Part shown: positions 1-64,000 of the stretch, piece after piece
How the letters are laid out: every line of letters starts with the position of its first letter
Numbering within the stretch: position 1 is the stretch's first letter
Source: Leucoraja erinacea
Lineage: Eukaryota
Length of the DNA: 64,000 bases
Direction: 5' to 3'
Assembly: GCF_028641065.1 (NCBI RefSeq)
Contig: NC_073378.1
Location: forward strand, 97,712,001 to 97,776,000
Notes under the pieces: model-generated
What the model saw: only the letters and a program-made list of their open reading frames with translations
The model's database searches: none
What the model was told of the DNA's origin: nothing
Made by a program: the position numbers and the translations under genes

Positions 1-889
1 GCTGAGAAGAGACATGGTCCTTGAGAAAGTATGTCTCGTATCAATCTTCATTGTCAACATTAAACTGTCACTGCAGGGATTTTTTTCAATTCAAATATTT
101 TGAATGTCTATTTTAAAATAATTGAGGGGGCATGTAAAATTTTAGTTAGAACAGACAGCTGTAAACGTTGGCCTTCTTTATGCAGAAAAATGTTACTGCT
201 TCGCTGTGGGACAGAATGTGCAAATAAATCTGTTAATGGCTTTTGAAAGGCTTGAGTGTATCAAGACAGTGTACAAAATTGAGTGAATTTACGATAGCTT
301 TTATCAGACATATATGGCAATCCATCAGTATGGGTTTTAGAGTTTTCTAAACCAAGCTACTGAGATATCCACACAGGTGGAATTTGGTTTCCTCTCTGTG
401 GAGTCTGCACAGTATGGAAACTGACTTAATTCCAGAAAGCTGGATGCAGATTCACAAAAACCAAACCTTGGGAATGTGCAGATATCTACAGGGGTACAGC
501 CAGATTTTAACTACTTGATACAGCACAGCTGTTGTGTCTGCTGCCCAGGCCTAAGCTAGTTCATGTAGTAAAATGTCCACCTTTCTCAGCCACTGATTCA
601 TGGAATCATTTTGCTTGCATCAACTTTCCCAAGTAAATTGATCTTTACATTGCTTACATTCTCGTCAGTTCCCAAGGATATTTACAGTTTTGTTGAAGAG
701 TTCTGGATTTGTCAATTATTGGCCATAACTATAAGTAACCTTTCATGGCCATGACTAATGGCAGGCTTGAGCCAATCAATCCGAGGATCATTTTATTGCA
801 CTGGTCTATCTGAGAATGGATTCCATAGTACTGGTGTGAAAGAAGGTGTGACTGCCGAGAACCTTGCAGTCCAAGTGAGTTATTTTTAT

Positions 890-1020
890 CATAAGATCAT
901 AAGAGATAGGAGCAGAATTAGGCCATTTGGCCCATCAAGTCTACTGCACCATTCAATCATGGCTGATCTATCTCTCCCTCCTAACCCCATTCTCCTCTCT
1001 TCTTCCCATAACCCCTGACT
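890..1020 (-). mobile_element. CR1-type LINE 3' end fragment
   Basis: ataggagcagaattaggccatttggcccatcaagtctact... motif recurring at 11650-11835 and 40890-41025. Confidence 0.7.
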
Positions 1021-1023
1021 CCC

Positions 1024-1339
1024 TTAAACCCCTGTCCCAGGGTACGAGTTTATTCCAAGAGTTCGCCCGAATTTTCCCTGATTCGAGCTCGTAGATTTAC
1101 GGTAATGGCCACTCGTCGGTACTCGGGGCTCTCGTGGACAATTTTCATCATGTTGAATAATCTTCACGAGTCTTCCCGTGCTTACCTGCCGTTAGCGAGT
1201 CTTCCCGAGTACCTGCTGTTAGCGCTAAAAGACGTCCCCGAGCTCCGACGTACCCACTACGTTCATTTTCCGTGCTTATTGCGAGTTTGTTTTCTTTTTA
1301 ACTCGGGAGAGCTCCTGGAATGAAGGGACAGGGCTTTAA
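1024..1339. mobile_element. MITE, Harbinger-like or TTAA-flanked
   Basis: ttaaacccctgtccc / gggacagggctttaa inverted ends (1 mismatch); internal ctcg/cgag-rich motifs; related fragment at about 16640-16925. Confidence 0.7.
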
Positions 1340-2489
1340 CTAATCGAGAAAATATCTATGAAAAATGCCTGAAAATTAGATCCGGGACCACCACCATATC
1401 GCACTGGTGGCGTTGCGAATGTCGTAATCAGGAAGAAATAGGTGGAACATTTAATGAACTATAAATAAAATAAAGTATTTTGTTTACAAAGCGTTTTGGG
1501 ACACTTTTGAGCACTTATCACAGATATAATTCTGAAGTATGGTATTCTGCATTTGTGAGAAAACTGGCAATCAATCAGTGGACAGCAAGATCCCAACAGC
1601 AGCTCTGTGATAAGGAACAGATTCAAGGCCAGAGATGGGACCATACCTAGACGTGCACAGTAAATTGGTCAGGGTTGTGGAGGTGGTTTTCATGCAGATA
1701 CAATATCCAATGGATCTCAGTGAAAAATGGCGCAATTGCCAGGTCTATTGATGCACCACGTTCCTCCATGGCAGGATCATATAGGTATGCAGTGTGAATG
1801 AGAACTGCTGCCGAAGTGTGGTAGAGTGCATTTAAAACATCTAATTAGAAGATGTGTATGGGGCACTGATGGGGACATACAGTATCATATAGTGTCAGCA
1901 GATGTAGACCACCATGGGCAGCAATGAAGTACCTGAGGTCCCTATCCAATAAAAGTATACATTGTTACCAATTTCCCCAATATTGGAGTGGGGAATCCAT
2001 TGTTGCTTACTGCAGCATGTTCTTCTGCAACAATGCTGTTGAGGATCCCTCTTTCACAGAGCATTCTAGAGAGCTGTTTGCCTTTGCTTTGGGCCTCCTG
2101 TCATAGTCAAGTACCCATTGTTTAAACCCATTGTTTAATTCTCATGTGTCCCAGCAGCAACTTTGGACATGTGCTGCGAGTTTGTAGTTATGATTTGTTG
2201 TACTGCTTAGCCACTCTTTTAGGTATATGGGAAGCATGTTGACAAGTGCATGAAGGATAAGCACCTCTGCTCTGCAGAATAGACCCACTCAAGACCTCAC
2301 TTTAACAACTCCCCTGAAAGATGTCACATGCATTCATTCTGTGTAACCTTCTGACCCTGATGCAAATCTATTCTCAACTGAAGCGTGGGTGACACTTACA
2401 TCAAGTTTTAATTTAGAGACTCAGTCATCTAAATGATATCTGATATAATGACCAATGTCTGGTAAATATATTCTTTCAACAATCAGAGG

Positions 2490-2802
2490 TCACGGTGGCG
2501 CAGCAGTAGAGTTGCTGCGTTACAGCGAATGCAGCACCGGAGACCTGGGTTCTATCCTGACTACGGGTGCTGTCTGTACGGAGTTTGTACGTTCTCCTCG
2601 TGACCTGCGTGGGTTTTCTCCGAGATCTTCTGTTTCCTCCCACGCACCAAAGACGTACAGGTTAATATGCTTGGTAAATGGAAAAATTGTCCCTAGTGGG
2701 TGTAGGATAGTGTTAATGGACGGGGATCGCTGGTCGGCCCGGACCTGGTGAGCCGAAGGGCCTGTTTCCGTGCTGTATCTTTAAACTAAAACTAAACTAA
2801 AC
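2490..2802 (+). mobile_element. tRNA-derived V-SINE (HE1-like)
   Basis: Head ggtggcgcagc...gggttctatcc, V-domain gagtttgtacgttctc...gggttttctcc, CR1-like tail ending (aaact)n. Confidence 0.85.
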
Positions 2803-4507
2803 AGGAGCAAAATCAACTATTCCAGTTCATATAACTATCCAATCTGTCTATTCTTTGGGTATTTTCTTTTGGCAAATTTAATATTTTGATCTAATTTTCC
2901 ATACCAAGCAATCCAATGTGGATATAGGATTAGAAACACATTTGCTTGACGTAAACCTAGTGTTTCTGAGGGTATTTTTTTATTTTAAATTGTGCAGTGG
3001 CATTTCAATACCCCAAACTTGTGTGGAAAAGTGACATGTTTAGATTCAATGAAAGTAAGAGTACAATCCTCAGTAAATCAAGTTCTGAGAAACTTCGAAA
3101 GAACGATTAACCATAAACCATTAACCTAAATCATTGTTATTCAAAAGTTAGATAACAGATCTAAGTGAGGGAACACTGGGTCAGTTTGTTCCATTCCTTA
3201 GATCCATACTACAACCACTGTATTCAGAATTATAAACAAACTTTAAACTTTTACTTGTTGAAATTCACATTATCTTTTAAAGCTTGGGTAAAATTAAATT
3301 TCATTATCTTCTCCTATCTAATAATCCAAGCCTGCATTCACTAAGCCATGGTTCTTGCAGACTATTTTCCTTTATATTTATTCAAAACACACCGAAACTG
3401 GGCAAAAACTAATTCTGACTTTTCAAAAAACTAATTCTGACTTTTCAAAAAAACTTGCAGAATTTCTGCCGTTACATATTAAGATCCAAAAATGTTAATG
3501 TCTCTATCTTTTAGAACCATCAAGTAAACATTAAATAGGAATAAGATCAGAGGTGGTGTGAACAAGTACGTAACATTTGAATTGAAATTTCAAACACAGC
3601 AGGAAAGGATTTTTTTTTATTATTTTAGCATTCTTTCAATTATACTGGTAAACATCTTTTGTACCCGTTCCAAAGCCTCCACATCCTTCCTGTGATGAAG
3701 TGACCAGAACCTATTTTATTTATTTTATTAAATGCAAAATTCTGATCTACACGTCAAAATATTTGTTTTAACAAGTTGTTGAGCATTTATGGTGGGAACA
3801 ATTCTCTCAACTATTCATCTGCCTTGGCAGATTTACCTTCCATCTGTTTGATAATGGTGATATTATTGATATTGAAATCAGCAGAAATTATTACCATTGG
3901 GATGCTGGTTACTGGAGGAAAGATGTTTAGGATGACTTGTTCTTTTGAGATATTCCCCTGTTTGCTTTCACCACAGGTCATGCAGGATCCACTGTTAGCT
4001 CTTGGTGAGGTAGGCAGTGTTTGGGTAGGCAGCTGGCTAGGTGGCTTGGGATCTGGTGTACTACTGTCTGTGTTGACCTCCCAGTGCTCTTGTCACAGAA
4101 ACACAAGTTGCTGGGTACCAAGCCCGTGTGTCCCTGGAGAGGGGGCATGCCATGTTCACGGGGACTTTGCAGGCTTTCTGTGAACACAGGTCACCGCGGA
4201 AGCTTGAGTACATCGTGGATATGACTGACAATATTATAATGTGATGGCCGATGTTTGCAAACTGCATGAAGAGCAGTTTTGATTAATGCAGTAATTTGTA
4301 AACTGCAAATTTATAACAAATGGCCATCGTTAAGGTAAAATTAAAGGTGTTGGTTGAGTCCTTCGAGTTTAAGGGGTCATACTGAGCAGTTGCCGAACAA
4401 GAATTCTATTGAAGATGGTAAATTATTTCAAGGGGACTTCGAGGACATCCTCAGTGTGTTTTTTGGTCTTGGAAATATCTTGGCACAATGGAGTTCACTT
4501 TGGGTTA

Positions 4508-5615
4508 AACATAGAAACATAGAAAATAGGTGCAGGAGTAGGCCATTCGGCCCTTCGAGCCTGCACTGCCATTCAATATGATCATGGGTGATCATCCAAC
4601 TCAGTATCATGTTCCTGCTTTCTCTCCATAGCCACAAGGGCCACATCTAACTCTCTCTTAAATATAGCCAATGAACTGGCCTCAACTACATTCTGTGGCA
4701 GAGAATTCCAGAGATTCACCACTCTCTGTGTAAACATGTTTTTCTCATCTCAGTCCTAAAAGATTTGCCTTTTATCCTTAAACTGTGACCCCTTGTTCTG
4801 GACATCCCCAACATCGGGAACAATCTTCCTGCATCTAGCCTGTCCAGCCCCTTAAGAATTTTGTAAGTTTCTATAAGATCCCCCCTCAATCTTCTAAATT
4901 CTAGCGGGTACAAGCCGAGTCTATCCAGTCTTGACATCCCAGGATTCAGTCTGTTGAACCTTCTCTGTACTCCCTCTATGGCAAGAATGTCCTTCCTCAG
5001 ATTAGGAGACCAAAACTGTACGCAATACTCCAGGTGTGGTCTCACCAAGACCCTGTACAACTGCAGTAGAACCTCCCTGCTCCTATACTCAAATTCTTTT
5101 GCTATGAATGCTAACATACCATTCGCTTTCTTCACTGCCTGCTGCACCTGCATGCCTACTTTCAATGACTGGTGTACCATGACACCCAGGTTTCGTTGCA
5201 TCTCCCTTTTTCCTAATCGGCCAAAATTCAGGTAATAGTCTACTTTCCTGTTTTTGCCACCAAAGTGGATAACCTCACATTTATTCACATTATACTGCAT
5301 CTGCCATGCATTTACCCACTCACCCAGCCAATCCAAGTCATCTTGCAGCCTCCTAGCATCCTCCTCACAGCTAACACTGCCCCCCAGCTTCGTGTCATCC
5401 GCAAACGTGGAGATCTTGCGTTACCCCACTAGTCACTGCCTGCCATTCTGAAAAGGACCCGTTAACTCCTACTCTTTGCTTCCTGCCTGTCAGCCAGTTC
5501 TCTATCCACATCAATACTGAACCCCCAATACCGTGTGCTTTAAGTTTGTATACTAATCTCTTATGTGGGACCTTGTCGAAAGCCTTCTGAAAGTCCAGAC
5601 ATACCACATCCACAT
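4508..5615 (-). mobile_element. 5'-truncated CR1 LINE (RT C-terminus plus 3' UTR) with internal deletions
   Basis: [58 protein letters not shown]; (tttctatg)n tail. Confidence 0.95.
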
Positions 5616-6800
5616 CCACAAAGCTGAACAATCTCTCCACACTTTCCCCGTAAATGGAGATTGGGGCGTATTCTCCATTATGGGACCTCCTGAAGTCAAT
5701 AATCAGCTCCTTGGTCTTGGAGGTGTTTAGTGACAAGTTGTTACGTGCGCACCAGTCCGCCAGGTTCTGCACCTCCGCTCTGTATTTTGTTTCATCCCCG
5801 TTGGTGATCAGCCCAATCACTGTTGTGACGTCTGCAAACTTCAAGATGGTGTTGATGTCGAATACAGGAACACAGTCGTGAGTGAAGAGGGAGTAGAGCA
5901 TGGGGCTTAGTACACAGCCCTGTGGTGTGCCAGTGCTCAGGGTGATAGTGGAGGACAGGTGCGGGCCCAGTCTCACTGCCTGCGGTCGCTCCGTCAGAAA
6001 ATTCAGGATCCAATCGCATTCGGCGAGCTGAGGCCTAGCTGGTGGAGTTTGGTGGTGAGCTTGCTGGGGATGACTGTATTGAATGCAGAGCTATAGTCAA
6101 TGAAGAGCATCCTCACGTACGTGCCCTGTCCAGGTGAGTCAGGACAGTGTGAAGAGCCAGAGAGATGGCATCCTCTGTTGATCTATTTGCTCTGTATGCA
6201 AATTGATAAGAGTCCAGTGAGGCAGGGATGCTGGATTTGATATGGGAGAGGACCAGCCTTTCAAAGCACTTAATTGGGATTGGAGTTAGGGCAACCGGGC
6301 GGTAGTCGTTCAGGTTGGTGACTTTAGACTTTTTCGGCACCGGCACTATGGTGGCTGTTTTCAGGCACTTGGGGACCGTTGCCAGAGATGGAGACAGATT
6401 GAAGATTCTCGTGAATACCTCCGCCAGCTGTACAGCACAGTCCTTTAGTACCTTTCCCTGGACTCCATCCGGGCCTGCAGCCTTGCGTGGATTGATCCTA
6501 CACAGAGCGCCCTGTACCTCCTGAGTACTCAGTGTTAAGACCTGTCCCTCCGCCATGGCCGGGGTTATTCCACACCTGGTGCTGTTGCCAGTTTCGAAGC
6601 GGGCAAAGAAGGTGTTTAGTTCATTGGCCAGTGTGATATCACTGTGGGGGCAGGCAGGGCTGCTCTTGTAGTCAGTGATGTCCCTGACACCCTGCCACAT
6701 GCTTCTGGTGTCCGCGGTATTGAAGTGGTCTTCCACCCTTTGCCTGTGGATGTCTTTGGCCGTTGTTCAGGTTCGACCTGGCCGCACTGTAGGCAGAAGT
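5616..6800 (-). mobile_element. Rex1/Babar-type LINE RT fragment abutting the CR1
   Basis: [70 protein letters not shown]; frameshifted. Confidence 0.9.
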
Positions 6801-7342
6801 GTATGTAGATTGTAGTCCTTTGATAACTGCCTCAATTGCAACCTGTCATTCATAACAAATAATTAGTCACTTGAGTGAAAAGTCTTCTTCAGGTATCTCT
6901 TTGGGGCACTACAGAAATTAGGGATAAATAAATTTGATAGTGACATTGGAGAACAAGGCAAATGGAAAACATTGAAATCGAGGAATGAGTAATGTCAAAT
7001 ATAAGCTCAAGTGTCATGTAATTAATTTGTAAAAGGAATAATAACCAAGATGATCAAAGTGAGGGTATTAGTCTGCAACAATGGTTGGCACTGATTATAA
7101 TTAATGAAGTTTGTAATTAGAATTAATGGCGTATGAGTAAGTTTGTTGAATGTGTTGGAAAAGCAAAGGTGCAGGGATCGCAGATGAAATGTTATTTAAA
7201 ATATCTGACTATTGGGATCAACAAGCTATGAATTTACATTTGTTCAATTGCTGAAAGGTAATTGTTTACCTCAGAGTTCAAATTCTTTGCAACTCTTTTT
7301 TAATGCCAATGATTTGTTAACAATCATAATTTTTTTTTGTAG

Positions 7343-7447
7343 AGCACGGACAAAATTCACGAATCTGTGAAGCAAGGAGCCTCAATCATCGAATCATTGA
7401 TAAAACAACGAAGCCCTGCACTCATTGGACAGCTCCTTGTGGTATGA
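7343..7447 (+). CDS. CRPPA: Last coding exon of CDP-L-ribitol pyrophosphorylase A (ISPD); earlier exons not found in the window
   Basis: Acceptor ttttttttgtag then phase-0 STDKIHESVKQGASIIESLIKQRSPALIGQLLVV-TGA (34 aa). Aligns without gaps to the human ISPD C-terminus as I recall it ([34 protein letters not shown]). Confidence 0.9.
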   Translation, partial: STDKIHESVKQGASIIESLIKQRSPALIGQLLVV

Positions 7448-9249
7448 AAGCAGTCATTAACCCAAAGTCATGGATGTTGTGACATCTGAAGGAACATACT
7501 GCCCTCTGATGATGACAATGTAAAGCTGCAGATATCCTCCGTCAAGTGTTATCAAGAGATGACCAGGGCCAGCTTTGAAATAGAATGAAATCAGTGTGAA
7601 AATTACAAAAATCAACAAAACCGGATCAACAATTGTAATTTTGTATATTGTTCTTAAATAACCCTTAAATAATCGTTATTGGTGCTCAATCTAAGAATCA
7701 GTTATGATACTGTTCATCCTTTCCCAATATTTGCTTATTTTGACGTAGGAAGCCATTCTACCTAGAGCTCATGCAATCTCTCAACATTGTTTCTCATTAG
7801 TAATATGTCTTAATCAATAATAACTATAATTAATTAACAATATTAATATTACTGCTATTAGTAATAATGTCAATTATTAATTATAATTAATTAACAAAAC
7901 AATAATGATGAATTATTCCCTTATTAGTAATAGTTTATTATTCCATTGATTTCTTGTTCATTGTTTCTTTGCATATCAGTATCAAAACAGACAAGAGTGC
8001 TTGCTCTATATCTGCCTGGTGAAAGAGCAAAGAAGAGCTATGGAGAATATTTAGTCAAGACTGGAGAAACAAATAAGGGAAGGAACAAGGTTTAAGAAAC
8101 AGGTCAACACAGTGAGTAGAAAACAATGGTGGAGTAGGGAGGAATGGGGCAGATGTTCAACGAACAATAACATCCAAACAAGACAGCTATTGATTCTCAA
8201 TTGAGAACCAAAAATGGGCCATTGTGAACATGGATCTGGATGATTGTTCCGAAGAATGACAATCTATGTAAGAATTAAGCTTTCTGGGAAGTCGATTTTA
8301 GTAATTGTGGAAAGAAACTTTCCCAATTTTTTTGGATTTTATTGTATCCTATTTTATTGCCTCCTTTTAAAAAAAGTTAACACAAAATTCTTAGATATTC
8401 ACAAGAATTTGCTTGGATGCGTTTATGAGGGCAGTGTATTTGAAGACTGGGTGGGGAAGGGGGAGGAATTGGTGGAAGGGCGCAACAGACAGCAACAGAT
8501 AGCAACAGGATCGAGACAGAAGAGGCAAAATTAGGGTAAGTCTTGAATGGTACTGGAAGATGTAAAGACTGGAAACAGAGAAAAGTCTCGGATTTAAATG
8601 GGGCAGAGATGAAGAAAAAGATCTGGAATCAACTTAATTAATAGCTCAACTCTACTTGCAATGTCATTTGAATTTTAGAAACCTTTAGAGGTTTCGATGT
8701 GGCATATCTTTGATTTTTGAATATCCTTGCAGCAAAAAGATCAAAGAGAATAGCATTAATTAAATCCTTATATTTTACATAATTATATTCTATTACAAAC
8801 TAAGTACGTACAGCAATACCTGTTGAATAAAATTCCTTCTTTTTTCTAGCATCCTTCTGCTAATATCTTTCATTAATGTCAGCTTGAAAAATTGGCAAAG
8901 CTGATGGTTGGAAAAATTAAAGCTCAACACTGTTTTCCACTTATCCCATTAAGACTCAAATCAAAGCTCAGCAGACCAAAGACCAATCCAAAATATATGG
9001 TCTATGACAATAGGAAGTTCAACTGCAGCTGAAGTGAGGCACCTGGTGGTTATAGGTTGAACTACAGGTATACCCAACACTCCAACCAGTTTATGCTGCG
9101 ATCTATGTGTAGTGGTAACATTCCAGCCTCACAAAGGTTGCCTGTACAATTCCAAAAAACCATGCAGACCATTGACCAACTAGTTAGAAGATTGACGTCC
9201 ACTGGTGATGTCAACATCTGTTCAGTAAAGATGCTCAATCCCATGATTT

Positions 9250-9560
9250 TTAGTTTAGTTCAAAGGTACAGAGCGGAAACAAGCCCTTCGGCACACCAAG
9301 TCCATGCTGGCCAGTGATCCCCGCACATTTACACCATCCTACATGCACTAGGGACAAGTTACAATTTTACCGAGCCAATTAACCTCCAAACCTGGAGGTC
9401 TTTGGAATGTGGGAGGAAACTGGAGATCCTAGAGAAAACCCACGCAGGTCATGGGGAGAATGTACAAACTCCGTACAGACAGCATCCATAGTCAGGATCA
9501 AACTATGGTGTCTCTGGCACTGTAAGGCGGCATCTCTACCACTGCTCCACCATGCCACCC
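9250..9560 (-). mobile_element. V-SINE copy
   Basis: Reverse-complement similarity to 2490-2802. Confidence 0.8.
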
Positions 9561-9964
9561 ATCTCTTTAACCCTATCTGCAGCTCACTCTGTGCAAGACA
9601 CTTCAAATTAAAATGATGAGGAAGTCAAAAGGAAACTCCCTTATCCCGTCTACCTTCAGATCTGGCACAACACTATGAGGACTGAGACTTGAACTAAGCA
9701 CTGTGCTGTGACTGAGCATAATAGACCATGGTGATGTGATTTGGAGAAATGGCGGGTGAAAGAAGGTGGCCACAAGTTTTCCTCCTTATTGATCTAAATA
9801 ATGTATTTCATTCAATCATCTCTGGCCTAGCAGACACGTACTCATTACTAATCTCATTCTTAATGTTTTGTGTGAATGCATTTGACTTTATCCAGAGACC
9901 ATATGGAAACACCTTGCTGAGTCCTGACGCACAAATACGTAATATTCGGCCACAGGCCTCATTT

Positions 9965-10660
9965 CAAGGTTTCATTGTGAGTTTATTGTCACATGTACAA
10001 TTAAGGTACAGTGAAATTCAGATTGCCATACAGTCATACCAATAAGAAGAACAAGACACCCAAATACATTTTTAACAAGAACATCCACCACAGCGCCACC
10101 CCTACATTCCTCACCGTGATGGAAGGCAAAAAATGTTCAGTCTTCTTCCCTCTTTGTTCTCCCGCAGTCGGGGCACTCAAACCTTCCGTTGTCGAGGTGA
10201 TCTTGGCACCCGCAGCCGCCGGTCAGGGCAATCAAGCTCACGCATTGTGGGGGGATCTCAGTTCCCCGCGCCGGCCGATCGGACTAGCTAGTCGGGGCTT
10301 GTCGAACCTCCTGCGGCTTGGAGCTTCTTAACATCAGTCTCTACCCGAGACTGCGAACTCCTCGATGTTGAAATCAGCAGGCTGCGGTTGGAGCGTCTAT
10401 CTCAGGCTCCGATGGTAAATCCACGGCCCCGTGGTGGGGCTCAATGTCAGTCTCAAGCAAGGCCGCCAGCTCCATGATGTTAGGCCGCAGAGCGACCAGA
10501 GATACGATTCTGAAAAAAATTGCGTCTCCAGCAAGGCAAGAGATTAAAAGAAAGTTCCCCCGACCCCCCCCCCCCATACTTTTTCAAACACACAAATTAA
10601 AAAAAAAAGATGAAAAGACTAGGCGAGGCTGCCATTGCTGACGGCGTCACTGAGCCATAA
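9965..10660 (-). mobile_element. GC-rich non-autonomous retroelement with Rex/RTE-like 3' tail
   Basis: Tail tttattgtcacatgtac...acagtgaaatt; body related to 51695-52430. Confidence 0.55.
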
Positions 10661-12109
10661 CGCTTGCTGAACATTCTATGCAGCTGCCAACATTAAATTT
10701 AATTCAACTACATCACCAGCAGACGTTGGGGATGAATATTCAGATTCAGGTTAATTAATTATATTCACCATGGTGTAATAACATTCCTTGAAATTAGGTA
10801 GGGAAATGACATATTGTATGCAATTCTGGTCTCCCCATGTTCGAATAATGGCAATGCTTTAAAAAGAATGGCTGAAGTTTATTGTTTTTTGGAGAGGTTT
10901 ATACTCTTGAGTTAAAAAGAATAAGATGTGATCTCATTAAAATAAACAAAATTCTTACGAATCATTACAGGAGAGATGTAGGGATGATGTTTCTCCTGGT
11001 TTAGGTGTTTATAACCAAGTCAAAGCAAGGCAGCAGCTATTTAGGATTGAGATGGGAAGACCATTTTAGACATGGAGGGTAGAGAATCTTTGAACCTTTT
11101 ATCCGAGAGAACTGTGGTTGATTAGTCATGGAAAGATTTTTGGTATCAAGGGATTATGGGATTAGTGTGGAAAAAAGGCAAAAGATCTGCTTTTAAATTT
11201 GATGAAAGACTTTGGAGTTTGGTTTGAATAGGATTTGCAGCAGCTCCAGGAGCTGAGTGAGTGGCTCCTGTAAATCGATCAGCTGGTTTATAGGATTTAC
11301 TTCACAATATCAACACTTGTCTTCAACTGTTTTGGCTCTTTTATATTTCCAACCATTTAATTTCAGTTTTTGAACATTTGCATTTGATTTTCTTTTGGTT
11401 TTGTCCCAACAGTACACTTTATTAGTTGGTTAAAATCCAGTGCTGTAAAATCTGACTGCATCGACCATCATTTCTGTTCTAAAACACAAATAGTGATAGG
11501 TGCCTGGCGCACTGGTGGAAGCAGATACGAAAGTAGCATTTAAGAGGTTTTAGATAGCCCAGAGCCAAGTCAAGACTTGAATCTTGTAGCAGACACAACA
11601 GTAGCAGTTAAGAGGCTTTTAGATAGACACGTGAATATACAAGTTTGGATGGCTGTGGAGGTCGTCAATGGATATTTTTAAGGCAGAGATAGATAGATTA
11701 TTGATTAGTACGGGTGTCAAAGAGTTATGGGGAGAAGGCAGGAGAATGGGGTGAGGAGGATCAGCCGTGATTGAATGGCGGAGTAGACTTTGTGGGTCGA
11801 ATGGCCTAATTCTGCTCCTTTCACTTATGATCATAACATTAACAAATTGAACTAACTAAGCTTTATCTTGTGCACACTGACAGTCCCATGCACTGGTTCC
11901 ATCTGCCTGTCACCCACACACACACTACATCACGTGTACTATCCTCTCCCTCTACTGGTTCCATCTGCCCATCAACCCTTCTTTACTGGGATCCACCTAT
12001 TGCTAGCCAGCTTCTACCTCACCCCTACCCCTCACATTCAGCCCTGATGCAGGGTCTCAACCCGAAAAGTCGAACATCCATCAGCCTCCACAAATGCTGC
12101 CTGACCCAC

Positions 12110-12410
12110 TGAGTTTAGTTGAGTTTAGAGATACAGCATGGAAACAAGCCCTTCGGCCCACCGAGTCTGCACTGACCAGCGGTCCCTGAACATTAACACT
12201 ACTCTACACACACTCGACCCTTTTACTTTTTACATCGTCAATTAACCTACACACCTGGATGTCTTTGGAGTGTGGGAGGAAACCGAAGATCTTGGAGAAA
12301 ACCCATGCAGTTCACGGGGACAATAGGCAAACTCCATACACACAGCGCCCTTAGTCAGGATCTAACCCGGGTCTCTGGCACTTTAAGGCAGTAGCTCTAC
12401 CTCTACTCCA
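12110..12410 (-). mobile_element. V-SINE copy
   Basis: Similarity to 2490-2802. Confidence 0.8.
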
Positions 12411-12934
12411 GCAACTTACTTCTTTGTTCCAGTTCCAGTTCCAGTTCCAGCAACTGGGGTCTTTTGTGCCTCCGGAACATATTTTCCTGATCAAAATCCA
12501 CGTCAAAAAGATTTGAATAGATTCCAGAGCCATGTGTGTCTTTACCACCACCTGCCGGATTTAATGATGCTGCTCATTCTCAAAAACAGAGTAGAACGGG
12601 GCAATTAAAGCAATAGAAAATCTATTATTAGCTTTTATGTGGTGCTGGCATGGGAAACATGCTACTGACAGTGCAGATTAATAAATAAAATACAATTATT
12701 CAAATTATTAAGCTACCTCCATTATAATAATTGCTCTGGATTTGAAAGGGGGAAAAAAAGCTCAGTATTAAAGCCAAAAAGGACACAAAGTGCTGGAGTA
12801 ACTCAGCGAGTCAGGCAGTATCTCCAGAGGGCATTGAGGTTGTGACCCTTTTTAATTTGCCATTTGAATGTGATTTTTCACAATCTGTCAGATCATGTTA
12901 TCATTGATATATAATTATCTCTCAGTATAAACAT

Positions 12935-12940
12935 TTTATT
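12935..12940 (-). promoter_or_regulatory. Candidate polyadenylation signal AATAAA of the unidentified minus-strand gene
   Basis: tttatt on + strand, about 190 nt past the predicted stop codon. Confidence 0.55.
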
Positions 12941-13132
12941 CAGTAAGATAACAGACGAGTTCAATTTAACAACTGGGAATGGTGTGAAGTGCAGTAAAAA
13001 CACAGACACGATCTCCAGTCAGTACAGGGTATTCGTTGAGCTGTTCTTGGTGTAGAGCTCAATTGTCCTCAGCTTCCCTTCTGTCATTGGAACATCCACT
13101 GGAACAAATGTGCATGTTAAATGAATTCAAGA

Positions 13133-13177
13133 TCACAGGAAAGGTTGTTGGTACAAATTCCACCAGAAAAGTTCCAC
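13133..13177 (-). CDS. Unidentified gene, terminal coding exon (VELFWWNLYQQPFL*)
   Basis: Acceptor ttttttctagtag, 14 codons plus TGA, AATAAA about 190 nt downstream. Joins phase 0 to the 24723-24812 exon to give ...VVFEDGSVELFWW... Confidence 0.7.
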   Translation of the reverse strand: MELFWWNLYQQPFL

Positions 13178-13529
13178 CTACTAGAAAAAAATAACCTTTC
13201 AGTGCCTTTGATATGATAACCTTTTGAGAAAAAAATGATTCTAATGCATCTTCAAAGGGAAATGGACAGTTAGAAATTATCACAGTGGAAGGAAACTGTT
13301 CAGAGGTGAATGTGTATTTATTTTCCTGAAGGTTTGACTGTGTGTGTGGGGCCCAATCACGGATAGTTGAAACTTCAACTGTGCAGTAAAATGACTGATG
13401 CTAAAACAAAATAATGAAAGTGAAATAATGAAAGTGAAAATCAAAAAAGGTTTTCAATGTAGATTAATTCTGGGCTTAATAACACATATATCCATTATAT
13501 CTTATTCCTTTATATATGTAATACTCTAG

Positions 13530-13805
13530 ACTTTGGAGATACAGCACAGAAACAGGACCCTTGGCCCACCAAGTCCGCGCACACCAGCGAGCACCCCACA
13601 CTGTTCTACACACATTAGAGATAACTTACAGAAACCAATTAACCTGCAAATCTGTACTTCTGTGGAGAATTAAAGAAAACGGGAACACCCAGCAAAAACA
13701 CATGTGGAGAATGTACAAACTGCGTACAAACAGCACCCGTCGTCAGGATCGAACTCAGCTTTTCTGGAGCTGTGGCATAAACTCACCATTGCACCACTGT
13801 GCCTT
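13530..13805 (-). mobile_element. V-SINE copy, degenerate
   Basis: Similarity to 2490-2802. Confidence 0.7.
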
Positions 13806-14261
13806 ACTCACTTATGTGTTATATACAGGGCTGCCAACATTGGGTGAGAGTTGGGAGTGAGAAATTGCGAACGACCAAGCCCGAGCGACCGGGGGGGGGG
13901 GGGGGGAGGAGGGTCTCCCTTTCCCATTGGTACGGAACATTTGCATTTTTCAGCTTGAAATTGTGCAATATGGTGCATACTGTAGCGAGTCTTTTTACTT
14001 GTACTTGAATGCAATATATATGCTTTAAATTGGATTGGAGCGTTTTTGAAAGGGGGGAGGCTGTGCGATCACTGATCACTGGCCTTGGGGGTACCCGGTG
14101 AGGGAGTGGAGCAACCGAGTGGGGAGAGTGTGGAAGAAGGGTGTCCCCCCTCCCAGGGTAGGAACCTTTTGAAATTTGATGTATTAAGCTAATGTTTTAG
14201 TGCACTGTAGAAGTATGATTTCAATGTTTTTTGTATGAATTATTTTTAAGAGGTAACTTTT

Positions 14262-14900
14262 TAAGGGGTAACTTTATCCACGCAAAGGATGATGGGTGTA
14301 TGGAACAAGCTGCCAGAGGAGGTAGTTGAGGCAGGGACCATCCCAACATTTAAGAAAAAGTTAGACTGATACATGGATAGGACAGGTTTGGAGGTATGGA
14401 CCAAAAGCAGGTAGTGTAGCTGGGACATGTTGGGGGGTGTGGGCACGTTGCACCAAAGGGCCTGTTTTCACACTGTATCACTCTATGACTACATTATACC
14501 TCCACCATGCATGAATGCTTCAAAATCAAGTGATCGAGTTTTATTGCCATATACTCAAGCATAGAAACATAGAAAATAGGTGCAGAAATGGGCCATCGGC
14601 CCTTCGAGCCAGCACTGCCATTCAATATGATCATGGCTATTCATCTAAAATCAGTACCTCTTTCCTGTTTTTTCCCCATATCCCTTGATGTCGTTAGCCC
14701 CAAGAACTAAATGTAACTCTCTCTTGAATACATCCAGTGAATTGGCCTGCACTGTCTTATGTGGCAGAGAATTCCACAGATTCACAACTCTCTGCGTGAA
14801 GAAAGTTTGTTCTCATCTCAGTCCTAACTAGCCCCGACTTTATTCTTAAACTGTGACCCATGGTTCTGAACACCCCCAACATCGGGAACATTTTTCCTGC
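14262..14900. mobile_element. Two CR1 3' ends nested in the hAT element (14262-14490 +; 14560-14900 -)
   Basis: ggaacaagctgccagaggaggtagttgaggcagg and catagaaacatagaaaataggtgcag 3' UTR motifs. Confidence 0.8.
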
Positions 14901-15006
14901 AGTTACAGTAAGTGAAAATCTAGCAGGCAAGCAGGATGCTTTCACCAACCATCCCCATTTGAAGTCCACTATCTTCCACCGTATCTACCCAGTGCTTGGT
15001 ACTTAT

Positions 15007-15161
15007 TTCCAGCAGCCACTGGTTGTCCTCCAGGATGCACCGAGCCGCAGCCTGATCCATGCCGGTCACCTGGGCGAATTCGGCACAGAGACTCTCACGG
15101 TAGCGGCGAAATGCTTCGACGCCTCCGACGGCCCAGGACTCTTGCACTGAGGCTGCTCCAT
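15007..15161 (-). pseudogene. TDP2: Disabled copy of TDP2-like exon 1 (UBA-like N-terminal domain)
   Basis: RESLCAEFAQVTGMDQAAARCILEDNQWLLE resembles human TDP2 RRLLCVEFASVASCDAAVAQCFLAENDWEME (recalled). Kozak gccATGG at 15161 is 1 nt out of frame; the exon ends in GAA/ataagt, a mutated gtaagt donor. Confidence 0.75.
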
Positions 15162-15734
15162 GGCCAGAGCTGCAGTGAGCGACTCGCCAGCCCGGCAAAC
15201 ACTCGCCAGCCCCGCTCCCCGTCCGTATCTGTCCCCGCCGCTGCTTCTGCTTCCAACACCCGCGGCCCATGCAGTTGATATGAGTTTTGAAATTTTCGTT
15301 GATCACAGAATTTCTCACAACAGAGCGAGAGAAATTTGTGATCAGCGTGAGAATTTGGTGAAATGCGTGATTCTCATGCTCATTGCATGGAGTTGGCAGC
15401 CCTGTCTCTCAATCCCCCTCTCCCTCTCCCCCCCCCCCCCCTCTCTCTCTCTCCCCCTCTCTCCCTCTCCCCCCCTCTCTCTCATTCATTCATTCAAGCC
15501 GAAGAGCCGAAACCCTGACTATTCCTCTTTCCCCATACACTGCCTGACCTACTGTATTCACCCCGTATGTCCTATTTTGTAATACAATTATTAATACTTG
15601 TTTTACAACTCCACTAATACGGGAGGAAGGCCGTATGAAACAATGATTTTGGGTCCGAAGTGGGAACTTATTTGAAACAAGGTTTGGTGTGTGCGACTGA
15701 AAAAAAGGATAGTGTTGAACTTCATGTAACCCTT

Positions 15735-16075
15735 GCATCTCCTCTCTCTCTCTCTCCATCCCTACCCGTCATACCAGCTTCAAAGTCGTCTTGTTGAGTC
15801 TCATTCTCTGTAACACGTTCTCACCTAACACACAGCTACCAATGGCCTGTTTCTTTTATCATTGTTACTTTTTTGCATATCTTTCATTCATTTGTTCTAT
15901 ATCTCTATATCACCGTCTATATCTCGTTTCCCTTTCCCCTGACTCTCAGTCTGAAGAAGCGTCTCGACCCGAAACATCACCTATTCCTTGTCTCCAGAGA
16001 TGCTGCCTGACCCACTGAGTTACTCCAGCTTTTTGCGTCTATCTTCCGTTTAAAGCCGTATCTGATGTTCCTATG
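15735..16075 (+). mobile_element. Penelope-like terminal (pLTR) fragment
   Basis: gtctgaagaagcgtctcgacccgaaac...gagttactccagc motif, also flanking the Penelope RT/GIY-YIG remnant at 55-56 kb; about 10 further short copies in the window. Confidence 0.7.
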
Positions 16076-17147
16076 CAAAGGAAAGTCATCTTCGTTTGGG
16101 GATAAAAAATGGGAATCAACCAAGGTGTCAGGAAGCAAAGACAATGGATTTGATGACAAAGTACCCCTGGGCATTTCTACACCAAGCTATAATAACTGCA
16201 CCCCAATGCAACAATGGTTCAGAACTGATAATTAAACAACCTTTGTTTGAACCCATGACTCGATGAGAAATGAGTGGCAAAAACACCTGAAGGATTGTGA
16301 GATAATGATCATGGATGACTATTAATGGAAAGTCCACACATTCAGATAGACAGCCAAGAAGAACTTCATATCTACACTCAGATGGACTGGCAGATGGAGG
16401 AGATGGGGAAAGAGGGGAAAAGCCCAAGAGAAATACAGGGAAAGGGATATTGGAAAAGACAGATGCTGGAATCCTGAAACGCATGTCAAAACATTTAAAA
16501 GGTATAAGCACATAGCAAATAGGTGCAGGAGTAGGCCATTCGGCCCTTCGAGCCAGCATTGCCATTCAATATGTTCATGGCTGATCATCCAAAATCAGTA
16601 CCCTGTTTCTGCTTTCTTCCCATATCCCTTGATTCACATGGGAGGCTTTCTATAGTGAAGAAAAAAACTGTATGACATCATTTTTACCATGTGATGATTT
16701 TTCCACATGTCGGTAGTCGTTGTTGGCTCAAGAGTAACTCGGGAGAGGAACTTGGTAACTTGGGAGAGGAACTTGGTACATCGCAGAAATGAGAAGTAAA
16801 CGGCAAACTTAGACATGCACGTGGGAACTCGTTTAAACTCGTGAACATAAACTTGGAATCTCGTAGACAATCACGAGTTTGATTTTTTCTTTCACTCGTG
16901 ATCACTCGTGGGTGGGCTCGCACCGTGAGACAGTGCTATTAGACCTTCTTTCTAAACTGTGTCTGGTACATGGACAACTACATTGGTGATGTTTTGTGCA
17001 TGGACAGAACTCTGAAATATCATCATTTTTTCTCCATTGTTTGCGCCATATACGTGGTGACTTTATGCATACATTGTGTATGGTATGCACAACAAAGAAT
17101 TTCACGATGTCATGTCACATGTGATAATAAAGTATAATTCATTCCAA

Positions 17148-17398
17148 TGGTCCTGACTATGGGTGCTTGTCTGCACGCAGTTTGTACTTTCTCCCCATGA
17201 CGTGCGTGGGTTTTATCAGAGATCTTTGGTTTCATCCCACACTCCATAGACGTACAGGTTTGCAGGTTAATTGACTTGGTATGAATGTAAAATTGTTCCT
17301 AGTGTGTGTAGGGTAGTGCTAATGAGAGGGGATCACTGGTCGGCACACACTCGATGGGACGAAGGGCCTGTTTCCACTCTATCTCTAAACTCAACTAA
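17148..17398 (+). mobile_element. V-SINE copy, 5'-truncated
   Basis: V-domain and aaact tail. Confidence 0.8.
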
Positions 17399-18511
17399 AA
17401 TGATGGTGCCCATGAAATGTTCTCCTTTTTCCTGAGCTGTGGCTTCCCCCAAACCACGGTACATAGAGCTCTTGCAACAATTTTCTATATTTGTGTTCAC
17501 ACCCACTTTCTTCCCAGATGATGATAGATTTTCCTGGTCTCACTGTCCACCCCATAATAATAATTATTTGCAATTTATGCCAGCTTCCATGTGATTGCAC
17601 CACCTAACACATCTTGCCCTTCCCTCTCCTTTCAGCACGAGTCTGTGACCTGACATATTGACTCTGTATTTTTATTTGAATTTTCAATAAACCAGCATTC
17701 AACACAGTTCCTCAGATGGCAACATCACCTCATGTACCTTAATCGCCACCTTATCACTGAGATTTGGTCGACTAGACCTTGTTTCTAGCAATTTTATACA
17801 TATTTGTTTCCTACTTTTGTCTCTCCAATATCAGATGAATCCAGACTTTTTGAGTCTAAACAGCACTTTATACCTGGATCTGCCCTGTCAAGCACAGCCA
17901 TTTAAAAAATATTTTACAATGAGATCAACTCTCTTTCTTCCAAACTCCACAGAGGAAATGCCTGGTCTGCTTAATCTCTTTAGAGCAATCTTCCCATCTA
18001 ATGTATCAATCTGGTGAACCTATATTGCATTCATTCCATCAGAAACATATTTCTTTGAAAGGGAGATCTGTCTCCCTATCAAATATTCTTGGGTATTAAG
18101 CACAGTTCTAGTTTCCCACCCAAACGAGATCTCACCGGAGCCTCATAATTTTCCTAAGATGTTTTTGTCCTATACTTAGATCCTAACGCAATAAAGATCA
18201 ACATACCTGCATGTTAACTTTCAGTGCTCTTTATTCTTTCTTGGAAAATGTTGGAAAATGCAAATTGTACGTAAATCTTTACTTCCATCTAAACTAAACA
18301 TATGTTATCAGCTATATAAGAGACATTAATAGGTGAATCAATCTTAGATCCAGAAATAATGTCAAACTTGTTATTATGGCAATAAAATTCCCTCCAGAAT
18401 GTTGCAAAGTAATTTGCTATCTTTGTCCAGTAGGAGGAGTATGAATACCAGCAAAGGTAGATGTAACAATTCCAATTGCTCAGTAACCTGGTTTGGTTTC
18501 TTGAAATGAAT

Positions 18512-18655
18512 CTTCTTCTTCTTCTTGCATACGGCGTGCACAGCCTAAAGTTGTAGGACAACTTGTTCCATTTGATCTTATTTGATTGTGCACGCCAGGT
18601 TGATTGCATTCGTTGAAACAGGGTGGACCAGTGAAGGTTGCAATCTTCCACCCCA
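18512..18655 (-). mobile_element. Short (144 bp) retroposon with (GAA)n tail and 11-bp TSD
   Basis: TSD ttgaaatgaat at 18501-18511 and 18656-18666; (ctt)n at the left end. Confidence 0.8.
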
Positions 18656-21559
18656 TTGAAATGAATGATCTGTGGATATGTGGATATTGCCTGATTTGAG
18701 ACAAATTGTATTTTGTTGAATAGTGCTACGATCTGATCACACAGGATGTGTCATTTGGTAAGAGTACTTGCAACAGCTTTTGAGCTAAATCTTAAGAGTA
18801 ATTGATTCTACTGTGTTTGTGTGTATCGCGTCATTTAACGGGAAGAGTTTCAGTTGTATAATTGCGGGCGTTGGCCGTGAAGTTGTTTGGATCATAACCG
18901 TGGTTGTTACACTAATTGTGCCTGATGTTTGTGGCCAGCACAGGCCACAACAGGATCTGGACATCTCCTTGGAACGGTTGATTTGGCAGAGTATCACTTT
19001 AGATTCATCCCCAATATCACTCTTCTTTTGATGCAATTTGCTCCAGCTTTCCCAATGATTGATGAGACACATTCACATACATTGAGCAAACAAACCTGCT
19101 TAGTTTAAGTTTAATTTTCAAATTGTCACCACTTGTGTTTTTGTATTTCTATGCTACTTAATCCCTTTATTATTTAAATGCCTGTTTTTGGAACACCCCT
19201 CGCCCTCCTGAACTGGAAAAAATGCACAAAACTGTCTACAGACACTAATCCAATTGGTGCTGATGAATCCGCAAGGCCGATGCACCCTGATTTGCAACAC
19301 TAAAACTGAATTACCAACTCAAGACTCTAAGCAACTGAAATCTCACTCCCCTCCCACAACACCCCCCTCCCCCTGCCCTAAAAAAAAAACCAATCTGGGG
19401 TACTGTCTGATTCACTTCTACCCCATTGTGGACATTGACTTTATCAATAGAACTGGTGCACAAACATGCTGAGAACTATATTCTGCGCTCAGTACCTTCC
19501 TGTTTGTTCTGCCTATTGTGTTTAAATTTGACTTGATTGTATTTTTGTGTCGTATTATCTGATTTACAAAACATGCAAAACAACATTTTGATCTAACATG
19601 CAAAAGAAAGTTTTTCACAGTACCCTTAGAACACGTGGCAATAATAAACCTAAATGTAATTTGAGACTGACAGCCATGAAGCTTGCTCTATTATCACAGG
19701 TCAGGAACATCTGAGACAGGTCAGGTGGAATGTGGGCAATTTAAAGAATGAAGCGGTAGGTATCCCTTCTACTGGAGGAGCAAACCAGAAGAAGAGCACT
19801 GTTTTCATGGACTGAACTTGAACATCAGGAATGAGAGTACACAGACGACCAGTATAAGCAATGGAAGGAGTGCACCACTTCACAAACAACCCAACCTAAC
19901 GTGCTGTCAGTCACATCCCGCCCCATCTGTGAAGGAGTCCGTGGTTCCCACGTCGTCTGGTCAGCTGCTTAAGAGAACGTACAAAACCAGAGTGGAATCG
20001 AGTCATCTTCAGTCCCAGGAGAATGCAGAAGAAGAGTTTACTATACTTATTTTCTGCTCTGCTGAAGGCACGTGAGTGCAAAGATTTCACTGACCTTGAG
20101 ACTCCCCTAACACTGAATGTTAGAATCTATTCTCCCGAGGAAGCCATTGCAAGCAATCACATTTATTCTTTGATTATAACACAATGCCTACAGCTAATGC
20201 AGAGTTTATACTCGTCTGAGCTGCTTATTTTTGCATGACAGACGCAAGGAGTGAGAATTCTAGTCAATACTCCTCTCGAGTTTGTGTTACTCATCCCATC
20301 TGCATGTTCACTGGGTAACCAACCTGAGAACAAATAACAATATACACCAGAAAGCTGTCAAACTTGAAGCATTCATTCTATTTCAATCCCCACAGATGCT
20401 GTCTGGCAAGCCGACTATTTCCAGTGAGTTCTGTTTATACACTAGATTTTAAATTAATCATTAAAATGAATTATTTATGTGACATGGTTACAATTTCCCT
20501 TCCAGATGGATGATTAGAATGTAAACTAGAATTTAAATTGATAAATATGAATTTTCATAGTTAGAAGATAAACATTCAAAGAATCAGCCAGGAGGTTCTG
20601 AGCTCCACTGTAAATGCTCAAGCTGAATTCCTTCATTCCCTCCAGCCATAAATTAACCATCCAGTGTAAGCTGCTTCTTATTTTAATCACAATCAGCTGA
20701 GTGGCAAGTCAAATGAAAGGGATAATATATTGAGTGCAGCATTTTTGGATTTGTAGATCTTTTAGAAAGTATTTGGTTGTTTTAACATTTGACCAGACTG
20801 AGGAAGCTGCCTGTTAGTTGGGGGGTGGAGAAAGAGCCCTTCTAACTCTAGCGAAGTGACAGTTATATTAATAATCCATTAAATGGTTAGTTACATGTGA
20901 AATCTGGCACTAAGCCAGATGATTAAATAGATAAAGCTGAGGAAACCCATATCGCCCTTCTGTTCTGATCGACACAAAAACAGCCAACATTCTATTGTAA
21001 TTTCCAGATGTCTTGGAAATAATTTCTGGAACTATGCCTCCATAGTCTCACTCGGAGCTGCATTCCAGACACTGATCGCACTTTGTGGTTGATGTTGACT
21101 GTGCAGTGGGGGAAAATGGGAGCAGTGTAATTGGTAATGTTTTACTCCTCTTCTGATTTTAATTTCCATTGACTCCGCCATCCTCCTGCTATGTTCACAG
21201 CAGGCGATTGGGAGGAGTCTCAGTGGGATATCACTTCAGAGAAACTGATCATCACTTGGAATCCTGGAAGGGCCCCACATCTGCTGACCAAGTGTACCTG
21301 CAGCACCATGCACTGAATCCCAAACAAGGCAGGGGGCAGAGGAATTCTGACACGGTCAAGAGATGTTCAGGCCTACCTCACCTCTAAAAAGGACCTAAGA
21401 GATGGTTTGAGGCATTGGTCTCAAGAGAATATTTTGTGTGCCTCAGTGCCAGGCCTGAATCTGCCATTCCTGGTTGCCAACTTCAGTCCCATTTTTTTTC
21501 TAGCAAAGACTTCCACCCTTATTAATTGCCTACTCACTAACAAAACTGAGAAAAGGAAG

Positions 21560-22150
21560 AATATAGTACACTTAGTAACTAAAACTCTCAATGTCCGCAA
21601 GGCCAAGGAGCTAATGGTTTACTTCTGGAAGCAAGATGGTGTTCAAACCCCAATCAGTATCAATAGTACTGAAGTAAAGATGGCACACTGCTTCAATTGC
21701 TCGGTGTAAATACTGTATCAACAATTATTTGTCTTGGACCAACCACATTGAAGCAATGGCTAAGAAAGCATACCAATGCCTCTACTCCTCAAAATACTAA
21801 GGAAATCCTACATGTCTCCAACGACTCATAGCAACATCGTTAGATGCACTATTGAAAGTAGACTATCAGGTTAATCGCAGCTTGGTTTGGTAACAGTTCT
21901 GCGCAAGACTGCAGGAAATTTCAGATAGTTGTGGATGTAGCCCAGTCCATCACACAGACCAGACTCCCCTCCATCGACTCCAACAACAATTCACGCTGCC
22001 TCGGGAAAGCTGCCAACCAAATCACGGACCTCTTTCGCCCTGGTCATTCCCTCTTCTCCCCTCTCCCGTAGGGCAGAAAATTATAAGGCTTGAAACTACG
22101 TACCTCCAGATACAAGAAGAATCTCTTCCCTGCTGTTATCAGACTACTGA
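21560..22150 (+). mobile_element. Old Rex/Babar LINE 3' fragment
   Basis: LNVRKAKELMVYFWK and decayed KKA.Q.LY, GRRYR-like motifs. Confidence 0.7.
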
Positions 22151-23724
22151 ATGGTTGGGTGTAGTCCCAATCTTCCTTCCTATCTCATTGTGGACATTGA
22201 ACTTCTTTCCTGTAACTGCAACGTTGTAATGTAACATTTTATTCTGGATTCTTGTATTTTTCTCTTTACACTACCTATTGTTCTATTGAATGGCTTGATT
22301 GCACTCATGTATTGTCACAAGACTTCTCCTCATTCTGCCAAATCCTTTGTTCAATAAATCTCAAACCAGTTTCCCCGTGTAACTAACCTCTCCCCATTCA
22401 CATTGCAGGAGCTAACTGTACGCTGGCTACCGAGAACTGTAATCTCCAACTGCATGGTCTCAGCATTAAAAGCTCACTGAATGGGAATCATAGTTAAAGC
22501 ATATCACATATCTTTCTCAAAAAGAATATTTTTACATTTGCATATATCGTTGATGGTTTCTTGGAATAATGAAGACAATTGCAGAAGCTCTTTCCCAATG
22601 CTCCAGTAAAAATTGCACAACACCATGTGATAAATACAGAAACCGCCTGTATTCAGTACCATTGACAATATTCCTTTCACAGCATAATCACTTCATTGTT
22701 AGGAAACAATGTATCCTCAGACTCACTGTGAGCAATGTCATAGGAGATCTGCCAGTTACGTGTTCTGCAAATACTGACGGCACCAGGCAAGGAAACAACT
22801 ATAAAATATTGCAGATGCTGGAAACCTGAAACAAAAATGAAAAATATTGGAAATATTCAGCCAGTTTGATGTCTTTTATATAATGATCTTGGCACATGTC
22901 CTTCCCATTTTTTTTCTCTCTGAGCCTGTCTGGCTGCATATTGTGGTGACATTTCCCAGTTCATTGTAATGTTAACCAATCTTGGAATCCAACCCGGGCT
23001 CAGAAAATCTGGATTCTTGCTGGACTCCTCTGGTTTATATCAAGCCAACATCTGGTACACGTGTTTTATACATGACATCATTTTGTGCTACTTTTTTCCT
23101 TCCCTTTTTAAGTCTCTCAGCATCACATTCTCTTCTCCGGCCAAAAGGGACAGAACACTGGGCTGGGGGTGGATTAAATGGCGTAACTAATGTTGTCCAC
23201 TGATCAGTTGATTTCCATGGAACACATGCACAACACAGTTGTTCATCTCAATTCAGGGTGAAAACTTCTAGCCTCTTTCAGTGATACAGTCTAAGATGAG
23301 AATGATCAAAGTTCAACCAATAAACTAATGAGTAGATTGCACTTGCCTTTAGCCAGTGGTTGCTGACAGAATTGCGAGCTATCCTCTGCTTGCTCTTCAT
23401 GTTGCCCTGACCCAGTGGGAGAGCACTGATAAACTAAGAAGCAGGCCTGCCCTTCAGCTACAGGTGAATATAAGTTAGTGGCATATTTGTTTTATTGTAT
23501 CTAAATTTTTTAAATTAATTTATTTTTCCATGATGTGTTTTAATGTGAATGTTTTAACTTTTCCGTGTAATTTTTACTTCTTAATTTATTTAAATCTTAG
23601 TTTATTTTATTTATCACATGTACTGAGGTACAGTGAAAAGCTTTTTTTGTCAGCAGAAAGGTTGTAAATGATTATGACCAAATCATCCACAGTGTACAGA
23701 TACAGGATAAAGGGAATAGCATTT

Positions 23725-24190
23725 TCAAGTTCAAGTGAGTTTATTGTCATGTGTCCCTGTATAGGACAATGACATTCTTGCTTTGCTTAAGCACACAGAA
23801 AATAGTAGGCATTTACTACTAAACAGATAAATGTGTCCATATACCATGATATAAATATATACACACATGAATAAATAAACTGGTAAAGTGTAAATAACAG
23901 AAAGTGGTTATTAATAATCAGAGTTTTGTCCGAGCCAGGTTTAATAGCCTGATGGCTGTGGGGAAGTAGCTATTCCTGAACCTGGATGTTGCAGTCTTCA
24001 GGCTCCTGTACCTTCTACCTGAAGGTAGCAGGGAGATGTGTGTGTGGCCATGATGGTGTGGGTCTTTGATGATACTGCCAGCCTTTTTGAGGCAGCGACT
24101 GCGATAAATCCCCTCGATGAAAGGAAGGTCGATGATGGACTGGGCAGTATTTACTACTTTTTGTAGTATTTTCCTCTCCAGGGCTCTCAT
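23725..24190 (-). mobile_element. Rex/Babar LINE 3' end
   Basis: LQKVVNTAQSII...LLPSGRRYRSLKTATSRFRNSYFPTAIRLLN; (acttga)n tail. Confidence 0.85.
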
Positions 24191-24722
24191 TTAGTGCAAG
24201 TCCAGTAAAGTCCGATTAAAGATAGTTCAAGGGTCTCCACTCAGGTAGTTGGTGGGTCAGGATTTCTCTTTATGGTGATAGGATGGTTCAGTTATCTCTG
24301 TTTGAACTGTTTTGAAAATAACTCTTGCAGATAGTTAGAAACGGTTACTAAGCCCTTTGTTGGTGGCAAGCTGTGAAAAGCCTCCACAGGTAGGACCTCA
24401 GGTTCCTTCACCTGAGGCCCAGTTGCCTCTTGTGGCTTGCTCTGTTTTGGGGGATAACTCGGATATGAAGCATCCGCTTAGCCAAGGCTCCATGTCCATA
24501 ATGGTTTAGTGGAGGCAGACTGTGAGCAATGGATTAGTGCAACAGACCAGAATGGATGATCCAATATTCTAGAGGAGGAACATGAGCTTCTTGCACTTTA
24601 TTTCAAATTTCTTGTTCAACATTGTCTTCATCCTTATTGTATAAAAAATCTTGGTTCAAAATTGGTGGATCAATGATAAATGTTACTATATTAAGCTTTT
24701 GTGATGTTGCTTTCCAAATTAC

Positions 24723-24812
24723 CGAACCATCCTCGAAAACAACCATCTCATTCATCATCAGTGCTTTCCAACAAGATGTTGAGAGAACCACAGCAGATTG
24801 ATTATAATTAGT
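24723..24812 (-). CDS. Unidentified gene, internal exon (TNYNQSAVVLSTSCWKALMMNEMVVFEDGS)
   Basis: ttacattttccag acceptor, 90 bp open phase 0-0, gtaatt donor. Confidence 0.72.
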
Positions 24813-25224
24813 CTGGAAAATGTAATCCACAAGATTTACTTGTTTTATTCCCAAAGTATTTTGTTTTCTTTTGTAAATTAAAACTGAAGCATTTGTCTTG
24901 TTGATAAAATAATGGCTCAGGTTTCGCTAATAGAATACAGCCAGTCAAATCTTCCACATATATGTAGCAAACACTGATATGTCTGAGTAGTGCAGGGTTC
25001 CTTATGTTTGCAATGTGCTCCACTGCTGTTTTTCTAGCAGTGGAGTTCCTTCTTTCTGATATTCCCCCAAATTTTACCCAATCCTCAATGTTATCGATCC
25101 CACGTGGATCTCAGAGGGGACAGAAGGGTTGTGGCAAGGAAATAACGGGGAGGTTGCTTTCTTAAATGACATTTATGATTCTAATAACTTTAAGATATTA
25201 TTAATATTTTTTAAATTATTCATT

Positions 25225-26139
25225 TAGTTTTAGAGATACAGCGCATAAACAGTCATTCGGCTGACAGAGTCAGCACCGACCATTGATCCCCACACACTAA
25301 TGGCACGGTGGCGCAGCGGTAGAGTTGCTGCCTTACAGAGCTGCAGCCCCGTATCCTGGACTCGATCCTGACTATTTGTGCTTGTCTGTATGGAGTTTGT
25401 ACGTTATCCTCATAACCTGCACGGGTTTTGTTCAAGATCTTCGGCTTCCTCCCAGCTTCCAAAGATGTACTGGGTAGTAGGTTAATTGGATTGGTATCAA
25501 TGTAAAAAGGTTAAACATTTTCCCTCATGTATATAGGGTAGTGTTAATTTGCGGGGGTCGGTGCGGAGTCGGTGGGCTGAAGGGCCTGTTTCCACTCTGT
25601 ATCGCTAAACTAAACCAAACTAAACTAAACTAACACTGTCCTACACATACTAGAGATAATTTACAATTTTTACCGAAGCAGGGTGGTGTAATGGTCAACA
25701 CAATGGCATAGCTGGTAGAGCTGCTGGCTCATAGCATCACCCTGGTTCAATCCTGACCTTGGATGCTGTCCTTGGGAGTTTGCACGTTCTCCCTGTGACT
25801 ACATGGGTTTCCTCCAGGTTCTCTGGTTTCCTTCCACTTCCCAAAGACATGCAGGTTTGTAGGTCAGTCTGAAGAAAGGTTTCGGCCCGAAACGTCGCCT
25901 ATTTCCTTCGCTCCATAGATGCTGCTGCACCCGCTGAGTTTCTCCAGCAATTTTGTGTACCTTCGATCTTCCGGCATCTGCAGTTCCTTCTTGAACAGGT
26001 TTGTAGGTTAATTTGTCGCTGAAAAATTGCCCTTGGTGTGTAGGGAGTCGATGAGAAAGTGTGATAAAATAGAACTAGTGTGAACAGGTGATTGGTGGTC
26101 CATGTGGAATTGGTGGACCGAAGGGCCTGTCTCATGCTG

Positions 26140-26140
<1 letters not shown>
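25225..26140. mobile_element. V-SINE cluster: a + copy (25300-25632) nested in a - copy, and a second + copy (25700-26140) interrupted by a Penelope-like piece
   Basis: SINE head, V-domain and tail motifs; 13-bp duplication caggtttgtaggt flanks the 25865-25995 insert. Confidence 0.8.

Positions 26141-26221
<81 letters not shown>
26140..26221 (+). repeat. (CTAT)n microsatellite
   Basis: About 20 perfect units. Confidence 0.98.
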
Positions 26222-26699
26222 CTATTACTAAAACTCTCATTTTGACCACTTCCAGTCTGCGTTGTAATTAAATTTGCGCAAAAACGCTAGCCAAAAATCA
26301 CTAGCATTTTTTGGCCACCTTACTCACCGTTGGCCACTGCTCCAACCCACCAAGTTTTATTCCGATCGGTGAAATATGAGAAAAGTTATGAAGGTTTAAA
26401 AAATCGTGAGATCAGCAGATTGGTCTTCTCGCCTGTCAGTCACCATGAAGGTAACGCCCCTTCCGGGGGCGAGGAGAATAAAGCCCTGGGGGCCTGGCGT
26501 GAGTGAGTCAGCCCAGAAGCTGTGAGTGAGAGTTGAGCCCAGAACGGTGAGTCCACCAGTCCAGAAGTCGAGCTCAGTCCAGAGGTCACGCTCATTGTGG
26601 AGATCATGCTCAGTCCAGAAGTCGAACCTGAGTCCAAGGCCGCGCTCAGTCCAGCAGTTGGGCATGAGTATAGTCAAGAGAATTTTACTGTCATATATG

Positions 26700-28352
26700 T
26701 CCCAGATGTGTGTGTGTGTGTGTGTGATGGAGGGTGTGTGTCTGTGTTTGGCTGATGGAGGGTGTGGGTGTGTGAGATGGAGTGTGTGCATGTGTGTGTG
26801 TGTGTGAGATGGAGGGTGTATGTGTGTGTGAGTGTGTGAGATGGAGGGTGTGTGTGATAAGATGGAGGGGGTGTGTGTGTGTGATGGAGGGTGTGTGTGT
26901 GAGATGGAGGGTGCGTGTGAGTGTGTGTAATGTGTGTGTGTGATGGAGGGTGTGTGTGAGATGGAGAGTGTGTGGATGTGAGTGTGTGTTTGAGTGACTG
27001 AACTGTGAGTCCACCAGCCGTGAGTGACTGAACTATGAGTCCACAGTGTGTGTGGGTGTGTGATGNNNNNNNNNNNNNNNNNNNNNNNNNNNNNNNNNNN
27101 NNNNNNNNNNNNNNNNNNNNNNNNNNNNNNNNNNNNNNNNNNNNNNNNNNNNNNNNNNNNNNNNNNNNNNNNNNNNNNNNNNNNNNNNNNNNNNNNNNNN
27201 NNNNNNNNNNNNNNNNNNNNGGTGTGAGTGTGTGTGTGTGATGGAGGGTGTGTGTGTGTGAGTGTATCTGTGTGAGATGGAGGATGTGTGTGTGAGATGG
27301 AGGATGTGTGTGTGTGTGAGATGGAGGGTCTGTGTGTGTGAGATGGAGGGTGTGTGTGTGTGTGTGTGTTTGAGTGACTGAACTGTGAGTCCACCAACCG
27401 AGAGTGACTGAACTGTGAGTCCACCAGCTGTGAGTGACTGAACTGTAAGCCCACCAGCCGTGAATGACTGAACTATGAGTCCACAGTGTGTGTGGGTGTG
27501 TGATGGAGTGTGCGTGTGTGTGTGAGATGGAGGATATGTGTGTGTGATGGAGTGTGTGTGTGTGTGAGGGAGGGTGTGTGAGTGTTTGTGTGTGAGTGAG
27601 TGTGTGAGATGGGGTGTGTGTGAGATGGAGGGTGTGTGTGTGTTGGAGGGTGTGAGTGTGTGTGATGGTGGGTTTGAGTGTCTGAGTGTATGTGTGTGAA
27701 ATGGAGGATGTGTGTGTGTGATGGAGAATGTGTGTGAGATGGAGTGTGTGTGTGATGGAGAGTGTGTGTGATGCAGGATATGTGTGTGTGTGTGAGTGTG
27801 TGAGATGGAGGTTGTGTGTGTGAGAAGGAGGGTGTGTTTGAGATGGAGGGTGTGTGTATGAGTGTGTGATGGAGGGTGTGTGTGGGTGTGTGATGGAGGG
27901 TGTGCCTGTGTGAGATGGAGAGTTTGTGTGTGTTTGTGGATGTGAGTGTGAGTATGATGGAGGATGTGTGTGTGAGATGGAGGGTGAGTGTGTGTGTCTG
28001 AGATGGAGGGTGTGTGTTTGACTGAGGGTGTGTGTGTGTGTGATGGAGGGTGTGTGTGAGTTTGTGATGGGGTGTGTGTGAGTATGTGATGGAGGGTGTG
28101 TGTGTGTGTGATGGAGGGTCTGTGTGTGTGTGGATGTGAGTGTGTGTGTGTGATGGAGGGTATGAGCGTGTGTGTGTGTGTGTGAATTACTGAACTGTGA
28201 GTTCACCAGCCGTGAGTGACTGAACTGTGATTCCACCAGCCGTGAGTGACTGAACTGTAAGTTCACCAGCCATGAGTGACTGAACTGTGAGTCCATCAGC
28301 CGTGAGTGACTGAACTGTTAGTCCACCAGACGTGAGTGACTGAACTGTAAGT
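26700..28352. repeat. Compound satellite: (TG)n-GATGGAGGG units plus a 30-bp minisatellite GTGAGTGACTGAACTGTGAGTCCACCAGCC
   Basis: Directly visible; 30-mer arrays at about 26990-27045, 27370-27485 and 28185-28352. Confidence 0.95.
27066..27220. other. Assembly gap (155 N)
   Basis: Run of n. Confidence 1.
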
Positions 28353-29068
28353 CCAAGATTCCATTCGGCCCACAATGACCATACTCAGTCTGAAGAAGGG
28401 TCTCGGCCCGAAACGTTGCCTATTTCCTTCGCTCCATAGATGCTGCTGCACCCGCTGAGTTTCTCCAGCTTTTTTGTGTAACCATACTAGACCTCTGGAA
28501 ACCTGTCCCTGCGGCCCACAACACCCATACTAGCCCTCCAGAAAGCCCACCACCACTGGCCACTGCATGATGCCATCCCCCTCGCCCGGCTGCAGGACAC
28601 TCCCTCCACCCCCATCGGCCCCTGACAGCCCCACCTAAAGCTGTGCCCCTCCCCAGGCTGCAGGATGCTCCCCCCACTGGCGCCCGACAGCCCTAGCCTG
28701 AAGCCGACCCCCTCCCCCAGCTGCAGAATGCAACAAGAGACGCAACAAGAAAGAATGGACTGAATAAATCTCCTCTTTAACGTTTAAATTGTTGTTATAT
28801 TTTAAGAGTTATTCACATTTTAAGCTTTAATAAATCCCTTTTCCACTTGCCGTGCCCGTGAGCTGCACCTGTGCAGTAATACCTGCGTGTTCTACGTCAC
28901 AATGGTAACCCAATGAGAGAGAATGGCTGTGCCGCTGGAGAGCCGCTAAGATTGGATGGGGGGGGGGATTTGAGGGGGGGATTGAGTGAGTGCGTTGGGG
29001 GGGGGGGGGGAGGGCAATGGGCAGAGTGGGGGGGGGGGGGGTGAGTGGATGAGGGGGGATCAGAATAG

Positions 29069-30101
29069 CAGGCAGTGACTAGTGGGGTACCGCAAGGCTC
29101 AGTGCTGGGACCCCATCTATTTACAATATATATTAATGATTTGGACGAGGGAATTGAATGCAACATCTCCAAGTTTGCGGATGACATGAAGCTGGGGGGC
29201 AGTGTTAACTGTGTTAACTGTGAGGAGGATGCTAGGAGACTGCAAGGTGACTTGGATAGGCTGGGTGAGTGGGCAAATGCATGGCAGATGCAGTATAATG
29301 TGGATAAATGTGAGGTTATGCACTTTGGTGGCAAAAACAGGAAAGCTGACTATTATCTAAATGGTGGCCGATTAGGAAAAGGGACGAGACCTGGGTGTCA
29401 TGGTACACCAGTCATTGAAAGTAGGTATGCAGGTGCAGCAGGCAGTAAAGAAAGTGAATGGTATGTTGGCATTCATAGCAAAAGGATTTGAGTATAGGAG
29501 CAGGGAGGTTCTGCTGCAGTTGTACAGGGTCTTGGTGAGACCACACCTGGAGTATTGCGTACAATTTTGGTCTCCAAATCTGAGGAAGGACATTATTGCC
29601 ATAGAGGGAGTGCAGAGAAGGTTCACCAGACTGATTCCTGGGATGCCAGGACTTTCTTATGGAGAAAGACTGGATAGACTCGGATTGTACTCGCTAGAAT
29701 TTAGGAGATTGAGAGGGGATCTTATAGAAACTTACAAAATTCTTAAGGGATTGGACAGGCTAGATGCAGGAAGATTGTTCCCGATGTTGGGGAAGTCAAG
29801 GACAAGAGGTCACAGCTTAAGGATAGAGGGGAAATCCTTTAGAACCGAGATGAGAAAAACATTTTTCACGCAGAGAGTGGTGAATCTCTGGAACTCTCTG
29901 CCACAGAAGGTAGTTGAGGCCAGTTAATTGGCTATATTTAAGAGGGAGTTAGATGTGGCCCTTGTGGCTAGAGGGATCAGGTGGTATGGAGAGAAGGCAG
30001 CTATGGGATACTGAGTTGGATGATCAGCCATGATCATATTGAATGGCGGTGCATGCTCGAAGGGCCGAATGGCCTACTCCTGCACCTATTTTCTATGTTT
30101 C
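29069..30101 (+). mobile_element. 5'-truncated CR1 LINE, same family as 4508-5615
   Basis: SGVPQGSVLGPHLFTIYINDLD, ISKFADD, RPHLEYCVQFWSP; 9-bp internal duplication gtgttaact; frameshift near 29385. Confidence 0.95.
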
Positions 30102-31708
30102 TGGCATTCAAATTTAAAATTGTAGAATAATAATGGATCCAAATATGTAAAAAACTCAAATGCATAAAGGCAATAGACAAATGAATGTAACTAATTAAAT
30201 AAAAATAATGTAAAAATACCATTAGCTTTCCTCATATTTATCTTTACGACCACTTTGCTCTTTTAAAATAATTAGAACCAAAATCACTGGCATAGATTAT
30301 TTTTAAGTGGATTCCGCAGTTGTAAGGGGAGTGGAATTATCAAAACTGAATGATCCACCATGGGCCTCCATGAACAGGCGACACAGCAGAGAACAGCTGT
30401 CAGGCCTTCATGCCACCTTAACATCCCTACTCCTATATACCCTAATTAATATCCTGTGTGCCATCTTAACCAATCTTACCTATCTGCATCTGTGGTCTGT
30501 CTCTCTTTCCCTCTACCCTAATTCTTGGTTTGAAGAGGGATCTCAACCCGAAACATCACCCATTCCTTCTCTCCAGGGATGATGCTTGGCCCACTGAGTT
30601 ACTCCAGCATTTTGTATCTATCTTCAGTGCAAACCAGCATCTGCAGTTCCTTCCGACAAGTCCTTTTTGTCGCTTAATATTTCCTGTGGTCCGACATCTA
30701 TTTTGTATATCTTAGCCTTTAAGTCTTCCCAGGATAAATCCCCCCACATTCTTCATCTGTCATTGTTCTGCCTGACTACCTCTTCAAAATCTTCTTAAAG
30801 CAGAAGAATACCTTCTTCCATATCAATGACATCACCAATATTTATGTCATCTTCAAACTTTCTAATTATGTCTCCTACATTCACATCACGAAGGAGAATT
30901 TGATCTCTTTGTGCACGCATCATTTCCCATAATTTTGTGGCCACCTATGAAACCCACCAAACAGATGTCTCTTTTTCTGATGAAATGGGTGTGCTCTGCA
31001 GCTGAAATAATTCTTGCATGAATCTTAACATGATGGCTGGTTATAACAAGTGGATCAAATTGCAATCCAAAACAGTTCAACATAAACAAACGTACAACAA
31101 AAGATTTGTATAAATCTGTCTCTGGTTAGATGAATAACTTCCCTTCAGTGTTTAAACAATCAGATGTCTTTCTTATATGTAAAAAACCATGAACCAATTA
31201 ATTTAGAAACTGTCCTTTTTATTTTCCTGAACGAAATAGCAAGCTTATCATTGAAGTTGTTCCAAGAAATTACCCATAAGCACTCGAGTGGCTCTCTCTA
31301 AATGGGTTATTTTCCAAATTCGTGCTACTATTTCGTAGGTTTATTGCCAGTAATGCATATTGGAAATATGGTCACGCACTCTGCCTGATTTTCCATCTAT
31401 TATTTTAAATAAATAATGGTGATTAATCCTTTCATAGGCACCATTGTTCAAATCAAATCAACGTTTTTTTCATGCCCGCTCAATTATGGATTTCAGTTCC
31501 GATGCCTAATGTTCTGTCATGGGAATAAAACTGGCTCCGTAAACAAACTGAGAACGTTATGCCCCATACCAACTTCCTGGAACAAGTTGCTAGGAAATTC
31601 CGATGGTTAGACATGCAAATTCTGTTAGCCTGCAGGAACGGACTTGCAGTAAGACCAGAGCAATGCATCACGTTGCACCAATAAACATTGCAACTGACGT
31701 TTAAAATG

Positions 31709-32365
31709 ACACTTAGTTAACCTGCACAAACTCTGTGGCATTGAGGGTAAAGGTTTCATCCTCAATAGTCATGAGCCCTCGTCTGACAGAGAAGGAAATG
31801 TAGTTGCAGGAAAGAGCAGGTGCCCATTGTCAGACATATCTTTTGAGTAGCTGACGGAAAAACTATGGAAACTGAGTAAGAAGTTTGCTGGAAATAATTT
31901 TTGTGCGTGTGTAGCATGCATTGAAAAAAATCCTATCGTGTTATAAATGCACCGTGAAGAAACTGGAAAACCTGTACCAACATTTGCAATTTTTTTCATA
32001 CCTGGAGAAAGAATATTCAGATACGATCTTGGATCCTTGGAACATGTTATGAAGATTTGTTTCATAGAATGGGACTATGAAAGGAAAGATGACTGGGTGA
32101 GCCTCACTCATTACTCCTGCATTGTGATTAACATAAAAATACGGATCAAAATCAATCAGGCCACTTACATGGAACTCTATTAACAAGAACTGCCATTTAG
32201 TGAGATTGAAAGAGTCAAGGCAAATCACTTTAGCTGTTGAGATTTTTATGTGGATTGTACAGATGACCAGGTGAAGTTGAATAATGCAGGTGACAGACTA
32301 TTGAGGATGAAACTTTTATCCTCAATGTCTTGCTACCACTGCTTTTGTGCAGGTTAACTGAGTGT
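31709..32365. mobile_element. Old MITE-like element with ~60-bp imperfect TIRs
   Basis: acacttagttaacctgcacaaa...cattgagggtaaaggtttcatcctcaatagtc (31709-31770) is inverted at 32296-32365. Confidence 0.65.
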
Positions 32366-32384
32366 TCATACATAATCTCTGAAA

Positions 32385-33056
32385 TCTCCTGACATGTTGG
32401 GCACCCACATCTCAGCAGATCTCAGGTGGTCAACTAACACGCACTCCCTGGTAAAGAAGGCACAACAATGGCTTTACTTCCTAAGATCACTCAGGAAAGT
32501 CAACTTGCCACGACAGCTGCTCGTGTCATTCTACCGTTGCTCCATAGAGAGTGTCCTGACATAAGGCATCCTGGTGTGGTATGGCAACAGTTCTGCAGCT
32601 GACAAGAAAGCTCTGTAGAGAGTCATCAACACAGCCCAGAAGATCACCAACACACATCTGCCTGCCCTGGAAGAGATCTACAGCTCTCACTGCCTGCGAA
32701 AGGCATCACGCATCCTAAAGGACTCGTCTCATGCCGCACATCACTTGTTTGCCCTTCTACCCTCAGGAAAGCGTTACAGGTCCATCAAATCACACACCAC
32801 AAGATTAACAAACAGTTTCTACCCCAAGGCCATCATCACTCTGAACTCTGCACTGAACACACACCCCCCATAGTCAATATTTTGTACTGCTATAACACTA
32901 CTGTGAAATATTGCACATTCTGACTTGACAACGTTTTTCTTGCCGTTTTTTTCTTTTCCTGTTTCCATTGTCGTTATTAATTATCTGTTACGTTAGAGCT
33001 CCGCTCGGGCAGTGCGCCTGAAATGTTGTTGTATTTGTTTACAATGACAATAAAGT

Positions 33057-33127
<71 letters not shown>

Positions 33128-33135
33128 GTTATTAT
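32385..33135 (+). mobile_element. Rex/Babar LINE 3' fragment with (ATT)n tail (33058-33135)
   Basis: KKAQQWLYFLRSLRK, FYRCSIESVLT, LLPSGKRYRSIKSHTTRLTNSFYPKAI. Confidence 0.85.
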
Positions 33136-34298
33136 TCCTGCACTTGCTGGGTTTTTTTTTAAATTTAAACTCTGTTTCACAGTAGAGTCTTACTAACATT
33201 GTATACACATCACAGAATCAAATACTATTATGTCATTTTCTGATAATTTTATTTCTGATCATTCAGCTTTTCCAATCCACACACTTGTTCGGCAAGCCTC
33301 AATGTTCAGAGCATTGGCCCACATGGACATTCTCCAGAATTTTACTCGGTTATCTCCAGAGTAGATATTTGAGGAACTTTCATGCAAGATATCAGGTAAG
33401 CATCTACTGGCAAAGTTTGATGGGCTTGGTTTCCTTTGTTAGTTTTGCTGGTTGCACTGTATTAATCCAGCCATAAATACCTCCAGCTATTTTAAAAAGG
33501 AAGGAAACAATGCTGTTTCAAAGGAAATTTTGAATTTCCTCTCAGTAGTGACTGTGCATTAGTGTTATGCAGTCTCTTTCCAAAGCTAGACTGTTGAAGC
33601 AAACACAGAAATATTTTAGTTCCAGATACTTTCAGACCTTGCAGTTCCAACATTTGTAATTCTAATCTGCAAACAACATGAAATGTCCAAAATGGCAGTG
33701 ATTCTTTACAATTCTCACATAGCAGAACCTAATGTACAAAGGTGTGATTCTGAGAGGCTGACTATATTTTTGCACTTATTTGATGACAAATTTACTGGTT
33801 GGCTTGATCAATTATTTCAGTTGGAAAATTTTGACAGACTAAAATCATAGTTCTAACCAGTCTGAAGAAGTGTCTTGATCCGAAACGTCACCCATTCCTT
33901 CTCTGCAGAGATGCTGCCAGTCCCGCTGTGTTACTCCAGCTTTTTGTGTCTATATCTTCAGTATAAACCAGCATTTGCAGTTCATTCTTACTTAGTTCTG
34001 TCTTTCTTGTGACTCATCTTTAATTTGGCTTTGACTTATTGCTTAGTGTTTGATAAAACAGGTAATAATAACTTCTGATTGTCGAGCAGTTTATGAAAAC
34101 TTTTTTTTACTTTAAAATAAAAAAGATTATTGTTACCCCTCACTCTAATAAGGCATTCGTAGATATGAATGGATTTTATCGTTCTGGCAGGCTTAATATT
34201 CCGGTGTGTTTTGCCCATTTTCTCAAGTCTTCTCAGCTGCCTTTATACCCAAAACAATAGGTAATATGATGAACCTCTGTAGTATTGAAGACTGTTCT

Positions 34299-34449
34299 GA
34301 TATAATGTGCCCTTTAGCCTTTAAGTAATTTCAAAACTAATGGTTAAGAATTGTTTTAAATATTTATGGTGTGGTTTTATAATATTATTCCAAACAATTC
34401 TTAACCATTAGTTTTGAAATTACTTAAAGGCTAAAGGGCACATTATATC
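34299..34449. repeat. Perfect 58-bp inverted repeat with 35-bp spacer
   Basis: 34299-34356 is the exact reverse complement of 34392-34449. Confidence 0.95.
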
Positions 34450-34709
34450 TGTGCATATTTGGTTCTATACCTCTTGTGGTATGAGATAGAAATAGATGCT
34501 ATGGAATAAATTCTTAATATTGACCCTGCAGAATTTCCCATCAATGTTCAGTGTAAATACTGATTATTTCTCTTCTCTATTCCTCTTCCATCTCTTGTGC
34601 TAAAGAAAAGGGAGCTGTTGCGGGTTGCTCTGGCCTGTGAATACTGCTGTTTTTGATGACGCATTTGCCAGCACAATAGTCACAGAACTTGCTCCTATCG
34701 ATATTCTGT

Positions 34710-35000
34710 TTGTTTAGTTTAGAGATACAGTGCGGAAACAAGCTCTTCAGGTCCAATCTGTCCAGTGATCCCCGCACACTCACACTATCCTACACACACT
34801 GGGGGCAATTTACACTTATACTGAGCCAATTAGCTTACAAACTTGTATGTCTTTGGCATATGGGAGGAAACCGGAGATCTAGGAGAACACTCATGCAGGT
34901 CACGGGGAAAATGTATAAACTCAGTACAGACAGCACCTGTAGTCAGGATCAAACCCGGGTCTCTGGCGCTGTAAGGCAACAACTCTACTGCTGTGCCACC
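34710..35000 (-). mobile_element. V-SINE copy
   Basis: Similarity to 2490-2802. Confidence 0.8.
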
Positions 35001-36619
35001 CTGCTGTCCTTATTTTCTCGAGTACACTCAAGCATTTTATTTTGGTTTCCACACTATTAATATCTATTAAAAGAGCAGCATTTAAAACAACATCAAGTAG
35101 TAAATAAAAGTTAATTGTGACTTTTTTTGGGTGATAGGAATAACATTGTTATAAGTAGCGTTTCCATATTATGTTAAGCACATTTCAATTAACTATTTTC
35201 CACACACATCACGTTTATCAAACTTCATAATGAGCAACACCAAGATGATGAAAATTTTAATCAAATTTGGCCAGGCCAAGTATGAAAAAACCAAAACAGT
35301 AATCACAATTGTCGTTAAATACAATAATATCTGACAACTGAAGAGACACAAGTGAATGCAACTGCCGGATGCTGTCCAAAAAACAAAGCACCAGAGTAAC
35401 TTAATGGGTGAGTAACATTTGTGAGTGAAAGGAATTGTTGTGTTATAATTGAGACTCTCCACCAAGATCTGATGCAAAAAAATAACTGATTCCATTCACA
35501 GATGCTGCCTGACCTGCTGAGTTCCTCCAACATTCTGTTTTTTTTTGCTGAAAATTCACCAGCTGTAGTCTCTTGTGCCTCCATCAATATCTGTTAGTTG
35601 CTTTAAAATTGGAGATCAATAGGTTGCACGTCAAAACTGATTCTTAAAGTTGTAGACACATTACCTACCACTGTGGCCTTGAAATATATCACCATGTTTT
35701 CATCATTGTCTAAATTCTGTAACTCCTCACCAATAGTGCTGTAAGAGTATATTCACTAGAAAGACTAATGGTTCAAATAGCTAACTCCCCAGTGCCATGT
35801 CAGGGGCAATAAAGAATCAAAGAATCAGAAAGAGGAATGGGGGCCGCATGGTGGTGCAGCAGTCAGATGCGTAGAAAGCATTTTATCGGAATGCATCACA
35901 GCACGTTGGGAACAGATCCAACCAAGACCGCAAGAAATTTAGAGAATTGTCGGCACAGCCCAGACCATCACACAAACCAACCTCCTTTCCATTGACTCCA
36001 TTTACTACTCACGCTAACTCGGCAAGGCTAGTTGCGTAATCAAGGACAACACGCACACTCCCACACACATACACACAACTCCCTTTCCTGTGTCCACCTA
36101 TAACCTGCCATGCTTCGGCCGGCTCCTCTCTCTCAGCTCTTTCCTCCCCCCTCACCAGAATCAGAATGAAGGTGGGTCCTGACCCAAAACGCTACCTGTC
36201 CATATTCTTCACATGCTGTCTGATCCACGGAGTTACTCCAGCACTTTGTGTCTTTTTGTATAAACCAGCATCTGCAATTCCTTCTAAAAAATCCTGTTAA
36301 TCTTTGTGTTTCTAAATAAACCGGTCAAAACTGCACATCACCACAGAAGTGCAATTGCAGGTGTATAATCAATTATTCTACAGTTCAGTGGGATACATTT
36401 CATCCATTTTGAATATGGTTCAGTTTACAGATTTTTATTTAATTGCCTTCAATTACAGCAGGGAAACCCATAGGTTAGTTTTTATATTTAAATTATTTTA
36501 GAGTTAACATGCTTACAATGCCCACTTCTATATATCTATTGATTATTGTGTTGTTTTCTTTAAATTATTTATCCAAAAATGGGTCCTGATTTCTATCGTT
36601 GGCGTATGGATGTAATTAC

Positions 36620-37210
36620 TTGGCCATCCGGAAACAATTCTGTATATCTGTTATATCTGGAACAGGAGATGAAACTTAGCACAAGCATAATTCAGTTTAA
36701 AAAGATGTACAAAAACACTTGTTTAAAAGGATATTGGGATGAGGATAGGTGATTGTGAGTGTGATATTTGTTATACTGATTGTATTGGGAAGGGTGATTA
36801 TAGAGTGATGGTTTGTATATATGACTAAGATACTGTATAGAATATGAGGGCTTTTTCTTTTCTTTTTCTTTTTTTCTTTTTTTGTATGGCTTTGTAAATA
36901 TTTGATTAGTGTATAAATGTAAATAATTTGGTGTACATATAGTGGCTGGTGTACATATGGTGTACATATAGCTGCTAAATTTGTATAAGATAATTACAAG
37001 CAGTTGAATAAGGGGTGGGAATTAATAAGCTTTGGCTTCTTCCTGCTCCTTTTCGGACACATACGATTTCATTTATTTATAGATATTGTTTATGACACTT
37101 TATAAATATTTTTGTTTTGTTTTTTGTATGCTGTTTCACATTTGCTTTTTATTCTTTTATTCTGTTCGAAATAAATAATAAAAAAATATATTAAAAAAAA
37201 AATAAATAAA
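36620..37210 (+). mobile_element. LINE 3' end (L2/Crack-like) with poly(A) tail
   Basis: Decayed LWN...IIQFKKMYK motif, 3' UTR aggggtgggaattaataagctttggcttc, A-rich tail. Confidence 0.55.
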
Positions 37211-38409
37211 AGTTCTGATCGTTTTGCTTGTTTTGTTCTGAAGCCTAGTGTATGAAACATTGAACAGATATCTCATACCTGACTGCAGAAGTACCTTTAT
37301 GGTAAAGTGTAGGATAGTATTTGGGAGGGATGTGGATAAAGAAATGAATAGTGAAATACTAACAAAAGTTCATAGATAAAAAAAAATACCACATTCATGC
37401 TGTGAGGAAACATTTAAGAAGCAAATACTGTGCAAAAACGTTTATTTGAACCTGCTGCAAAAATATCAAACCTACAATTTTATTCAATTTCATAAACTTT
37501 TCTAAAGTGGTTTCTTTGTTAAAATATTTCTGCAGGGACTTTTGTATATGAAAGACAAGATTGTGAATAGTCAGGTCAACAAAGGAACAATCACATATTT
37601 CAAAATAAGTCATCTGATAATGATTTATTATTTTCTTCACTCCAGGTACACTTTCTGTTTCAAATGTATTTGATTTATACTGTGCAGTGCAGTGGGGCAG
37701 CTGGTCGAACTGCTGAACTGCTGTCTCAAAGCTCCAGTTACTCAGGTTATTTGCCCCATGTCCCACAGACCTACAGGTTGATGGGTCAATTGGCGATTGT
37801 TTGCCCGTGTGTGTTGGTGCGTGGTAGAATCTAGGGGAATTGATGTAAATACTTGGTGGCAAAGGGTAGGATTAGTATAAATGGTGTTGGTGCAAAGGGC
37901 TTTTTTCTGTAATTTCCTATAATTCCATAATTGGTCAGCATTCCTTCAGATAGGTCAGTATAAATGTGACAGTGTATAAACAGTATAAGTTTGGTACATA
38001 AACTGTCCTTCCTCTATCTTTTCTCATCTGTACTCAGCAAATAGTATATAAAAGGCACAAAACACGACTGTCGTGAAATACATCTCAAGCACAGTTCCAT
38101 AAAAAAAGCTTCAAAAACTCAGCATCATCTAGGAAACACTAAAGCTCATGACCACTTCTCTCAGCTAACTGGACAGCAGGAATCTGAACACACAGCCATC
38201 GGTAAGTACCCATTTCCAAGTTACATACCCCAATGACATGGAATATAGTTTGATTTTTTCACCATTACTGGGTCTATACACTAAAGTCAGTGGTGGTCAA
38301 TAAATGCTAGTCTTGCCAGTAATGAATAAAATTCTATATTTCCCTTCAGGTTAGTAGCTGTCTTTTTAATTAATTGAAAAAAAATGTTTAAAACCAATGT
38401 AACTTGAAG

Positions 38410-38730
38410 GGCACTGTTATGCTGCTTGAAGAGCTGCTGCCTGTCTGCTCCAGAGACCCAAATTCGATCCTCACCTTGGGTGCTGCCTGTGTGGAGTTTG
38501 CACAATCTCACTGTGGCCATGAGGATTTCCTCCTAGTGCTCCATTTTCCTCTCGTATCCCAATGGTGTGTGGATGTTTAGGTTGATTGGCTTCTGTAAAT
38601 TGCCCCCAGTATGTAGGGTGTGGATGCAAAAGTGAGATGAATAGAACTCGTGAACGGGTGATTGATTGTTGGCGCAGACCCGATGGGCCGAAGGGCATGT
38701 GTCCAAGCTGTGTCTCTAAACTAAACTCAA
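38410..38730 (+). mobile_element. V-SINE copy
   Basis: V-domain and tail. Confidence 0.75.
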
Positions 38731-39834
38731 TTAAACAATATAACTTGGTTCCAATTATAGTTTTCTTTCTAACCAAACATAGGTTGTTAAGTCTCAGAGT
38801 CCTTGCATTGCTGAAATAAGTCTGATAATAAAATAAAATTCACCCTTCAACTCAAGTGGCGTGTTGGAAAGTATGACCACCAGGTTAGTTAATATTTACC
38901 CCTGCAATAGTCTTTGTGCTTCGCCTGAATTTAATTAGCTGTGGCAGGAATGACTGATGGCGTAAAAAATTTACCAAGCCCAGATCTTGGCTCTAATCAC
39001 TGTGGATCAAGTCAAGGGTACCCATAGGAAAATACTTTGAATCCAACCAATTCATAACACTGGCTTCAACAAAACTGCTTCGCTTATATTCAAGCCAAGG
39101 AATCTGTCTGCTTGACTTTGGTCGCAGGTATTGTTGTGATTACTGTCAGAAGTCTCATATTGCAAAGTATCAGGTTTAAATGAATACATTGCAAATAATT
39201 GTTTTTAATGGACTGAACAAATGAAGTTATCCATCTTGTGTAACTACACCAACAGTGACTTGTAATTTGCAAATCTTTTCTTCCAATTTGGCCGCTGTTA
39301 GCTGCAATGGGGAATAAAATCCAAAACAATATAAACCATCGCTCAATGACTTTGAAAAATATATACTGGCTACCAGGTGAGCTCATCTGGGAATAAAGTG
39401 CATGGGACTTAAGCCAAGGCTTTTAGAGACACGTCGTCAGCAGATGAAACATAACTGTTTTGTGGATTGGTCTCATGCCCAGTGTTTAATGTTTAAACAA
39501 AGTCCTCCTTGAACTAACACCACCAAAACTTGTAAAATATTTGTTTTCCATCTTCAGTTTAAATCTTGTTATTCAATTCTTTAATATATCTACATCTAAA
39601 AATAGGACCGTTATTTTAAAAAATTGATTAAAATGGCTTTGAAGATTTTTTTAAATATCTTCCGTTTCAAGTGATTGATCTTGTTCGTTGCTAGTTGTCA
39701 GCTAATTGGCTCTCAAGCCTAAATACTAATGGCATTCAATACATTTTTGAGGTAATTAATTCTGCCCAAAGTACTTTCTACAGTGCCACTTTTGACTGGT
39801 CCCTGACTACATGTGGGAGAGTATGGGCCAAAAT

Positions 39835-40362
39835 CAGAGGTGGGGAACCTGCGGCCTTCTAGGCCATTAAGTGCGGCCTTTTAAATTAATCCAAATTTCG
39901 TAGAACAAATCCTTTTATTTTCATTAGTATGTTTTTGTTCGTCTTTTATTATTTTTATTTTAATCTTAAAATGAACGTTTTTAAAATACCAGAGTAAAAG
40001 AAGATTCAACAAAATAATCCTCCCCGACTGACAGCCACAATTAAAACATTAGTATGTCATGAGGGCTAATATAACACCTGTTATGCTCATGATTTAGTTC
40101 TAATGTGACTCTAGAATGTACGTTAACCCCCCTGCTTGACTGGCGCCACCACCGCCTGAGGCTGGTTGACGAGAGGGAAAACATCGGGGAGAGCCCGTTG
40201 GCCGTCCAGTCTTCAGTATTATCAACTTTTGATAGCGGTGCACGTGGCTTTCCGTTTGAAGTTGAATTTCAATATATCTAATTGAAGTTCCTTGGATGCG
40301 GCCTTATAAGATTACAGCTAACTTAATGCGGCATTCCAACATGAAAAGGTTCCCCACCCCTG
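39835..40362. mobile_element. hAT (Charlie-like) MITE
   Basis: TIRs cagaggtggggaacct / aggttccccacccctg; 8-bp TSD gccaaaat / gcctaaat; subterminal tgcggcc motifs. Confidence 0.85.
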
Positions 40363-41794
40363 GCCTAAATCAAACTATTGTCCCAAGTGGCCAGTGACAG
40401 AACACAGACAACTTTTGGTGCCAATTTGACAAGGCTTGATCTTCCATGCAAATCATAGTCTAGTACCAATTATAAGACTATATGTGCTGTTTAAAATTGA
40501 CACCATTGTCAGCCCAGCCATTCTATGCTGAAAGGCCTGTTCCTGTGCTGGGCAGTTTTATGTTCATATCAACTTGAATGTGCTGAGAGAAGGCCCAAAC
40601 CTGTAACCCTCCCAATCTTCACACCAAATGAACTACTCCAATAATCAGTCCAATTTTGGAAGAATATGCCTGATGGCTAGCTCTTCACTTATTACTGCCT
40701 GTTCCCTTTAGTTAAATTTTGATATTTCAGCTTTGAGGAGATTATTTCCATTTTTGTCCTGCATTTGATGAGCTAGCTACTGGTTCCAAACATTCAGGCT
40801 CTTTATCAAGGTTCTGAAAGTAAAGCACAACCATAAAAATGGTCCAGCCTTTTACTGTTTAAGCTCCTTCTCTCCTCAAACCGCAGGTCATGTGATAGGA
40901 GTAGGATTAGACCATTCGGCCCATCAAGTCTACTCTGCCATTCAATGATGGCTGATCTATCTCTCCCTCCTAATCCCATTCTCCTGCCTTCTCCCCGTAA
41001 GACCCAACACCCATACTAATCAAGAAACACAAATCAAGAACAAGGTCAAGAGCAGGTAAGAAATATTTTACAGAATCACATGAAAAGTAATTTTAAATTA
41101 TTAATTTCCCAGATTCACTGCTCATTTTGCCTACATTATCAGATCTCCTTTGATCTAAAGCTATCTTTAACTTTTACTGCAGATGGGCCACTTTCCATGT
41201 TGTTTTAGTGCTTTAATTTAATGTATATTTGTTGTAAACTCTGCATGAATTCTGTAAATGTTATAGTGCCCAGCTAAAAATATGTATCAGTGATTTGGAT
41301 GGGGAGGTGAAGGGTAAATTTGAACTTTGTTGATTATATCAACTGGCTCGCAATGTAATTTTTGGGAAGAACATTGAGAGGCTTCAGGAGTGCGTAAGCA
41401 AGTTGAAAGACTGGGAGAGCAGGAATGAAGGACAGAATGACCTAACCCTTCTGTTTCTTTTCTCCTTATGGAAGGTGTGGCAAAAATAGTAAGAATGTAT
41501 GTTGATTAACATTTTTCGCAGTCTCCGAACGCTACAAAATGTTTGATTCTCAACAATGTACTTTGGATGAGCAGTTTCTTACAAAATCTATGGAAACCTG
41601 CTATCTTATCTGCATATAACACTGATTCACAGATGACAACAAGTCTAAAACATGGATCTGGAGACTGATTGCATTGGGCTACATTTGATGTTGAAGGACC
41701 TTCCAAGGCTGGCAAAAGCATACTAGCTCACCCATGCCGAAAGTGCACCAATTGCCTATTTCATGGGACGATGGTTTTGCACCTGATGGTATTT

Positions 41795-42815
41795 CGGAGT
41801 GGCTGCGCGGCTCTGGCTGCAGCGGCTTACCGACGGTCCCGTTGTCTTTGTGTTTTTTTATGTTGTTTATTTTGTTTGGTTAGTTTCGTTTTTTGGTTTT
41901 AGCTTGTGTTTTTGGGGAGACAACGAAATGCATTTTTGGGGGGGGGGGGGGTTGAAACGGGGTTTGCAGTCTCTCCCTGCGGGGGAATACGACCTTTTTG
42001 TCGTATTCCCCTTCTCTGCCTCCGTCTGCGCTGAGGCCTAATGGAGCTGACGACCTCGAGGCTCCGGAGGCAGAGCACCGTCAGGACTGAGCTCGCTCCC
42101 GTGAGGGTGGTCTGGCTCAGGGCTGGAAGAGGTTGGGACGCTCCCGTGAGGGCGGCCAGCCCGAGGGTGGAACGAGGCTCCCATCGGAGCGGCCGAGCTC
42201 GGGAAGGTGCGCCGCTGGCAGCCCGAGGGAGGTTCGGCACCCAAGTCGGGACGGCCCGGTCCGGGGGGAGAAGCGACGCCCAAGTCGGGGCGGCCCGGTC
42301 CGGGGGGAGAAGCGACGCCCAAGTCGGGGCGGCCCGGTCCGGGGGAGAAGCGACGCCCAAGTCGGGGCGGCCTGGCCAGAGGGAGAAGCAACGCCCAAGT
42401 CGGGGCGGCCCAGCCCGAGGCTGAAGACGGCACAGTACTCACGTGAGGGTGGCTGGGACGGTGTTCTGGCGGCAGTGGCCTGAGTCCGGGGTTCGGCCGC
42501 GGGCCAGCAGCTGCTTCTGCAGGACTGGTGGGCGGCAGCTTCAACCACCCCGGGCCGCGGTATTTGAGCCGCGGGACTGTTCTTAACATCGCCCGGGGGG
42601 GGTTATCGCCCCAGCGCAGAGGGAGAAGAGGAGGGAAGAGACTGCGACCTAAGACTTTTGCCTCCATCACAGTGAGGAGATGCTGGGTGGACTCACTGTG
42701 GTGGGTGTTAATGTGTGTTTATTGTTGTTTTATTGTATGGTATTATATGTATGACTGCTGCAATTTCGTTCAGACTTCGGTCTGAATGACAATAAAAGGC
42801 TATCTATCTATCTAT
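41795..42815 (+). mobile_element. GC-rich non-autonomous retroelement with internal ~36-bp tandem array (42240-42410)
   Basis: Unit gaagcgacgcccaagtcggggcggcccggtccggggg, about 5 copies; tail gacaataaaagg(ctat)n. Confidence 0.6.
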
Positions 42816-42896
42816 AAGGCCCTCAGTTTGTGTAGGTAGACATAAATTGCTGAAGTAACTCAGCAGGACAGGCAGCATCTCTATATACTGTATACA

Positions 42897-43007
42897 CAGC
42901 GGCGGACTGGCCAGGGTGTCAGCTTGCCCGATGGCAAGTGGGCCCCTGATGAAGTGGGTCCCTTTTGTCTCCTGGCAACCAATATTTTTAGACCCAGTCT
43001 GCCACTG
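42897..43007. mobile_element. 111-bp hAT-type mini-MITE
   Basis: TIRs cagcggcggactgg / ccagtctgccactg; perfect 8-bp TSD tgtataca. Confidence 0.9.
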
Positions 43008-43287
43008 TGTATACACATCATCCCTGTGTATATATAATTGGGTCAACGTTTGTCTGATTCCCAAAAATAAAAGGGAAATATGACGTTATAATTGATTATT
43101 TTTTGCTATTAACCATTTAATACTCACATTGGTTGACTTTAATACCTCATATTTTAAATCTGCAAAAGTGAAAATGTGCTTCATATTTTAAATTCCCAAG
43201 CATAGTGAGGGAGGTGTATTTGAACACAATGCTCCTTTTGTGTGTTGTGTGTCCTGTTGCAAGGGAATGCAAATTAAAACCTATTGA

Positions 43288-43850
43288 CAGCACAGTGGTG
43301 CAGATAGTGGAGTTGCTGCCTCATAGCACCCAAGGCCCTTCTTTGATCCTGACCTCAGGTGCTGTCTGTGAGGAGTTTGCACGTCCTCCCTGTGACCGTG
43401 CAGGTTACATCCAGATGCTCTGGTTTCCATCCACATCTCAAAGCGTGAGGGGTTGTAAGTTTAAGAATGAACTGCAGATGCTGGAAAAATCAAAGATAGA
43501 CAAAAATGCTGGAGAAACTCAGCAGGTGAGGCAGAATCTATAGAGCGAAGGAATAGGTGACATTTCGGGTCGAGACCCTTCTTCAGACTGATGTGGGGGT
43601 GGGGTGTGGGAAGAAGACAAAAAGGGTTTGAAGACCCGAAACGTCACCTACTCCTTCGCTCCATAGATGCTGCCTCACCCGCTGAGTTTCTCCAGCATTT
43701 TTATCTACCTAGGGTTTGTAGGTTAATTGGCCTCTGTTAATTACCCCTGGATGTGAAAGTGGGATAACTTAGAACAAGGAGTAACAAATGATCAATGGTC
43801 GGCATAGACTCGATGGACTGAAGAGTTGTATAACTAAAGCAGAAAACTAA
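43288..43850 (+). mobile_element. V-SINE interrupted by an inverted Penelope-like insert (43461-43710)
   Basis: SINE halves flank the insert with a near-perfect 13-bp duplication. Confidence 0.75.
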
Positions 43851-44559
43851 AAATTCTGTCCCACATTGTGATCAGTTACCATTGGCAAACAATTTACTAC
43901 CTTTACTACCTGGGGTCCTTTGTTCCTTTTAGCTCTGCCCACACCAAGTCGGTAGCGTTGTAAGAGTGGAGTAGATAGACTCTGCAGTACTCCACATGTT
44001 AGACATTCATATAGCAATTGTGGAAATCTGGCAACTTTCCAGCAGTTCAGCCACACTCATGGAAAGGTTGAAAATGTTTGGCCCTCATTTATTTTCCCAA
44101 AGCATGTTACTGTTATTTAAAAATAACGAAAGTGAATGGTGAACTGCAAAGTGGCATGTTTAAAATCTGTAAGCCAGTAATATCTTAAAAATTGTGAATT
44201 CAAATGGAATATGAGTCAACTGTTCAGAATGTTTTTTGTTTATGTTTGATTATTGCAGCAGTATATCCTTAGCTGCTTTTCAGTTTAGTTCTCCTGTTTC
44301 GGGACATAAAATGTGGAAGAGGTAGCTCAGCAAAAAATATATTTAAAAAATGAATGTGATCCATTCAGTAAACAACTGAGTAGAGTTAGGATTTGTTTAA
44401 GTTTTGGTCTATTATTATCACATGTACTGAAATACAACGTATAGCTTTGTTTTGCTGTGTTGTCAAAGGATATATGAGAGATATGTCAGGAATTTCCTTT
44501 GGGTTTCTCTCATCTGGTCACAGCAATTTTGGGAGAAAATCAATGAAAATTGCGTTTAC

Positions 44560-44668
44560 CCAGATTTCCCATCCATTGGAATAATCCCTAAGAAAATTCC
44601 CAGTGACAGTTTGATGTTGGGGGTGGTACCACATGGCGAGAATCAACCAATTGGAAATTAAGTGTAGG
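44560..44668 (-). CDS. Unidentified gene, internal exon (xLHLISNWLILAMWYHPQHQTVTGNFLRDYSNGWEIW)
   Basis: ttacattttccaag acceptor, 109 bp phase 2-0, TGG/gtaaac donor; frame-compatible with the next exon. Confidence 0.65.
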
Positions 44669-45194
44669 CTTGGAAAATGTAATTTAAAATAAGGACTTAA
44701 AAAAATTGATTTAAATACCACCTTTGCAACTCACTACCTTCCCAAAATATTTCACCCACAATAAATGTGTGTACCGTTACTATGTCTTGTACAATAGGAT
44801 TTCACACGCATCAGAGGAAAAACACACCCATTTTCAAACATGATTTCCATCCAATAGTTTCACAGGCTTTTTTTTAGAATTGTTTTTAAATGTGGTATTT
44901 GTGAGAAACACGGGAAGGCACTTTTGACACATTTGAGAGATATATTGAAACAAATGACGTGACAAGATATGAAAGTTATTTCAGAACATAAATGAAAATG
45001 ATGTACCTAAATACACTTTGAACTTTGAACTTGGATTTTAATTGCTGATCACTATAAGTTGATTTTATTTTAAAGGCGTTGACCAGAAAATTGCATGATG
45101 AACACTCGTGCTGTTTCGTAACATTTTATTTAGTACTGTTTTTATTGTTTTTTTGGACGCAAGATTTGCAAATAACACACAAATCAACGTGATT

Positions 45195-46370
45195 CATAAG
45201 TTCATAAACCATTCAATTCCCTCATCCAATTCATACAATGTGAAGAGTAGTGGCCCCAACCATGACCCAGCAAAATCCACAATCTCTGCCAGCCAACCAA
45301 GAAAAGCCACATCTAACCATGCTTGTTTCTTCTTTGTAATACTCTCATCATGTTTAGCAGCCACACATGCGGCACCTTATCAGAGGCCTTCTGAAAACCC
45401 AGGTAAACAACATCCACTGACTCTCCATTGTCTATCCTGCTATTTACCTTCTCAAAGAATTCCAACAGATTTGTCCAGCAAGATCTCCCTTTCACAAACC
45501 GTGCTGCCTTTGGCCGCATGTGCTTCTAGGTACTTGGAAACATCATCCTTAATAATGGACTCTAAAACACTGAAGTCAGATGAACCGTCTTATAATGTCC
45601 CCTCTTTGCTTGGTTCTTGAACAGCGGAGTATATTTACATGTTCCCAAGCATCTTCGATTTAATAATAACCACTCCACTAACTGCTGCCCCCTGACTTTC
45701 TTGAATTTCAGGCACTTAGCTGGTGTCTTGCACTGTGAAGACTGAAGCACAAAAACCTACGTAATTTATCTGCCATTTCTTTATTCCCCATTACTTCTTC
45801 TCCAACATCATTTTCCAGTTGTCCAATATCTACTCTTGCCTCTCTTTTACTCTTTATATAGCTGAAGAAACTTTTGCTATCGTCTTTTATATTATTGGCT
45901 AGCTTACCTTCATAATTCATCTTTTCTCCCTGCGTTGCCTTTTTAGTTACCCTCTGTTGGTTTTGAAAAGCTTCCCAACCCTCGAGCTTCCCACTAACCT
46001 TTGCAATATTATATGCCTTTTATTTTAGTTTTATGCTCTCTTTGACATCCCTTGTCATCCACGGTCACTTCATTCTCCGCTTAGAATCTTTCTGCTTCTT
46101 TAAGATGAAAAGATCCTGCATCTTCCGAATTAATTCCAGAAACCCCTGCCATTGCTGCTCTACTGTCATTCCTGCCAGGGACCCTTCCTATCAACCTTAG
46201 CCAGCTCATATCTCATCCCTCTTTAGTCACCTTTGCTCAACACTAATACCGACATATCTGATTTCTTCTTCTCCCTCTCAACATGGAGGTTGAATTTTGT
46301 CATATTATTGTCACTACCTCCTAGTGGTTTCTTTACCTTAAGCTCCATAATCAAATCTGATTCACTGATT
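45195..46370 (-). mobile_element. Older CR1 LINE ORF2 fragment
   Basis: YEGKLANNIKDDSKSFFSYIKSKR, FVKGRSCWTNLLEFFEKV...VDVVYLGFQKASDKVPH. Confidence 0.85.
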
Positions 46371-48364
46371 CTACTTGCCTTCAACACTTAACCTCCTTGG
46401 TGGATTCAGTAAGTTTATCCTCCATTATTGGGAAGATATCTATTTTGTCTTCTCAACATCACAAAGTATCGCTGAAGCCAGGTGTTCTATGAGCGCCCTA
46501 AGTCCATTGTTTCACTTTGGGTTCTTTTGCTCTTAAATACATCTCCTTGAATTTCCATTTACAGAACAGCCCTTAATATACCATCAAGATTGCATCACTT
46601 CCATTTTCAGCTTGATCATTCCTTCAAAATCAACAGCAAAGCTTGAAATTAAAAGTGAGTCATCTCTATGCTTTACATTCATATCCAAAGCAACATCCGA
46701 AATGATAGCCAGTCCCTGGGCTAGTAAGGGTATCATTCCTGAGAACTGTCTATATGCTGATTTCTCCATGTCATAAACTTCCACTTTCAATAGCAGCCCA
46801 TAACATGTACTCAATACACTTGCTGTAATGTTTTCCACCATTGAATAATAAATCTAAGATCACCCTCAATTAAACTAATTGAATATATGTCAATAATAAA
46901 TATCATGAAATATTTTCTTATTACTATCTTGACAAATGCTTTACATCTGTATGGGAGAACTTGTGTAATGTCAGATCTAAATTCACTTTATATCTAGTTA
47001 TTTGGAGCAATTGAGAACTAATTTCCCTGCCTCATTCACTCCTCCATGAATGACAGGAAATTTGTTTTAATATTGATTAATAGCAATTATTATGGCATGT
47101 TTAATATCCCATACATTATAAATGGAGAATGGCAGGCAAATATACAATTCATTAAATATAATGTAATAAGATGCAAGTTAATTAAAGGAAATGAGTGAAT
47201 ATCTAAAGATTTGTCTTGCATTCAGTACAGTCCAGAATCAAGTCATGCTATAACAGTCTTATCCTTTTGAATTAAAAATGAGAAGCATGAATTAGTCAAT
47301 CCATGAAACCTAAATCTCCACACATCGTGCGCAATTAAACCGGGCGTAGATTCTGTCCCACTTATTCAATCTCTATTGAAATCCATAATTGGAAAAAGCA
47401 TGGGAGCAGATGATGAGTTACTTCTCTGAGATGGGAAAAGCAGCAGGGTGGCAGAATGTAAATGGACAAGGGAATATTTATTTTCATTGAAACTTAGCAA
47501 ATAAATTTGAACATGTGCATGAAGAATGGTAGCTATATCAAGATGTTCACTTTGAGCAAAGTGCTTTTTTTGATACAGTTCAACACTACAGCAGCCAACA
47601 CTTGAATCAGCACTCTTTCAGTATGATGATTTGTTTTGTCAATGTAAAATTGTGAATTTAAGGGTGTGTAAATTAAGGGGTGTGAATTTAGTAACATTGG
47701 AAAGTATTCTTTCTTCACATCAGTCATTGATGGATTGGAGGTTAACAACCGCCATTACACAAGTGAAAGTGAAGGAAAGGGAAAGATGTAAAATCAAACA
47801 CAAAAAAACCCCCAAATGCTGGAAAACAATAATTAGCAGGAAAACAGGTCAGGCAGCATCTGTGGAAAGAGAAACTGTCAATGTTTCAGGCCCGCAGCAG
47901 ATAATGATGTACTGCCCCCTTTTATTCACCCAATACTGGAACGTTGCTGTGTGACAGATCAGATATGTTCAAGAATATTGATCGTCCTGTTGATTAAGAG
48001 GAGATGACTGGTGGAGCTGAACCAATGAACACAACTAGAATATGCTGCAAGACACAGAGAGAAAATCATAAGTAAAGTGAATTTCATGTGACGGGATGTT
48101 TGGGATATTTCGGTTATTTCAGGAATACAGCTGTGAAGATGTATCAGAAATCACTTGCCTGTGTTTTCCCTCCAGACTACAGCATTGTGGAAGGAATCAT
48201 GCACCCTGATTCGGCACCTTACTATATTCTGTTGGCTACACAAACGTTGATCAACTCTCCATGTCTGGTTGGGTATATTTCTGTGGTAGCCTTTGCTTGG
48301 CCCTTTACAGCATGAAGCAAGCCAAATTTTCTGCCCTGCTCTCTCAACTTGCTACAGTCTAATT

Positions 48365-49150
48365 AGAAACATAGAAACATAAAAATTAGGTGCAGGAGTA
48401 GGCCATTCGGCCCTTCAAGCCTGCATCGCCATTCAATATGATCATGGCTGATCATCCAACTCAGTATCCCGTACCTGCCTTCTCTCCATACCCCCTGATC
48501 CCCTTAGCCACAAGGGCCACATCTAACTCCCTCTTAAATATAGCTCCCTCTTAACTATAGCAATTAATACCATTATGGGCTTTCGATAATTGTATTCCTC
48601 AGACAATGTTGGCATCCTCTGATTTTTTTGTAATTTGGGTAGAGTCATAGTCATATGGCACAGAAACAGGCCATTTGGCCCATCTTCCCCATGCTGGCCA
48701 AGATACCCCATCTACACGTCCCACCTGTCCATGTTTGGCCCTTATCCCTCTAAACCTTTCCCATCCATGTACCTGCCTTTTAAATGTTGTTATAGTACCT
48801 GCCTCAACTACCTCTTCTGTCAGCTGGTTCCATTTACCCACTACATTGTGTGAAAAAGTTGCCCCTCAGGTTCCTATTAAATTTTCCCTTCTCATGATAA
48901 ACCTACGTTCTCTGGTTCTTGATTCCTCCTACTCAGGTTAAAGGACACTATGCATTTAGCCTTTCTATTCCCCTCACAATCTTACTTCAATAAGATCACC
49001 CTTCACCCTCCTGCTCTCCAAGGAATAACGTCACAGCCTGCATCTCCTACAGCTCAGGCCCTCATGTCCTGGCGACATTCTCGTAAATCTTCTCTGCACT
49101 CTTTCCAGCTTAACAAAAGCAGCGTGAACAAAACTGAACACAATGCTCCA
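48365..49150 (-). mobile_element. Two CR1 3' end fragments (48365-48550; 48642-49150)
   Basis: 3' UTR motifs shared with other CR1 copies; WNQLTEEVVEAGTITTFKR. Confidence 0.8.
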
Positions 49151-49478
49151 AAGGGGCTAAGAGGGGATAGAGCCTTCTCTGTTGCTGATCCTGCACTCTG
49201 GAACACCCTGCCATTGCACATCAGACAGGCCCCCTCACTGTCCATCTTCAAAACCAGTATTAAAACGCACTTATATTCCTTGGCTTTTGACACTGCTTGA
49301 GACTTTACTCCTGCTTTTAGTGCTTTTAATGTTTTAAATTTTATTGTTTTTACTCTTTCGTTTAATGTTTTTATTGTTATGTAGTAATTTCTTGTCCATG
49401 ATTAGTCATGTACAGCGCTTTGTTGCAACTGTGGTTGTTTTTAAAGTGCTCTATAAATAAAGTTATTATTATTATTAT
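49150..49478 (+). mobile_element. L2 LINE 3' end
   Basis: GDRAFSVADPALWNTLPLHIRQAPSLSIFKTSIKTHLY; aagtgctctataaataaagtt(att)n tail. Confidence 0.85.
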
Positions 49479-50629
49479 AAATGTGGCCTCGCCAATATAT
49501 ACCTTTAATTCAAAAGATGGATTAAAATTCATTTGGGTCACTTTTACTTTAGATAATGAGAAGCAGTAGTTCATCTGTAGAAATCATCTTTACTTATGAG
49601 GACTATTGAAGGCATTTAACATTCCTATGGACATTCTATTTCCAAATATCCCATGGCTTTAAGAGCTGGGCAAGTAAAACCAAGAACAGTTCGTCCACAA
49701 AAGCCCTGTTTGTGATGCAGCTAACTTTAATATTAGCGGTGGGTTCATCTTATCTCAGGAGTGATTTGTTTTGCATACCACATTAATCCTTTCCACATTT
49801 TCTGGAACGAGACAGTTAGAATTCCACTTGTGCGGCTTTTTTTTATTAATACAATCGCAGAAACAAAGCAACATGGACCCAGGCTTGACAAACTCCCCCA
49901 AGGCTACAAGCACACTGTGCTATCGTGACAAGCCACAGCTTTTAAACACACAGGCTGTGGCCAGTATTCCTGGTGGCCTGGGCCTCACAGCTGGAAGAAG
50001 ATCCAATTATACTTTGCGATTTGCTTGCAATTAAGTCAAGTAGTGAGTTAGTGAGTATATGTAATCAACAGAGCAGATGAAAAGTCAACAACACTCAGAT
50101 AAGGAACTATGTTGGCCAAGTAGAAAATTACCAAGAATTACAAAGAATTTTCTTAATGTTAACATTCTTAACTTTCTGAAGAAGCGTCTCAAACCTGTCC
50201 CGCTGAGTTACTCCAGATTTTTGGGTCTATCGTAGGTTTAAACCAGCATCTGCAGTTCCTTCCTACACTTTCTTAATGTAATTGTTCTGGCTATGATTTA
50301 GTAAAATTAATTGCAAAGAAAAATAATGGTTATGTTCTGGTTCAGTGTGGCATCAATATGAGTAACATACACTTGTGATATTATAACATTTTTAAATAGC
50401 TTAATGGAATGATTAATTTTCCTTCACAGCTTTCTATTCCATCATATGGTAATTCTACTTCTCTTTGAAGACGGAAGTGAAAAAAGCCAATACTTATCAA
50501 ATGTCTTTTGCATGTTTAGTATGATAAATACAGAATTACATTGAATAATTCAAGTTGCTAACAACCTCAGTGTATGCTGTTAAAATGATTAATGACATTG
50601 ACTTGGCACATATTTTTTAGCTTCCTTAC

Positions 50630-50702
50630 TGGAAGGAGTACAAAGCTGGCCAGATTGTGATAGTCCGAGGAGAGATGGCATTTATGAGGGTACAGCCAGT
50701 CA
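50630..50702 (-). CDS. Unidentified gene, internal exon (xTGCTLINAISPRTITIWPALYSFH)
   Basis: ctttttcatgcatatgctacag acceptor, 73 bp phase 1-2, gtaagg donor; terminal CA plus C of the next exon gives His in frame. Confidence 0.6.
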
Positions 50703-51319
50703 CTGTAGCATATGCATGAAAAAGATTATTCAGCATATCTGTGATTTCCCTTAACACCAACAAACTTCAATTAGATGGAGAGCAAAAAAGGAGGGAAAAA
50801 TGAGCATTAAAAATCACAAAGTGTAGGTGATTTTTATAGACATTCCAACACCTCCAGGAAACTTGAACTCTCACCAAATGGTCTGACATTCATTTGCTGC
50901 TACATCGGTGCTGGCAAACATATGCATTTGTGCGCAAGCACACACACACACACACTATTTTCCACAATCACTTTAGACTCCAGAATTTTTTATTTTAAAT
51001 AATTTTAAATTCTGCTTTTTTTCTTTTGTTATTTTGAGATGATGTCAAGAACTGCAGTTCTGTGAGGTTTAGTTAAACAGAACAATGCAGCAAAGGAACA
51101 AGCCATTTGGGTTCAATGTCTGTGCTGTACCCAATGCCATGTTAAACATTTCTCTGCCTGCATGTGATCTCTATTCCTCTGTTCCTTGCATATCCATCAG
51201 CCTAACTAAAAGCTCTTAAATCGCACCTTTGTATCTTTCTTACGTTTGAAATAAAATTTCGTTTTTGATTTCACAATTTGTCGAATGTCACATGTTTGTC
51301 TGGTATTGGGAATGAAATG

Positions 51320-51630
51320 GCAACACATTGGCACAGGTGATGGAACTATTACCTCACAGCACCAGAGTCCCGGGTGCTGTCTGTATGGAGTTTGTGTGTT
51401 CTCTCTGTGACTGCATATGTTTCCTCTGGATGCTCCCGTTTTCTCTCACATCCCAAAGCATGTGGGTTTGTAGGTTAATTGGCCTCCATAAATTGCCCCT
51501 AGTGTGTAGTGAATGAATGGGTAAGTGGGATGATATTGAACAAGTGTGAACGGATGATTGATTGTTGGTGTGGACTTGGCGGGCTGAAGGGCCTGTTTCC
51601 ACGTTCTATCTCTAAACGAAACTAAAGTAA
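51320..51630 (+). mobile_element. V-SINE copy
   Basis: V-domain and tail. Confidence 0.75.
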
Positions 51631-51694
51631 ATTAATTTTAAAAAGCTACCTGAATCTTTTTTCTTGAACTGGTAAATCTTGAACAATACATCAA

Positions 51695-52430
51695 TCACAA
51701 TCACAATCACAATAATACTTGTAGGCAAGTATGTTTTGCAACATACGAGGAATTTCATTTGCCAAGTCAGCCATACAAATAAAGAGTAACAGAACACACA
51801 AAATACATTTTTACATAAACATCCACCACAGTGCCTCCTCCGCATTCCGCACTGTTCCTCTCTTCCCTTAGCTCTCCAGCGGTCGGGGGCCTCGAGCCCT
51901 CCGTTGACGGGACAATCTTGACTCCCGCAGCCGGCGACATTTCGGCCCTCTGCTTCGAGACGATCAGCTTCTGCATTGGGGGGGATGTCAGCTCCCCCGT
52001 GCAGGACGATCAGACCCCGCGTTGGGGCTACCGAGCCTCTGCATCTTCGGAGCTTCCCGACTAGCCTCTCCCGAGACTGCGAGCTATTGATGATAACGTC
52101 CGGTTGAGGCCACGGTTGCAGCGATCCCAGGTAAGGGATCGGCTCCGATGTAAGTCAACGCCCCGTGGTGAGGCCCAAAGAGTCTAAGGAGGCCTGCAGG
52201 TCCATTGGTGGTAGGCCGCAGATTGACCAGGGTAATGCGATCTGAAAAATAATCACATCTCAGGCAAGGTTGGTTACTGAAAAAAAACTTTTCCCTCTCC
52301 CTCCCCCTCCCCCTCCCCCTCCCCCCACATAAAACAAACCAGTGAACATTTGCACAGACTTTTAATACACACTAAAACATTTTAAAAAGTCGAAAAAATA
52401 CACAGGCTGTTGGCGGTGCTGCCAATAATG
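51695..52430 (-). mobile_element. GC-rich non-autonomous retroelement related to 9965-10660
   Basis: Shared blocks aacatccaccacag and cccgagactgcga; (caatca)n tail. Confidence 0.55.
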
Positions 52431-52691
52431 TGGGGTGAGGGACAGGGCAGCCAATTGGGCGGCACTCCTGGTGGTCATATACTGTTAGATTTGTATTTTA
52501 TAATGTAACATATTTTGAGAGTGTGCAAATAACTACTATACGTGCTATATAAGGACAGCACTGTGGCGCAGCAGTAGTGTTGCTGCCTGTCTCAGTACCA
52601 GAGATCAGTTCGATGCTGACTACGTCTGCTGTCTGTATGGAATTTGCATGTTCTTCCTGTGAACTATGTGCGTTTTTTCTCCAGGAGCTCC

Positions 52692-53316
52692 AGGGTGGAG
52701 TGTGTGGGGAAGGGAGGTGGGGGAAGGGGGGTTGGGGGGAATAGGGGTAGGGGAAGAGAGGGGGTGAGGGAAGGGGGGTGTGGTTGGGGAGAGGTGTGTG
52801 GGTAGGGCGGGGTGGTTGCAGCAGACACAGCTCGCACTCTGCTCACCCCGCACCTTCAACTTTCGGCCTCACGCAGTAGCTCCCAGTCCCACTCCGGCTT
52901 CGCTCAGATGCTTACGCTGCAACTCAGCAGCTTCTGTCTCGTCGTGCTGGTCACCGCAGAAGCAGCCCGTGTGTTTCTCACTCTCTGCACGCTGCTCATC
53001 CCCGCCAGCTGCTCACTCTCTGCAAGCTGCTCTCTGCCCGCAAGCTACTCAACACACCTTCAGTTTTCAATTCTCCTCGCCGCTGTGATTGACAGCGGGT
53101 GCCGGAAGGGACGATTTTTACGATTTTTAAGCCTTCATAACTTTTGTACTATTTCACCGATCGGAAAACAAAACTTATTTTACTTGCAGCACAGGAGAAT
53201 GGTGAGTAAGGTGGTAAAAAATTGTAGCGCTATGGGGGATCATATTTGCGCAAATTTAAAAACATTGCAAACCGGAAGAGGACTAGATGAGAGCTTTAGT
53301 AATAGCATAGATAGAT
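52692..53316 (-). mobile_element. Helitron-like element 5' part, same family as 26215-
   Basis: Ends ...tttgcgcaaattt...gagagctttagtaatag(catagatagat); shares tttcaccgatcggaa with 26360-26375 in reverse complement. Confidence 0.5.
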
Positions 53317-53409
53317 TATTCAATCCAAGCTCATCCTCAAACTTGTGGAACTTGGAGTCTGTACTCATCTCTGCAACTGGATCCTGACTTCCTGACCAAC
53401 AAACCTTAG

Positions 53410-53900
53410 TCAGTGAGGATAGATGACAAATCATCCTTTATGATAATTCTCAACATTGGTGATCTGCAAGGATACGTTCTCATCCCCCTTCTTTACTCCT
53501 TGTACACTCACGACTGTGCAGCCATTTACAAACCAAATTTGTGGACGACACCACCATAGTGGGCCAGTTATCAAAGAATGACGAAATGGAGTAGAGGAAG
53601 GAGATTTATAACCTCGTGACCTGGTGTCAAGACAATAACCTGTCACAATATCAACAAGGCAAAGGAGATAGTGATCGGCTTCAGGAAGAGAAGCGGTTAT
53701 ACATATTATACATTGACTCCACTGATGTAGAGATGGTTGAAAGCTTCAAGTTCGAAGGAATAAATAAAAGTAGCAAGTTGTTTAAGAAGGAACTGCAGAT
53801 GCTGGAAAATCAAAGGTGGACAAAAAGCAGCAACTTGTCTTAGACTAGTCATATCTAAGCAATGGCCAAGAAAGCACATCACATCTCTACTTCCTTGCCT
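53410..53900 (+). mobile_element. Decayed Rex/Babar RT fragment
   Basis: QGYVLIPFLYSLYTHDC, KFVDDTTIVG, WCQDNNL. Confidence 0.7.
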
Positions 53901-54279
53901 CAAGAGGAGGCACTGGCAGTCTCAGTTTAATCCTGGTAATCTCAGATTTACCTTGGCCATTCAATTTTGCTGCTCGAAGAGGCGATTATTCTGGTGGCTC
54001 AGTCTTTGCGTACGTGCGTGTACAGTCCCTCATTCTCCGTGGGAAAGTAGAGGCACTGACATGTTGGCCACTCAGTCCGGGCCTCAGTAGAGGCAGTGGC
54101 TGTCTGGGGCTTCTTCTTGGCAGCACAGTCTTGACCACACGGTGGCGCTGGTGACCTTGGATTTGTTCCAATGGCTGTATCTTCTTCGGACCGGCAACAG
54201 GTGAAATTGCAAAATATGAGGTGCCGTTCCTCCAAATTGCGCTGGGCCTCAATCTGACAATGGAGGAGTGTCACCTGGC

Positions 54280-54934
54280 CACTGTCACCGGGCTGTCCTC
54301 GTCTAAATAAGCTGGCTTTAGGCAGCTGCTGGAGATGAACTCCTCCCTGCCACCCATGTCCAACGTGAAGTGGGAACCAGGACCAACGCGCGCACCTGCT
54401 TGCGAAGGTCAGCTAGCACTGCCGAAGCCGGGACCTCCTGACGGGTAAAAAATCCCCAGGTACCCACAAAACCGAGCCATGAACCAGCTCGGCCGAGGAG
54501 GCGTCGAGATCTTCCTTAGGCATAATTCTGATGCCTAAGTCAACCCAATCGGGGCCAGTGAGCTGGGCCTTCAACGCAGACTTAAGATGTTTGTGGAACT
54601 GCTCAACTAACCCATTTGCCTCCGGGTGATAGGCGGTGGTCTGGTGCAACTTTACGCCGTACAGCTGCGCCAAACCGCACCACGAGGAGAGGTAAACTGA
54701 GCACCACGGTCGGTGGCGATAGACGACGACCAGTTTCTTTGAATGTTTTTTATTAAGAACTCGTTCCTTGATCTACAGGTCTATACACATGCGACTGGCC
54801 ACAACGGTGGTCACACAAACAACTCCCACGCAAAAGTGAAACTGCGCGAAAAACCCCGACCCCTCCCGTGTCACATGCCCGCGGCTTCTGACCGCTGGGT
54901 TCGATACTGGCGTGCACCAGCAGGCGCTGCTACA
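54280..54934 (-). mobile_element. Internally deleted Gypsy LTR element: LTR piece (54720-54934) fused to an integrase remnant
   Basis: IATDRGAQFTS...LHQTTAYHPEANGLVEQFHKHLKSALKA...SSAELVHG; LTR starts TGTAGCAG with AATAAA. Confidence 0.8.
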
Positions 54935-55134
54935 CTATCACAGTTGTTTATTATGGTGTCCACTGAGTACAATGTTTGCAGACCTGTTATGCTGCTGCAA
55001 GTAAGAATTTAATTATTCCATTTCGGGAGGTGATGATGAATCTCTCTTGACTTGACTCTTGAGAATTAAGGGAGATCAATTAGCCTCTGTCCTTGGCTGG
55101 CACCTGCTGTGTGCATGTTACCTGCTATTCATTG

Positions 55135-56245
55135 TGTATGAAGGAATTGCAGATGCTGGTTTAAACCAGCTAACTACGCTTTGAATTTGGAGGAAGTGGG
55201 AGGAGTCAAATGAGAAGTTGTTGAAGGTGAGGAGGGAAATTGGATGGTTCTGTGGTCGAGGAAGAATCGGAGGGCTTTAAGGCCTTCCTGGTGGAGAATG
55301 GAGGTGTACAGTGACTGAACGTCCATACTAAAGATGAGGGAGTGGGGGCTCGGAAAGCGGAAATCATTAAAGAGACAAAGGGCATGTGAAGTATCTTGAA
55401 CTTAGGTCGGGAGAGATTGGATCAGATTAGATACTCCTTTGACTCCTCCCACTTCCTCCAAGTTCAAGGCATAGCTATGGGCACCCGCATGGGCCCCAGC
55501 CATGCCCGCCTCTTTGTTGGGATGTTGAACAATCCCTGTTCCAGGCGTAAACAGGCCCTATCCCCAAACTCTATCTCCGTTACATTAATGACCGCACGGT
55601 GCGACCTCCTGCACCCATGCAGAATTCATGGAGCTCATCAACTTCACCACCAATTTTCATCCTGCACTCAAATTTACTTGGGCCATCTGTATTTACTTGA
55701 CCTCCCTCCCCTTTCTTGATCTCTTATATATCAGCGAGACCAAATGCAGACTGGGAAATCGTTTTGTGGAACTTGTTTGCTCAGCCCGCGTGAACCAACC
55801 TGATCTCCCGGTTGTTGGACACTTTAATTCTCCTTCCCATTCCTACACAGATCTTTCTGTCCTTGGTCTCTTCCATGGTCAGAGTGAGGTTAAATGCAAA
55901 TTGGATGAACAGCATCTCATATTTAACTTGGGCAGCTGACAACCCAGTGGTATGAATATTGATTTACCTCACTTCAGGTAACCCTGGCATTCGTTCTCTC
56001 ATTATTCCTCCCTCACCCAATTCACATTAGCTTCTCATTTTCACCTATAAACAGCTAACAATGGCCTGTTTCCTTTATCATTACTTTTTGCATATCTTTA
56101 ATTCTTTGGTCTTTATCTCTCTACATCTACCGTCTATATCTCTCGTTTCCTTTATCCCTAACCAGTCTGAAGAAGGATCTCGACCCGAAACAGCACCCAT
56201 TCCTTCTCTCCAGAGAAGCTGCCTTACTCCAGCTTTTTGTGTCTA
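55135..56245 (+). mobile_element. Penelope-like element remnant (RT plus GIY-YIG endonuclease) with inverted 5' piece
   Basis: HFLQVQGIAMGTRMGPSHARLFVG; YISETKCRLGNRF...HFNSPSHS...KLDEQHLIFNLG; inverted RT piece MDVQSLYTSI at about 55300. Confidence 0.85.
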
Positions 56246-56821
56246 GCTGCTATTCATTGTTCCATTGTTATGTAGGGTTTCCGAATGAAGATTGGACTGT
56301 CATTCTTTGAGGGCCGACATTGCTTTAGGGAGCTTCTTCAATGATGTCCTGTGCCTTCACAATCTTCATCATTAGTGTAGGTATTGGAGTCTTTTCCATA
56401 TGAAACCCATTGACCTCAGATTTATGAGCTCCTTGATGTCAAACTTGGTCAAATATTGCCTCGATATGAGTGAGTCTTCTCACTCTGGAATTTGGTTCAT
56501 TGGACTATGTTCAGTTCAAAGCAGGATGAGATCTGGAGCTGGGTGGTCCTGATGAAAGCCAAACTGGGCAAAAGTAAGTTGGTTATTCTATTACTTTGAT
56601 GATGAATGACAGCAGAGACTGGATGGTAATTAACCAGGTTGGATTTGTCCCTCAATATTTGTGAAGAGGATGTACTAAGGTGATTTTCCATAATAAAAAC
56701 CGAAAATGGTGGAAACAATCAGCAATCAGGAAATGTCTCTGGTAGGAGCAACAGAGAGAGGGGGCAACAAAGAGAGCGAAGGAGAGCGCACAGAGGGAGA
56801 GCGTGCAGAAAGAGTGATTAT

Positions 56822-59800
56822 AAATAGTAAGATTAAACAAGAACTTACCACTTTGAGCTTTATTTTATGAGGAGTAACGTTGAGGGATTACGTGAAGACC
56901 CCGTCCAGTACGCATGCGTGTCAATCTTCAAAGCAGCGGTGTGAAATCACAGAAAACAGTTGTTGAACTGAACATAGTAAGATAAGAGAACCATAATACC
57001 TGTTGAAGTTTATGATAGAGGGCTGGGAGCGGAGGGCACGTAATCCCTCAACGTTACTCCTCATAAAATAAAGATCAAACTTCAAACTGGTAAGTTCTCG
57101 TTTAATCTTACTATTTTACTTCGGAGTCACGTGAGTGACTACGTGAAGATTTTAAAGCTTTGTGATTTCATGCCGTGGAACCGAGTCCAGGCGTCATACA
57201 CTGCATCAGAAGGCCAATGAACATTAAGAATGCATTCAGACATGACATAGATATAGACATGTTGATGCTATTAATGAATAATAGTGGCAATAGTAACCTC
57301 CCTCAACCTGGAGGAAGTATGAACCATACCTAACATAGAGTTGGCAAATACCCCTGATCTGGCAATAGGTTTATTGTGAATATTTGGACAGATCAATAGT
57401 TTGACCATCCTGCAACCGCTAGGATGTGGTCCATCCCTGCTGCTGAGGTATAGCGGTCCTGGTGGTGAGACTCAATGTCAATGTACACTCCTGTATATGC
57501 CTGATCCATATAGCCATCTGGAGAAGGTTCGTAGTGATTCCTTCTAACAAGATTTTATGTAACTAATAATATTGCTGTCAGTCTATAAAGCTCTTAGGAA
57601 CCTTGACATACTGGTGTAGATGCGTGATCACACGCAACCCAAGGTCCATGGGATATGCAACTCTAGTTTGGTCTTGTGTCCCTGTCTAATCTGCTTGATT
57701 AATCATAAACAAAACATGTTATTATAGCCCGCAGATATGATCATCCTATCCAGTGTTGCAATGACTGGACCCATAGCGCTGTACTCAGTGCCATGGCGTA
57801 ATCACTAGTACGTGAGTATGACCATGGGCTGGGATGTTGCTGGTGCCCATCGGTGAAGTGACGTAGTACAATGTTAACAACCCATGTCTCTGCGTCCCTA
57901 AACCTGGGAGGTTTTAAGCTGACGATACCTTCATTCTCTGGATATCAGGGTGAGACCGGACAGAGTGGTTTATGTACTCATCAACCAAATGATTAAGAGG
58001 TACTTAAGGCACAGTAATGGAATAGTACCTTCATGTTATAATCCCAGAAAACTGAATTTTAATGTGTCAGTCATCCGTGCCGAGTTAAACGTAAGGAAGC
58101 ATAAACAATGCTTCCCATCTCCTATGCAGATTGCTGCTATTTGGTGCTATCCCTGCAATCTGTAGTGAGCACTCTTAATGCTCATGGTTTGACAACCCAA
58201 GCCACAGAAAAGATCTCACAGAGTCTGTAAGTCTATGATTGATTATATCATGCAGAGGATGGTTTCAACATCACAACTGAACCAGCATCTTTTTATCCGG
58301 GATTAACCATGTAAGGTTCATTTTATGTTCATTCTTCGCCTCAGCAGGAGCCATAGGTGTATAACCCAGGCAGGCACTATGAAAACCCGGAAGCGGGAAT
58401 CTTGCTGAATTTTGCAAAACCCGTCTATTGAGGCCAAATGGAGGAAGACATAAAAGAACATTCCTTCGTAGTGAAGTGAGAATGCACCCTTCGCCACTGT
58501 ATGCCTCGTTCACTGTTGATTGAAACTGGATGCAAGCAACTCAATAGTTAGTGTTCTATCAATCCACATTGTCATTAAATACTTTGTGTTCACACATTCA
58601 TTCTGTGTTGTCATTGATTTTGCATAATAATACACCCGTGCCAAATGTGGTTTGGTAAAACTATCACCGGATACTTTGATTTGATTGTACCTTTGTGATT
58701 AACATATACCAACCAAATGTATCACCTTGGACTTGTGCATGCCGTATATGCATATCCACACACTCTTTAATGCCCAGAATGCACCTCGTGTCCATTGACA
58801 GTTAATATCATGATTGACCACTTGATAACTCATGCTAATCTCATCTGTCTCCGTAACTAGAGATAGTATTAGTAAATTACCCATCTTTGGGCAATAGCAT
58901 CAGTTGGAAATGACTGAAGATTTACGGATAAGAGGTTTTAGTGGAGCAAAGCTGTCCATCATTGTGACTTTGATTGTTTCAGCTAAAAATAGCAGAGGTC
59001 TAATTTTTTGTATCAGTGCTGATCCCAGGCCAATAAATGGATGATTGTATCCCAACAATCAATAGTTTCAGTTGGTATCGACTTAATTTAAATTTAACTG
59101 GACGGGTGAGAACCAATTCTTCAAATATAGCTATGTGGCTGATAAGGCTAATTTAGTAAAATACAGTATGTTCAATATCATCCAGATTGGCCATGCTACT
59201 TATTTGTTAGCTCTGTGCAGTTGAAGCACTGATAGTAGTGATTTGGTAAATAATCTGGAAACTGGAGTTAGCCCATTGTAATGCCACTGAGTGAATTGTT
59301 GCCTCATCCAGTTAAATTTCAAATATCTTCAACCCTGTGAGCGGAAATGATCACATGGAATTTATTCAGAAAAGTCTATATTGCACATGCGGGTTGAGGC
59401 TGTTGACAATGATCAGACCACATCCCATTCTTGTGAGCCTTGTCTTGAAAGGCAACTCCAACCATACCTGTGTGCAGTATAAACTAATCTAGTGTTATCC
59501 CAAACCAGTGTAAATATTCAAACCAGTTTAATATTACCAACTTGTATCCGTGAGTGGAGACATCATCAATGAGGTTCCATACCTTTATCCGAATGGGAGG
59601 ACTTATGCAACCCGACCAGGAGCTGCCTCAAACATGTGTGCATGATTTTACATCTGCGCCTGGGAGGTAGAGGAGCTCGCGTACGAGGTTGGCGCATCTT
59701 CCAACGAAGGCCTGGTTGTACGGCCTTCAAGCTTTCACCAGCTTCAGTTCATCGTGGTTTGCTGGTGGGTGTGTAGGGGTGCTGCCGTCAAAGATGTGAG

Positions 59801-61404
59801 GTCTTGTGTGATGATGTGGCCTTCCTGAACCCGACGGCCACTCGTCGAGCTCCTGGTAGTGTTGTTCCTGCACCCCCTGCACACTTGTGGTTTCTTCAGC
59901 CAAACCCCTGTCTTCAGAGTCAGCCCAGAAGTGACTCCTAATGCACCCCTCTGTCGAGGGAGTTGCATTATGCAGCCCTCAATAAGGTGCTGCTATGGGC
60001 GTCCCAGGACCCCCTGGTGACTAGGCTCCATATATCGGAGCATGTCACATTGGAGCTTCTGATCCATCAACCGCTCCATGCGGGATATGCGATCACAGTT
60101 GCTCCCGCCGGCGTCCATTCCTGTAACATATTCTCACAAAATAGCACACAACGACCTTCGAGTAAGGAATTTACCTGCATGTCCTTTTAAAACTTTCTGC
60201 TGCGGGGCAACACTCCTCCCGAGCCTGGTCTCGTGGTCGTGGTTTGTTACAGGTGGGGTTCCTCTGTGGTCCTTGTAGAAACACTCCATTGTGGGTTATT
60301 TCTCCCCCCCCAGCTTTTTCTCCGCGGCCCCTTATAACAGGGCTTCTCCATGGTGTTCTCCAGCTGGGGCTTTTTTTTCCCCCCCCCCCCCCCCCCCCCC
60401 CCTCCCCTCTGAGTATCCCCGCAGTAACTGCAGCCGGGATATCCCCGCGGTCTCTATCAAAGGGATATCCGTGATTAGTGTTCGGCTGGCGACCGGAAGG
60501 TAGCCGGTTCGAATCCCGCTGGAGTGCATACTGTCGTTGTGTCCTTGGGGCAAGACACTTCACCCACCTTTGCCTGTGTGTAAATGTAATGTAATTATGT
60601 GAAACACTTTGGGGTCAATGCAAGTTGACTGAAAATGTGCTATATAAATAAGATTATTATTATTATTATTATTTACTAAGTCAGAAGGGGGGTTTATCCT
60701 GCTTCGGTGGGGGGTATATGAAGCTGCTGGTTTAACTCCTAGCGGCACAGTACTTACTGCCGTCTGCCCCTCGCATCCCGCAGTCTACGGAGCGGGTTCT
60801 CAGGTCGCTCCCCGTATTCCACGGTCTCCGGAGCGGCTGTCCAGGTGCCCCCGGCACCAATATGAAGCCACTGGCTCCACAGCCAGTGGCTCGAGGGCGA
60901 ATCTGCCGCCTTCCGCTCCCTGTTTCCCGCAGTCTCCAGAGCGGCTGTCCCGGTGCCCCCGACACCAATATGAAGCTGCTGGCTCCACAGCTAGCGGCTC
61001 GAGGGTGAATCCGCCGCCGTCCGCTCCCCGCGTCCCTTGGTCTCCGGAGCGGGTTCTCCACCAATATGAAGCTGCTGGTTTTACTGCCTGCGGCTCAAAG
61101 GTGAATTTACCGCCGCTTGCTACCCGCATAGGTCCGTGAGCGGGATTCCCCGTGACCGGGGTTCCCTGAAGTCCGAGACTGGGGTTTCCCCTCCCTCCCG
61201 ACTTAGCCCCGGTCTTTGAGCAGGACCCCCTGCAAGAAGATTTTAAAACCTGAAAGTATTTTTAAAAACTTACCTCAGGTCTGTTGCTGGCAGGAAAATC
61301 ACATTTCCCTGCCAGTCGTCACGCAATGCGATAGACGATATGACACGCATGTGTACCGGACGGGGTCTTCACGTAGTCACTCACGTGACTCCGAAGTAAA
61401 ATAG
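56822..61404 (-). mobile_element. DIRS tyrosine-recombinase retrotransposon, full terminal structure, decayed ORFs
   Basis: ITRs 56890-56923 / 61341-61374; ICR 57037-57149 complementary to both outer ends; YR remnant ...TSAA...DHILAVAGWSN...NKPI at about 57365-57470; ~115-bp tandem units at 60790-61130. Confidence 0.85.
60470..60672 (+). mobile_element. tRNA-derived SINE with L2-type tail inserted in the DIRS element
   Basis: B-box ggttcgaatcc, gtccttggggcaagacacttcaccc core, tgctatataaataag(att)n tail. Confidence 0.75.
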
Positions 61405-62363
61405 AAATTTTAATTGCAATGTTGCCATGCTGAGAATTGAATAGGTTTGGGATTCTGGTCTGGGTTTCTGTATTCTTAGTTGTTAAATTTTGTTGTTGTT
61501 GGAATAAGTACTTCAGTAATAATGTTTTAAATTTGTGCTGCTGATCACTAGTATATGGTCTCTTATTCTCATCTAGGTACATTTTAGACATACTCAGTTT
61601 TCTGGTTAAAGTCTGAAAATGATTGCATTTAGTCCTATTAAAGGAAATACTTGGAATAAGATCTACTCATTTATTTTTTTTATTTTCAATTATATTGTAC
61701 AGGAGTGCTTTCTGTAGCAGATGTGCAAAATCTTTACCAGATGACAGTCATTTAAAAATTGCTGTTTTTAGGACCAGTTGGACAATTCTAGTATCGATGT
61801 GTGTCCTGCCTCACCTCTGTTCCAGCTTTTGTTGCAAATTAATTTTCTACTATAAATTAACTCTATAACTCTTTCCAGTTCCTAAAACTATTCATTATTA
61901 TAATATTTCTTGCTACCAAATTTGAAAATACATTAATCTTGAAGGCATTTGTAATGTTATTTAAATGTGGTGATTAGGTTAAATTTATCATTTTTTTTAA
62001 ACTTAATTTTTTTTATTCCAGACTTATAACAGGCAACTTTTGAGAGACATGAACCATCCAGAAATTGAATTAAGATAACTTTAAATCTTTCTCGGGTCTT
62101 TGACATGCCAGAAAATAAAGTTTTTCAGCATGTTGGTCTAGGTCTGCATTGAAATAAGTCAGAGAGATTAAAACCCATTCCACCCCAGGACTGTTTCTTT
62201 TCCTCAGAAAGACGGGATGACTACTGTACAGTGATAATAAGCGGACAAGTGCCGGGTCACTGCCACCAAGCTTTACTGCACCAGTTTTGTTTGTGCAGAA
62301 CTAAGGAAAGCTGTGAGTGTGACTTGAATGTCTCCCCTGGGTATTTGCAAATGCAGTAGTTAC

Positions 62364-62433
62364 GTTTCGATTTCCTCCTCGACACATGTGCCAAGGAAGT
62401 TAATTGTGTATCGCATCCTGTCTCACCCAAAAG
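62364..62433 (-). CDS. Possible further upstream exon of the unidentified gene (LLGETGCDTQLTSLAHVSRRKSK)
   Basis: tttttgttttaaatccag acceptor, 70 bp phase 0-1, gtaact donor; phase fits but donor is weak and the peptide unconvincing. Confidence 0.2.
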
Positions 62434-63189
62434 CTGGATTTAAAACAAAAACTGAGCAGCGTCATCTCAATGGGAGAAGTCGGAAGTTGTTGCCATGTTG
62501 GATGCTAGAGTTTTATGTGACTGCTTTACAATATGTTTTTGGAATGAAGTTAATTATATTTGCCATATAAGTTTTTTCTTTTTGAACCTGTTGCTGTGAA
62601 GCAACTTCATCTTTTAAAACACTTAAAAAAGAATAGGTATTCACGCAACAAACATCGCAGGATATTTTAGGCTTTTTAAGTTATTTTTACAATTTAGCGC
62701 AATGCAACAGTCAATTTACATACAGGAAGATTCTTCAAGCAGCATTGAGATAAATTAAAAGACCAGAAGCATCAATAATATTGTCTGATCAATACGTTTT
62801 GGATTAAATGCTGGAATATCTCCTTTTTTGGTCGCAAGGGATATTTAATATCTACTTAAGATAATGGAAGGGGCCTGGATTTAACTCCCATCTGTTCTTA
62901 CTTTCATGCACCAAATACAGTTATGGTGTCAGCTCACTCTTGCACTGCTGCTAAAATTCTGTTTTCAATAGAAACAGTTTTGGAAATGAATCCAACACAA
63001 CTGCCATTGCAATTAGCTCATGTGATAGACGACCAAGTTTCAGCGCTTTAGCGTTGAAACAGGCTACCATTACTAAAGTGAAGTCAAAGACGGCTCGGTC
63101 ACATGAGTGCCACCACTACGTAAGCCTAACAGTACTACAAAGTATGCTTCCTATTAGCAGCTTATTATTTGTATATGTGGTTATTCACT

Positions 63190-63700
63190 TTAGACCATAG
63201 AACAGTACAGCACGGAACAGGATGAACAGGATGCCAGGAACAACTCTTATCTGCCTGCACATAACCCATTTCCCTCAATTATCTCCATATCCATGCGCCT
63301 TTCCAAAAATCTCTTAAATGCAGTATCATTTCTGCCTCAACCACCACCCTTGGAACCACTCGCGTCCCAGGTACTCACCACTCTCTGTGCAAAAAATTTG
63401 TTTGGCACATCTCCACTGAGATTTGCTCCTCTCATCTTAAACCTGTGCCCTCTAGTATTTGATATTTCCATCCTGGGAAAAAGGTTCTGACTGTACCCTA
63501 TCTACGCCTTTCATAATTTTATATACTTACAAGGATACAAAGGACATTTATTATCACATACACCAATTGGTGTAGTGAAATTTGACTTCCATCAGGTCGT
63601 CCGCGACCTCCGGCATTCCAGAGATAACAATCTTTCCATACTTTCCCTATCACTGATACAACATAATCAAAGCATAATTATGGTAAATTTTATTCTGGTA
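63190..63700 (-). mobile_element. Old CR1 3' end
   Basis: catagaacagtacagcacggaacagg tail; reverse-strand RGHRFKMRG...FFAQRVVSTWD. Confidence 0.75.
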
Positions 63701-64000
63701 ATTTTATAAATTGCATTGAAATCTGCATTGAAAGATATATAGGGCAGTTTCAGGTTTGAAGGGGATGTGGCTGCATGGCTCACTCGAACCAAATAGCTAC
63801 AAATGGCCCCTTGTTAAATTAATTACTAATTAACCCACATTTATTTGAAAAAAAATCTTGTTTTAGCAAACAATCTGCTGCAGAAACTTGGCGGGTCGAG
63901 CAGCATTGGACAAATCCTTTTCTCTGCATCGATGCTGCCTTACCTCTCGATTTCTCCAGCAGATTGGTATTTTTTCTAGATTCCAGCATTTGCCATCTCT

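What the first reader, a model, noticed from the sequence alone, without database searches (positions are those of the whole stretch)
13826..15404. Pack-type hAT transposon carrying the 5' end of a TDP2-like gene
Seen: between perfect 13-bp TIRs lies a CpG-rich segment (~14900-15270, - strand) with a putative 5' UTR, a strong Kozak gccATGG, a UBA-like exon, a donor-like ataagt and ~100 bp of apparent intron. Retained intron sequence implies DNA-level capture, not retroposition. Knowledge: TDP2 removes 5'-phosphotyrosyl adducts; host-gene capture is well known for plant Pack-MULEs and Helitrons and less often described for vertebrate hAT elements. Inference: this family may have dispersed a CpG-island promoter/exon-1 module, or a source of TDP2-matching small RNAs, around the genome.
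Basis: partly seen in the sequence, partly recalled or inferred. Interest (0 to 1): 0.8.

Follow-up and report, generated by a model that had tools for sequence, protein, structure and literature searches.

The report
Skate transposon spreading TDP2 first exon
A cut-and-paste jumping gene in a skate picked up the start of a DNA-repair gene (TDP2) and, riding inside a second jumping gene, copied it to at least eight hundred places, a scale rarely reported for this kind of element in animals, although the copy here is broken and the copies mostly look like inert passengers.

Summary
The capture is real. Window 14264-15263 is a collinear DNA-level copy of the host TDP2 5' end: exon 1 plus about 745 bp of intron 1, 81% identical to the single seven-exon host gene. 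At least 820 places carry the exact exon end with a GT donor.

The right 13-bp TIR is an inner end; full copies run about 1 kb further. Their target-site duplications are mostly 6 bp and often 7 bp, not 8. The window copy is truncated, frameshifted and has a dead donor.

Older copies show two steps. A smaller element X, with its own TIR and a 5-bp TSD, captured TDP2 first. X then inserted into element Y, which did the mass amplification. hAT5/hAT6 affinity is inferred from TSD length only; no transposase partner was found.

Unselected copies evolve neutrally and lose CpGs. RNA reads show no splicing from the captured donor, so a dispersed promoter or small-RNA role is unshown. This is an unusually high-copy, nested vertebrate Pack-TIR. 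The scan had not noted it before.

The parts
13826..13838 (+). Left 13-bp TIR of outer element Y
   Evidence: Exact inverted match to 15392-15404; the first 36 bases occur exactly 379 times genome-wide, control 0
13826..14036 (+). Left terminal region of element Y. In the long 3.1-3.3 kb form about 1.7 kb more follows here; it is deleted in this subfamily
14037..14263 (+). Remnant of the left subterminal region of inner element X (its first ~10 bases lost)
   Evidence: Matches the start of stand-alone X in L025/L089
14264..15006 (-). Captured TDP2 intron 1, about 745 bp, with the same LINE/SINE-like remnants in the same order as the host intron
   Evidence: Collinear with G000:C2:37569498-37570241; 621 of 711 ungapped columns identical. 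The repeat class is a recalled label
15001..15006 (-). Splice donor, dead in this copy (GT changed to AT)
   Evidence: Host GT; 86 of 90 copies GT; the window is the only AT
15007..15161 (-). Captured coding part of TDP2 exon 1 (ATG to end of the UBA piece), frameshifted, stop after 31 codons
   Evidence: 142 of 155 columns identical to host; UBA_4 and TDP2 hits; frame state
15162..15263 (-). Captured sequence upstream of the ATG (5' leader, part of the CpG island). In Amblyraja P0003 the matching stretch is annotated as an N-terminal coding extension
15260..15271 (+). Remnant of element X's right TIR, joined to the host piece by an internal deletion at a short shared motif
   Evidence: Identical to the last 12 bases of stand-alone X
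15272..15404 (+). Right terminal region of element Y, ending in the inner 13-bp TIR (15392-15404)
15405..15483 (+). Stub of the CT-rich tract that in full copies leads to a second, ~72% diverged right-end unit and the outer TIR; the window copy breaks off here
   Evidence: no further TIR within 2 mismatches nearby

Best explanation
The window holds a truncated member of a non-autonomous cut-and-paste transposon family that carries a DNA copy of the host TDP2 5' end as a passenger. Step 1 (shown by older copies): a small TIR element X (about 1.9 kb, imperfect 15-bp TIR, 5-bp TSD) took up about 1.3 kb of the TDP2 locus and transposed on its own. Template switching or gap repair is the inferred route of capture. 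Step 2 (shown): one X copy inserted into a second element Y (13-bp TIR, 6-7-bp TSD), leaving a 5-bp duplication. Step 3 (shown): Y amplified the composite. Deletions eroded X's ends, a second right-end unit behind a CT tract became the outer end, and a frameshifted subfamily (the window's) expanded last. Both elements were most likely moved in trans by hAT-type transposases, hAT5-like for X and hAT6-like for Y (inferred from TSD length and termini, about 65%). Most copies are methylated, neutrally decaying passengers (inferred from CpG loss and pN/pS); the window copy cannot splice or encode the UBA.
For: Host gene with seven exons and no element ends around exon 1. Collinear exon-plus-intron match. 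No exon 2-7 match in 225 other sequences. 820 exact exon-end+GT 24-mers, control 0. 75 of 85 exon copies have the right TIR within 450 nt. TSD in 37 of 42 paired ends (27 exact), against 0.07 exact in shuffles. Stand-alone X copies hold longer host sequence on both sides and lack an insertion now in the host; one has the host-length exon. X TSD of 5 bp is exact in L089, L248/249 and at the X-in-Y junction of L246. 7 of 16 X right ends share one flank, an intermediate X-in-Y form. pN/pS 0.8-1.08 at non-CpG sites in 54 copies not picked by protein similarity; CpG sites mutated 6.2% against 1.2%. hAT5 and hAT6 are defined by 5- and 6-bp TSDs (PMC12730594).
Against: No transposase-bearing partner with these ends in 50 hAT-domain stretches. 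Y's TSD is mixed (10 of 42 are 7 bp, 3 are 8 bp), which a strict hAT6 would not predict. X's TSD rests on few copies: 3 exact, 1 with one mismatch, 2 without; 16 of 16 blind windows missed X's left end. The tree of 38 rows has no well-supported branch, so a single capture is not formally tested. RNA reads over the exon are 2-7 times biased to the TDP2-sense strand, which pure inertness does not explain by itself.
Confidence: 0.75

Rival explanations
1. Functional module: a sizeable share of copies act as portable CpG promoters or first exons, splicing the UBA exon onto neighbouring genes or producing TDP2-matching small RNAs.
For: At least 819 non-host places keep the exact exon end with GT. 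4 of 24 left-end-sampled copies keep ATG, frame and donor. Family-derived RNA reads cover the exon with a sense-strand bias. Pack-TIRs are often transcribed as chimeras (PMC8277862).
Against: pN/pS near 1 and fivefold CpG decay. Reads cross the donor unspliced, and no joint or loose end at the donor is among those listed (many weaker rows were not shown). Only about 100-200 bp of upstream host DNA was captured, so the core promoter may be missing. The largest young subfamily is frameshifted.
Confidence: 0.2
2. One-step capture by the 13-bp-TIR element Y itself; X-like copies would be secondary.
For: Most copies are bounded by Y ends.
Against: Stand-alone X copies carry more host DNA than the Y copies examined and have their own TSD. 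Y copies contain X's eroded ends and, in L246, the 5-bp duplication of X's insertion.
Confidence: 0.07
3. The mobilizing superfamily is not hAT but another TIR group with short or variable TSDs (P-like, IS3EU or an undescribed group).
For: Mixed 6/7/8-bp TSDs; no matching hAT transposase found.
Against: IS3EU termini given in PMC12730594 do not match. hAT5 and hAT6 fit the 5- and 6-bp modes. A related-looking MITE in host intron 1 appears by eye to have a degenerate 8-bp TSD. P-element TSDs of 7-8 bp are recalled, not checked.
Confidence: 0.25
4. RNA-templated capture: an unspliced TDP2 pre-mRNA was reverse-transcribed into the element.
For: [quoted passage not shown]
Against: Intron kept collinear, no exon 2, no poly(A) seen, and a 5' fragment rather than the 3' fragment that retroposition favours (established knowledge).
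Confidence: 0.06

Closest known systems
Multicopy animal Pack-TIRs, e.g. Pack-hAT-N8_XT with the CAPSL 5' UTR (Tan et al. 2021, PMC8277862; abstract, passages and sections 7, 10, 14 read)
   Same: Non-autonomous TIR element with a captured host 5' segment, distinct TSDs at each copy, GC-rich cargo.
   Different: That survey found four multicopy cases (1.4%), the example at three places, median cargo 224 bp. Here there are at least 820 places, 1.0-1.3 kb of cargo with a coding exon and donor, and a nested two-element history. Their screen needed at least 90% identity to a unique parent, so it would miss a family like this.
HelibatN3 of Myotis bats (NUBPL promoter, 5' UTR, first exon and part of intron 1, about a thousand copies; as described in PMC4224331, passages read)
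   Same: Same kind of cargo and similar copy number in a vertebrate.
   Different: That is a rolling-circle Helitron with another capture mechanism. This family has TIRs and TSDs.
hAT5 and hAT6 groups of hAT (PMC12730594, passages read)
   Same: 5-bp (X) and mainly 6-bp (Y) TSDs; short TIRs starting CA.
   Different: No transposase found, so no phylogenetic placement. Y also gives 7- and 8-bp TSDs.
Plant Pack-MULEs (recalled; also as summarised in PMC8277862)
   Same: Capture of GC-rich 5' gene fragments with introns.
   Different: Different superfamily; long TIRs and 9-bp TSDs are recalled for MULEs; individual Pack-MULEs are mostly low-copy.

Membership tests
Pack-TIR (Tan et al. 2021) | Internal host-derived sequence flanked by both ends of one TIR element | tested here: met
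   42 loci with both outer Y ends; stand-alone X with both ends
Pack-TIR (Tan et al. 2021) | Identifiable parental locus not itself flanked by the element | tested here: met
   Host TDP2, seven exons, no Y TIR at the capture borders
Pack-TIR (Tan et al. 2021) | Not a retrocopy (introns kept) | tested here: met
   About 745 bp of intron collinear; no exon 2-7 match in 225 sequences
Pack-TIR (Tan et al. 2021) | Multicopy by transposition: distinct TSDs | tested here: met
   27 exact and 10 one-mismatch TSDs in 42 pairs; shuffle mean 0.07 exact
canonical hAT | 8-bp TSD | tested here: not met
   1 exact and 2 one-mismatch 8-bp among 42 pairs
hAT6 (element Y) | 6-bp TSD | tested here: inconclusive
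   23 of 42 are 6 bp (16 exact), but 10 are 7 bp and 3 are 8 bp
hAT5 (element X) | 5-bp TSD | tested here: inconclusive
   3 exact, 1 with one mismatch, 2 without, among 6 informative junction pairs
hAT (any group) | Autonomous partner encoding a hAT transposase between the same ends | tested here: inconclusive
   None in 50 stretches around PF05699 hits, drawn from 150 scored of 1468 candidates; L231 is an insertion into an unrelated hAT
IS3EU | Termini as given in PMC12730594, TIR over 30 bp | tested here: not met
   13-bp TIR with different termini
Helitron | No TIR and no TSD | tested here: not met
   TIRs and TSDs present
Portable promoter / first-exon cassette | Transcription start and splicing from element copies | tested here: inconclusive
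   Reads present, unspliced across the donor; single-cell library, about 1% of the run read. CAGE, ATAC and small RNA not available

The most novel reading that the evidence does not exclude
A clan of skate TIR elements preferentially picks up CpG-island gene starts and passes them between transposon families by nesting. The TDP2 cassette, with over 800 intact donors and some in-frame UBA exons, has supplied working alternative first exons or promoters, including UBA-tagged chimeric proteins, at some skate genes.
Probability: 0.2. Interest if true: 0.8.

Novelty: new variant of a known kind. Interest (0 to 1): 0.58.

Why it matters
The one genome-wide survey I read found multicopy Pack-TIRs very rare in animals (four cases, the example with three copies). 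This family shows that a vertebrate cut-and-paste element can spread a coding first exon to about a thousand or more sites, a scale I found in print for vertebrates only with bat Helitrons. The surviving intermediates (stand-alone X, X inside Y, eroded forms, a duplicated right end) record the capture and hand-over step by step. They make capture models and the fate of dispersed CpG-island exons testable on hundreds of natural replicates, and runs under at least five organism labels hold the sequence. The same family will also confuse TDP2 annotation and read mapping in skates.

Tried and rejected
Autonomous partner: 30 loci plus 20 longer stretches around hAT dimerisation-domain hits showed no Y ends. 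One hit beside an element copy was an insertion of the element into an unrelated hAT.

A hAT-like motif seen by eye in the long form's extra 1.7 kb: no Pfam hit in 6 frames tested; only a weak LINE RT remnant at E 0.002.

A possible second captured coding exon in that segment: no PDB hit. The protein searches gave one hit that is another element copy and two unnamed hits that I did not read, so it was rejected. The source of the segment was not found in 28 kb around TDP2, and the best 40 genome hits were of element-like identity and were not fetched.

Purifying selection on the UBA: the apparent pN/pS of 0.4-0.6 came from picking copies by protein similarity and from CpG sites.

Tree of 37 copies plus host: unresolved star. 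Sixteen blind windows for X's left end found none. Paper searches for this family and for its terminal motif listed nothing on it, judged from listings only. Repbase and Dfam could not be searched. Earlier scan notes: nothing relevant. Pfam scan of 25 of the window's 50 longest frames found only LINE RT, so no host gene around the copy was identified.

Full report
Observation. The 13-bp inverted repeats are exact at 13826-13838 and 15392-15404, and 15000-15270 is CpG-rich (o/e 0.86 against 0.43 for the window). A minus-strand frame hits Pfam UBA_4 above its cut-off. Its best PDB match is the TDP2 UBA, E 1.3e-4, against 0.21 for p47. The only longer relative found is a TDP2 protein named for Leucoraja erinacea, P0002, with 34 of 40 residues identical. 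The genome is therefore a skate's.

Parent gene. P0002 maps to one seven-exon gene at G000:C2:37548389-37570403, minus strand. The other 109 of 113 scored matches cover only about the first 60-70 residues. Window 14264-15263 aligns collinearly with the host over 1039 columns at 81%. It includes about 745 bp of intron 1 with the same repeat remnants in the same order. Ungapped identity is 142 of 155 in the exon and 621 of 711 in the intron. None of 225 other sequences matched exons 2-7. No Y-type TIR flanks the host segment. Capture ran from host to element at the DNA level; an unspliced-RNA template is not formally excluded.

Copy number. The fragment gave 40 scored hits at 96-100% from 2622 candidates. 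An exact 24-mer made of the exon end plus GT occurs 820 times, control 0; one of these should be the host. Only 8 of 24 sampled copies carry it exactly, so the total is probably a few thousand (inference, wide margin). The left 36-mer occurs 379 times and the right 21-mer 1348 times. Of 20 right ends sampled, 8 had TDP2 exon homology, 1 had captured intron only, and 11 belong to sibling families. Of 40 left-end loci, 8 of them picked as long forms, 29 had an exon match. Of 85 exon copies with enough flank, 75 have the right TIR within 450 nt. Fourteen public runs under five organism labels hold at least half of the sampled words. In a DNA run of organism E, contigs bridge the junction of cargo and element end.

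True ends. In 18 of 19 other loci the sequence after the 'right TIR' is a shared CT-rich tract. It leads to a second, roughly 72% diverged copy of 15079-15404 that ends in the outer TIR. The window copy breaks off in that tract near 15483, hence no TSD. Of 82 loci, 20 lacked a left end in the stretch, 20 lacked an outer right end, and 42 had both. Exact TSDs were 16 of 6 bp, 9 of 7 bp, 1 of 8 bp and 1 of 5 bp. With one mismatch there were 7 of 6 bp, 1 of 7 bp and 2 of 8 bp; 5 had none. Shuffled pairings gave 0.07 exact on average, at most 2. The 8-bp hallmark of canonical hAT is not met.

Nested history. Copies lacking Y's right end exposed an older element X. L089 is 1.9 kb, has an imperfect 15-bp TIR of its own and an exact 5-bp TSD. 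It holds more intron, about 60 bp more upstream host DNA and the host-length 162-nt exon. Like L040, it lacks a roughly 57-bp insertion now present in the host. X's right end gave 40 scored hits from 310 candidates. Exact probes gave 157 left ends, which include X inside Y, and 60 right ends. Of 16 fetched X right ends, 7 share one flank, an intermediate X-in-Y form, and L246 keeps the 5-bp duplication of that insertion. Among other stand-alone copies with both ends, one has an exact 5-bp TSD, one has a single mismatch and two have none. Sixteen blind windows missed the left end. In the window, X survives as 14037-14263 and 15260-15271. A long Y form of 3.1-3.3 kb has about 1.7 kb more between 14036 and 14037. 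The order X alone, X in Y, eroded Y, duplicated right end, frameshifted young subfamily is the simplest reading. The tree did not resolve it: none of 34 inner branches was well supported.

Class. PMC12730594 (passages read) defines hAT5 and hAT6 by 5- and 6-bp TSDs and gives IS3EU termini that do not match. X is thus hAT5-like and Y hAT6-like by TSD. No partner transposase was found in 50 hAT-domain stretches, and Y's frequent 7-bp TSDs are unexplained. Membership in hAT is likely but unproven.

Function. Of 90 exon copies, 88 keep the ATG and 86 the GT. 31 are in frame, but 26 of these were picked by protein similarity. Among 24 picked by the left end, 4 keep ATG, frame and donor. The window copy is frameshifted and is the only one with AT at the donor. 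In 54 copies not picked by protein, non-CpG changes were 13 synonymous and 39 non-synonymous, pN/pS 0.8-1.08. CpG positions changed at 6.2% against 1.2% elsewhere, as expected of methylated DNA. In single-cell RNA run X22 (about 1% read) depth over the exon region was 19-50 on the minus strand and 2.5-24 on the plus strand, while the unique left flank had 0-1.5. At 15006, 64 of 70 reads carried the GT-type base, so they come from other copies and cross the donor unspliced. No joint or loose end at the donor was among those listed, though 204 joints and 1569 loose ends were not shown. This fits summed intronic read-through from many copies and does not show promoter activity. The strand bias remains open.

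Comparison. Tan et al. 2021 (PMC8277862; abstract, passages, sections 7, 10 and 14 read; supplements not opened) found four multicopy Pack-TIRs in 100 animal genomes, the example a hAT with a 291-bp 5' UTR at three places. Their screen required at least 90% identity to a unique parent. PMC4224331 (passages) reports a bat Helitron that spread the promoter, first exon and part of intron 1 of NUBPL to about a thousand copies, the closest functional parallel. Searches listed no paper on this skate family (listings only). Repeat libraries could not be searched, so it may already be catalogued as an unannotated repeat.

Verdict. A real Pack-TIR, a new variant by scale and by its two-element relay. 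The window copy is a dead fragment and functional impact is unshown. Interest 0.58.

Noticed in passing
L212, L225, L229; L214, L218, L222; L216, L217, L220, L221: Sibling families share Y's ends but have other interiors; two of them are CpG-rich (GC 0.64-0.68, CpG o/e 0.6-1.0). By eye they resemble promoters or first exons with donor-like ends. The L217 interior has 581 candidates genome-wide. Parent loci were not identified.
   Followed up: partly
L051:2513-3033 (G000:C2:37565513, TDP2 intron 1): A roughly 520-bp MITE with a TIR and subterminal motif related to Y's and, by eye, a degenerate 8-bp TSD, about 4 kb from the capture border.
   Followed up: no
G000:C2:37570547-37570603: A roughly 57-bp insertion just upstream of host TDP2 exon 1 is absent from the older captured copies, so it post-dates the capture.
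   Followed up: yes
G000:C2, 95 nt upstream of the TDP2 ATG: An upstream ATG is out of frame in this genome, whereas Amblyraja P0003 is annotated with a 32-residue extension from the matching place: an indel, an assembly error or an annotation difference.
   Followed up: no
L228 and the outer right-end unit of L013, L014, L020: The second right-end unit breaks off inside exon 1 at a near-palindrome with a short fold-back, suggesting template switching (read by eye).
   Followed up: no
L159:3500-5200 (long form, between window 14036 and 14037): About 1.7 kb of unknown origin with a decayed LINE RT remnant and an exon-like 39-codon stretch that has no host protein match; 1029 candidates genome-wide.
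   Followed up: partly
L142 (G000:C2:37841730-37847230): A rearranged Y copy with a 7-bp TSD lies about 277 kb from the TDP2 gene; not shown to be more than chance.
   Followed up: no
window 4700-6800 (minus strand): LINE reverse-transcriptase fragments.
   Followed up: no
window 42001-43000: GC-rich kilobase (0.615) with several open frames, none of those scanned hitting Pfam.
   Followed up: no
L191-L196: A young family of about 1 kb (96-98% identical) carrying a hAT dimerisation-domain fragment, without Y's ends.
   Followed up: no
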